64,000 bases of DNA from Eledone cirrhosa (taxonomy: Eukaryota): positions 6,882,001 through 6,946,000 of the forward strand of contig OZ024749.1 in NCBI GenBank assembly GCA_964016885.1. The letters are read 5' to 3'. Under the pieces are notes generated by a model. It had not been told where the DNA came from and did not search any database. It saw nothing but the letters and a program-made list of their open reading frames with translations. The position numbers and the translations under genes were made by a program. Each line of letters starts with the position of its first letter. The first letter of the stretch is position 1. Positions 1-64,000 of this stretch are shown in pieces.

Positions 1-22
1 AGATAGAGCTAAGCTCCGATAA

Positions 23-504
23 CTATATAACTATATATATAAAACTGAGGATGTCTGTCTGTGTGTCTGTGAGTTTGAATCCCTAAATCTCGAGAAGTAC
101 CCAACCGATTTTTTTCAAACTTTACACGTGTATTACTTATGTTTCAGGGAGTATTATGCACATAAAAAAAATTCAACTTTTTGATCCCCTAGGTCCGCAT
201 TAGGTGAAAAACTGCGTTTTTTCAGCTTTTTAGGGGTTTTTTGAGGCGTTACGTCAGACTGATTTCCTTGAAATTGTAACTATGTATTAATCGGTCTCTT
301 CATACCGTGAGCAAAGAAAATCCAACTTTTTTATGGCCTAGGTGAAAACCTGCATTTTTCTTTCTTAAAGCTATCCAGCCATCAGAGTATTCGGTTTATT
401 TTCTTTACATATTGTCCAGGCATGCAGTTTTTCCACAATTAGGTCTGTTGGTGGCCCGCGTTCCAAAATACCTTATCCCGTGCAATGCCAGGTACCACTG
501 CTAG
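23..504 (+). mobile_element. Probable non-autonomous Helitron
   Basis: Starts CTATAT..ATATAAAA followed by a GTCT microsatellite. Ends in an imperfect GC-rich hairpin (cccgtgcaatgccaggt) and CTAG (501-504) followed by T, the canonical Helitron 3' end. No coding capacity. Confidence 0.6.
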
Positions 505-867
505 TATGATATAAAGGTAATAGGCTTCCTTTTTACTCTGAAATATGTCTTCCACAGTAGAATATACTGTTTCAAAAACTATATTTCTCATTAGGTAGTG
601 TGAGAAGATAGAATCCCCCTGTGAACAGCAGTGGCAGGATTTGATTTCAAAAACTGCTTAGAATGGACAAATAGCCAGAAAATCAAACACTCCTACATAC
701 AACAAGTGTTTAACCCTTTAACATTTAAATTGGCCATATCCGACCAGAATACTCTCCCCTCTTTGTGTTCAAACCGACCATAACTAGACACTCATACTGA
801 TGTGAAGGTATTGTTCTCAAATTAAATAATATCAAAATCTAATAGATTTGATATTATGTAAAATAAT

Positions 868-1050
868 TGTTTCTACTTTAGGCACAAGGCCAGCAATTAC
901 CCAGTTCATTACTGGTACTTCATTTTATCGACCCCGTAAGGATGAAAGGCAAAGTCAACCTCGGCGGGATTTGAACTCAGATCGTAAAGGGACGTAACTA
1001 TGCTGGAAGGCATGGCGTCAGACCCTCCACCGATACTGCCAACCCACCGC
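868..1050 (-). mobile_element. tRNA-derived SINE, family A (Nin/Deu-like domain)
   Basis: Minus strand has A box TGGCAGTATCGG, B box GAGTTCAAATCC and domain gcctttcatccttacggggtcgataaaatgaagtaccag. Flanked by a duplicated tattatgt(a/g)aaataat. Confidence 0.85.
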
Positions 1051-1072
1051 TCTTATATTATGTGAAATAATC

Positions 1073-1204
1073 GTTTCTACTTTAGGCACAAGGCCAGCAA
1101 TCACCCAGTGCATTACTGGTACTTTTTTTATCAACCCCGTGAGGATGAAAGGCAAAGTCAACCTAGGCGCGATTTGAACTCAGATCATAAAGGGACGTAA
1201 CTAT
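1073..1204 (-). mobile_element. SINE family A, 5'-truncated tandem copy
   Basis: Near-identical to 868-1000. Confidence 0.8.
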
Positions 1205-1414
1205 GTGAAATAATGATGTGAGATAAAGCCTTTACTGCAAAAATACAATAGTATATATAGAGTAATGTAAATGGTAAAAGGATCAAAGCCATTGTGAGTC
1301 CCATGACAGACTTTATCAGGCCTGGGATAAATTCTTTTGGCCGAATGCTCTTTGCGGTGCCAACATTTTTAGTTGTCTTTCGCAACATGCTGGGATATGA
1401 CCTAACCATTCTAA

Positions 1415-1572
1415 ACTGGAAGATCTGGGCAGAGGTGGTGAGAGCTGATCTCAAATTGTTGAAGCTCACAAATGAGATGGCAAATGAACATGATGGGTGG
1501 AGGAGTGCTGGAAAAGGCCTGTCCAGCCAATACAAGCACTGAAAAACAGGTGAAAAAAGGTGATGATGATCA
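1415..1572 (+). mobile_element. RTE LINE 3' fragment, degenerate
   Basis: Translates WAEVVRADLKLLKLTNEMA, matching the C-terminus of the LINE at 20152-20346. Has an (ATG)n tail. Confidence 0.7.
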
Positions 1573-1619
1573 TTATATGTATGTGTGTGTATGAGGGGGT
1601 GTATATATATATGTACGGC

Positions 1620-1775
1620 AACACTCATCTTTTTCCATTTCTCCGAGGGTTATAAACCCCACTATCAGGCTAGAAATTTCTTTAGTCTAAAATACGGTGA
1701 AAGCTTATAATTTCTAATTTCAAACTCGAGCACCGTTTCAAAAACATACTTACATGTTTACGTTTATAATTTGCT

Positions 1776-1780
<5 letters not shown>
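1620..1780. repeat. Dispersed repeat, second copy at about 27365-27505, each followed by (TA)n
   Basis: Shared actcatctttttccatttctccgagggtt..accccactatcaggcta..tttctttagtc..aaatacgg. Confidence 0.65.
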
Positions 1781-1816
<36 letters not shown>

Positions 1817-1921
1817 TTACATACATACATATATATTTATATAGATAGATAGATATACTAAATTGAGGTTTAATCGACACATCTAAAATATATATCGATT
1901 ATGTATGGTGTGTGTGTGTAT

Positions 1922-2250
1922 ATCATCATCATCATCATTATTTTACGTCTGCTTTTCCCTGCTTACAAGGGTCCTATTCAGCACAGCATCTCTCCACTTG
2001 TCACGGTCCTTTGTCATCTCCCTGGTGAGTTTCAGCGATCTGAGGTCTGCTCTCACCACCTCCGCCCATGTTTTCCGTGGTCTACCTCTACTGCGTCTTC
2101 CCTCCACTGGGACTTCCTCGCACTTCTTCACCCATCGGTCATCCTCCATGCGCATCACATGTCCACACCATCTCAGCCTTCTCACCTGCACACCATAACT
2201 TATCCCTCTTATACCCAGATTCTTTCTCAACTCGTCTACACTTGGTCGTT
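1922..2250 (-). mobile_element. RTE LINE 3' fragment
   Basis: ORF 1943-2296 reads RRLRWCGHVMRMEDDRWVKK..GRRSRGRPRKTW, the RTE C-terminal motif. (CAT)n tail on the + strand. Confidence 0.85.
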
Positions 2251-2426
2251 CACACATACAAACATAGATATATAATGTTCTCCTTATATTATTCAAACTG
2301 TCAAAACATTACAGCGTTAGACAGGCTACACACTGCAGTAAACTATACTCAATCAGATAAACCTATCTGAGGAAAAACTACAGCAAAATACTCAACATTG
2401 ACTCTATTTCAGAGAAGACATATTTT

Positions 2427-2610
2427 TGTTTCTACTTTAGGCACAAGGCCAGCAATTATCCAGTGCATTACTGGTACTTTATTTTATCGACCCCGTAAGG
2501 ATGAAAGGCAAAGTCAACCTCGGCGGGATTTGAACTCAGATCGTAAAGGGACGTAACTATGCTTGAAAGCATGGCGTCCGACCCTCTACCGATATTGCCA
2601 ATCCACCGCC
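2427..2610 (-). mobile_element. SINE family A, full length with TSD
   Basis: A and B boxes plus the Nin-like domain. agaagacatatt is duplicated on both sides. Confidence 0.88.
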
Positions 2611-2949
2611 CAGAGAAGAAGACATATTGGTAATAAGACAGAAATGTATTTCACAAGTTACACAATAATTACTTTTAACAAGGTATTTTCCACTATTGCA
2701 AACAGCAAGTTGATCATGAAAGTAAATCTGCATCAAAACGAGTAAATGATTGAGAGAGAATAGCAAGTCAACCCTACATATGCATCGTAGAAAACAGAGG
2801 ATGTCACGACAGACACGAATTATCTTACACACATATATATCAATTAAATATTTTAAGATCTGGCAATGTGAGTAACACACCTGAGGTGTGTTACTCACAT
2901 CAGGTGTGTGACCTTCTGCCTATATTAGGAATCGATATTATTGCTATAG

Positions 2950-2983
2950 GTAGAGATAGATAGATAGATAGATTGACAGATAG

Positions 2984-3014
<31 letters not shown>

Positions 3015-3440
3015 TGGAGGGAGAGAGGTAGAAAAGAGAGAGAGAGAGAGAGAGGTAGAAAAAGAGAGAGAGAGACGTAAGAGAGAGAGACAGGGAGAAT
3101 GTGCAAAAGAGGAGTGAGAGACCCAGATGAAGATAGTGTATGTGTATGAGAGAGATAGGGAGAGAGAGAGAGAGAGATGGGGTGTATGGGTTGGTGTATG
3201 TCTGTCTGTCTGTGTGTGTGAGGGAGAGGGAGAGATGGGGAGAGAGAGAGAGATGGAGTATATAGGTGAGTGTCTGTCTGTGTGTATGACAGAGAGAGTA
3301 TGAAAGAGAGAGAGAGAGATGGAGTATATGGTGTGTGAGTGTGTCTGTCTGTGTGTATGACAGGGAGAGAGTATGAGAGAGAGAGAGAGAGAGTGAGAGT
3401 GAGGGAGAGAGAGTTAGAGTCTCTGTGTGGGTTTGGGTGT
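2950..3440. repeat. (GATA)n/(GA)n/(GT)n low-complexity tract
   Basis: Read directly from the sequence. Confidence 0.9.
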
Positions 3441-6400
3441 GTATAAATATCTGTGTGAGTGAGGTGTGTGTGTGTGTATACCTGTGTGTGTATGTAAGGG
3501 AGATGGACAAGTGAGGTGTGTGTGTGTGTGTATACCTGTGTGTGTATGTGAGGGAGATAGACAAGTGAGGTGTGTGTGTGTGTATACCTGTGTGTGTGGG
3601 GGAGAGAGATGGACAGGTGAGGTGTGTGTGTGTGTATACCTGTGTGTGTATGTGAGGGAGATGGACAAGTGAGGTGTGTGTGTGTGTGTATACCTGTGTG
3701 TGTATGTGAGGGAGATGGACAAGTGAGGTGTGTGTGTGTATGTATACCTGTGTGTGTATGTGAGGGAGATGGACAAGTGAGGTGTGTGTGTGTATGTATA
3801 CCTGTGTGTGTATGTATACCTGTGTGTGTGTGTGTGGGAGAGAGATGGACAGGTGAGGTGTGTGTGTGTATGTATACCTGTGTGTGTGGGGGAGAGAGAT
3901 AGACAGGTGAGGTGTGTGTGTGTATGTATACCTGTGTGTGTGTGTGGGGGAGAGATGGACAGGTGAGGTGTGTGTGTGTATGTATACCTGTGTGTGTGGG
4001 GGAGAGAGATGGACAGGTGAGGTGTGTGTGTGTATGTATACCTGTGTGTGTGTGTGGGGGAGAGATGGACAGGTGAGGTGTGTGTGTGTATGTATACCTG
4101 TGTGTGTATGTATACCTGTGTGTGTGGGGGAGAGAGATAGACAGGTGAGGTGTGTGTGTGTATGTATACCTGTGTGTGTGGGGGAGAGAGATGGACAGGT
4201 GAGGTGTGTGTGTGTATGTATACCTGTGTGTGTGGGGGAGAGAGATGGACAAGTGAGGTGTGTGTGTGTGTATACCTGTGTGTGTGGGGGAGAGAGATGG
4301 ACAGGTGAGGTGTGTGTGTGTATGTATACCTGTGTGTGTGGGGGAGAGAGATAGACAGGTGAGGTGTGTGTGTGTATGTATACCTGTGTGTGTGGGGGAG
4401 AGAGATAGACAGGTGAGGTGTGTGTGTGTATGTATACCTGTGTGTGTGTGTGGGGGAGAGATGGACAGGTGAGGTGTGTGTGTGTGTGTATACCTGTGTG
4501 TGTGGGGGAGAGAGATGGACAGGTGAGGTGTGTGTGTGTATGTATACCTGTGTGTGTGGGGGAGAGAGATAGACAGGTGAGGTGTGTGTGTGTATGTATA
4601 CCTGTGTGTGTGGGGGAGAGAGATAGACAGGTGAGGTGTGTGTGTGTATGTATACCTGTGTGTGTGGGGGAGAGAGATAGACAGGTGAGGTGTGTGTGTG
4701 TGTGTATACCTGTGTGTGTGGGGGAGAGAGATGGACAGGTGAGGTGTGTGTGTGTATGTATACCTGTGTGTGTGGGGGAGAGAGATAGACAGGTGAGGTG
4801 TGTGTGTGTATGTATACCTGTGTGTGTGGGGGAGAGATGGACAGGTGAGGTGTGTGTGTGTATACCTGTGTGTGTGGGGGAGAGAGATGGACAGGTGAGG
4901 TGTGTGTGTGTATGTATACCTGTGTGTGTATGTGAGGGAGATGGACAGGTGAGGTGTGTGTGTGTGTGTATACCTGTGTGTGTGGGGGAGAGAGATGGAC
5001 AGGTGAGGTGTGTGTGTGTATGTATACCTGTGTGTGTATGTGAGAGAGATGGACAGGTGAGGTGTGTGTGTGTGTGTATACCTGTGTGTGTGGGGGAGAG
5101 AGATGGACAGGTGAGGTGTGTGTGTGTATGTATACCTGTGTGTGTGGGGGAGAGAGATAGACAGGTGAGGTGTGTGTGTGTATGTATACCTGTGTGTGTG
5201 GGGGAGAGAGATGGACAGGTGAGGTGTGTGTGTGTATGTATACCTGTGTGTGTATGTGAGAGAGATGGACAGGTGAGGTGTGTGTGTGTGTGTATACCTG
5301 TGTGTGTGGGGGAGAGAGATGGACAGGTGAGGTGTGTGTGTGTATGTATACCTGTGTGTGTGGGGGAGAGAGATGGACAGGTGAGGTGTGTGTGTGTGTG
5401 TATACCTGTGTGTGTGGGGGAGAGAGATGGACAGGTGAGGTGTGTGTGTGTGTGTATACCTGTGTGTGTGGGGGAGAGAGATAGACAGGTGAGGTGTGTG
5501 TGTATGTATACCTGTGTGTGTGGGGGAGAGAGATGGACAGGTGAGGTGTGTGTGTGTATGTATACCTGTGTGTGTATGTGAGAGAGATGGACAGGTGAGG
5601 TGTGTGTGTGTGTGTATACCTGTGTGTGTGGGGGAGAGAGATGGACAGGTGAGGTGTGTGTGTGTGTGTATACCTGTGTGTGTGGGGGAGAGAGATGGAC
5701 AGGTGAGGTGTGTGTGTGTATGTATACCTGTGTGTGTATGTGAGAGAGATGGACAGGTGAGGTGTGTGTGTGTGTGTATACCTGTGTGTGTGGGGGAGAG
5801 AGATGGACAGGTGAGGTGTGTGTGTGTATGTATACCTGTGTGTGTGGGGGAGAGAGATGGACAGGTGAGGTGTGTGTGTGTATGTATACCTGTGTGTGTG
5901 GGGGAGAGAGATGGACAGGTGAGGTGTGTGTGTGTATGTATACCTGTGTGTGTGGGGGAGAGAGATGGACAGGTGAGGTGTGTGTGTGTATGTATACCTG
6001 TGTGTGTGGGGGGGGGAGAGACAGGTGAGATGTGTGTGTGTATGTATACCTGTGTGTGTGGGGGAGAGAGATAGACAGGTGAGGTGTGTGTGTGTATGTA
6101 TACCTGTGTGTGTGGGGGAGAGAGATGGACAGGTGAGGTGTGTGTGTGTATGTATACCTGTGTGTGTGGGGGAGAGAGATGGACAGGTGAGGTGTGTGTG
6201 TGTGTGTATACCTGTGTGTGTGGGGGAGAGAGATGGACAGGTGAGGTGTGTGTGTGTATACCTGTGTGTGTGGGGGAGAGAGATGGACAGGTGAGGTGTG
6301 TGTGTGTGTGTATACCTGTGTGTGTATGTGAGGGAGATGGACAAGTGAGGTGTGTGTGTGTATGTATACCTGTGTGTGTGGGGGAGAGAGATGGACAGGT

Positions 6401-7640
6401 GAGGTGTGTGTGTGTGTGTATACCTGTGTGTGTATGTGAGAGAGATGGACAAGTGAGGTGTGTGTGTGTGTGTATACCTGTGTGTGTGGGGGAGAGAGAT
6501 GGACAGGTGAGGTGTGTGTGTGTGTATACCTGTGTGTGTGGGGGAGAGAGATGGACAGGTGAGGTGTGTGTATGTATACCTGTGTGTGTGGGGGAGAGAG
6601 ATGGACAGGTGAGGTGTGTGTATGTATACCTGTGTGTGTGGGGGAGAGAGATGGACAGGTGAGGTGTGTGTATGTATACCTGTGTGTGTGGGGGAGAGAG
6701 ATGGACAGGTGAGGTGTGTGTGTATGTATACCTGTGTGTGTGGGGGAGAGAGATGGACAGGTGAGGTGTGTGTGTATGTATACCTGTGTGTGTGGGGGAG
6801 AGAGATGGACAGGTGAGGTGTGTGTATGTATACCTGTGTGTGTGGGGGAGGGAGATGGACAGGTGAGGTGTGTGTGTGTGTGTATACCTGTGTGTGTGGG
6901 GGAGAGAGATGGACAGGTGAGGTGTGTGTGTGTGTGTATACCTGTGTGTGTGGGGGAGGGAGATGGACAGGTGAGGTGTGTGTGTGTGTGTATACCTGTG
7001 TGTGTGGGGGAGAGAGATGGACAGGTGAGGTGTGTGTGTGTGTGTATACCTGTGTGTGTATGTGAGAGAGATGGACAGGTGAGGTGTGTGTGTGTATGTA
7101 TACCTGTGTGTGTGGGGGAGAGAGATGGACAGGTGAGGTGTGTGTGTGTGTGTATACCTGTGTGTGTGGGGGAGGGAGATGGACAGGTGAGGTGTGTGTG
7201 TGTGTGTATACCTGTGTGTGTGGGGGAGAGAGATGGACAGGTGAGGTGTGTGTGTGTGTGTATACCTGTGTGTGTGGGGGAGAGATGGACAGGTGAGGTG
7301 TGTGTGTGTATGTATACCTGTGTGTGTGGGGGGGAGAGAGATGGACAGGTGAGGTGTGTGTGTGTGTGTATACCTGTGTGTGTGGGGGAGAGAGATGGAC
7401 AGGTGAGGTGTGTGTGTGTGTGTATACCTGTGTGTGTGGGGGAGGGAGATGGACAGGTGAGGTGTGTGTGTGTGTGTATACCTGTGTGTGTGGGGGAGAG
7501 AGATGGACAGGTGAGGTGTGTGTGTGTGTGTATACCTGTGTGTGTGGGGGAGGGAGATGGACAGGTGAGGTGTGTGTGTGTATGTATACCTGTGTGTGTG
7601 GGGGAGAGAGATGGACAGGTGAGGTGTGTGTGTGTATGAG
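3440..7640. repeat. ~54-bp compound minisatellite, roughly 78 units
   Basis: Unit ggacaggtgaggtgtgtgtgtgtatgtatacctgtgtgtgtgggggagagagat with variable GT counts. Produces the 18-aa periodicity seen in the spurious ORFs. Confidence 0.95.
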
Positions 7641-7689
7641 AGAGGGTTAGGGATGAGGTGGAGAGAGAGAGTGAAGGGAGAAACAGGCA

Positions 7690-8240
7690 GATTGAGTGTG
7701 TGTGTGTTAGTGCATGCATGTGTGTGTGAGTGTGTGTGTGTTAGTGCATGCATGTGTGTGTGAGTGTGTGAATGTGTGAGTGTGTGAATGTGTGAGTGTG
7801 TGAATGTGTGTGTGTGTGAATGTGTGTGTGTGTGAATGTGTGTGTGTGAATGCGGTGTGTGTGTTAGTACATGCATATATGTGAGAGTGTGTGTGTGAAT
7901 ATATAAGTGCTAGTGTGTCCATGTATGTGTGTCCATGTGTGTGTTAGTGTGTGAGTGTTAGTGTGTATGTGTTAGTGTGTATGTGAGTGTTAGTGTGCCC
8001 ATGTGTGTGTGTTAGTGTGTATGTGTCTGTGTGAGTGTTTGTGTGTCCCTGTGTGTGTGTTAGTGTGTATGTGTGCGTTAGTGCCTGTGTGCCCATGTGT
8101 GTGTGTGTTAGTGTGTATGTCCCTGTGTGAGTGTTTGTGTGTCCCTGTGTGTGTGTTAGTGTGTATGTGTCTGTGTGAGTGTTTGTGTGTCCCTGTGTGT
8201 CCATGTTTGTGTGCGTTAGTGTGTATGTGTGTGTGTGAGA
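7690..8240. repeat. GT-rich degenerate microsatellite
   Basis: (GT)n interspersed with gttagt and gaat. Confidence 0.9.
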
Positions 8241-8464
8241 TATAACGTGTGTGGAGTCTCCCAAAGAAGCAGAACTCGCTATATTGGACAACTCCTTAGT
8301 TTAATGTTGAGACATTTCATAAACGGAGAGAGAAAGGAGGGGGACAATGGCGTTTACACAGCAGCCCCTTATCCGGACAAAGACAATATATAGCTTTACT
8401 GTCTCTAGCATGGCGTTAGTGGGGAGAGGGGGGGAAAGAGGTGGAGAACAATGCTTAGGCAATA

Positions 8465-8915
8465 TTCTAATATGGATATATTAAAAGTAGAATTAAATGT
8501 CATTTACTTGGCCTACATTATTAACTATGTCTGTCTAGGTTGCACTTTATTTCACATTATATATAAAGCTAATATAAAAGTGCTTTTATGTTCTCAGGTG
8601 AGATAAGAATTTTTTAGATTGAAATATTTTCTAATGTAGCACCTTCGATATACAGATTGTGGTAAGAATCCCCCAAAAAATATTATATATATATATCATC
8701 ATCATCATCATCATTGATTAACGTCCATCTTCCATGCTAGTATGGGTTAGACAGGTCCCATTTACAGGCAAGTGTTTCTGGCTGGAATAGCCGTCGAAAC
8801 AGCTTGAGCTCTGCCGTTGGGGGTCATACATTTACCTATTACCCACTCTACTACCCTAAGTATTGAGTACTCTAGTGTGTTATGGTCCATCTGGTTCCTT
8901 ACCACAACTCCTTCG

Positions 8916-8975
<60 letters not shown>

Positions 8976-9669
8976 GATAAGTGGTAACATAACAGTTAAT
9001 TCACCATACCGAGAACAATTGTTTCACCTTAGCAGATCCTCATTCATACTGTTGGGAGTGTACGAGCTGAGGGTCCGCTAAGGTGAAACAATTGTTCTCG
9101 GTATGGTGAACTAACTGTTATGTTACCACTTCTATATATATATATATATAACGAAGGAGTTGTGGTAATGAACCAGATGGACCATAACGCACTAGAGTAC
9201 TCATTACTTAGGGTAGTAGAGTGAGTAATAGGAGAATGTATGACCCCGACGGCAGAACTCATGCCGTTTCGACGGCTATTTCTGGACTAAATTCATTTAG
9301 TCCAGAATTATATATATTGGCATTAGGAAGGGCATCCAGCCATAGAAAACCAGCCAGAAACACTTGCCTCTAAATGGGACCTGTCTAACCCATGCTAGCA
9401 TGGAAGATGGACGTTAATCAATGATGATGATGATGATGATATATATATATAATATTTTTGGGGGGATTCTTACCACAATCTGTATATCGAAGGTGCTACA
9501 TTAGAAAATATTTCAATCTAAAAAATTCTTATCTCACCTGAGAACATAAAAGCACTTTTATATTAGCTTTATATATAATGTGAAATAAAGTGCAACCTAG
9601 ACAGACATAGTTAATAATGCAGGCCAGTAAATGACATTTAATTCTACTTTTAATATATCCATATTAGAA
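8465..9669. repeat. 1.2-kb nested imperfect palindrome
   Basis: Outer arms 8465-8785/9350-9669, middle arms about 8786-8918/9150-9281, inner arms about 8978-9042/9068-9131, separated by (TA)n. Confidence 0.9.
9061..9103 (+). ncRNA. Minimal type-I hammerhead ribozyme, core variant CUGAGGG
   Basis: cgag-CTGAGGG-tccgctaaggt-GAAAC-aatt-GTT-ctcg. Helix I is cgag/ctcg and helix III is the palindrome AACAATTGTT. A9 is changed to G. Confidence 0.55.
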
Positions 9670-9739
9670 ATGTGAATATTACCATGGCATTATTCTCCCT
9701 CTAGCAGATCCTCAGCTCATAACTGTTGGGAGGAGTGTA

Positions 9740-9777
9740 CGAGCTGAGGATCAGCTAAGGTGAAACAATTGTTCTCG
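9740..9777 (+). ncRNA. Minimal type-I hammerhead ribozyme
   Basis: cgag-CTGAGGA(9744-9750)-tcagctaaggt-GAAAC-aatt-GTT-ctcg. Helix II is weak. Same family as 9061. Confidence 0.6.
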
Positions 9778-9873
9778 GCATGGTGAACTAACTGTTGTGT
9801 TACCACTTCTACCTAACTCATCCCATGGACTGAGTGCTCTACCACTACGGATATTACCTTCCAGTGTTCTACA

Positions 9874-9911
<38 letters not shown>

Positions 9912-9940
9912 GTTATGTAATAAATAACATAATGCAATTA

Positions 9941-10000
9941 TTCCATTTACCAGTGGTTTCTTAAAAGCAAAAAATTTTGCTTTCAATCCTCAGAATGAAA
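9941..10000 (-). ncRNA. Type-I hammerhead ribozyme (mirror copy)
   Basis: Reverse complement reads tttcatt-CTGAGGA-ttgaaagc-loop-gcttttaa-GAAAcc-act-gGTA-aatggaa. Confidence 0.85.
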
Positions 10001-10016
10001 AAATCCTGGTCTTTTT

Positions 10017-10076
10017 TTTCATTCTGAGGATTGAAAGCAAAATTTTTGGCTTTTAAGAAACCACTGGTAAATGGAA
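10017..10076 (+). ncRNA. Type-I hammerhead ribozyme, intact
   Basis: Helix I tttcatt/aatggaa; core CTGAGGA 10024-10030; helix II ttgaaagc/gcttttaa; GAAA 10057-10060; helix III acc/ggt; GUA triplet with predicted cleavage after 10069. Confidence 0.88.
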
Positions 10077-10175
10077 TAATTGCATTATGTTGTTTATTAC
10101 ATAACTATTAAGCTCTGTTACCTACATAGAGCACTCTTTTTTCCTGGACTTTTCCGACGGAATTACTTCATTTAT

Positions 10176-10213
<38 letters not shown>

Positions 10214-10384
10214 GGACATTAGTTAATAGGGATTCTCACAGCTATGTAATTAAGGAGCAAGAGGCAGTGAATGGAGAGAGTCATAAGAATGTCAGATAGA
10301 ATGCTTTATAGTATTCATTCTTGCTCTCTCTACTTTGAGTTTAAATTTCACTGAGGTCAATTTAGCATTTCATCCATTCAAGGT

Positions 10385-10690
10385 GGTCATCATCATCATT
10401 TTCGTTTTCTTCTTTGCCCACTTAATCCTGGGAGGGTCGTGGTGGGGCCTGAGTCCTCAAATATTCCTCCCAACATGTCCTGTCAGAAGCAACCATCTCC
10501 AACTGATCCGGCTGGATCCCCAAATGTGACCAGCCAAGCTCATGGATGTTATCCGACCATCTTGCTCCGGCTCTACGTCTGGATCTCCTAACAGTTGATT
10601 TTGTCAGTAAAATCTGTCCAGCGATTCTTCCCTGAGACATTCTAACCACAAGTCCATGATATTGGAACTATGATCTCTAAATTCAAAGAC
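10385..10690 (-). mobile_element. RTE-type LINE 3' fragment (a distinct subfamily)
   Basis: ORF 10422-10649 reads GLVVRMSQGRIA..RRSRRRAGARWSDNI. (CAT)n tail. Confidence 0.6.
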
Positions 10691-11235
10691 GTAATGGCTC
10701 TCCCCATTCACTACCTCTTGCTCCTTAATGACTTTCCCCATTCACTGCCTCTTGCCCCTTAATTACATAGCTTTGAGAATCCCTATTAACTAATGTCCAT
10801 TTATATATATTCTCTGATCTCTGAGTTACACACTCTTTTGAGTAATGTTAATGTTGAGTAATGTTAAGGGTTCAAAGACCCTTCGGAAGAAACCCCATTT
10901 TGGCCACTTGTATTCACAATCATATTCTTTTAGTCATTAAACAGGATTCATGACCATAGGTAAGGGTTGGCCTGAATACCAAATGCCTACCTCCCCTCTT
11001 CTGATTACTGAATGCTGGATCTGGTGCATTACTGCACCAGCTCCTGCAATTCTTGCTCTTATTTCAGCCTCCTGCCTTCCATCACTTGTGAACATGGCCC
11101 TGATCTTTCAAGGTCAATATAAAAAAAGTACCAGTCTAGTACTGGGGTCGATTCTTCCTCTATATCTCTTTCTCTCAAATAAATTGGTTATGTTCAGTCA
11201 TGGTAAGGAGAAGGGTTCTGTCAGGTTTGAAAATG

Positions 11236-11552
11236 TCCATGAAATGCCACATGTCAATATATCACCCCTACCACTCCATGAAATGCCACATGCCAATATA
11301 GCACCCTACCACTCCATGAAATACCACATGTCAATATGACACCCCTACCACTCCATGAAATTTCACATGTCAATATGGCACCCCTACCACTCCATGGACA
11401 GCCACATGTCAATATGACACCCCTACCACTCCAGGGACAGCCACATGTCAATATGACACCCCTACCACTCCATGGACAGCCACCTGTCAATATGACACCC
11501 CTACCACTCCATGGAATGCCACATGTCAATATGAAACCCCTACCACTCCATC
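11236..11552. repeat. 39-bp minisatellite, about 8 units
   Basis: Unit ccatggacagccacatgtcaatatgacacccctaccact; 13-aa periodicity in the overlapping ORFs. Confidence 0.9.
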
Positions 11553-11753
11553 AGGAATTACTGGTCGATTCATAAATAATACGTAAGGTGTAATGGCAAG
11601 TGACTTCATGGTTAGGGAGTGCCTCTATTGGTTGTAATGCCAAGAGTTCCATTACAGGTGTTGTGGTGTGCTGATTTGTTGTCGAGCAACACAATTGTTT
11701 CATGTAACTCCAGTCCATTCAACTGGCAAAAAATAGTTATTATAGTTATTTCT

Positions 11754-12128
11754 GGAGGCATATGGCTTAGTGGTTAGAGCATTGGCCTTGCAATCCAAAT
11801 GGTGTGAGTTCAATTCTCGGACCGGGTGATGTGTTGTTTCCTTGAGCAAGACACTTTATTTCACATTGCTCCAGTTTACTCAGCTGTAAAAATGAGGACT
11901 GGGGTCCCTATCATTCCACTGGTCGTGGAGGTGCCACAGCAAAAAAGCACCCAGCCCACACTGTAAAGTGGACATGTAGGTGCCACGGAAAAAAAGCACC
12001 CAGCACTCACTGTAAATGAGGTTGGTGTTAGGAAGGGCATCCAGCTGTAGAAATCAACCCAGAATCAGTTCCCGTCCCACCCTTGCAAGCAGGGAAAAGC
12101 GGACATAAAATAATGATGATGATGATGA
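11754..12128 (+). mobile_element. tRNA-derived SINE, family B (CORE-like centre, RTE-derived tail)
   Basis: A box TGGCTTAGTGG, B box GAGTTCAATTC, central ccttgagcaagacactt..ctcagctgtaaaaatgag, and 3' cccgtcccacccttgcaagcagggaaaagcgga(ATG)n shared with the LINE end. Contains an internal dimer of the 48-bp module. Confidence 0.88.
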
Positions 12129-12773
12129 TTTCTCTAATTCAATGAACCAGCATTGCCACTATAGCATGCTGACTCTCCCTGAGAATTATGTTAAGGATAC
12201 ACATGTTTGTAAAATGCACGTTAATGTCATGAGCAGGTTGTTCAATTTATCAAATAACTGGAACACTCATCGTTGCAAGTGACAGAGGTCCAACATGTTT
12301 GACGCACACACTCACACACACTCACATATATATATGACATATTAAAATTAAATGAGAAAACCCTCTAATTCTGGGAGTATAAACAAGATAATTGAAAACA
12401 ATGTTCCATCTAACTTCTCTTATATATACATCTCCCTCCCATGAAACTAATTAACTTTTAATTAATATATATATTGTGAAGGCGGATGGCTGAGTGGTTA
12501 GAGAATTGGATTTGCAATTGTGAGGTTGTAAGTTCAATTCCTTGATTGGGTGATGCGTTATGTCCTTGAGCAAGACACATTTTCATGTTGCTCTTTCTGC
12601 CTGATTTGCGACCGACAGATAGTATTAGCAATTAGAAAGACCAATGGAAACAGAGTTTACTCGGTCCAATTTGTCGAGCTCCTCCTCATTCGTTAAGAGA
12701 ATGAGGTCTGGGATCTTGTTGATTGACTGTCGATATATATATGTATATATCATCATCATCATTTTGCGTCCCC

Positions 12774-13098
12774 TTAGTGGTTAGAGCATTGGGCTTGCAA
12801 TTGAAAGGTTGTGAATTCAAATCTCAGACTGGGTGATGTGTTGTTTCCTTGAGCAAGACACTTTATTTCACATTGCTCCAGTTTCCTCAGCTGTAGAAAT
12901 GAGATGATAAGGACTGGGGTGCCTATCATTCCACTGCAAAGTGGTCGTGGAGGTGCCACGGCAAAAAAGCACCCAGCACTCACTGTAAAATGAGGTTGGT
13001 GCTAGGAAGGGCATCTAGCTGTAGAAATCAAGCCAAAATCAGTTCCCGTCCCACCCTTGCAAGCAGGGAAAAGCGGACGTAAAATGATGATGATGATT
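12774..13098 (+). mobile_element. SINE family B
   Basis: Same as 11754, missing only the first few bases. Confidence 0.88.
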
Positions 13099-13362
13099 TT
13101 CCCTGCTTGCAAGGGTGGGACGGGTCCTATTCAGCACAGCATCTCTCCACTTGTCACGGTCCTTTGTCATCTCCACCGTGAGCTTCAGCGATCTGTGGTC
13201 AGCTCTCACCACCTCCACTCATGTTTTTCGTGGTCTTCCTCTACTGCGTCTTCCTTCAACGGGCATTTCTTGGCACTTCTTTACCCAGCGGTCATCCTCC
13301 ATGCACATCACATGTACATACCATCTCAGTCTCCTCTCCCGCACACTACAGCTTATCCCTCT
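13096..13362 (-). mobile_element. RTE LINE 3' fragment, tail-to-tail with the SINE
   Basis: Reverse complement of the LINE 3' end at about 20080-20340. Confidence 0.85.
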
Positions 13363-13606
13363 TAAATGTCAGACTGAATATATGACGACCAAAACACTAT
13401 AGAAAGGTTAGCAATCAAACAAAGACAATGCAGACTAGAGAGGGTTCTTTAGTCTTGTCATGACAACCTCTCTAGTGCTGGTGCCATGATAAAGAGCACC
13501 CACTACAGTTTGCATTGTCATCAGCATTGGGAAGGGTACCTAATAATAGAAACGATGCCAAAAATGGAATGTATGAGCAAGACATGATTCTCAAACTATA
13601 GTAATG

Positions 13607-13976
13607 GTTTCTTATATAGGCACAAGGCCAGTAATTTGGGGGGAGGGGAAGCCGATTAAATTGACCCCAGTGCGTGACTGGTACTTTATTTTATCGACCC
13701 CGTAAGGATGAAAGGCAAAGTTAACCTCGACAGGATTTGAACTCAAATCGTAAAAGGATGTAACTATGCTGGAAAGCATGTCCGACCCTCTACCGATACT
13801 ATAATAATTGTTTCTACTTTAGGCACAAGGCCAGCAATTACCCAGTGCATTAGTGGTACTTTATTTTATCGACCCCGTAAGGATGAAAGGCAAAGTCAAC
13901 CTCGACGGGATTTGAACTCAGATCGTAAAAGGACGTAACTATGCTGGAAAGCATGTCCGACCCTCTACCGATACTA
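13607..13976 (-). mobile_element. Two tandem SINE family A copies
   Basis: 13607-13800 and 13808-13976, both ending ccctctaccgatactataataat. Confidence 0.85.
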
Positions 13977-14189
13977 TAATAATGAGTCCACCATAGGAGG
14001 CTGGGAAATAGATGTAAAATAATATGTTGATAATGATATCATCATAATTTAACATCTGCTTTCTCTACCGGTAGGGTTAAGATGGGTTATCACTGACCTC
14101 TGAGATGGGCCAAGGGCCACATCAAGTTTACATATGTTCTTGTACTCCACACAGTGTCTAAAGTCTGTCTTAAGCCAGAAGGCTCATTT

Positions 14190-14428
14190 GGCTGGTGCTT
14201 ATCCCAGTTTCATGGCGTGAAGCGACTGAGAGTACAAGACTCCCCTCTGGACAGGATGCCAGTCCATCACAGAGTTATACCCTCAGCTATTGCTGGTACT
14301 CATTTTAAGCTGAGTATACTGGAGCAATGTTAAATGAAGTGTTTTGCTCAAGAACACAACACGCAATCCAGCCAAGGCATCGAACCCACAGCATTATGAT
14401 CATAAGTCCAACACTCTTACCACTAGGC
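14190..14428 (-). mobile_element. Third tRNA-derived SINE, degenerate
   Basis: Minus strand reads ggcctagtggtaagagtgttggac..ggttcgatgcc (A/B boxes), then tgttcttgagcaaaacactt..ctcagcttaaaatgagtaccag. Confidence 0.65.
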
Positions 14429-14961
14429 CCCAGAGTATACTGGGTGCATTTTATCCTGACACCAACACTAAGGAGATTGCCATGTCTCTGACACAACTGA
14501 AGAGTCATTTGCACTCATGTTCTAGCAACTGCACTACAGCCAGATGCCCTTCCTATCACCAACTGCACTACAGCCAGATGCCCTTCCTATCACCAACTCT
14601 GCACTACAGTATACTGGATGTGTTTTGTCATGTCAGCTGCAATAGAGAGCTTGTTCTCTTGCCACTACTGCAGAGACTACTCAACCATTTTTTGGCATGA
14701 TTTCTACAGCTGGATGGTCTTCTTCTCACCAATAACCTTTGAAGGTGTACTGGAGGAATTTTTCATGGCACCAGCACTAGAAAAGTTATTGTATCTTCAC
14801 TGAAGGGTCCTCTCAACCCTTTTTTTTTTAGCATGGCTTCTATGGTTTTAAATATTAGGGTCATAAACTGTGGTAACATTAAATGGTAGCAGGGGATACA
14901 GTTGATAGTGTGACAGGATTCAATTCATGTTGCCTATTGATGGTTAGTATGTGTTTCGTAA

Positions 14962-15600
14962 CCCTTCAGCATTTAAACCGGCTATATCCGGCCAGAATTC
15001 TCTCCCATCTTTCTGTAAAATTGGTCTTAACTGGCCACTCATTCTGATATTAAGGTATTGTTTTCAAAATAGATAATATAAAAATTTTATAGATTTGATA
15101 TTATGTGAAGTAAAGCCTTTACCGTGAAAATACAATAGTAAATATAGAGTAATGTAAATGTTATGTGAGATATTATGTGAGGTAAAGCCTTTACCGTGAA
15201 AATACAATAGTATATATAGAGTAATGTAAATGTTATGTGAGATATTATGTGAGGTAAAGCCTTTACTGTGAAAATACAATAGTATATATAGAGTAATGTA
15301 AATGTTATGTGAGATATTATGTGAAGTAAAGCCTTTACCGTGAAAATACAATAGTATATATAGAGTAATGTAAATGTTATGCGAGATATTATGTGAGGTA
15401 AAGCCTTTACCGTGAAAATACAATAGTATATATAGAGTAATGTAAATGTTATGTGAGATATTATGTGAGGTAAAGCCTTTACTGTGAAAATACAATAGTA
15501 TATATAGAGTAATGTAAATGCTATGTGAGATATTATGTGAGGTAAAGCCTTTACTGTGAAAATACAATAGTATATATAGAGTAATGTAAATGCTAATGGG
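14962..15600 (+). mobile_element. piggyBac-type MITE with an internal 72-bp tandem expansion
   Basis: TIRs cccttcagcattt / aaatgctaatggg followed by TTAA. About 7 copies of a 72-bp unit at 15098-15592. Confidence 0.8.
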
Positions 15601-16399
15601 TTAATCTTAGAAAAAGACAGGACACATTGGACAATGTAGTTTCTGATATACTAAAATATGGTTGGTTATTATTGAAATGCTTTTGATGGTAGGTCTATTA
15701 CTCAAACAGGGCTGATCTGGAGTCAAACAACAACAACAATACCAATTGACTGTTAACTTTATTGATACCTAGCACACTAGAAAAAAACAAAAAAAAACAA
15801 GCTGGACCCCTCAAATGTATTAGAAACTATGACAAAACAGATTCAGTATACTCTGTCGAGTAGTGGGTGGTAGGAAGGGCATCCAGCTGTAAAAACGGTG
15901 CTAAAAAATTAGTGCAAATGACTTTTCAGTTGTGTCAATGACGTGACAATCCCCTTACTGCTGGCGTCAGGATAAAATACACCCAGTACACTCTGTATAC
16001 AAGAACATATGTAAGATAGATGTGGCCCTTGGCCGAGTGTCAACCGTCACAAGCCTTGCTGCAAAAGTTTAGTCTGGCAGCAGTGTTCTAACCCTTAAGC
16101 CATCAAGTGTAGCTCTTAGCTAAATGTTTGCATAATAACAAAAAATGTAAATAAATATATTTTAACAAAAATGAACAAAACTTTTAGTTTTTAAATCTTT
16201 TCTTTGTCAGAACAATACATAAAGAGTTTGCATCACATTCTTGTAGATTGAAATAAAATCTACATCTAATTACTAGAACATAATCTACATATAATTAATA
16301 AAGCAGGGGGGGGGGGGGGGGATATATAAATTACATTTTAATTGTTCGTACTTCTTCACAATTTGAAACATTGACAACTGGTCATTGTTTTCATTCTCA

Positions 16400-16960
16400 T
16401 TTCTTGTCATTCAGCTTCCTCTTGATCTTTATTTTCTTCTTCTTCTCCTTCCCTCCTTTGCTCTTACTTCTCCCTCTTATTCTTTCTTTCCTTCTTCCTC
16501 TTCTCCTCCTACACCCTTCTCTTCCCCTCCCCTTCCTCGTATTCTTTCTTTTCTCCTCCTCCTACATCCTTCTCCATCCTCCTTCTCTTTGCTCTCCTTT
16601 CTCCCTCTTATTCTTTCTTTTCTTCTTCATCTTCTCTTCTCTTCTCCCTCTTATTCTTTCTTCTTCTCCCCTCTTATTCTTCGCTCTCTATTCCTCCTTG
16701 TTCTCATCCCTCCACTTCCACCCTCCCCCTTTATCCTCTGTCTCTCTCTCTTCTCTAATCCTCTGTCTCTCTCTCCCCTAATCCTCTCTCTCTCTCCTAA
16801 TCATCTCTCTCACTCTCCCCTAATCCTTTCTCTCTCTCTCTCCCCTAATCCTCTGTCTCTCTCTATCCCCCTAATCCTCTCTCTCCCCTAATCCTCTCTC
16901 TCTCTCCCCTAATCCTCTGTCTCTCTCCTATCACCCCCTCCCCTACCTTACTCTCCCCCA
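16400..16960. repeat. CT-rich low-complexity tract
   Basis: Polypyrimidine run ending in ctctcccctaatc repeats. Confidence 0.85.
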
Positions 16961-17391
16961 CACCTATCACCAATATTTAACCAACAGCAACAACTCATGT
17001 CCAAAAATCTGCTTCCATTTCAATAAGGTAATTACTTTAATTAAAGCATTTAAATAGAAAATTATGAACAACTCCTGAACTTACATTAATGGTGAGACGA
17101 GAGAGATAGAGAGGCAGAGATAGAGAGAGAGAGGGCGAGGGAGAGAGAGAGAGAAAGAGAGAGAAGGACACACACAGAGAAAGACAGTAATTTGTTATGG
17201 AAACTCTCAGAAATTTCCCAACATTCAACATTCTATTTTCTTCTATCTTCTTTTTCTCTTTCTTTGTCTCAATCTTTCTATTTTTATCTGATTTTATTAG
17301 TTTTTTTGTTTGTCATATTTTGCATATTGTTGTCAATTTCGCTTCAATTACTTCTGTTCCGCATCTGAGGGGTGTGTGTGTGTGTGGGTGT

Positions 17392-20365
17392 GTGCTGCGT
17401 GCAAGAGGTGAGATGGAGAGGTGCCTCTGTGAGACTAGTCGCAGGCAAACGTCTTAGCTACAAGCTTTTCTGGGTAGGTAAGGAAGATGGGTTACGGGGA
17501 GTAGGCATTTTCCTGGCTGAGAGCTGGATCAATAAGACAATAGAGGTAGTTCAAGTTAATAATCGAATAATTAAGCTTAGATTAATTGTAGGTAGGAGAC
17601 TACTGACAATCATTTCTGCCTATGCTCCCCAAGCAGGCCTAGGCAAAGAAGAGAAAGACTGCTTTTATGAGCAACTTTTACAAACAACCGCAATGACAGA
17701 GGACGGAGACATCATTATGCTAGTGCAGGGGACTTCAATGGTCACGTTGGACAGCTCCAAGATGATTACACTGGGGTACATGGTAGGCACGGTTACGGCT
17801 CAAGGAATGAAGAAGGAGTGAGACTTCTTCAATTTTGTGATGCAAGTACACTAACTTCCAGAAACCTGCCAACCACCTAATAACCTACAAATCAGGCAAG
17901 CACATAAGCCAGATTGACTTCTTACTAATTAGGCAATGGGACAGGCAGATGGTGTCAAATACCAAGGCATACCCTGGGGAAGAATGTACCCCACAGCATA
18001 GGTTAGTCGTTAGTGATAACTCAGTAAGCAAGAGACGGAATGAGACATACAGGAAGGTGTGGAGAAGAAAGGTCTGGAAGCTAAAAGACCTTTCACTAAA
18101 ATACAAATTTAGGAAAGCCCTTCAAGATGTGTATGACGAAAAAGAAGATGATTTAGAGTTATATGACATAGATGGTAACTGGAATTTCTTACGTGACAAC
18201 TTACTTCAGGCTACTGATGAAACTTGTGTTTCATCAGTAGCCTGAAGTAAGACAGAGAGTGACCTGGTGGTAGAACAGCACAGTAGATGGGGCCATTAGA
18301 GACAAAAGACTAGCATGGAAGGCTTGGAAAAAGGGTGGGAGTAGGGAAAGATATACAGCCGCTAGGAGAGAAGCTAGACGTCAAGTGTAATTAACACGCA
18401 GGGAGGCTGAGAGTAGAAGGTTTGCCAATGTTCTGCAACGGGAAGATCAGAGACGTGCGGTGTTCCACATTGCAAGGCAGTGTGTCAATGCAAATCAGGA
18501 TGTTGTTGGAGATAAATGTGTCCGGAATGATGCCGGTGTACTTAGTGTCAGGAATGATCAGAAAAAGGAGGCCTGGAAATGTCATTATGAGAGACTGACG
18601 AATGTGGAGAACGAATGGGAGAGAAATTACCCTCAGTAGATCCGGCAGAGGGATCAGCTATTGAGATTGACAAATATAGTGTCCAAGAGGCGATTAAGGA
18701 AATGAAAAAAGGGAAGGCCGCTGGACAATCGGGGATAGTTGCTGAGATGCTGAAGGCATCAGGGGACATAGGCACTAAACTGGTTGCACGCATCATCAAT
18801 CAAGCTATATATGGTGGTGTCATACACAAAAATTGGTGTAGCAGTATACTCATAAATTGCTCCAAAGGTAAAGGGGATGCTCTGGAGAGGAGCAATTATA
18901 GTGGTATAAAACTGATGGATCAGGTTATGAAAGTGGCAGAAAGGATATTAGCACAACTAATTAGAGAAAGGGTCAAACTAGATGAGATGCAGTTTGGTTT
19001 TGTGCCTGGGAAAAGTACAACAGATGCCCTCTTCTTGGTGAGACAATTACAAGAGAGGTTCTTAGAGAAAAATAAGCCACTATACTTAGCTTTTGTTGAC
19101 CTAGAGAAGGCCTTTGATAGGGTACCCTGATCTGTCCTCTGGTGGTCCCTAAGGAAACTAGGTGTTGAGGAATGGCTTGTGAGGACAGTGCAAACTTTGT
19201 ACAGAGGTGTTGTCAGGTAAGTCAGGGAAGGAATGGGGTTTAGTGAGGAATTCCAGATACAAGTAGGGGTACATCAGGGTTTTGTCACCAGTCCGCTCTT
19301 GTTCATTATAGTCCTCCAAGACATAACAGAGGAGTTTAAGACTGGCTGTCCATGGGAACTTCTCTATGCTGACGATCTAGTTCTTATAGCAGAATCAGTA
19401 GAGGAGCTAGAGAATAAATTCTGGCTATGGAAACAGCAGTTGGAATCAAGAGGACTGAGAGTGAACCTAGCTAAGACAAAAGTGTTGATGAGTAGAAAAG
19501 AGGACAAAACTCTGATACCATAAGGGAAATGGCCATGTTCGATATGCAGAAAAGGAACTGGCATAAATTCTATAAAATGCACACAATGCAGATCTTGGGT
19601 ACACAACAGATGTAGTGGGATAGCAGGCAAACTAACAGGTAGGGAAAAATACATATGCAGTAGATATACAGGGAAGTTAGACAGTAGAAATTGCATTGAT
19701 AGACACATTTTTCAAATGCAGGTGGGTGCTATAGAAGTGGTTGATAGCTTCCGGTACCTAGGTGATCAGATTGGCATGAGAGGGGGTGGGGTGTGTTCTG
19801 AGGCCATAGTATCTAGAATAAGGACGGGTTGGAAGAAGTTTAGGGAGCTGCTTCCTCTGTTGATGAAGAAGGGTTTCTCCCTGCGTACGAAAGGGCGGTT
19901 ATATGATGCCTGTGTGAGGAGCGCGATGCTGCATGGTAGTGAGACATGGGCAGCAACTACAGAGGATATGCGACGGCTGGAGAGAATTGAGGCAAACATG
20001 CTCCGTTGGATGTGCAATGTCACTGTGTGTGAATGACTGAGCATGGAATGTGTTGAGAGAGAAACTGTGTCTGCGAGGGATAGATTGTAGTGTGCGCGAG
20101 ATGAGACTACGATGGTATGGACATGTGATGTGAATGGAGGATGACTGATGGGTGAAGAAGTGCCAGGAAATGCCAGTTGAAGGAAGACGTGGTAGAGGTA
20201 GACCACGAAAAGCATGGGCAGAGGTGGTGAGAGCAGACCTCAGATCAAAGCTCACGGTGGAGATGACGAAGGACTGTGACAAGTGGAGAGATGCTGTGCT
20301 GAATACGACCCGTCCCACCCTTGCAAGCAGGGAAAAGCGGATGTAAAATGATGGTGATGATGATG
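17392..20365 (+). mobile_element. Near full-length decayed RTE-clade LINE (APE endonuclease + RT)
   Basis: Motifs CVQEVRW, GVGIFL, ISAYAPQ, QFGFVPGKSTTDA, AFVDLEKAFDRVP, GVHQG, LLYADDL, FRYLG and GRPRKAW. Many stops and frameshifts. (ATG)n tail. Confidence 0.95.
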
Positions 20366-20366
20366 A

Positions 20367-20431
<65 letters not shown>

Positions 20432-20559
20432 GAGAGAGAATAAGAGTGGGAGAGAAAGCAAGAGAAATATGGGGGTAAAATAATAGGATAAAATATGGGA
20501 GTGAGAGATATGGTGGGACATTATGGAGAACATTTTGTGGGGTTATGTAGTGCGTATTG

Positions 20560-22920
20560 TTGGGATTATGTAGTACATCTTGTGAGGTTATGGAGTACAT
20601 CTTGTGAGGTTATGGAGTACATCTTGTGAGGTTATGGAGTACATCTTGTGAGGTTATGGAGTACATCTTGTGAGGTTATGGAGTACATCTTGTGAGGTTA
20701 TGGAGTACATCTTGTGAGGTTATGGAGTACATCTTGTGAGGTTATGGAGTACATCTAGTGAGGTTATGGAGTACATCTTGTGAGGATATGGAGTACATCT
20801 TGTGGGGATATGGAGTAGATATTGTGGGGATATGGAGTAGATATTGTGGGGATATGGAGCACATCTTGTGGGATTATGGAATAGATCTTGTGAGGTTATG
20901 GAGTACATCTTGTGAGGTTATGGGGTACATCTTATGGAGTTATGGAGTACATCTAGTGAGGTTATGGTGTATACCTTGTGGGGTTATGGTGTACATCTTG
21001 TGTGGTTATGGAGTACATCTTCTGAGGTTATGGGGTGCATCTTGTGAGGTTATGGAGTACACCTTGTGAAGTTATGGTGTATATCTTGTGAGGTTATGGT
21101 GTATATCTTGTGAGGTTATGGTGTACATCTTGTGAGGTTATGGAGTACACCTTGTGGGGTTATGGAGTACACCTTGTGGGGTTATGGTGTACATCTTGTA
21201 GAGTTATGGTGTACATCTTGTGGGGTTATGGTGTACATCTTGTAGGGTTATAGTGTACATATTGTGGGGTTATGGAGTACATCTTGTGGGGTTATGGAGT
21301 ACATCTTGTGGGGTTATGGAGTACATCTTGTGGGGTTATGGAGTACATCTTGTGGGGTTATGGTGTACATTTTGTAGAGTTATGGTGTACATCTTGTGGG
21401 GTTATGGTGTACATCTTGTAGGGTTATAGTGTACATATTGTGGGGTTATGGAGTATATCTTGTGGGGTTATGGAGTACATCTTGTGAGGTTATGGGGTAC
21501 ATGTGGGGTTATGGAGTACATGTTGTGAGGTTATGGAGTACATCTTGTGAGGTTATGGTGTACATCTTGTGAGGTTATGGTGTACATCTTGTGAGGTTAT
21601 GGTGTACATCTTGTGAGGTTATGGTGTACATCTTGTGAGGTTATGGTGTACATCTTGTGAGGTTATGGTGTACATCTTGTGAGGTTATGGCATACACCTT
21701 GTGGCGTTATGGTGTACATCTTGTAGGGTTATGGTGTACATCTTGTGAGGTTATGGTGTACATCTTGTGAGGTTAAGGTGTACATCTTGTGAGGTTATGG
21801 TGTACATCTTGTGAGGTTATGTAGTACATCTTGTGGGGTTCTGGTGTACATCTTGTGGCGTTATGGCGTACATCTTGTGGCGTTATGGTGTACATCTTGT
21901 AGGGTTATGGTGTACATATTGTAGGGTTATGGTGTACATCTTGTAGGGTTATGGTGTACATCTTGTGGGGTTATGGTTTACATCTTGTGGCGTTATGGTG
22001 AACATCTTGTAGGGTTATGGTGTACATCTTGTAGGGTTATGGTGTACATCTTGTAGGGTTATGGTGTACATCTTGTGAGGTTATGGTGTACATCTTGTGA
22101 GGTTATGGTGTACATCTTGTGGGGTTCTGGTGTACATATTGTAGGGTTATGGTGTACATCTTGTGGGGTTATGGAGTACATCTTGTGGGGTTATGGTGTA
22201 CATCTTGTAGGGTTATGGTGTACATCTTGTAGGGTTATGGTGTACATCTTGTAGGGTTATGGTGTACATCTTGTAGGGTTATGGTGTACATCTTGTGGGG
22301 TTATGGTTTACATCTTGTGGGGTTATGGTTTACATCTTGTGGCGTTATGGTGAACATCTTGTAGGGTTATGGTGTACATCTTGTAAGGTTATGGTGTACA
22401 TATTGTGAGGTTATGGTGTACATCTTGTAGGGTTATGGTGTACATCTTGAGGGTTATAGTGTACATCTTGTGGGGTTATGGTGTACATCTTGAGGGTTAT
22501 AGTGTACATCTTGAGGGTTATAGTGTATATCTTGAGGGTTATAGTGTACATCTTGAGGGTTATAGTGTACATCTTGTGGGGTTATGGTGTACATCTTGTA
22601 GGATTATGGTGTACATCTTGTAGGGTTATGGTGTACATATTGTAGGATTATGGTGTACATCTTGTAGGGTTATGGTGTACATATTGTGAGGTTATGGTGT
22701 ACATCTTGTAGGGTTATGGTGTACATCTTGTGGGGTTATGGTATACATCTTGTGGGATTATGGTGTACATCTTTTGGGGTTATATAGTATATCTTTTGGG
22801 GTTACATCATACAACATTTGGGGGTTACGGAGTACATCTTGTGGGGTTATGTAGTACATTTTGTGGGGTTATGTAGTACATCTTGTTGGGGTTTTTAGTA
22901 CACCGTGAGGGTTATTTGGT
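20560..22920. repeat. 22-bp satellite, about 107 units
   Basis: Unit gttatgg(a/t)gtacatcttgt(ga/gg/ag)g. Confidence 0.95.
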
Positions 22921-23441
22921 ACATCATATATTCATATTATTATCATTACTATTATTATTTTTTCAAGTTTTTCCCTTTTCTTTCAAATTTTAACTAAAGA
23001 TCATGAAACAAAAATAAAAAGGAAATTATACAAAAAAAAGAAGATAAACCAAATTACATTACGTTCCAAAATTTTTCAGAATTTTTTTTTCTTCAGAAAA
23101 CAAAGAAGGAAATTACGAGAATCTTATTGGAAAGGAAATGAAAAACTATCTTTTTTTAGTCATTTTCTTTTTCCTTGTTTATATTTTTTTCGCCATCAGA
23201 GTAGATGGGAAGAGTCTGGAAAGGGTGGAATGTTAGGTAATGTGTTATAAGAAGATTTAATTAATGTATCACCTGGGTAGACTGTGTTTCGGTGGCTTCA
23301 ACATCTAAGGCATTCTTACGATTCTTCACTTCTTCAAGAAGATAATTTATTTGAAGATTCAGCTCCTACAGATAAGCAAGAGGAAAATAGTATATAACAT
23401 GGCTTCGCATTATGAGATATGGTGAAGAAACGGACACATGA

Positions 23442-23482
<41 letters not shown>

Positions 23483-23500
23483 CATACATATATATATGTA

Positions 23501-23544
<44 letters not shown>

Positions 23545-23756
23545 GATATATATATATATACATATATATATATGTATATGTATCTATATATATACATATA
23601 TATACATATATACACACACAAACATTATATATACACACACACACACATATATACTAGACTACCGATGACCCATTGGGTCACATTCACTTGAAAATAATTT
23701 TAAATAATTAGAATATAAACAGACATGTATATAATGTAAAATGAAATTGGAAGACC

Positions 23757-23802
<46 letters not shown>

Positions 23803-23859
23803 TAAAAAAATAATGAATAAAACAATGAAACAGTTCCTTATATTAAACAAAAAAAGTTC

Positions 23860-24007
23860 ATTATTTAACGATCGTTTCTGGGATATATATGTGTTAGAAT
23901 TGGCATGTATATTTAACAGATCTATGTACAAAATTATACAAAATTATACAAACTATCAAAATTAAATATACATACCAACTCATATATATGCCGTCTTCAG
24001 AAATGAT
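23860..24007 (-). ncRNA. Hammerhead ribozyme (mirror of 24006-24153)
   Basis: Reverse complement of the + copy, with a slightly weaker helix I. Confidence 0.7.
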
Positions 24008-24153
24008 TATTTCTGAAGACGGCATATATATGAGTTGGTATGTATATTTAATTTTGATAGTTTGTATAATTTTGTATAATTTTGTACATAGATCTGTTAA
24101 ATATACATGCCAATTCTAACACATATATATCCCAGAAACGATCGTTAAATAAT
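24006..24153 (+). ncRNA. Type-I hammerhead ribozyme with extended helix II
   Basis: Helix I attattt/aaataat; CTGAAGA 24013-24019; long helix II including agttggtatgtatatttaa/ttaaatatacatgccaatt; GAAA 24135-24138; helix III palindrome AACGATCGTT; GUU 24144-24146. Confidence 0.78.
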
Positions 24154-24527
24154 GAACTTTTTTTGTTTAATATAAGGAACTGTTTCATTGTTTTATTCAT
24201 TATTTTTTTAATATTTTATCTTGACTCTGTATTCCGTTTATCTTTCACCGAAAGTGATTTTTCATTGCATCTCTTCTTTCCATGATATCCGGATTACATT
24301 GAGTTCTTCATACGGATTGGACACTACCGTAAACTCTTGGTAGATTTATCTACATATATATATATATATATATTTTTAAGTATACCTATATTTATATATG
24401 GTGAGTAATATTAAATATTACCCAGTTACAATATGAAGATAGCTCGAAGCAATATAACAAGTATAATACAGAGCTGAAATACAATGTAAATAATAATCAA
24501 AGAGTGTTTAATCTTTCAAATATTTAA

Positions 24528-24576
24528 TAACTAACGATCGTTTCATCCTAGCACCAGGCAGGTCTCTTGAGAGTTA
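24528..24576 (-). ncRNA. Degenerate hammerhead ribozyme
   Basis: Minus strand reads taact-CTCAAGA(G5 to C)-gacct..aggat-GAAAC-gatc-GTT-agtta. Helix I is taact/agtta. Confidence 0.55.
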
Positions 24577-25199
24577 AATACAAAAGGTAAACACAAATAT
24601 GAGATCAAAACTTTGTCACAAGAACATTGGGATGATAAATAATATGGGAGGTTAGATAAGTGCAAACATTAATATTTATATACGATAACTGAGGAGGGAA
24701 ACATATGGAAAAATAGGAGCAGATAAAATGCAATAAATTAAAGTAAAATAAAATAAAATGATCTTGCGGTACAGAAAAATGAAGTACAGTAAAAATCATA
24801 TATCATATATAGTTGTGAACAAAGTCGATGCTAAGAAAGTTAGTAATAAGAGACAGAGGAACACATAGATTTCAAAATAAAGCTTAAAGATTTATGCATT
24901 TAAAAAATATTATAAAGGTTAGATGCAAGTGTAACATAACAAGAGATTACAGAGAGGTGCAAGACCAAGTTCTACCACACAATTCAGCCATAATAACTAT
25001 TCCATATAACGATAATAACGTCCAAAGGAGTTATGTTGTGTGGAATAAATAAATAAAACAATCAGGCCTTCAAAGTGAAGAAAAACCTTTTAAAATATTT
25101 TTTTTTATGCTTAAATCCTGAAGCTTTATTTTGAAATACATGTTATCTCTGTCTTCTATTACTAAAAGTAAGTATGCATACGTACACACACACACACAC

Positions 25200-25230
<31 letters not shown>

Positions 25231-25231
25231 G

Positions 25232-25595
25232 ATGTACATACAGAGAGAGAAAGAGCCATATATTGTAAAAGAAACATGGTATATTGTATATATACCACAT
25301 ACATATTCTATAGAAGAATATGTACACAGGTGGAATCATAAGTGAAACGTTACAGCGCTATTTCATACCTGGAGAGTGTGGGTAAAAATCAATCTATGTA
25401 ATCGATTACATAGATTGATTTCTAGCCACACTCTCCAGGTATGAAATAGTGCTATAAAGTTTCTCTTATGATTCCACCTGTGTACATATTCTTCTATAGA
25501 ATATGTATGTGGTATATATACAATATACCATGTTTCTTTTACAATATATGGCTCTTTCTCTCTCTACATAAGAGTATATCTCTTCACTTGATAAC

Positions 25596-25596
<1 letters not shown>
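25232..25596 (+). mobile_element. Foldback element carrying the 3' half of an HHR, between (TA)n tracts
   Basis: Arms about 25238-25402/25404-25570 centred on atcgat, then a short tail. Same family as 32400-33070. Confidence 0.8.
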
Positions 25597-25630
<34 letters not shown>

Positions 25631-26544
25631 CGTGTGTGTGCGTGTGTGTGTGTTCGTGTGTGTGAGTGTATATATATATATATCTGTTTCTCTCACCTTC
25701 TTTTGCCCCCTCTGTCAGTTACACTTTCTCTCGACTGACCTCTTCCTCGCACTTCCACTCACTCACTCTCTGTTTCTCCCCTTCTCACTTCCTCCCGTTT
25801 CGTTGGTAGTGGGGTTCTTTGTTGCTCACATCTCACTCACATCGGACGGTCTGTATTCTGAACGCTCATGAAATCCACCCAGCTTATGCTGACCGGATAA
25901 CCATGTTGCTTGATTTTTTTCCTATCTTCGGTTTGCTTTTATCCTTCTATGTTGTTTACTTGTCTCACTTGCTTTACGCGACTCACTTGTCCCAATAGCT
26001 TTTTTTAGTTATTGCTCGCACCAACCTGAGGTATATGATTTTTAATGCGATGAAATATCAATGATAGTTGGCAAATCACTGGCGAGGGACTCATTTTATA
26101 ATATGTAACCCATGTGCAATCACGCAGTATTCCTCTTTCTTCTCATGTTTTTATATATATATATATATACATGTATATATAATAGAAAAAAATAAGGTTT
26201 TTCAAGTATTCGTTAACAAATCATTTAGAAATAAATCACGTTATGAAAGAATTTAGGAGGAGGTGCATGTTATGTTGAATTTACATTTCAAGAGAGAGAA
26301 GGAGAGGGAAGGAAGGAGAAAGAGAGCAAGAGGGAGAGGGGAGAGAGGGGTGGGAGGGAGATAGAAACAGAAAGAGGGGCGAGAAAGCACAAAATGGAAT
26401 TAGGAAAGAAAATTAAATGTTTTGTGGTGGAGCTTGTTTGTAATATGTCATTTATGAAGTGTCCTTTAATTAAAGATAAAAGAGAATATATGCGTGTGTA
26501 AATATGTGTGTGTAAATATGAGCGTGTGTGTGTATATATAAGTA

Positions 26545-26577
<33 letters not shown>

Positions 26578-26797
26578 TATATATATATATTCTTGACAGA
26601 ATTAATTGACCTGCGTGCATATTATTTTATTCTTTTATGTTTTGCGATGACCTCCCCTTCCCGCTTGGTGACGCTGTGAGATTTCTCATCGTGAGACTGC
26701 TGGAATTTCAAATTTGGGGGTCACTCTAACACTGACGGGTACCATCGCTGAATGTTAATATCGGTAAGGTTTTTTTTTATATCGATATTGTCGGGCA

Positions 26798-26919
26798 TCC
26801 ACTGATGATTTATAAGTGCCCACCTACATATATTCCTATAGACTATGTGTAGGCTTCTACATAACCTGGACATTATTTTCCCAACTTGTAGAAAACTTAT
26901 AATGAAACGATCGTTTGGA
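26798..26919 (+). ncRNA. Type-I hammerhead ribozyme with branched helix II
   Basis: tcca-CTGATGA(26802-26808)-t-ttataagt ... acttataa-t-GAAAC-gatc-GTT-tgga. Two internal hairpins: cctacata/tatgtgtagg and ttctaca/tgtagaa. Confidence 0.78.
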
Positions 26920-27661
26920 AAGAGAGATGTATTTAATTATGTCTCATATAAAATAATACAACTGGCTATCCGCAAAATACGTATAGTTAACACCCCAAAC
27001 ATATAATTGGGATTATACTAAGGTATATCCTAATGCTTGTTGAGTGAGATGGAAGTCGGTCGGAATATTGCTTAAAGCTTTCTCTGTTAATGTATTAAAT
27101 ATTATACTCTTGAATTGGCCAGAGATGAAAATTTCCAGATATTTTTAGATATGACTTTCTTTATTTATTCTTTGTATGAAATATTGATTGTTTTTCCGGT
27201 ATCTTGTCTCTGTTTTTAGCCTAAGAAAATACCCATATGTGTGTATAAATAATACATGCATATATTTATTTTTTTTATATCCAATTGAGTTCTTCACGCA
27301 TGGTTAAAATTGAGGCAGAATTAATTGACCTGCGTGCATATTATTTTATCCTTTTATGTACGTCATTACTCATCTTTTTCCATTTCTCCGAGGGTTCTTA
27401 ACCCCACTATCAGGCTAAATAATTTCTTTAGTCAAAATACGGCAATAGCTTACATTTATAATAATTTCGAACCCACTCGCTGTTTTGAAAAATATTCTTA
27501 CTTTATATATATATGTGTTTGTGTGTGTGTATGTGTGCCTGCATGTGTTTGTGTGCTCTTGCTCTTGTCCTATAACATAGTATTTCAACAAATAGATAAT
27601 TGATAATGACTAATTGTCTGAAATAATTACTGGTATCAATATGACTGCCAATACTCTTTAA

Positions 27662-27874
27662 CCCTTTAGCATTCACATTACTCTATATATACTATTATAT
27701 TTTCATGGTAAAGGCTTTATAAATATCTCACATAATATCGAATCTATGAGATTTTGGAAGTATTTATTTAGAGAACAATACCTTAACATCAGTTTGAGGG
27801 ACCAGTTACAGCCAGTTTCAACAGAAAGAGGTAGAGAATTCTGGCCGGTTTTGTCCGGTTTGAACACTAAAGGG
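27662..27874 (-). mobile_element. piggyBac-type MITE, complete
   Basis: TTAA-ccctttagcattca ... tgaacactaaaggg-TTAA: TIRs plus a TTAA TSD. Confidence 0.85.
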
Positions 27875-28260
27875 TTAAGAGATTGTCCGTGTCACAGAAC
27901 ATTCTAGTGACAGAAATCAGTGAAAGTTCTGTTTATTATCATTGTTATTGTTTTTTGACTTATTCATTCCTCTCCACTCTTAGCCAGGAACAGTTCACAA
28001 TTAGAAGAGCATTTGTGTTTGTGTCTAATGCTAGGTCTTACTTACACTAAGGGTCTCTCATGATGAATACCCATCCAAAACATAGATGGAACTGTATCTA
28101 ACAGACTAACCATTCTCTTCAGAGCCAGAAAATACTTCAGCTCCCAACAACTTCTAATTACAAATTTCAAGTAAAAATTCCAATGGGGGTAGAACTCCCC
28201 CAACTGGGACAGTTATCCATCCGTCAATCTAGAAATCCCTCCAGCCATCCTAAACTACTT

Positions 28261-28380
28261 GATTGATTGGCATAAAATCACTGACAGACACAGTCCAGCC
28301 TCCATCTCACTTCTGTACTGCTACTATAATGGCACCTGCTTCTCAGAGCTGGCTGACCTCATCCAAACTTCGCTCAGATA
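28261..28380 (+). mobile_element. Small LINE C-terminal remnant (CR1-like)
   Basis: Translates with an indel to LIGIKSLTDTVQP..SLLYCYYNGTCFSELADLIQ, resembling the post-RT motif of CR1-group LINEs. Confidence 0.4.
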
Positions 28381-29847
28381 TGATGGCTAGTTGCGATATA
28401 AGTGGGCACCTGCCGGATGAATAAGCAGCCTCCGGACCAACAGCAGTAATCTACTAGAGGAGATGGAGCAATGGGTGACACCTGTAACTCCCAAGAAAAC
28501 TCTCACAACCCAGTGATATTGCTATGACAAGGTGAGTAGAAGCAGCCTCTAAAAAAGCCTGGCCTTTGCGGGATTGACAATGTGACTAGTATGAATAAGA
28601 CCATAGAAACTACAAATGCAATATGGTGAGAGGAACAAAAAAGAACCCTACCATATTGTCTTTCACGCAGGTTAACAAGTGACATGTTCAGGCCTTTAGG
28701 TTAAGGGGGCCTGTTTGAAAAATATATTTTCTCCATTTCATTGTAATGAAAGGCAGTCCTGTCTAAAATCTGTTGGACAAGCTAGAGATTCTACTATTTT
28801 ATTTACAAGGTACTAATTATATCTGTTAGGTAGATGGAGTTCTATATTTATATATCTAATGTTTCCTCATTAGACTTCATAAATGGGTTGTGTTTGTCAA
28901 TTTTGGGATAGAGAATGTCCAGAATGTCAACATTGGTCAACATTGGTCAAGTTGGTGTTGACAGCAATGTTGAGGTCAAACCTTTTGATGATCCTTATCT
29001 ATGGTATGGGCATTTATATGACTTGAGATTTCCAGGGTGGTGTCTCTCTACATAGCATAGCTATAGGGGTGCATATGTTTCCTGAGGGTATAAAGGATGA
29101 ATAAATTAAAGGGTTCCACATACATCAATTGAATATTCAGTTCACCGAGGACATAAGACACAATGACACCTCCAAAGTAGTAATGAGATCACACACTGGA
29201 TGTTGCTGAATTCCACAGAGATTAATTTCACCTCCAAGATTTAACAACATCACATGACCTGAAGTAACCAATGGATGCCCTTAAAAGAACCAAAACAAAT
29301 TCCATTCTCCATCTTTTTTCACTTTTCTCCAATGACCGTCATGATTTGGTTATCATCTTAACATTACTGACTGTCAAGTTACATCAAACAATATATATAC
29401 AATATATATACAATGGAGTCACTAGGTGGATTATCAAAAACAATGTTTTGATAATTCACCCAGTGACTCCATTGTTTTCTGTATTTAAAATCAAATTTCA
29501 CAATAGCCAATCAACTATTGATGATAGCGGTTTCAAGACATAATTAATTGCTTATTACGCAATGAAACATATGTTAATGCTTGGAATAAAACCCTATTAT
29601 ATCGATTATCCATGTTAATCATTTTTTTATCTGTTATTACTACTCCAAGTACCACGATCCACAGAACTTTCAGGAATCTACCCTCTGAAAAACCTAAGTA
29701 AACATCTTGTTGAGTCAACTAACACCACATGTTGAAATATTTCTCGGTACAGATTATTCGTAACCTGAGCCTAGGTAATCTTAAATGATATCTCATTAAC
29801 TTTGATGAATATATATATATTTATACAATGGAGGTACATGGCTGATA

Positions 29848-30100
29848 GAGGTACATGGCTTAGTGGTTAGAGCACTGGCCTTGCAATCGAAAGGTTGTGA
29901 GTTCAGTTCTCGGACCAGGTGAATGTGGAATGATAGGGACCCCAGTCCCTATCATCTCATTTCTACAGCTGAGTAAACTGGAGCAATGTGAAATAAAGTG
30001 TCTTGCTCATGGAAACAACACATCACCCGGTCTGAGAATTGAACTGACAACCTTTCGATTGCAAGGCCAATGCTCTAACCACTAAGCCTTGTGCCTCCAT
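29848..30100. mobile_element. Two converging SINE family B heads
   Basis: A + strand head at 29848-29923 is joined directly to a - strand partial copy at 29924-30100. Confidence 0.8.
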
Positions 30101-30345
30101 TACATAATGTAAATGTTAAAGGGTTAAGTAAGTAACCTGCAGTTACTTGTAGTGTGCTGCTTGAATCACTCAAGTTTAGATGTGGATCACACGTGTAAAC
30201 TCACATATCTGAGGAGATGTAAAAAAAGAGTCAGACTTCAATCACCTTCATCATACTGGTGCTGATCGATATTGAAACAATTGTTATATGCAAATTAAGT
30301 TTCTACGAAAACTGCAAATCTGATTTCAATTATTTTCAGTATATG

Positions 30346-30391
<46 letters not shown>

Positions 30392-30762
30392 TGTGTGTTT
30401 ATGTATATATATATATATGTGTGTGTGCATGCGTGCGTGTGTGTAATTATATATATATCATAATCTTGATATTTTAAGCAGATATAATTATTAATATATA
30501 ATTAATTAATAACTTTATTCATTAAATTAATGACATTTCTGTCAATAATGTTTATTTATTTAAATATTTATATATTTTCCATTCACCTGTAACTATGGTA
30601 ACAATGAAAGAGAAGGAGAAAGCCGTGAAAGTGAGAGAAAGTAACACCAAGTACAACCACAATAGTTAAGCGTGTCTGTGAATGTGTCTGTGAGTGTGCA
30701 TGGTGGAGCGGGGAGCTACTAATTAAATTTGTATGCCACCTTTCACCTGGCTGTAATTAGCT

Positions 30763-30794
<32 letters not shown>

Positions 30795-31470
30795 CACACA
30801 TATAGAAATTTATATATACACATACATATATACACACACATACACAAATATATTTATATATATATATATATATATATACATATATATATACACACATATA
30901 TATATACATACATATATATCTACATATATATACATACACACACATACACATATATATACTCATGCTAGCGTAGAAAAATGGACATTAAATGATGATGATA
31001 TATATATATACACACATATACATATATATACGAGGTATTATCAAAATGTTCCTGGACTACATATATTTAAAAACTAATATATTCTCTATGTACTTGTAGC
31101 TTAATTGCAATAAATTAATGTTTTGCCTCCTCTCACTTACTCCTCTGAACAGCGCTTGGCTTGTTTCAGATGCTGTGACCCTGGGCAGACTATCAGTAAC
31201 GTTACCAAGACTACCTAACGGTTTGTCTTTTTTGCTCTTTATTTTCGTGTTTTTTTACTTACACTACCTTTTATTTTCTGTATCCATCCTTTGTCCCTGA
31301 AGAAAGACTAAAGACCCACACATCAAACTTTCTTTCACTTTTCCCATATTAAGCATGAAAATACTAAGACTTCTTGTACCTCTGTCATTTCCTTGAACTA
31401 TATATATATATATATTTTTTTTTCCAATTCCAACCCGCCCGTCCCCTCAATCTATCTTATTTCTCATTCT

Positions 31471-31509
31471 TTGTTCTGATGAAGGACTAGCGTCCGAAAC
31501 GTTAAGACC
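31471..31509 (+). ncRNA. Minimal PLE-type hammerhead ribozyme
   Basis: CTGATGA(31476-31482)-a-GGAC-tagc-GTCC-GAAAC-GTTA with palindromic helix III AACGTT. Helix I is eroded. A deleted sister copy lies at about 31297 (ctgaagaaagactaaagaccc). Confidence 0.7.
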
Positions 31510-31586
31510 CTCTTCCTGCTATATCAAGCATTAACCTAATATATCCCTTCCATATACTGTACCGATTGTGTTGTTATTTCACTTAC

Positions 31587-32021
31587 ATCATCATCATCAT
31601 CATCATCAACGTTTAACGTCCGTGTTCCACGCTTGCATGGGTTTGGACGGGGGTAGTCCCACTTGAGGCAAGAGTGATTGTCTTGCTCGCATAGGACTGT
31701 CTGGCAGGTTTTCTACAGTTGGATGCCCTTCCTAACACCAACCACATTTACAGTGTGGGTCTGGGAGGTTTTTACCGTGTTGCCTACACGGCCACATTAC
31801 AGCGTGGACTGTGTGTTTTTTTGTCGTGACACCTACACGATCTCATTTGTTTCGGCCTCGATGGCGCGGCACCAACATAACTTTACATAGAACGGGGTGG
31901 TGTGGATCGGGTGGGGGTGGTGGGACGGGGTGTATTTGTTAGAGATGCCTACTGGCTGGAGTAGGTTTTACTATATATTTAGGTAAGGCGGGTCTTCTCT
32001 GTTACTGAGTACCGCCAAAGG

Positions 32022-32023
<2 letters not shown>
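31587..32023 (-). mobile_element. RTE LINE 3' end and UTR fragment
   Basis: Reverse complement of about 48670-49095. Confidence 0.85.
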
Positions 32024-32075
<52 letters not shown>

Positions 32076-32399
32076 ATATATATATAAATATAAATTCAGC
32101 GATAATTGCATGTTGGCGGGTAGAAAAAGCAAAACGAAATGCAAAAATCAGAAATAATGCTGGCAAGCACTCCATAGTTAAAAAACCAGAGCTAAACAAT
32201 ATGTTATATACATATAGATATACACACACACATATATATACCTATATACATATATATGCATATATATATATATATATACATACATATATAAACAAATAAT
32301 GAATCAAAACATAACAAATATGTTTAGAATTCTGTGTTTCTCAATAGACTTTCTCTAGAGCCTTTATAACGAAATGAAAAGATATATGTTTATATATAT

Positions 32400-33070
32400 A
32401 TAGAGAGAGAAACAGCCATATATGGTACAAGAAACACGGTATATTGTATATATACCAAATACATATTCTATAGAAGAATATGTACACAGATGGGCCAAAG
32501 GCGAAACCTTATAGCGCTATTTCATATCTGGAGAATGTAGCTCAAAATCAATCATCACAAAAAAAAAAAAAAAAAAAAAAAACGCTCCAAACCTCTGACC
32601 TTGTTGAGCTCTGTGGATATAATCACCGTTCCTATTTCTAGCACAGTTATCTTCCACCTTGTGGATATCTATTAGCCATGACTTTAACATCATTTCACCA
32701 AGTTGGGTTTAGCTGTGGATATTCCCAGGTATATTAATTTATTTACCATCTTCATTCCATATTTACCTTAGAATGGTTAGACTAAACCTCTGAAGAGTAC
32801 CTGAGACTCATGTGGTTTAATTATAATCGATAGTTTGTCTTTGATGATCGAATTTATAGATTTTTTACTTTGATGATTGATTACATAGATTGATTTTTTA
32901 CCCACACTCTCCAGGTATGAAATAGCGCTGTAACGTTTCACTTATGATTCCACCTGTGTACATATTCTTCTATAGAATATGTATTTGGTATATATACAAT
33001 ATACCATGTTTCTTTGTACGATATATGGTTCTTTCTCTCTCTGTATATACATATATCTTTTTTCATGTGG
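32400..33070 (+). mobile_element. HHR-bearing foldback element
   Basis: Left inverted arm about 32400-32555, then an A-run spacer, then a right portion holding a complete HHR and the arm 32888-33045. Follows (TA)n. Confidence 0.75.
32784..32938 (+). ncRNA. Type-I hammerhead ribozyme with extended helix II
   Basis: aaacct-CTGAAGA(32790-32796)-gtacctgaga ... tctccaggtat-GAAA(32919-32922)-tagcgct-GTA-acgttt. Helix III is the near-palindrome ATAGCGCT(A/G)T. The sister arm has the fully pairing helix I partner aggttt. Confidence 0.78.
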
Positions 33071-33240
33071 TTACATACACATACACACACATGGCAGTCT
33101 ATTTTTGTTAATATTTAGAATTAATATTAATAACTCCGGAAAACCATATCTGTGGAGTGCTTCTAATCTATTGTAAAACTTTATTCTTTGATTTATTCAA
33201 TGAACCTTGTTTAACCTTTAAATATATATATATATATATA

Positions 33241-36200
33241 GCACCCGGAGACTTGCTCCTAAAAATCACTAAAGCAATCGACTAGTGCTACCACTCCAGA
33301 GTCCAATACGAGAAAAAACGGATCAAGCGAAAATATGAGTGGATCTTGTCGAAATGCCACAACGAGAACATCGACACTAACGAACAGACGGACCAGAACC
33401 ACGTGGGAAACAAAAACTTAACAACCGCCACCGCCGCAACCACCAACACCGAGCCACACCTTAACGATGCGACGCACCTGGTCACCGACCTAACCGGCAC
33501 TCTCACGAGCGACGAGCTGAAACTCCTACACCTCGGACCCAAGTTCATCGTCACACAACGTCTCGACGACAGACTCAAACTCAACATTGAGGCCAACTTT
33601 TGTCGAGTCGCTTACCAACTTAAATGGGTGACCGCTATCAACAGCGCCACGGATAATAACAGCGCAGACACAACCCACCCAAGTTCCCCACTTACCACCC
33701 CGACAACCCACTCCATCCCCCACCCACCAACTCGACACTAAACTCATCAGGCTAAAACACTCCATCTCGGATATACTTCACAAACACACACACGCACAAC
33801 ACATAACCTCACCAAATCTCAACTCACCACTCTCTCCAACCTAAAATCGATAAACCTCATCTATCTCCCCTCCGACAAGGGAAAAGAATTCTGCGTCATC
33901 AGCAGAGAGGCCTACAACACCCTGGCCCTCCAACACCTTGACGATGACAACCTCTACTCCAAGGTCACGGGAATCACTCCCGCGCAGATAGAGGAACACA
34001 TCAACTCCGCCTGGACCAACATCTGCGACCGGTGGAAGCTCCCGAAGAAGCTGAGATACAACCTCCTCACAAGGAATAGCAGACTACCCGCCTTCTACCA
34101 CCTCGTGAAAACACACAAACAGGGACCCGACCTGAAAATCAGGCCCATCGTATCGAGCATGGAGGGACCACTCTACAAAATTTCATGGCTCCTAGCCAGA
34201 ATACTCAAACCCATCTTAGACACCTTGCCGGGACACGTTAACAGCTCCGAGGAGGTGTTGAAGCGCCTGCATCAAATGTATCCCGACACTAGAAGGAATA
34301 ACAGATATGCCTTCAGCCTTGATGTAGTCGCTCTCTACACCTCGGTCCCGGCACTCCCGGCCGTCAATATACTAATGGAACGCGTCCAATCCACCGACCT
34401 ACACTGCTTCGGGCTCACCACCACTGACATCCACCAACTCCTATCCATCGTCGTCGACAACACCTACTTCGGATTCCTTGACCAAACATACCAACAAACC
34501 TCGGGATTGCCCATGGGATCAAGCCTATCAGGTGTGCTAGCGATCTCCTACATGGACAACCTCGAACGCAAGGCACTCAACGCCTGCCACCCCAACACCG
34601 TAGCCTTTTTCTCAAGATACGTGGACGATATCCTCATCCTTACATCTTCCCAAGACACGGCGAACAGAATCTATGAGACGTTCAACAACACGGACGAGAA
34701 CATTGACTTCAGTGTTGAACACCCCAACGAAGACGGGTCACTTGCCCTCCTCGACTTCCAAATCAACATCACGGAACAAGGAGGGATCCACTGCAACTTC
34801 TACAGAAAGGCAGCCTGCAGGGACCTATTCGTTCACTACAAGTCTGCCCTCCCTAACAGTGCCAAAAGAGGATACATCACGAACGAGATCGCGCAAATCA
34901 AAAACAGATGCAGCGATCCTGCGAGTGGTGTCACTCATACCAAGCGATTCCTCGAGGTGCTGGAGACGAACGGGTACCCTACCTCGATCACAGACAGAAT
35001 AGGAGACACCAGACGCAAGAGACAGAGAAGCACCCAAGGCAAGTGCTTCCTTAAAATGCCACACCTGGGCGAGAAAACCACCAACGCTATCCGCAAGGCT
35101 ATACGGAGGGAGGACCTCGACATCCACCTGGCCCTCTCGGGCCCCTTACTGCGAAGATGCCTCTCCAGGAAACCCGAAAAATCTACTGACGCATGCTCCC
35201 TCAGAGACTGCCCGATACGCCATGCTAACTGTTGCCTACGCACATACGTCGTGTATAAGATAGAATGTGACAGGTGCAACCAATACTACATAGGTAGCAC
35301 AATTCGACCTTTGCACATCCGGATCAAGGAACACACTAAAACCAGGGCCTCGTCTTTCCGGAAACACATAGACAAATGCGGAAACAAAGCCGGAAGGCCC
35401 ATTGTCACAATTCTAGTGACTGAAAGAAACGTTGGCACGTTACGTATCAAGGAAGCGCTTTTTATCAAACGACTGCAACTGCAAATAAACAACCGATCAG
35501 AGAGAAGCGAAATGAAATGGCTGGTTTAAGTTAACAAGCGATGCAACAACACACAACACAAACGAGACAACTACACACACACACGCACACACACACAGTA
35601 GCATTCCACCATACGAACATACTACACTGCCAATACAGATGAACAAGGCAATAACACACACACACACACACTCAAGCGAGACAACAACACACGCACACAC
35701 ACACACAGTAACATTTAACAAACAGGCAGAGAATGGACTGACAGCTAGCGCCATCCCACTCCCTCATTCGGCCGTTGACCTCTGTACGGCCGACCCCATT
35801 TCACGCGCATGCGCGCTCTGCCGAATACCTCAGATATTCAAAACAACAACAGCGAAAGACGCGTTCCGGGCTTGTCCGACAGACAACCTTTTCCCCCACC
35901 CCGGAAAAAAACCCCAGTTGATGGATGTGAATCCTAAATATATAGGGACTATTAAATCTCTCCCAAGGTAACTCTCTTGTGTTATTTTTATTTTTATCCT
36001 TTATACTCTTCCCTTCATTCTACACATCTCACACATCTTATACACACCACACATCTCAACGTACACCCACTTACATCTCTCTCTCCACCACCGGACCTTG
36101 TTACCCGGAGATTTACCCATTTGCATTGTCGAGGCTTCCAAACGACTTAAAGATATTTACTTATTGTTCCACAATGCTTCAAGCAAACTTCAATACTCTC
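33241..36200 (+). mobile_element. Penelope-like retroelement (RT + GIY-YIG), 5'-truncated, inserted in (TA)n
   Basis: The coding frame starts right at the (TA)n junction. N-terminal LTSDELKLLHLGPKF, then PSDKG, PAFYHLVKTHK, IRPIVS, SLDVVALYTSVP, GLPMGSSLS, RYVDD, LALLDF, and GIY-YIG VVYKIECDRCNQYYIGST..RIKEH. About 670 nt of 3' non-coding sequence, then (TA)n. Confidence 0.93.
34105..35529 (+). CDS. PLE reverse transcriptase-GIY-YIG endonuclease (uninterrupted part; frame open from 33742, upstream stops at about 33283 and 33739)
   Basis: RT motifs including YVDD, a Cys-rich linker CSLRDCPIRHANCC, and a C-terminal GIY-YIG domain. Confidence 0.85.
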   Translation: MKTHKQGPDLKIRPIVSSMEGPLYKISWLLARILKPILDTLPGHVNSSEEVLKRLHQMYPDTRRNNRYAFSLDVVALYTSVPALPAVNILMERVQSTDLHCFGLTTTDIHQLLSIVVDNTYFGFLDQTYQQTSGLPMGSSLSGVLAISYMDNLERKALNACHPNTVAFFSRYVDDILILTSSQDTANRIYETFNNTDENIDFSVEHPNEDGSLALLDFQINITEQGGIHCNFYRKAACRDLFVHYKSALPNSAKRGYITNEIAQIKNRCSDPASGVTHTKRFLEVLETNGYPTSITDRIGDTRRKRQRSTQGKCFLKMPHLGEKTTNAIRKAIRREDLDIHLALSGPLLRRCLSRKPEKSTDACSLRDCPIRHANCCLRTYVVYKIECDRCNQYYIGSTIRPLHIRIKEHTKTRASSFRKHIDKCGNKAGRPIVTILVTERNVGTLRIKEALFIKRLQLQINNRSERSEMKWLV

Positions 36201-36914
36201 TTATATATATATATACATATATATATATGCAATTATTAAAAAAGTTACATGCACTCAAGTTATGAATTCTTCATTCCTGATAACAAAAGAGAAATCCTTT
36301 CCCTGGATGACATGTTCTATTTTTCCTATACCTATCTAGCACTTATAATGTCATATATAACAACAATGTAGTAACCAGTATCATGTATTTTATATTTGGT
36401 GTCATGCAAAGCATCCTGACTCATCTTTCTACACAATACATAACCACAGACATTACATAACCATTGAAATTATGAATGTTTAGAATTTAAAAAAAAAAAG
36501 AAAAATATTAAGTTGCTTTGCCGGAAGAAACAGATATTGAATAGTCACGTTCTGTGAAATTTTCAACATCTGTTTATATACAAAATCTTTTTTAAATATG
36601 AATATTTGAGAGACACAACACAACATCCTATGTAATATTTCTTTGTTTTTCTTTTTATATATATATAATTTCTCTGAATAGAAAATGCTGTGTATATAAT
36701 GTTTGATTGATATATTATAATCCTAGATAATAATGGTATATATTCTAAGGATTGTACTTCACTTTTTGTCAGTCTGTCACACATGAATGCTAGAATCTCA
36801 CAAAATTGTTCCAAACATTTTATTTAGTATTCATGAAAGAGAATTATATGTATGACAAAAAGGGGGAAGGTGAGGGAAGTAATATTCTAAAATGGTTTCA
36901 TTATTCATTGTACA

Positions 36915-37099
36915 GGCGGTGGATCGGCAGTATCGGTAGAGAGTCGGACGCCATGCTTTGACGCAAAGAGTTACGTCCCTTTACGATCTGAGTTCAAATC
37001 CTGCCGAGGTTAACTTTGCCTTTCATCCTTACGGGGGTGATAAAATAAAGTACCAGTAATGTACTGGTAATTGCTGGCCTTGTGCCTAAAGTAGAAACA
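36915..37099 (+). mobile_element. SINE family A with 15-bp TSD
   Basis: attattcattgtaca occurs at 36900-36914 and 37100-37114. A and B boxes present. Confidence 0.9.
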
Positions 37100-37329
37100 A
37101 TTATTCATTGTACATATACACACAGACACACACACATCTGCCTGTATTATGTGTGTGTGTATACATATATAAATATATATACACATATAGATATATATCA
37201 ACCTTGATGCAGTGAAACTGTAGTGATTTCCAGAGAGTGACTGAGGAGATGGGACTCCATTTTTCTGTTATTTTTCTGTTGTCTTCGTCCTGTGCATCCC
37301 CGTGTTTTTTAATATATATATATATATAT

Positions 37330-37660
37330 GGAGGCACATGGCTTAGTGGTTAGAACATTGGCCTTGCAATCGAAAGGTTGTGAGTTCAATTCTCAGACGG
37401 GGTGATGTGTTGTTTCCTTGAGCAAGACACTTTATTTCACATTGCTCCAGTTCACTCAGCTGTAGAAATGAGATGAGAGGGACTGGGGTCCCTATCATTC
37501 CACTGCAAAGTGGTCGTGGAGGTGCCACGGCAAAAAAGCACCCAGCACTCACTGTAAATGAGGTTGGTGTTAGGAAGGGCATCCAGCTGTAGAAATCAAG
37601 CCAGAATCAGTTCACGTCCCACCCTTGCAAGCAGGGAAAAGTGGACGTATGATGATGATA
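37330..37660 (+). mobile_element. SINE family B, full length
   Basis: A/B boxes, central domain, RTE-like tail and (ATG)n. Inserted in TA. Confidence 0.9.
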
Positions 37661-37926
37661 TATATTTGAAAAGGGAGTAAAATAGAGAAAAATTGGAATT
37701 GGAAATAACACAAAAAATATATTTAAGGATCTGTTTTTCTCTTTTTCTTCTTTGATTCGTCAAAGTGACATTATTGAAAAAATGAGAGGAACAATTTAAA
37801 AAAAAAAAGGGAATTTTATAATGTATATGAAATATATGAAATATATAAAATATAACTGGTTTTGATGTATCAGTGTAATCCATCTTATTAAATGTTGAAT
37901 ATTACAATTCCCCCCTCTCTCTCTCT

Positions 37927-37961
<35 letters not shown>

Positions 37962-38082
37962 TCTTTTATGTGTTTCAGCCATCCGGCTGAGGCCATGCTG
38001 GGGCACCACCCTTGTGTATATATATATATATAAAACAATGAAGTTTTCTTTACATGTATTTAGAATTTTATTGTGCATCGAT

Positions 38083-38171
38083 CTGTTACATGTGTTTCAC
38101 AGAGGATTGGCTCAGGATCACTCATAGGAGCTATGGACCCAACTCCATTATTGATCTGCTCTTCAGAATGT
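38083..38171 (-). ncRNA. Candidate hammerhead ribozyme (helix I not recoverable)
   Basis: Minus strand reads CTGAAGA-gcaga ..internal hairpin.. tctgt-GAAAC-acat-GTA. The tail runs into (TA)n at about 38030 and shares ttcattgttttat with the 24006 family. Confidence 0.5.
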
Positions 38172-39810
38172 ATTAGATGAAGGGAAAATATCAATATAAC
38201 TTATAATGTAGGTACAAGGCCAGAAATGTTTGGAGCATAGTTAGTTGATTAAATTGACCCTAGTTCATGACTGGTACTCTATTCTATTAACTCCAGAAGG
38301 AAAAAAGCAATGTTGAGCTAAATATGGAAATCCCTATGGGGACAGGAACTTAGAATGTGAAGGTACATCAGCAAATGTCCCAAATTAATCTTTATTCAGA
38401 AACTTGCACAAGGTGCCAAGGAGAGGAATAGAACATGAAATATCTTTAATTGCAAAGCAAACCTATTGCCCACTAAACCGTATGTGTATCTAATATAGAA
38501 CATAGAAATGAAGCCAAGTGGATAGGACCTGAGAATGTGGAAGGGCACAAATCAATCTGTTTATGCAGACACTTGCACAATATGCAATGGAGAGGAATCA
38601 AACTAGGAACCTCCTGATAACTTAGCCATAATTGTGTCTACCATAGAACATAGACGCAAAGCCAAGTGAATAGGAACTGAGAACGTGAATGTACATAAGC
38701 AACGATCGCAAATGAATCAGTTTTTTCAGTAAAGTAAGGCTGTGGTGAGAATCAGTTTTGCAAGGAAATGAGATGAATGGAGTAATAACTAAGAAAACAT
38801 TTATTCTCAAGGACAGGCAGAAATGTTTTTGATTTTCAGGCTGACAATTTCAATTACACTCAAGATATTGCCAGTTTCAAAGATTAACTTGTTTGAAGAA
38901 TATATAGATCCTGAAGGAAACCAACTTGATGAAAGCATTCTTAACTTGGTACAAGACCAACAGGGAATTCAACAGAATTAAAGATATTACGAATATCCTT
39001 CTACATAAAAACAACAACAAAGCTGTAATAACTAGAAAGAAAAAAATAAGTGTAAAAATTCAAAGACCGTATATATTAATGGTGCCAAGTTACCTTAAAA
39101 CAACAAGTTGGTAATTGAATGCCGCCAAAGTATGTGAAACAGTAGTAAAAAAAAAAAAAGACAAAAGACGAAGAGGGAAGTGTCTTGGGTTTACCAGGAA
39201 GCTGGAAGGCAGCATAAACTATTAGAAGTCCAAAAGAAGTCTAAATTGATATGCAGGAAGATGAAAGAAGCTGGAAACACATGGGAGAAAAGTCTACCAT
39301 TTGCCGCTGAAAATGCATTTGTTCAAAGAGTAAAACTGTAAAAGAGAATACAGTGTTATTCTCTTTCTTATTCGTTAGTTTCTGAGGTTTTTTATCTTTA
39401 TTTTTATTGGAGTTGATTAAATAATAAAAATTTAAGTGGAATATATAAATGACTATACGCAAAGTTGTTCATATCAAGGAAATAACATCTGTAAAATAAA
39501 TAAACATAATATATAAATAAAATAAAATAAAAAATGGAAGACTGCATAAATTATGAGTTTTTCAATGTTTGCTTTAGTGAATGTTCATTTGGATCCTGTT
39601 CAGATTAGCTTAAACTTTGATCTTTCGCATACTAATGAAATAGATAGTGTGCTGGCATAACAGATCAAACAATTGCATAGCTAGCTGCAGTGACTGCAGT
39701 AGATGCTGCTGCTGCTGCTGGTCTTATAGTGTGGTGGGTGTGCAAGTTGTTATTTTAACTGGGCAATTGATAGGATCTGTTGTTGCTGTCGTTGCTGCAA
39801 TAATCTGGTG

Positions 39811-40471
39811 GTGTGTGCAAGTTGTTACTTTCACTGAGCAGTGAATATATCTTGATACCACATCTCTACAGCAGCTACCACAGCTTCTACTGCTGTTGGT
39901 GCACCAATAGTCTGCTGTGGTGTGTGCAAGTTGTTACTTTCACTGAGCAGTGAATATATCTTGATACCACATCTCTACAGCAGCTACCACAGATTCTGCT
40001 GCTGTTGGTGCACCAATAGTCTGCTGTGGTGTGTGCAAGTTGTTACTTTCACTGAGCAGTGAATATATCTTGATACCACATCTCTACAGCAGCTACCACA
40101 GCTTCTACTGCTGTTGGTGCACCAATAGTCTGCTGTGGTGTGTGCAAGTTGTTACTTTCACTGAGCAGTGAATATATCTTGATACCACATCTCTACAGCA
40201 GCTACCACAGATTCTGCTGCTGTTGGTGCACCAATAGTCTGCTGTGGTGTGTGCAAGTTGTTACTTTCACTGAGCAGTGAATATATCTTGATACCACATC
40301 TCTACAGCAGCTACCACAGATTCTGCTGCTGTTGGTGCACCAATAGTCTGCTGTGGTGTGTGCAAGTTGTTACTTTCACTGAGCAGTGAATATATCTTGA
40401 TAACCACATCTCTACAGCAGCTACCACAGCTTCTGCTGCTGTGGTGTGCAAGTTGTTACTTTCACTGAGCA
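39811..40471. repeat. 109-bp tandem repeat, about 6 units
   Basis: gtgcaagttgttactttcactgagcag recurs every 109 bp. Confidence 0.93.
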
Positions 40472-40650
40472 GCATAATAAACACACCAAATACACAAACA
40501 AAAGCGGTAGTTTTTGTTGGTAAATATTCAAGAAAACTAATAAATTAGATGTTCTTAAAAAGGAGTTTGATCAACTTCCACAAGTCCTATCACAGGTTTG
40601 TGTGTGCATCAATAGATGTTATATATATCAGCCACCTATATCATCTATAC

Positions 40651-40802
40651 CATCGATTGCCAACTGTTTGTCTGAGAGAACATTTTGATGGTCCACTGAA
40701 AAATGTTAATGTATTTATTTTTAAAAATTCATGTTAGTGGTCAACGGGATTTAAGATTATGAATTTAGTGGTCCGTGAGTTCCAAAAGCTTGGTGACCGC
40801 TG
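40651..40802. mobile_element. hAT-type MITE with 8-bp TSD
   Basis: ATCTATAC at 40643-40650 and 40803-40810. Degenerate TIRs catcgattgccaa / ttggtgaccgctg. Confidence 0.75.
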
Positions 40803-41462
40803 ATCTATACCATAGCTACCTCCTTGATAAAAGCTCAAACACTGAGCAATATAAAGAAAGAATAAAATCACAGAGAAAAACGAAAACAGCAACCTTTGAA
40901 AATCTCTTTAAGATTTTTAAGAAGAATTTGATGAAATTCTATGAGTCCTATCACCAGCTTTCTGTGATGCTGTTACCTTTGTGATAAAGGCCTTCACATT
41001 GAGCAATATAAACAAAGCATCAAAGAGAAAAACAAAAATTACTAATTTATATTTGTAAATCATTATCATCACCATTTAACATCTATTTTCCATGGATTAG
41101 ATGAGGTTTCATGTTATGAAACTAACTGTGTTAGTCCTATCACCAATGTTTGTGTTTACCAACAGATGTTGTATATATCAATAAACCTCAACCATTGCTC
41201 CACCAAAGATACAAGTCCAAATACTGAACAGTTTAATAGAATACCTCTGGGATCATTGATCTACAGCAGTTACCACACCTATAACTATGTGATACCATTG
41301 ACAATAGAACCTGTATCAAGCTCTTGCTAACAGTAGAAGCAGACAAAGGATAATGATGATGATTATCAACCTTTACTAGCATTTGGCTCCACAACATAAA
41401 ACATTTTCAGAATGTAACGTCTGTGTTGTAGAAAACACAAATGCTTTCTAATTCAGTCACAT

Positions 41463-42035
41463 CGGTATGTGTGTAGCTATTGGTACATGTGTGTAGCTAT
41501 TGGTATATGTGTGTAGCTATTGGTATATGTGTGTAGCTATTGGTATATGTGTGTAGCTATTGGTATATGTGTGTAGCTATTGGTATATGTGTGTGTAGCT
41601 ATTGGTATATGTGTGTGTAGCTATTGGTATGTGTGTGTAGCTATTGGTATATGTTTGTAGCTATTGGTATATGTGTGTGTAGCTATTGGTATATGTGTGT
41701 GTAGCTATTGGTATATGTTTGTAGCTATTGGTATATGTGTCTAGCTATTGGTATATCTGTGTAGCTATTGGTAATGTCTAGCTATTGGTATATATGTGCA
41801 TAGCTATTGGTATATCTGTGTAGCTATTGGTAATGTCTAGCTATTGGTATATATGTGCATAGCTATTGGTATATCTGTGTAGCTATTGGTAATGTCTAGC
41901 TATTGGTATATATGTGCATAGCTATTGGTATATCTGTGTAGCTATTGGTAATGTCTAGCTATTGGTATATATGTGCATAGCTATTGGTATATCTGTGTAG
42001 CTATTGGTATATATATGTGTAGTTATTGGTATATG
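41463..42035. repeat. ~20-bp minisatellite with a ~59-bp higher-order block
   Basis: tagctattggtatatgtgtg units. A trimer block repeats 4 times at about 41760-42000. Confidence 0.9.
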
Positions 42036-42171
42036 TTTCTAGTTGTTAACATATATTTCTATATCTAATAACTGAAAACTAGTAAAAGAGAATAAATAAA
42101 AAGTGTTTCCAATATACTTAAAGAGAACAAAAAGCTTCAGTTGGAAACTGAAATTAAATTCTACTATTATT

Positions 42172-42753
42172 GTCTATCTGTCTGTCTACATATCTTCCTA
42201 CACACCTGTCTGTCTACATATCTTCCTACACATCTGTCTGTCTACATATCTTCCTACATATCTGTCTGTCTACATATCTTCCTACACATTTGTCTGTCTA
42301 CATATCTTCCTAAACATCTGTCTCTACTTATCTTCCTACACATCTGTCTACATATCTTCCTTCACATCTGTCTCTCTACATATCTTCCTACACATCTGTC
42401 TACATATCTTCCTTCACATCTGTCTACATATCTTCCTACACATCTGTCTCTCTACATATCTTCCTTCACATCTGTCTATATATCTTCCTACACATCTGTC
42501 TACATATCTTCCTTCACATCTGTCTACATATCTTCCTACACATATGTCTCTCTACATATCATCCTTCACATCTGTCTATATATCTTCCTACACATCTGTC
42601 TACATATCTTCCTTCACATCTGCCTCTCTACAAATCTTCCTACACATCTGTCTACATATCTTCCTACACATCTGTCTCTCTACATATCTTCCTTCACATC
42701 TGTCTACATATCTTCCTTCACATCTGTCTACATATCTTCCTTCACATCTGTCT
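42172..42753. repeat. 24-28-bp minisatellite (resumes at 43748)
   Basis: ctacatatcttcct(a/t)cacatctgt units. Confidence 0.9.
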
Positions 42754-43747
42754 TGGGTCCTGGGTCAAGCAAAGACCGAGGTCAAGCAAAGACCGAGGCA
42801 AATGGGCGACTGGCACATTGAATGTGCTCAGACACTCACAGTCCTCTGGCAAACGGATCCAGCTATCAGTGGAGACTCCACTTTGACATTCTATAGAGGG
42901 TTGGTCCACAGCAAGTGCGACGACATGCTCGGAGAAACTCTAGGCATAGAGGAGGCGGAACTGGTCAGTTTGTTCGGTAGGACCTTCCGCCCAGGACCAA
43001 TGGACAACTTCCAAAAGTCCCAGGCCTGGGAGCGTTACCGAGGAGCTCTACCAGTTCGAGACAAGCTCTACAGACATGGGCAGCTGGGTAGGGACCCTTC
43101 GAAAAAGATCTGTCCGAGATGTGTGCACGACGAGGAAACCATCGCGCAAGCATTTGTACACTGCCCGGGCGTTACCGACCTGTGGGGCTATGTAGAACGA
43201 CTATTGTCGGGGGTGGAACCAATCCAGTTGACCATTGTCATGATCAATCTGCCACCCTCCTTCAAAAATGAGGGAGAGGCGGTTTTCCTATGGGTTATGG
43301 CTATGGTGAAAGAAGTTATATGGTGGACGAGGTTAAAAGGGCTGAGGTCAGACACCTTTCTCTTCGGCGAGCAACTGATTCGTTTTTTCAAATATCATTT
43401 TGGAAGAAGAATCAGGATGGAGAGAGAGGTGCTGTACCCCAGCAAGTTTTATAAAAGGTGGGTGAATGTGGCCAAGATGGCCCGAGTGGTTGGGCCTTCT
43501 CTCTATATAAGCCTGTAGGTTGAGTAAAAAGAGGAAGAGAGGACGGGAGTACTTACTCTTGGTGCTCCTGGAGATGAGGGTTGTACATTTTTTCGGGGTG
43601 CGTACAACCCCTGTGTAACGCCTCCCCCCTATTGGGGATTTCAATTGTTATTTGTTATTTTGTTAATAGTTTTATTTTCATATACCTGTATGTAAACTCC
43701 CCATTTGTATTTGTCCCATTCTTTTGTACCCTTGTGGCTAATAAAGA
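42754..43747 (+). mobile_element. L1/Tx1-like LINE 3' fragment
   Basis: Open frame to 43518 with a zf-RVT-like motif W..YRGALPVRDKL..CPRC..EETIAQAFVHCP...LW. T-rich 3' UTR and AATAAA at 43740-43745. Confidence 0.8.
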
Positions 43748-44274
43748 CATTTATCTTCCTACACATCTGTCTACATATCTTCCTTCAAATGTCTGTCTAC
43801 ACATCTTTCAATACATATGTCTGCCTATATATCTTATCCATCCAGCCAATTACCTATGTAACTATTTAACTATCCAGGTATGTTGCAATTATGTATTATA
43901 TATCTAATTACCTATGTATCTAACAAGCAGTTGTGTAACTATCCATCAGTTATCTATCTATCTATCAATCAGCAGTTATCTATCTATCAATCAGCAGTTA
44001 TCTATCTATCCATCAGCAGTTATCTATCTATCCATCAGCAGTTATCTATCTATCTATATACCTATCTATCTATCTATATACCTATCTATCTATCTATATA
44101 CCTATCTATCTCTCTATATACCTATCTATCTCTGTATTTACCTATCCATAACTATATCTATCCATCCATCTATATAACTATAGGCAAACATCTTTATATA
44201 TATATATATATATACATCCATCATCATCATCGCCGCCGCCACCACCATCATCATTATTATTATTATCATCATCA

Positions 44275-44597
44275 TACGTCCGCTTTCTCCTTGCTTGCAA
44301 GGGTGGAACGGGAACTGATTCTGGCCTGATTTCTACAGCTGGATGCCCTTCCTAACACCAGCCTCATTTACAGTGAGTGCTGGGTGCTTTTTTGCCATGG
44401 CTCCTCCACGACCACTTTGCAGTGGAATGATAGGGACCCCAGTCCCTATCATCTCATTTCTACAGCTGAGTAAACTGGAGCAATGTGAAATAAAGTGTCT
44501 TGCTCAAGGAAACAACACATCGCCCGGTCTGAGAATTGAACTCACAACCTTTCGATTGCAAGCCCAATGCTCTAACCACTAAGCCATGTGCCTCCAT
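44275..44597 (-). mobile_element. SINE family B, full length
   Basis: Reverse complement of the 37330 copy. Confidence 0.9.
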
Positions 44598-44657
<60 letters not shown>

Positions 44658-44944
44658 TGTGTCTGTGTCTGTGTCTGTGTCTGTGTGTGTGTGTGTGTGT
44701 GTATACACACACATATATATATATATAAACAAAACAATGCATTATTTATAGTGAAATCAGTGTCATAGGTCCAGATATCAACATATATTTCAGCAATCTT
44801 TTTGTTAAAGAATACAATTTTGTATTACCATCTGAACCAATTATATTACTACATCTTCATCGTTTCAAAATAATTCTTCATCCTCTTATCATCTTCATCA
44901 TCATCATCATCATCATATATTAGAAAACACACTTCTATAGATAC

Positions 44945-44982
<38 letters not shown>

Positions 44983-45015
44983 TTATAACTATATATATAT
45001 ATATATATATATTTA

Positions 45016-45089
<74 letters not shown>

Positions 45090-45225
45090 ACTATATATAT
45101 ATATATATATATATTTATATTTATAACTATATATATATTTATATCTATATATATATATATATATTTATATCTATATATATATATATATATATTTATATCT
45201 ATATATATATATATATATATTTATA

Positions 45226-45270
<45 letters not shown>

Positions 45271-45273
45271 ATT

Positions 45274-45324
<51 letters not shown>

Positions 45325-45430
45325 ATTTATATATATATATTTATATATTTATAACTATATATAAATTTATAACTATATATATATATATTTATATATTTAT
45401 AATATATATATATATATATATATATTTATT
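44945..45430. repeat. Long interrupted (TA)n tract
   Basis: Read directly from the sequence. Confidence 0.95.
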
Positions 45431-45701
45431 TATAACAATATCTGTGTATGTATATGTGTGTATCTGTTGTGTGTATATGTGTGTGTGTGTGTATATATGT
45501 GTGCATCTGTGTGTGTGTATGTGTGTATCTGTGTGTGTGCATCTGTATGTGTGTATCCATATGTATGTATATGTGTGTTTATCTCTAGTACATTCCTAAA
45601 CAAGAACATTACATCCTCACTATTTACTTCTTGTGTCATTCTGGAGTTTTTTCTCATTGTCAATATACAGAAACACTATATATATACAACAACAACAACT
45701 A

Positions 45702-45873
45702 CTGGCTTAGTGGTTAGAGCATTGGCCTTGCAATCGAAAGGTTGTGAGTTCAATTCTCAGACCGGGTGATGTGTTGTTTCCTTGAGCAAGACACTTTATT
45801 TCACATTGCTCCAGTTTACTCAGCTGTAGAAATGAGATGATAGGGACTGGGGTCCCTATCATTCCACTGCAAA
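45702..45873 (+). mobile_element. SINE family B, 3'-truncated
   Basis: A/B boxes and central domain. Ends just after the hairpin atgatagggactggggtccctatcat. Confidence 0.85.
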
Positions 45874-45929
45874 TTATATATTATATATATATATATTATA
45901 TATAATATATATATATTATATAATAATAG

Positions 45930-48900
45930 ATCTAAATAGAGTGAATGACAGAATAATTAAAATAAGACTTGTTCTAAATAGAACTACTGTGACAGTAATA
46001 TCTGCGTACGCGCCCCAATCAGGACTGCCTGGCGCTATAAAAGACAGATTCTATGAGATACTGATGCTCACTACCTCCCAAATAACCGACAGTGACTATA
46101 TAATTATTGCTGGTGACCTAAATGGTCACGTTGGACAACATTGTGATGGCTATGACGGAATCCACGGAGGCTATGGGTTTGGTACTAGAAACGAGGAAGG
46201 CTCCAGAATCCTGGAATTCTGTGATGCAAACAACCTAACTATCTGTAACACTAACTTCAAAAAACGAGACAATCACTTGATCACCTACAGATCAGGGGAA
46301 CATACCAGCCAGGTAGATTATATCCTTACCAGAAGACGTGACAGAGTGTCTGTTGTAAACACTAAATCCCTCCCCCATGAAGAATGCACCTCCCAACATA
46401 GACTGATAATTAGCAACCTCATAGTCAGGACGAGACGTACTAGACAGCAGAAGAGGACTATCCTCAGGAGAAAAATATGGAAGCTAAAGGATCCCACAGC
46501 CAGAAATAAATTTCAAAGCATATTACTTGATGCTTTCGACAGTAAGGAAGAGCAATTAGAGTCGTACAAGGTAGAGGGACAGTGGGAATTCCTGAAAGCA
46601 AACCTGCTGATGGCGGCAGACGAAGTCTGTGGCTGGATCAGGCCTGTAGGCAGGAGGAGAGTAACATGGTGGTGGAACAGTAAGGTGGAGGGGTCAATCA
46701 AGGCCAAAAAGCAGGCTTGGAAAGCATGGTGGGATGGGGGAAGTAGAGAAGACTATCAAGTGGCCAGGAGGGAAGCTAGGAGACAAATGTACTTCGCAAG
46801 ACGGGAAGCAGAGGAAAGAAAGTTCAAGCATGTTCTACAACGCGAGGACCAAAAACGTGAGGTGTTCAGGATTGCTAGGCAATGTGTCAAGGAAAACCGT
46901 GATATTGTCGGGGAGAAGTGTGTACTTAACGATGATGGTGTACTTGCCATCACTGACGCTGATAAGAAGGTAGCTTGGAAGTGTCACTACGAAAGGCTAC
47001 TAAATGAGGAGAATAAATGGGAGAAATACAGTCTCCCCCACATCGACCCAATAGAGGGACCAGCAGTGTTAATCAAAGGTAGTATAATAAGTAAGGCAAT
47101 CAAAGATATGAAGGCGGGTAGGTGGCTGGGCCTTCGGAAATAGTTGCTGAGATGCTGAAAGCCTCCGGTATAGTGGGACACACCATGGTCACCCGGATAG
47201 TAAACCAAGTCATACAGAATGGGGTTGTTCCGAAGGACTGGCGTAGCAGCATCATCGTTAACTGTTACAAGGGTAAAGGAGACGCCCTAGATAGGAGTAA
47301 CTATAGAGGCATTAAATTAATCGACCAGGTCATGAAGGTCACGGAAAAAGTAATAGCGCAACTAATCAGAGAGAGAATTGATCTAGATGAAATGCAGTTC
47401 GGGTTTGTGTCAGGCAAAAGTACCACAGACGCTCTTTTCATAGTACGACAACTACAGGAGAAGTACCTAGCTAAAGGTAAACCCCTATACTTAGCTTTTG
47501 TCGACTTGGAGAAAGCCTTCGACAGAGTCCCCCGTTCCATTATCTGGTGGGCTCTTAGAAAACTAGGTGTTGACGAATGGCTTGTGTGAGCCATACAAGC
47601 CATGTATAAAGAAACAGTGAGCAAGGTTAGAATTAACAACGAATATAGTGAAGAGTTTAGCGTAAAAGTTGGTGTCCATCAGGGCTCTGTTCTTAGCCCC
47701 CTACATTTTATTATTGCCCTTCAGGCTATAACAGAGGAGTTCAAGACCGGCTGCCCATGGGAACTCCTATACGCAGATGATCTAACGCTCATAGCTGAAT
47801 CAATGGCCGAGCTAGAGAAGAAATTTCAAACATGGAAGCACGGCCTAGAATCAAAAGGCCTTAAAGTTAACCTGGCTAAGACTAAAGTTCTAGTTTGTAG
47901 GAAAGAAAATAAGGCGCCGGTCCCCTCCGGGAAATGGCCATGCTCAGTGTGTAGGAAAGGCGTAGGTAGAAACTCCATTTTATGTCCCAAATGCAAAGTA
48001 TGGGTGCATAAAAGATGTAGTGGGATCACAGGTAAGCTAACTAAGAACATAGATTTTACATGTGGCCGGTGCTTTGGTGCAATAAGTAGCAGCAAGTGCC
48101 CACCAAATACTAACTCTTTCAATTGCGCAGAGGGTTCTATAGAAATAGTGGACAGCTTCCGTTACCTGGGTGACAAAATCAGCAGTGGGGGAGGGTGCTC
48201 TGAAAGTACAGTAGCTAGAGTCAGAACTGGATGGAAAAAGTTCAGAGAGCTTATACCACTATTAGCCGCTAAAGGGTTCTCCCTAAAAATGAAAGGCAGG
48301 TTGTATGATGCCTGCTTACGAACAGCAATGTTGCATGGCAGTGAGACCTGGGCATTATACGCAGACTAGAGAGGAATGAAGCTGGCATGCTCCGCTGCAT
48401 GTGTAATAGTAACATACGTGAACGGCAAAGCATAAGCGAACTAAGGAAAAAATTAGAAATAAGAGGGATCAGATGTTGTTTATCTGAGAGAAGGCTACGT
48501 TGGTATGGTCACGTGATGCGCATGAAAGTTGATAGCTGTATAACAAAGTGCAGGGCAATAAAGATAGACGGTAGCCACGGAGTAGGCAGACCCAGAAAAA
48601 CCTGGGACGACTTCATAAATTCCGACCTCACACACTTACACCTCTCCAAGACAATGTCACTGGACCGAGATCTTTGGCGGTACTCAATAATAGAGAAGAC
48701 CCGCCTTACCTAAATACAAAGTAAAACCTAGTACAGTCAGTAGGCATCTCTAACAAAATACATCCCCGTCCCACCACCCCCACACCGACCCTTTCAATGT
48801 AAATTATGCTGGTGCCACAACATCCAGGCCGAAACAAATGAGATCGTGTAGGTGTCACGACAAAAAAACACACAGTCCATGCTGTAATGTGGCCGTGTAG

Positions 48901-49095
48901 GCAATACGGTAAAAACCTCCCAGCCCCACACTGTAAATGTGGTTGGTGTTAGGAAGGGCATCCAGCTGTAGAAAACCCGCCAGACAGTCCTATGCGAGCA
49001 AGACAACCACTCTTGCCTCAAGTGAGAAAACTCCCGTCCAAACCCATGCAAGCATGGAACATGGACGTTAAACGATGATGATGATGATGATGATA
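45930..49095 (+). mobile_element. Decayed RTE-clade LINE, 5'-truncated, with 3' UTR
   Basis: ORF pieces 45941-47143, 47122-47589, 47602-48369 and 48387-48713 carry ISAYAPQ, AGDLNGH, SQVDYIL, AFVDLEKAFD, YADDL, a PHD-like C..C..C..C..H..C..C..C insert and GRPRKTW. (ATG)n tail. Confidence 0.95.
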
Positions 49096-49148
49096 TATAT
49101 ATAATATAAATATATATATATATAATATAAATATAAATATAGTATAAA

Positions 49149-49179
<31 letters not shown>

Positions 49180-49565
49180 TATATATATAGATTGTATATA
49201 AACATTAGAGCATGGAGTGAATTGAAATGTTTATAAAGGTAAGAAATCTCAAGTGTAGGAAGATAGTTGTGAAAACATCTTTAGAAAATCAGGTAAAATA
49301 TTTCTACAGACAGAAAAAGAAGCCAGCAGTGAAGTTGCTACAGAGAATCAGCCACTGGTCTCTTTATGTCTAGAGAAGTATTTTAGCTGACTTTCTAAAG
49401 ATTTATTCATAACTATTTTCCTGCATTTCAAATGTTCTACCTCTCTCTCTCTCTCTCTCTCTATCATCATTTCATTTCATTTCACGTCCGCTTTTTCCCT
49501 GCTTGCAAGGGTGGCACGGGAACTGATTCTGGCTTGATTTCTACAGCTGGATACCCTTCCTAACA

Positions 49566-49632
<67 letters not shown>

Positions 49633-50309
49633 TCGGGATTGTAATGTCAAGTTACTGTAGTTTCACCAAAGTGAGCACTCAATATGTAGTCTCCAGTTTG
49701 TATATTCATGCTGTACTCAGCAGAGTGTAATAACAATAATATGGATGAAAGTGATAAATTTGGGTGGTTTTCTGCTAGCATGTATAGTGTGTATATTGAT
49801 ATTATACGCAAATATATATACATGTAGATATGATACCTTAAATAAAATCGTAATTGAGAAAAAACACTGAAATTGAACGAAGACTGCGTTACGCTGTCTT
49901 ATGTAATCAGTAACGTAATCCATGATACATTTAAAAAATACGATATTATATATAAACTGCATTAGGAGAAAATTAGTGACGGAAATATATGAATGTTTAT
50001 TTAAGCGATCGCTAACCAGAAGTGTTGACATTTGAAAATTTTAAAGAAGTGATTCTTAAAATAAGCAACAAAATTATATTTAATCAAGGATAACGACATT
50101 TAGTAGATAAATTATGTAATATTCATTCATTATTTATTCAAAGTAATCCAACTTATTTTACAAACGGGATAAAAAAATATATTCTGGACACAGTCCCGCA
50201 CTCCTTACTTTATTATAGTTCAGATTATTATTATATCCATATATAGTATTGTAGGAATAGATCAAGTCAAGTCTGTAGGGTGAGTTTGAATATAATTATG
50301 TGACATAGT

Positions 50310-50467
50310 AACGTCCATTTATGTTCTGATTTCAAATCCAATCAAGATTAGTTTTGCCTTTCATACTTAAGGTACTGATATTATAAAGTACCAGTAATGC
50401 ACTGGGGTCAATTTAATTGACTTTCTCCTTCCCTTCAAGTTGTTGGCTTTGTGCCAAAAGTAGAAAA
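50310..50467 (+). mobile_element. SINE family A, degenerate
   Basis: tttgcctttcatacttaaggtactgatattataaagtaccagtaatgcactgggg..gtagaaa. Confidence 0.65.
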
Positions 50468-50571
50468 TTATCATTGATCCTGGAGGACTGAAATATAAAG
50501 AGTATATGATATTGCTGGTAGCAGGACAACAGGAAGAAAAGGGGCAAACGACACAATACCAGACCAGATCG

Positions 50572-53500
50572 ACTAATATAATGGACTTTGTCACGTTACT
50601 AATAGAGACTTTATCATGTTACTAATAGAGACTTTATCATGTTACTAATATAGACTTTGTCATGCTACTAATATAGACTTTATCATGTTACTAATATAGA
50701 CTTTATCATGTTACTAATATAGACTTTGTCATGTTACTAATATAGACTTTATCATGTTACTAATGTAGACTTTGTCATGTTACTAATATAGACTTTATCA
50801 TGTTACTAATATAGACTTTGTCATGTTACTAATATAGACTTAGTCATGTTACTAATATAGACTGTGTCATGTTACTAATATAGACTTTGTCATGTTACTA
50901 ATATAGACTTTGTCATGTTACTAATATAGACTTTGTCATGTTACTAATATAGACTTTGTCATGTTACTAATATAGACTTTGTCATGTTACAAATATAGAC
51001 TGTGTCATGTTACTAATATAGACTTTGTCATGTTACTAATATAGACTTTGTCATGTTACTAATATAGACTTTGTCATGTTACTAATATAGACTTTGTCAT
51101 GTTACTAATGTAGACTTTGTCATGTTACTAATATAGACTTTATCATGTTACTAATGTAGACTTTGTCATGTTACTAATATAGACTTTATCATGTTACTAA
51201 TATAGACTTTGTCATGTTACTAATAGAGACTTTGTCATGTTACAAATATAGACTGTGTCATGTTACTAATATAGACTTTGTCACGCTACTAATATAGACT
51301 TTGTCATGTTACTAATATTGACTTTATCATGTTACTAATATAGACTTTATCATGTTACTAATATAGACTTTGTCATGTTACAAATATAGACTGTGTCATG
51401 TTACTAATATAGACTTTGTCACGCTACTAATATAGACTTTGTCATGTTACTAATATAGACTTTGTCATGTTACTAATATAGACTGTGTCATGTTACTAAT
51501 ATAGACTTTGTCATGTTACTAATATAGACTTTGTCATGTTACTAATATAGACTTTGTCATGTTACTAATATAGACTTTATCATGTTACTAATATAGACTT
51601 TGTCATGTTACTAATATAGACTTTATCATGTTACTAATATAGACTTTGTCATGTTACAAATATAGACTGTGTCATGTTACTAATATAGACTTTGTCACGC
51701 TACTAATATAGACTTTGTCATGTTACTAATATAGACTTTGTCATGCTACTAATAGAGACTTTGTCATGTTACTAATATAGACTTTGTTATGCTACTAATA
51801 GAGACTTTGTCATGTTACTAATATAGACTTTGTCATGTTACTAATATAGACTGTCATGTTACTAATATAGACTTTGTCATGTTACTAATATAGACTGTGT
51901 CATTTTACTAATATAGACTTTGTCATGTTACTAATATAGACTTTATCATGTTACTAATATAGACTTTATCATGTTACTAATATAGACTGTGTCATGTTAC
52001 TAATATAGACTTTATCATGTTACTAATAGAGACTTTGTCATGTTACTAATATAGACTGTGTCATGTTACTAATATAGACTTTGTCATGTTACTAATATAG
52101 ACTTTATCATGTTACTAATATAGACTTTGTCATGTTACTAATATAGACTGTGTCATGCTACTAATATAGACTTTGTCATGTTACTAATATAGACTTTGTC
52201 ATGTTACTAATATAGACTCAGTCATGTTACTAATATAGACTTTGTCATGTTACTAATATAGACTTTATCATGTTACTAATATAGACTTTGTCATGTTACT
52301 AATATAGACTTTGTCATGTTACTAATAGAGACTTTGTCATGTTACTAATATAGACTTTGTCATGTTACTAATATAGACTTTGTCATGTTACTAATATAGA
52401 CTTAGTCATGTTACTAATATAGACTTTGTCATGTTACTAATATAGACTTTGTCATGTTACTAATAGAGACTTTGTCATGTTACTAATATAGACTTTGTCA
52501 TGTTACTAATATAGACTTTGTTATGTTACTAATATAGACTTTGTTATGTTACTAATATAGACTTTGTCATGCTACTAATATAGACTTTGTCACGTTACTA
52601 ATATAGACTTTGTCATGTTACTAATATAGACTTAGTCATGTTACTAATATAGACTTTGTCATGTTACTAATATAGACTTTGTCATGTTACTAATAGAGAC
52701 TTTCTCATGTTACTAATAGAGACTTTCTCATGTTACTAATATAGACTTTGTCATGTTACTAATATAGACTTTGTCATGTTACTAATAGAGACTTTGTCAT
52801 GTTACTAATAGAGACTTTGTCATGTTACTAATAGAGACTTAGTCATGTTACTAATATAGACTTTGTCATGTTACTAATAGAGACTTTGTCATGTTACTAA
52901 TAGAGACTTTGTCATGTTACTAATAGAGACTTAGTCATGTTACTAATATAGACTTTGTCATGTTACTAATATAGACTTTGTCATGTTACTAATATAGACT
53001 TTGTCATGTTACTAATATAGACTTTGTCATGTTACTAATGTAGACTTTGTCATGTTACTAATAGAGACTTTGTCATGTTACTAATATAGACTTTGTCATG
53101 TTACTAATGTAGACTTTGTCATGTTACTAATATAGACTTTGTCATGTTACTAATATAGACTTTATCATGTTACTAATATAGACTTTGTCATGTTACTAAT
53201 ATAGACTTTGTCATGTTACTAATATAGACTGTGTCATGTTACTAATAGAGACTTTGTCATGTTACTAATATAGACTTTATCATGTTACTAATGTAGACTT
53301 TGTCATGTTACTAATGTAGACTTTGTCATGTTACTAATATAGACTTTGTCATGTTACTAATATAGACTTTATCATGTTACTAATGTAGACTTTGTCATGT
53401 TACTAATATAGACTTTGTCATGTTACTAATATAGACTTTGTCATGTTACTAATATAGACTTTGTCATGCTACTAATAGAGACTTTGTCATGTTACTAATA

Positions 53501-56036
53501 TAGACTTTGTTATGCTACTAATAGAGACTTTGTCATGTTACTAATATAGACTTTGTCATGTTACTAATATAGACTGTCATGTTACTAATATAGACTTTGT
53601 CATGTTACTAATATAGACTGTGTCATTTTACTAATATAGACTTTGTCATGTTACTAATATAGACTTTATCATGTTACTAATATAGACTTTATCATGTTAC
53701 TAATATAGACTGTGTCATGCTACTAATATAGACTTTGTCATGTTACTAATATAGACTTTATCATGTTACTAATAGAGACTTTGTCATGTTACTAATATAG
53801 ACTGTGTCATGTTACTAATATAGACTTTGTCATGTTACTAATATAGACTTTATCATGTTACTAATATAGACTTTGTCATGTTACTAATATAGACTGTGTC
53901 ATGCTACTAATATAGACTTTGTCATGTTACTAATATAGACTTTGTCATGTTACTAATATAGACTCAGTCATGTTACTAATATAGACTTTGTCATGTTACT
54001 AATATAGACTTTATCATGTTACTAATATAGACTTTGTCATGTTACTAATATAGACTTTGTCATGTTACTAATAGAGACTTTGTCATGTTACTAATATAGA
54101 CTTTGTCATGTTACTAATATAGACTTTGTCATGTTACGAATATAGACTTAGTCATGTTACTAATATAGACTTTGTCATGTTACTAATATAGACTTTGTCA
54201 TGTTACTAATAGAGACTTTGTCATGTTACTAATATAGACTTTGTCATGTTACTAATATAGACTTTGTTATGTTACTAATATAGACTTTGTCATGCTACTA
54301 ATATAGACTTTGTCACGTTACTAATATAGACTTTGTCATGTTACTAATATAGACTTAGTCATGTTACTAATATAGACTTTGTCATGTTACTAATATAGAC
54401 TTTGTCATGTTACTAATAGAGACTTTCTCATGTTACTAATAGAGACTTTCTCATGTTACTAATATAGACTTTGTCATGTTACTAATATAGACTTTGTCAT
54501 GTTACTAATAGAGACTTTGTCATGTTACTAATAGAGACTTTGTCATGTTACTAATAGAGACTTAGTCATGTTACTAATATAGACTTTGTCATATTACTAA
54601 TAGAGACTTTGTCATGTTACTAATAGAGACTGTGTCATGTTACTAATAGAGACTTAGTCATGTTACTAATATAGACTTTGTCATGTTACTAATATAGACT
54701 TTGTCATGTTACTAATATAGACTTTGTCATGTTACTAATATAGACTTTGTCATGTTACTAATGTAGACTTTGTCATGTTACTAATAGAGACTTTGTCATG
54801 TTACTAATATAGACTTTGTCATGTTACTAATGTAGACTTTGTCATGTTACTAATATAGACTTTGTCATGTTACTAATATAGACTTTATCATGTTACTAAT
54901 ATAGACTTTGTCATGTTACTAATATAGACTTTGTCATGTTACTAATATAGACTGTGTCATGTTACTAATAGAGACTTTGTCATGTTACTAATATAGACTT
55001 TATCATGTTACTAATGTAGACTTTGTCATGTTACTAATATAGACTTTGTCATGTTACTAATATAGACTTTATCATGTTACTAATGTAGACTTTGTCATGT
55101 TACTAATATAGACTTTGTCATGTTACTAATATAGACTTTGTCATGTTACTAATATAGACTTTGTCATGTTACTAATATAGACTTTGTCATGTTACTAATA
55201 GAGACTTTGTCATGTTACTAATATAGACTTTGTCATGTTACTAATAGAGACTTTGTCATGTTACTAATATAGACTTTGTCATGTTACTAATATAGACTTT
55301 GTCATGTTACTAATATAGACTTTGTCATGTTACTAATATAGACTTTGTCATGTTACTAATATAGACTTTGTCATGTTACTAATAGAGACTTTGTCATGTT
55401 ACTAATATAGACTTTGTCATGTTACTAATATAGACTTTGTCATGTTACTAATATAGACTTTGTCATGTTACTAATATAGACTTTGTCATGTTACTAATAG
55501 AGACTTTGTCATGTTACTAATATAGACTTTGTCATGTTACTAATATAGACTTTGTCATGTTACTAATATAGACTTTGTCATGTTACTAATATAGACTTTG
55601 TCATGTTACTAATATAGACTTTGTCATGTTACTAATATAGACTTTGTCATGTTACTAATAGAGACTTTGTCATGTTACTAATATAGACTTTGTCATGTTA
55701 CTAATATAGACTTTGTCATGTTACTAATATAGACTTTGTCATGTTACTAATATAGACTTTGTCATGTTACTAATAGAGACTTTGTCATGTTACTAATATA
55801 GACTTTGTCATGTTACTAATATAGACTTTGTCATGTTACTAATATAGACTTTGTCATGTTACTAATATAGACTTTGTCATGTTACTAATATAGACTTTGT
55901 CATGTTACTAATATAGACTTTGTCATGTTACTAATATAGACTTTGTCATGTTACTAATATAGACTTTGTCATGTTACTAATAGAGACTTTGTCATGTTAC
56001 TAATATAGACTTTGTCATGTTACTAATATAGACTTT
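50572..56036. repeat. 23-bp satellite, about 237 units
   Basis: Unit gactttgtcatgttactaatata. Confidence 0.97.
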
Positions 56037-56469
56037 ATATATATATATATACATGACTAACTGGAATGACTGCTTGGATATTCGGCTGAAACTCATCTTG
56101 TGGATTGTTGTTTGCCCAGTACTCAGGCAAGAGGTATAGTTACACTAGCAGAGAGAGGTGAGAAGATGGAATAGAGTATATGCCAGCAATATATATCACC
56201 AACACTCAGTCTAAGATATTTCTATCATCTCCTTGGCAGTTCCACTCATGAAATAGCTACAGCTCAGCCATTGGGTCCTCTCTCTTTATAATATAAACAT
56301 ATTCTACTACATTAATGATGAAAGGCAAAGCTAATCTTGGTGGAATTTGAACTCAGAATATAAAGGGACATAACTCTGTCACAAAACATTGTCCAACACT
56401 CTTCTATTAACCTATGCTACCATGGAAAGTGGATGTTAAATGATGATGATGATGATAACTAAGCTCTAT

Positions 56470-57092
56470 TTTAGTTCCTACCAAACCATCTGAAACAGTA
56501 CCTGGTTCTAGGATACAAAATTGTTTATTTTTATCTAAAATCTTGCTATTATAATTTTCTGTAAAGAAATTTTGTTAAATTTGATTCCAAACACCAAGTC
56601 AATATTGAGAAAGTTACTTATATTACTAAATCTTTTCAAATACTTTATTATTTTCAAAATAATTTGAAAACAATAAGCAGTATTTTTAATTAGAAGCATG
56701 GTAATGAAAAGGTTAAACAAATCTTCATTCATAATTTTATATAAAGAAACTTTAAGTTCTGTTCCAAACATCAACTTAATAAGGAAAACGTTAATTATAT
56801 TACTAAATCTCAACAAATTCTTGATTATTTTCAAAATTATTTGGAAACCATAAACAGTGTCTTTCATTAGAAATATGGCAATGAAAGTTTTAATGTGTTT
56901 ATATTTATGAAAAAAAATCTTCAATCATACTTTTATATAAATAACCTTTGGTATGTTCTGTTCAAAAGACCAGCTTAATAATGAGAAGGTTAGTTATATT
57001 TCTAAATCTCACTAAACTCTTGATTATTTTCAAAATTATGTGAAAACCATAAACAATGTATTTCATTAGAAATATGGCAATGAAACGGTTAA
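56470..57092 (+). mobile_element. Degenerate MITE-like element with 3 tandem ~180-200-bp subterminal units
   Basis: Units start at about 56586, 56763 and 56961 and end in atgg(c/t)aatgaaa..g(g/t)ttaa. Related to 58329-58518, which begins ttaaccctttt. Confidence 0.45.
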
Positions 57093-57454
57093 GTCAATAT
57101 AGTCATATGTTTGTATTTCTTCTTCCACATAATACATGTACAGGCTTGGCTGTGTTGTTGAGAAATTCATTTTGCAGTCACATGGTTCTGGGTTCAGTCC
57201 TATGGCATGACCCCTTGGTAAGTGTCTTCTACTATAGCCACTGGTTGACCAATGGCTTGTGAATGGAAATTTGAAGACAGAAACTGCAGATGTCCAACCT
57301 TCAATTCATAGCTGGGTTTTCAAAATGTTTATTTATTAAACTTACCATATATCTTTAGATATACAAAATTCACATACATGTATGCATACAGCTATGTCAA
57401 AGCTAAATTCTAAATATATATATATATATATATATATATGCATATGGAAAAAAT

Positions 57455-57720
57455 TAAGCTTGCATGCTCTGATGAATGTGTAATAGCAATATATGTTAAC
57501 GGCAAAGCATAAACAAATTGATAGAGAGTCTAGGCATAAGAGGAATCAAATGCTGTGTGCAGGGGAGGAGATTACGTTGGTATGGACATGTGATACATAT
57601 GAAGGATGACAGCTGCATAAAAAGGTGCAGAGCACTCAAAGTCGACGGAAGTTGTGGAGTGGGGAGACCCAAGAAGACCTGGGATGAGGTGATAAAATCC
57701 GATCTTGCTCAATTGCACCA
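57455..57720 (+). mobile_element. RTE LINE C-terminal fragment
   Basis: LGIRGIKCCVQGRRLRWYGHV..GRPKKTWDEVI. Confidence 0.85.
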
Positions 57721-58756
57721 CATATACATATATGTATATATATATATATGTGTGTCTGTATGTGTGTGCCTATGTTTACGTTTATGTCTGCATCTGTTTT
57801 ATGGTCTGTAACTTAGCTATCTTACAAAATAAAACAAAAAAGATCAATAAAATAAATGCCAGACTTTAAAAATATAAGTAGTGAGGATGACATGATCGAC
57901 TAAATCCCTTTAAGGTAATGCCCCAGCATGGCAGCAGTCTAATGACTGACACCAGTAAAAGAATAAAAGAATACATTTTGTGGTTGTCAATGGTACAATC
58001 AAAGTGTTTTATAAAAGTCACTTATTATAAATCTATTTTACTGCCACCATCAAAGTCAATTTACTATGGTAGAGATTGAAAGAGTGTAAGAGCATCATTA
58101 AATGTGTAGCTCTGCCAGCTTCTATTAAACTTAGATAAGAAAATGTTTAAAAGTATTCAGAGATTGGCTGTTTACAGCAGTGTTCAGTGAAATCCTTTCT
58201 CCAAAAATACATAACCTTCTACAGAAAACAATGGATGATTAGTCTTGGACCTTGCCGGGCATTATTGTCTAGAATTTCTCAATGTAGTCAGCTTTTGTTT
58301 TGATTGTTTTTTAGGTTCTATTAGATTCTTAACCCTTTTGATACCAAACTGCCTGTAATTGTCCAAGGTTCTATGATACTAAGCACTATACTAATAGATA
58401 TTTATATTCATATAAAAAACCTTCCACCATAATTTTATACTCTAAACACCAACAATGTGATTTGTAGTTCTGTTACTAAACACAGCCAAATATTTCGGTT
58501 GTTTTCAACAGGGTTTAATAATTACAATCAGTGTATTTCAGTAAAAATATGGCAAAGACATGACAACCTCTCCTGTGCACTCATTGGTATGTGAGACTGT
58601 ACATAAAGGAGACAAAGATCCCTGGCTTCTCTGGGAGATAAGTGGCTCTGCTTTAGGACTGACTTGGTCTGTATAGACTCATCCAACACTTATTAGCAAG
58701 GAAAGTGGTTGTTAAATCAACAATGATGATGCTGTATACATATGTCTGTATACATA

Positions 58757-61700
58757 TCCAGCCCACACTGTAAAGTGGTCGTGTAGGTGTCACAACAAAA
58801 ATCACCCAGCCCACACTGTAAAGTGGTCGTGTAGGTGTCACAACAAAAATCACTCAGCCCACACTGTAAAGTGGTTGTGTAGGTGTCACAACAAAAATCA
58901 CCCAGCCCACACTGTAAAGTGGTCGTGTAGGTGTCACAACAAAAATCACCCAGCCCACACTGTAAAGTGGTCGTGTAGGTGTCACAACAAAAAGCACCCA
59001 GCCCACACAGTAAAGTGGTCATGTAGGTGTCACAACAAAAAGCACCCAGCCCACACTATAAAGTGGTCGTGTAGGTGTCACAACAAAAAGCACCCAGCCC
59101 ACACTGTAAAGTGGTCGTGTAGGTGTCACAACAAAAAGCACCCAGCCCACACTGTAAAGTGGTCATGTAGGTGTCACAACAAAAATCCCCCAGCCCACAC
59201 TGTAAAGTGGTCATGTAGGTGTCACAACAAAAATCCCCCAGCCCACACTGTAAAGTGGTCGTGTAGGTGTCACAACAAAAATCACCCAGCCCACACAGTA
59301 AAGTGGTCGTGTAGGTGTCACAACAAAAAGCACCCAGCCCACACTGTAAAGTGGTCGTGTAGGTGTCACAACAAAAAGCACCCAGCCCACACTGTAAAGT
59401 GGTCGTGTAGGTGTCACAACAAAAATCACTCAGCCCACACTGTAAAGTGGTTGTGTAGGTGTCACAACAAAAAGCACCCAGCCCACACTGTAAAGTGGTC
59501 GTGTAGGTGTCACAACAAAAAGCACCCAGCCCACACAGTAAAGTGGTCGTGTAGGTGTCACAACAAAAAGCACCCAGCCCACACTGTAAAGTGGTCATGT
59601 AGGTGTCACAACAAAAATCCCCCAGCCCACACTGTAAAGTGGTCATGTAGGTGTCACAACAAAAATCCCCCAGCCCACACTGTAAAGTGGTCGTGTAGGT
59701 GTCACAACAAAAATCACCCAGCCCACACAGTAAAGTGGTCGTGTAGGTGTCACAACAAAAAGCACCCAGCCCACACTGTAAAGTGGTCGTGTAGGTGTCA
59801 CAACAAAAATCACTCAGCCCACACTGTAAAGTGGTCGTGTAGGTGTCACAACAAAAAGCACCCAGCCCACACTGTAAAGTGGTCGTGTAGGTGTCACAAC
59901 AAAAAGCACCCAGCCCACACAGTAAAGTGGTCGTGTAGGTGTCACAACAAAAAGCACCCAGCCCACACTGTAAAGTGGTCATGTAGGTGTCACAACAAAA
60001 ATCCCCCAGCCCACACTGTAAAGTGGTCGTGTAGGTGTCACAACAAAAATCACCCAGCCCACACAGTAAAGTGGTCGTGTAGGTGTCACAACAAAAAGCA
60101 CCCAGCCCACACTGTAAAGTGGTCGTGTAGGTGTCACAACAAAAAGCACCCAGCCCACACTGTAAAGTGGTCGTGTAGGTGTCACAACAAAAATCACCCA
60201 GCCCACACTGTAAAGTGGTCGTGTAGGTGTCACAACAAAAATCACTCAGCCCACACTGTAAAGTGGTTGTGTAGGTGTCACAACAAAAATCACCCAGCCC
60301 ACACTGTAAAGTGGTCGTGTAGGTGTCACAACAAAAATCACCCAGCCCACACTGTAAAGTGGTCGTGTAGGTGTCACAACAAAAAGCACCCAGCCCACAC
60401 AGTAAAGTGGTCATGTAGGTGTCACAACAAAAAGCACCCAGCCCACACTATAAAGTGGTCGTGTAGGTGTCACAACAAAAAGCACCCAGCCCACACTGTA
60501 AAGTGGTCGTGTAGGTGTCACAACAAAAAGCACCCAGCCCACACTGTAAAGTGGTCGTGTAGGTGTCACAACAAAAATCACCCAGCCCACACTGTAAAGT
60601 GGTCGTGTAGGTGTCACAACAAAAAGCACCCAGCCCACACAGTAAAGTGGTCATGTAGGTGTCACAACAAAAAGCACCCAGCCCACACTATAAAGTGGTC
60701 GTGTAGGTGTCACAACAAAAAGCACCCAGCCCACACTGTAAAGTGGTCGTGTAGGTGTCACAACAAAAAGCACCCAGCCCACACTGTAAAGTGGTCATGT
60801 AGGTGTCACAACAAAAATCACCCAGCCCACACTGTAAAGTGGTCATGTAGGTGTCACAACAAAAATCACCCAGCCCACACAGTAAAGTGGTCGTGTAGGT
60901 GTCACAACAAAAAGCACCCAGCCCACACTGTAAAGTGGTCGTGTAGGTGTCACAACAAAAAGCACCCAGCCCACACTGTAAAGTGGTCGTGTAGGTGTCA
61001 CAACAAAAATCACTCAGCCCACACTGTAAAGTGGTTGTGTAGGTGTCACAACAAAAAGCACCCAGCCCACACTGTAAAGTGGTCGTGTAGGTGTCACAAC
61101 AAAAAGCACCCAGCCCACACAGTAAAGTGGTCGTGTAGGTGTCACAACAAAAAGCACCCAGCCCACACTGTAAAGTGGTCATGTAGGTGTCACAACAAAA
61201 ATCCCCCAGCCCACACTGTAAAGTGGTCATGTAGGTGTCACAACAAAAATCCCCCAGCCCACACTGTAAAGTGGTCGTGTAGGTGTCACAACAAAAATCA
61301 CCCAGCCCACACAGTAAAGTGGTCGTGTAGGTGTCACAACAAAAAGCACCCAGCCCACACTGTAAAGTGGTCGTGTAGGTGTCACAACAAAAATCACTCA
61401 GCCCACACTGTAAAGTGGTCGTGTAGGTGTCACAACAAAAAGCACCCAGCCCACACTGTAAAGTGGTCGTGTAGGTGTCACAACAAAAAGCACCCAGCCC
61501 ACACAGTAAAGTGGTCGTGTAGGTGTCACAACAAAAAGCACCCAGCCCACACTGTAAAGTGGTCATGTAGGTGTCACAACAAAAATCCCCCAGCCCACAC
61601 TGTAAAGTGGTCGTGTAGGTGTCACAACAAAAATCACCCAGCCCACACAGTAAAGTGGTCGTGTAGGTGTCACAACAAAAAGCACCCAGCCCACACTGTA

Positions 61701-61935
61701 AAGTGGTCGTGTAGGTGTCACAACAAAAAGCACCCAGCCCACACTGTAAAGTGGTCGTGTAGGTGTCACAACAAAAAGCACCCAGCCCACACTGTAAAGT
61801 GGTCGTGTAGGTGTCACAACAAAAAGCACCCAGCCCACACTGTAAAGTGGTCGTGTAGGTGTCACAACAAAAAGCACCCAGCCCACACTGTAAAGTGGTC
61901 GTGTAGGTGTCACAACAAAAATCCCCTAGCCCACA
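58757..61935 (+). repeat. 48-bp satellite derived from a SINE/LINE 3' module, about 66 units
   Basis: Unit aaaaagcacccagcccacactgtaaagtggtcgtgtaggtgtcacaac. Runs directly into the retroposon tail at 61935-62095. Confidence 0.95.
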
Positions 61936-62289
61936 CTGTCAATGTGGTTGGTGTTAGGAAGGCGATCCAGCTGTAGAAATCTAGCCAGAAACAGTTCTAT
62001 ATGAGCAAGACACAGTCACCTGACCTAACTTGCCTCTAATGGGACAACCTGTCTAACCCATGCTAGCATTGAAAATAGACGTTAACCGATGAAGATTATA
62101 TATATATACATATATATATACATAAATAGTAAAATAGAAAATTTCACTCTAAATGGCTGATTACAATAAATGTAATCTGAGTTTTTCGAATATTAATAAT
62201 AACATTCGATTCGTTTGCAATTATGCAACAGTCACTGTGTATTTTTGAAAATAGCATATATTTTCACTAGCTCTGACAGTTTGGGAGGA

Positions 62290-62351
62290 GAACAGTGAGC
62301 TGTACTGATGAAGGGTGATACCCAGAAACATTAGTGTCTGCAGTTCTGTTC
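62290..62351 (+). ncRNA. Type-I hammerhead ribozyme
   Basis: Helix I gaaca-gt-gagctgta/tgcagttc-tgttc; CTGATGA 62305-62311; helix II gggt/accc with an A.A basal mismatch; GAAACA-ttag-TGTC giving a GUC triplet. Lies between inverted arms 62173-62228/62419-62471. Confidence 0.75.
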
Positions 62352-62469
62352 GCATGCCAACATAAGAGCAAATATGAAGTGTTCATTCTACTGACATGGC
62401 TATAAAATTTAGGCTTGTTTGCAAAATTGCAAACGAATCGAATGATATTAATATTCGAAAAATTCAGAT

Positions 62470-62500
<31 letters not shown>

Positions 62501-62505
<5 letters not shown>

Positions 62506-62860
62506 ATTAAAAAAATAATGAATAAAACAATGAAACAGTTCCTTATATTAAACAAAAAAAGTTCATTATTTAACGATCGTTTCTAGGACATATATGTGTT
62601 AGAATTGGCATAATGCCAATTCTAACACATATATGTCCTAGAAACGATCGTTAAATAATGAACTTTTTTTGTTTAATATAAGGAACTGTTTCATTGTTTT
62701 ATTCATTATTTTTTTAATACTTTATCTTGACTCTGTATTCCGTTTATCTTTCACCGAAAGTGATTTTGAATGCATCTCTTCTTTCCATGATATCCGGATT
62801 ACATTGAGTTCTTCATACGGATTGGACACTACCGTAAACTCTTGGTAGATTTATCTACAT
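62501..62860 (+). mobile_element. Foldback element, second copy of the 23795 family
   Basis: Arms 62501-62611/62613-62723 plus the same tail, with (TA)n on both sides. Carries only the HHR 3' half (GAAACGATCGTT). Confidence 0.85.
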
Positions 62861-63206
62861 ATATATATATATATATATAAATAGAGAGAGAGAGAGATCT
62901 ATAATTTGTTGTGCTCAATTGAACATAGATTTTATTGTTTTAGCCTTGAGTGTATATTTCATTAGTCACACCTTCAACTTGCATTTCATTAGATTATATA
63001 CATACGCACATACACAAAAATATACATATATATTATATATATAATATACATAACATATATATTAAATATATATTATTCATATAACATATATATCAAATAT
63101 ATATAACATATATATTAAATATATATATTATATAGTATATATATATAACATATATATTAAATACATATAACACACATACACATATATACATATATATATA
63201 TATATA

Positions 63207-63437
63207 AATAGGAAAACGTATGACCCCGACGGCAGAGCTCAAGCCGTTTCGACGGCTATTTCTGGACTAAATTAGAATTTTTCATTAAAATTCTAATTTA
63301 ATCCAGAAATAGCCGTCGAAACGGCTTGAGCTCTGCCGTCGGGGTCATACTTTTTCCTATTACCCACTCTACTACCCTAAGTATTGAGTACTCTGGTGCG
63401 TTATGGTACATCTGGTTCCTTACCACAACTCCTTCGT
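63207..63437 (+). mobile_element. Foldback element with HHR 3' half, between (TA)n tracts
   Basis: Arms about 63207-63281/63287-63361 and a ~76-nt tail. GAAAC-GGC-ttgagctct-GCC-GTC forms helix III plus GUC. Same family at 8786-8918 and 9150-9308. Confidence 0.8.
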
Positions 63438-63499
63438 TATATATATATCATCATCGTCCTCCTTATCATCATCATTTTACGTCCGCTTTTCCCTGCTTG

Positions 63500-63534
<35 letters not shown>

Positions 63535-63620
63535 GATCTATGTACAAAATTATACAAAATTATACAAACTATCAAGATTAATTTTGTACATAGATCTGTT
63601 GAATATGCATGCCAATTCTA

Positions 63621-63670
<50 letters not shown>

Positions 63671-64000
63671 AATAAACTCTGCTAACCTTATTTTAAATAT
63701 AATCATTATTTAAGCTTTCATGTAAATTCTGTGAACAGTAAAGTATATAAAATAGAGCAAGAAAGCACCAATGACTACAACAAAGTTATTAGTTCTAATC
63801 TAACAATCAAAGGGATTCTTAGTTACCTTTTGACTTAGAGACTCTTTTTTGTCTCTGTTAAGTTGGCTTATTTTTTGTCTGTTTTATTGTTTTCTATGAA
63901 AATGTCGATTATTGTCACATTATCTATGTTTACTTACAGTAATTATACTTATTATTTCTCAAATTAAAAAACGGAGAACAGTAAATTTCCTCTCTTTTAA

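Follow-up and report, generated by a model that had tools for sequence, protein, structure and literature searches.

Paired twin priming, probably on a single capped sense RNA, would explain a class of inserts in which two inverted arms of one repeat are followed by a tail on one side only, and the probability of this reading is put at roughly 0.75. Judged from their sequence, these hairpin inserts are the 5′-truncated 3′ ends of a Penelope-like element (PLE) of the Hydra clade, with a reverse transcriptase (RT) and, at the C-terminus, a GIY-YIG endonuclease (EN), placed in (TA)n. The window, that is, the whole stretch of 64,000 nt that was analysed, holds two hairpin copies of one family, here called family A, together with copies of families B, C and D. 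Positions in family A are counted backwards from the last base of the element (window 24356 = 0), where 0 is the outer end and -137 the inner end. The features are the following:

23760..23795: left (TA)n target of copy 1; its terminal AT is common to the target and the inner end of the element
23794..24004, minus strand: inverted arm of copy 1, family A, element -137 to -347; putatively the cDNA from the inner site
24005..24006, plus strand: junction of copy 1, an extra G (24005, in place of the element's C) and then the A of -350 (24006)
24006..24219, plus strand: direct arm of copy 1, family A, element -350 to -137
24006..24153, plus strand: type I hammerhead-shaped motif of copy 1, a descriptor match
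24220..24356, plus strand: tail of copy 1, 137 nt from the inner (-137) to the outer (0) end
24357..24373: right (TA)n target of copy 1
62499..62861, plus strand: copy 2, family A; arms 62499-62611 and 62613-62725, fold at -249, 136-nt tail
9909..10178, plus strand: family B copy; arms 9909-10002 and 10015-10108, 70-nt tail, hammerhead-shaped motif
63207..63438, plus strand: family D copy; arms 63207-63278 and 63290-63361, 78-nt tail
25242..25597, plus strand: older family C hairpin, lacking the 77-nt tail of its family; the arms are 96% complementary
32288..33075: two-armed family C copy; tailed arm 32288-32553 on the minus strand, inner-ended arm 32879-33075 on the plus strand

The arms of copy 1 (23794-24004 and 24009-24219) are 211 nt each, with 0 differences and a 4-nt loop, GATT, and those of copy 2 are 113 nt each, with 0 differences and a 1-nt loop. 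The left arms of both begin at -137, adjoining (TA)n, and target-site duplications are unreadable within (TA)n. The older family C hairpin ends on the right near the inner site and on the left in an internal TA run, and its outer end was lost or never present. A third family A piece (63520-63632) forms a small internal hairpin, from about -309 to -233, without either standard end, its own ends blending into (TA)n at internal TA-rich runs; to the right of copy 1 lies another dispersed repeat (24400-24560).

That family A is a PLE is practically certain, and what the first-pass annotation had drawn as an analogy to the pLTR-plus-tail structure of PLEs proves to be an identity, given by a linked RT-GIY-YIG frame. 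A tblastn search of the window found no PLE ORF inside the 64,000 nt, and long copies of the family have up to 4 kb of body in common. One of them, L032, has the complete unit: it opens with an inverted arm that starts at -137 and a 5′ copy of -194..0; a leader and a frameshifted RT-GIY-YIG frame come next, then 3.3 kb of 3′ sequence rich in microsatellites and, last, the same 3′ end. The frame (4359-6476) reads RT-linker-GIY-YIG over 705 aa, with a frameshifted N-terminal piece besides, and homologues of the protein number 280 at E<=1e-20, the sole animal-species name among the matches listed being that of an Argonauta hians protein. As in Hydra-clade EN+ PLEs, to the extent that the available part of PMC8557442 describes them, the GIY-YIG domain (IVYKCNV...SYIG) is C-terminal and without the CCHH cysteine pair, an RWK-like motif (RRVRWRAY) is present, DKT replaces DKG (in the homologues; it straddles the frameshift in L032), the linker carries CxCX5C (CNCRNKANC), and CxxC (CRLC) and CxH (CNH) are found near the C-terminus. 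The (TA)n target, a trait of the clade, is found in family A copies; Hydra elements have a hammerhead motif near the 3′ end (PMC8557442), and a hammerhead-shaped motif is a candidate counterpart in family A. The repetition of -194..0 upstream of the ORF in L032 constitutes a pseudo-LTR, and in 5 of 80 tail matches the sequence goes on into the 5′ leader. A Pfam search of the L032 frames gave no match, a profile matched a retron RT weakly (E=0.018), and Atlas neighbours have RVT_1 and GIY-YIG domains. Naiad and Chlamys elements were rejected as candidates, since they require an N-terminal GIY-YIG and the endonuclease of L032 is C-terminal; a MITE or DNA transposon was rejected because the ends are unequal, the lengths vary and the family is linked to an RT.

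Family A differs from Hydra elements, which are generally < 3 kb (PMC8557442; Craig et al., 2021): it measures approximately 6.1 kb, and it has an Asn-rich linker and the microsatellite-rich 3′ stretch of 3.3 kb. Hydra-1_Obim of Octopus bimaculoides, of 2,507 bp and also in (TA)n, was set apart by eye, from the protein in the supplement, as a different family (PMC8557442). Within L032, positions 5420-5780 hold an insert of about 80 aa, rich in Asn, Thr and His, in the linker that joins RT to endonuclease; most homologues are without it, and it is reminiscent of N-rich inserts in PLEs of Adineta (PMC3846280, in the part available). A GT...AG stretch in the 5′ leader, just ahead of the N-terminal frame (L032:3915-3998), could be a retained intron. 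As for the other families, the RT and EN of a long family D copy (L269) are 40-46% identical to those of family A, and linked RT or EN pieces were found in 1 of 2 long loci of family D and 3 of 4 of family B, with none clearly linked in 8 loci of family C.

The two 3′ ends of the element are fixed throughout the genome. In its 3.0 Gb a 38-mer of the family A tail has 4,601 matches and a 34-mer of the arm 5,060, with 0 control matches in either case, and the first 30 arm-interior matches listed out of the 5,060 divide evenly: in 15 the end is at 0 (in one of them, -2), in the other 15 it is at -137 (in two of them, -139/-140), and a (TA)n-type repeat follows each. The family represented at window 9910, family B, ends at -70/-71 in 21/30 matches and at 0/-2 in 9/30, and family D (window 63207) at -78/-80 in 17/30 and at 0/-3 in 13/30; the older family C (window 25232) is looser, with 11/30 near -77, 6/30 near 0 and 13/30 elsewhere. 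The same structure appears in raw Illumina RAD reads of two other samples, where the element gives way to (AT)n at -137 in 430 and 455 reads, 62/273 and 55/254 molecules end at -350, and a few strand-switch joints occur at -351/-350 and at unequal positions, each with 2-4 short reads; the -137 end and the -350 strand switches also occur in a contig of a second organism label. The raw-read data support the arm-arm-tail structure at the level of the family. The first-pass annotation had placed the end of the left arm about 137 nt short of the element's 3′ end and had claimed two defined 3′ boundaries, and both statements hold; the random left-arm endpoints and the absence from raw reads that it had named as grounds for doubt are not what was observed. 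Its extension of the plan to other families stands for the copies at 9910 and 63207, whose families use the two ends in 30/30 matches each, and does not stand for the copy at 25232, which is without its family's tail.

Among 66 head-to-head pairs, at loci picked by arm-interior patterns blind to end type, 60 distinct insertions join an outer to an inner end (9 in family A, 10 in family B, and 19 + 24 less 2 shared in family D), 0 are outer plus outer, 0 are inner plus inner and 6 have an irregular end; 31 loci without an adjacent partner, 1 unmapped locus and long-armed pairs lie outside this count. Two older hairpins in the window are without an outer end, 25242-25597 and 8977-9134. The latter belongs to a fifth family, with a CTGAGGA...GAAAC motif and a tail of about 62 nt (window 8977-9134 and 9698-9873), and as both of its arms are inner-ended it is an exception to the pairing rule. 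Random choice between the two sites would make half of the pairs like-ended; none was seen and, together with the agreement of haplotypes between arms, this suggests one complex and probably one RNA. The earlier proposal, in which both strands of the target act as primers and reverse transcription begins at two fixed positions on the RNA, fits both the fixed ends and the pairing.

The lengths of the arms and their 5′ ends were taken from the first 80 tail matches on contig C1. In about 20 of the 80 loci the tail-side piece is exceeded in length by the inverted arm, the excess reaching several kb (L072, L074, L092, L115), and the opposite imbalance is also present (L032, L033, L037); in approximately 20 long copies the 5′ junction lies beyond the retrieved sequence, which bears on the direction of any length bias. 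At 8 of the 80 tail-selected loci (L045, L046, L069, L070, L085, L101, L105, L115) the tail-side piece is shorter than the tail itself, yet it lies against an inverted arm; at L115, 56 nt on the tail side face an inverted arm of 3.1 kb that starts at -137 beside (TA)n. A second cluster of stops lies inside the tail, at -49 to -63, where the tail-side pieces of 8/80 loci come to an end (L051, L069, L070, L085, L086, L101, L105, L115) close to a short repeat, ATCCG...CGGAT.

Two arms within a copy resemble each other far more closely than arms from different copies do, with differences at 5/3,315 sites within copies (22 hairpins used out of 35 with an adjacent arm) versus 2,082/68,598 between arms of different copies. 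Four singleton alleles are common to both arms of a copy, and at subfamily sites the arms agree in all well-aligned pairs, while only 7% of cross pairs are identical. The 30 loci chosen by their identity to copy 1, whose right arm and tail they match at 100%, were kept out of the fold and variant statistics. An origin of both arms from one template had been argued from variants thought to be private to each copy, and this argument fails: AATATTTT is present in 58 of 80 other copies, AATACTTT in 2, CCTAG in 46 and CCCAG in 1, and the so-called private variants are subfamily alleles. The proposal itself keeps support of another kind, namely the low divergence within copies, contrary to the expectation of arms as divergent as other copies, and the shared singletons. 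Concordance of the arms fits one RNA, two RNAs of one locus or gene conversion alike, and cannot separate them.

The fold point, described earlier as freely variable, is not so. A total of 105 5′ ends were mapped, of which 22 were dropped as subfamily divergence points, and among the 83 kept 44 fall at -353..-342, no further than 12 nt from -350, with 21 of these on -350 itself. The bases that precede these ends were counted by hand in the first 100 rows listed. Before the A of -350 stand 27 G, 44 A and 29 T (100 of 874 matches listed), whereas one base further in, as a control, the counts are 11 G, 5 C and 84 T (100 of 176 matches listed), a difference in G versus T with a Fisher p=1.3e-6; the G's that partner arm, local duplication or substitution leave unexplained number 14/27 at -350 versus 5/11 in the control (p=9e-5). 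Among loci picked without bias, G is found at 9/21 ends at -350, 7 of them unambiguous. In family D, the base before the hot-spot A is G in 36, C in 58 and A in 6 (100 of 2,734 matches listed), and T in 99/100 read-through copies; a recurrent junction, in which GGCTATTTC adjoins AGTCC, accounts for 43/100 rows listed, and its C derives from the partner arm. In the genome as a whole this exact junction (e.g., L291, L294, L297) is repeated some 800 times; the tail may be on either arm, and there is little microhomology to account for it. The hot spots are the A of TTCA-TT in family A and the A of TTA-GTC in family D, which we take to resemble an initiator.

In LINE-1, a G added at the 5′ end is a sign of capping (PMC11702581, as far as available), and Penelope has its promoter inside the pseudo-LTR (PMC2377424, likewise). 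It is likely that the hot spot marks a capped RNA start, and the A at 24006 (-350) would then be the capped first base of the RNA, although an RT that added C at any RNA end would give the same G with no cap involved.

The hammerhead-shaped motif of copy 1 comprises stem I, CTGAAGA (24013-24019), a 115-nt stem II and GAAAC (24135-24139), with a predicted cut after 24146 (-210). The type I descriptor matches the test sequences of families A and B and 0/1,000 Markov controls, and it gave no match in C or D; in family C a hammerhead core is visible by eye at 32791, and in family D the first half of the core is degenerate. Rfam gave no hammerhead match at gathering or E-value thresholds, and folding of the whole module did not favour the hammerhead fold. 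The predicted cut was ruled out as the fold point, few 5′ ends being near -210.

On the preferred reading, the RT-endonuclease would cut both strands of the target, and each strand would prime its own cDNA. By the logic of the sequence, each arm of a head-to-head insert would be antisense cDNA grown from a 3′ end of the target. The enzyme, perhaps as a dimer, may bind the end module of the RNA in such a way that one cDNA starts at 0 and the other at -137, and with starts at these two positions the tail would be read once, and all that lies upstream of it two times. Each cDNA would either detach early or extend as far as the capped first base (-350 in family A); there, the extra G would stem from a C that the cap had templated. 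The 3′ ends of the two cDNAs would be end-joined, with small overlaps, trims or fillers, into a head-to-head palindrome. The short hairpins of 560 nt would be double run-off products of an RNA that starts inside the pseudo-LTR. Priming of two paired cDNAs is the firmer part of this scheme and is considered probable; that both cDNAs came from a single RNA molecule is only somewhat favoured. A broader proposal is put forward tentatively, with belief in it a little short of even: the PLE tail and inverted pseudo-LTR would be the obligatory footprint of coordinated twin priming by an asymmetric dimer on one capped sense RNA, with one site per strand and run-off at the cap, and this would be the general PLE route, unlike the target-primed reverse transcription (TPRT) of LINEs, and against self-priming on an antisense template.

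Other explanations of the palindromes have to be weighed against paired priming. A single cDNA might fold back, prime itself and stop at -137, an idea close to that of PMC3846280, the available part of which proposes self-priming on an antisense template for PLEs and reads junction palindromes in this manner. Near-identical arms agree with it, as do approximately 23/80 loci that are near-symmetric, 5 of them away from -350, and symmetric folds off -350 (62612; L048, L050, L054, L098, L114) fit fold-back or a later deletion of the tip equally well. An arm made in this way, however, cannot outreach the strand that it copies, and the many inverted arms that reach further 5′ than the tail-side piece contradict fold-back as a general route, in which form the first-pass annotation had entertained it, unless all the unequal cases are due to later deletions; moreover, the extra G is found on both arms at some junctions (L042, L056) and the stop at -137 is left without a reason. 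Fold-back is judged decidedly improbable. Arms that stem from two separate RNAs, or from one insertion after another, and that gene conversion has since made alike would not need a common template to be of unequal length, and conversion could explain why arm differences (5/3,315) are fewer than the approximately 20 expected from the singleton rate of the tail (6/1,980); yet like-ended pairs should then make up about half of the sample, in place of 0/66, and the agreement of arms at subfamily sites, against 7% identity of cross pairs, speaks in the same direction, which leaves this account improbable.

It has also to be considered that twin priming took place and that the pile-up at -350 has another cause, either a built-in pivot, formed by stem I of the hammerhead or by a short inverted repeat, or short non-autonomous masters whose 5′ end it would represent. 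The position falls within TTCA...TGAA, where stem I of the hammerhead has its base, and in the recurrent family D junction the upstream CTAATTT resembles CTATTTC. Against this, the extra G is foreign to the element and is not confined to one subfamily; the T that precedes the hot spot in family D read-throughs is kept in 2/100 of recurrent junctions and the upstream TAATTC form in 4/100; the pile-up of family D is inside the loop of stem II, not in stem I; and few ends fall at the predicted hammerhead cut. One short master as the source of the recurrent junction was ruled out, as either arm may be tailed (10 and 3 of 30 loci). A cause of this kind for the pile-up is accordingly unlikely, with a small share of belief kept for it. 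Fold-back chimeras do arise in sequencing libraries, and assembly or library chimeras could in principle imitate hairpins, but they would not stop at -137 beside (TA)n at thousands of sites in four families, nor would the -137 end and the -350 switches recur in raw reads of other samples and in the contig of a second organism label; such an origin is hardly credible.

The architecture of the inserts and the existence of two RT start sites are already published, as far as the available parts of the reports go (PMC8557442; PMC3846280; PMC11167929); new here are the long tails, the 6-kb Hydra element and genomic evidence on the insertion mechanism. The canonical PLE unit consists of a pseudo-LTR, an adjacent inverted 5′-truncated copy and a tail of 30-40 bp, and it shares with the present inserts the head-to-head inverted copy and the tail on one side, whereas the tails measure 137, 70, 77 and 78 nt in families A, B, C and D (PMC8557442; PMC3846280). 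The available parts of these two papers do not mention the outer-plus-inner pairing, the pile-up of 5′ ends or the extra G. The Poseidon PLE of Anolis (PAc) has been studied in vitro, and the accessible portion of that work reports that both strands are cut and extended, that a dimer is predicted, that RT starts at two internal RNA sites bounding the tail, on an AT-rich target, and that the hammerhead cut is not needed (PMC11167929; Frangieh et al., 2024). According to the same portion, the PAc sites lie adjacent to each other inside the start of the ORF, without homology between primer and RNA site, and the top and bottom strands behave alike in start site, without strand preference in vitro; the present sites, by contrast, are upstream of the ORF and 70-137 nt apart, all finish in TA/AT matching the target, and are used one per strand per insertion (PMC11167929). 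LINE-1 twin priming likewise uses the second strand to prime a second cDNA, with inverted end-joining, but there the second primer lands variably by the end of the first cDNA and the arms barely overlap, whereas in the present elements the second site is fixed and downstream, so that a stretch is copied twice and a palindrome results (PMC11702581, in the part available).

In a literature search that was light on subscription journals, no paper was found that states the outer-plus-inner rule or a cap G in PLEs, and the accessible portions of 10.64898/2026.07.22.740005, PMC13282606, PMC9977147 and PMC3681739 contain nothing further on mechanism. The twin-priming model extends the in vitro work on the lizard PLE (PMC11167929, as available), and young, abundant families with long tails provide thousands of natural products that bear on how PLEs insert. 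The predictions that they support for the in vitro assay are that each event combines an outer with an inner start, that the template is a capped sense RNA and that two cDNAs are end-joined. In practical terms, short hairpins of this kind should be annotated as PLE ends, and not as MITEs or unknown repeats.

Other repeats of the window are also arranged in inverted form. At 8509-9626 a 277-nt stretch of flanking DNA, which includes a SINE-like repeat, is duplicated in inverted orientation with 99% complementarity; it encloses two tail-to-tail family D copies (8786-8917 and 9150-9293) and a central hairpin, and may be an insertion-linked inverted duplication. The tRNA-like heads of a SINE-type repeat are located at 11763-11820 and 44529-44586 (Rfam tRNA matches), an inverted pair of a similar-looking repeat occupies 29845-30100, and an old palindrome of 72% lies at 49237-49442.
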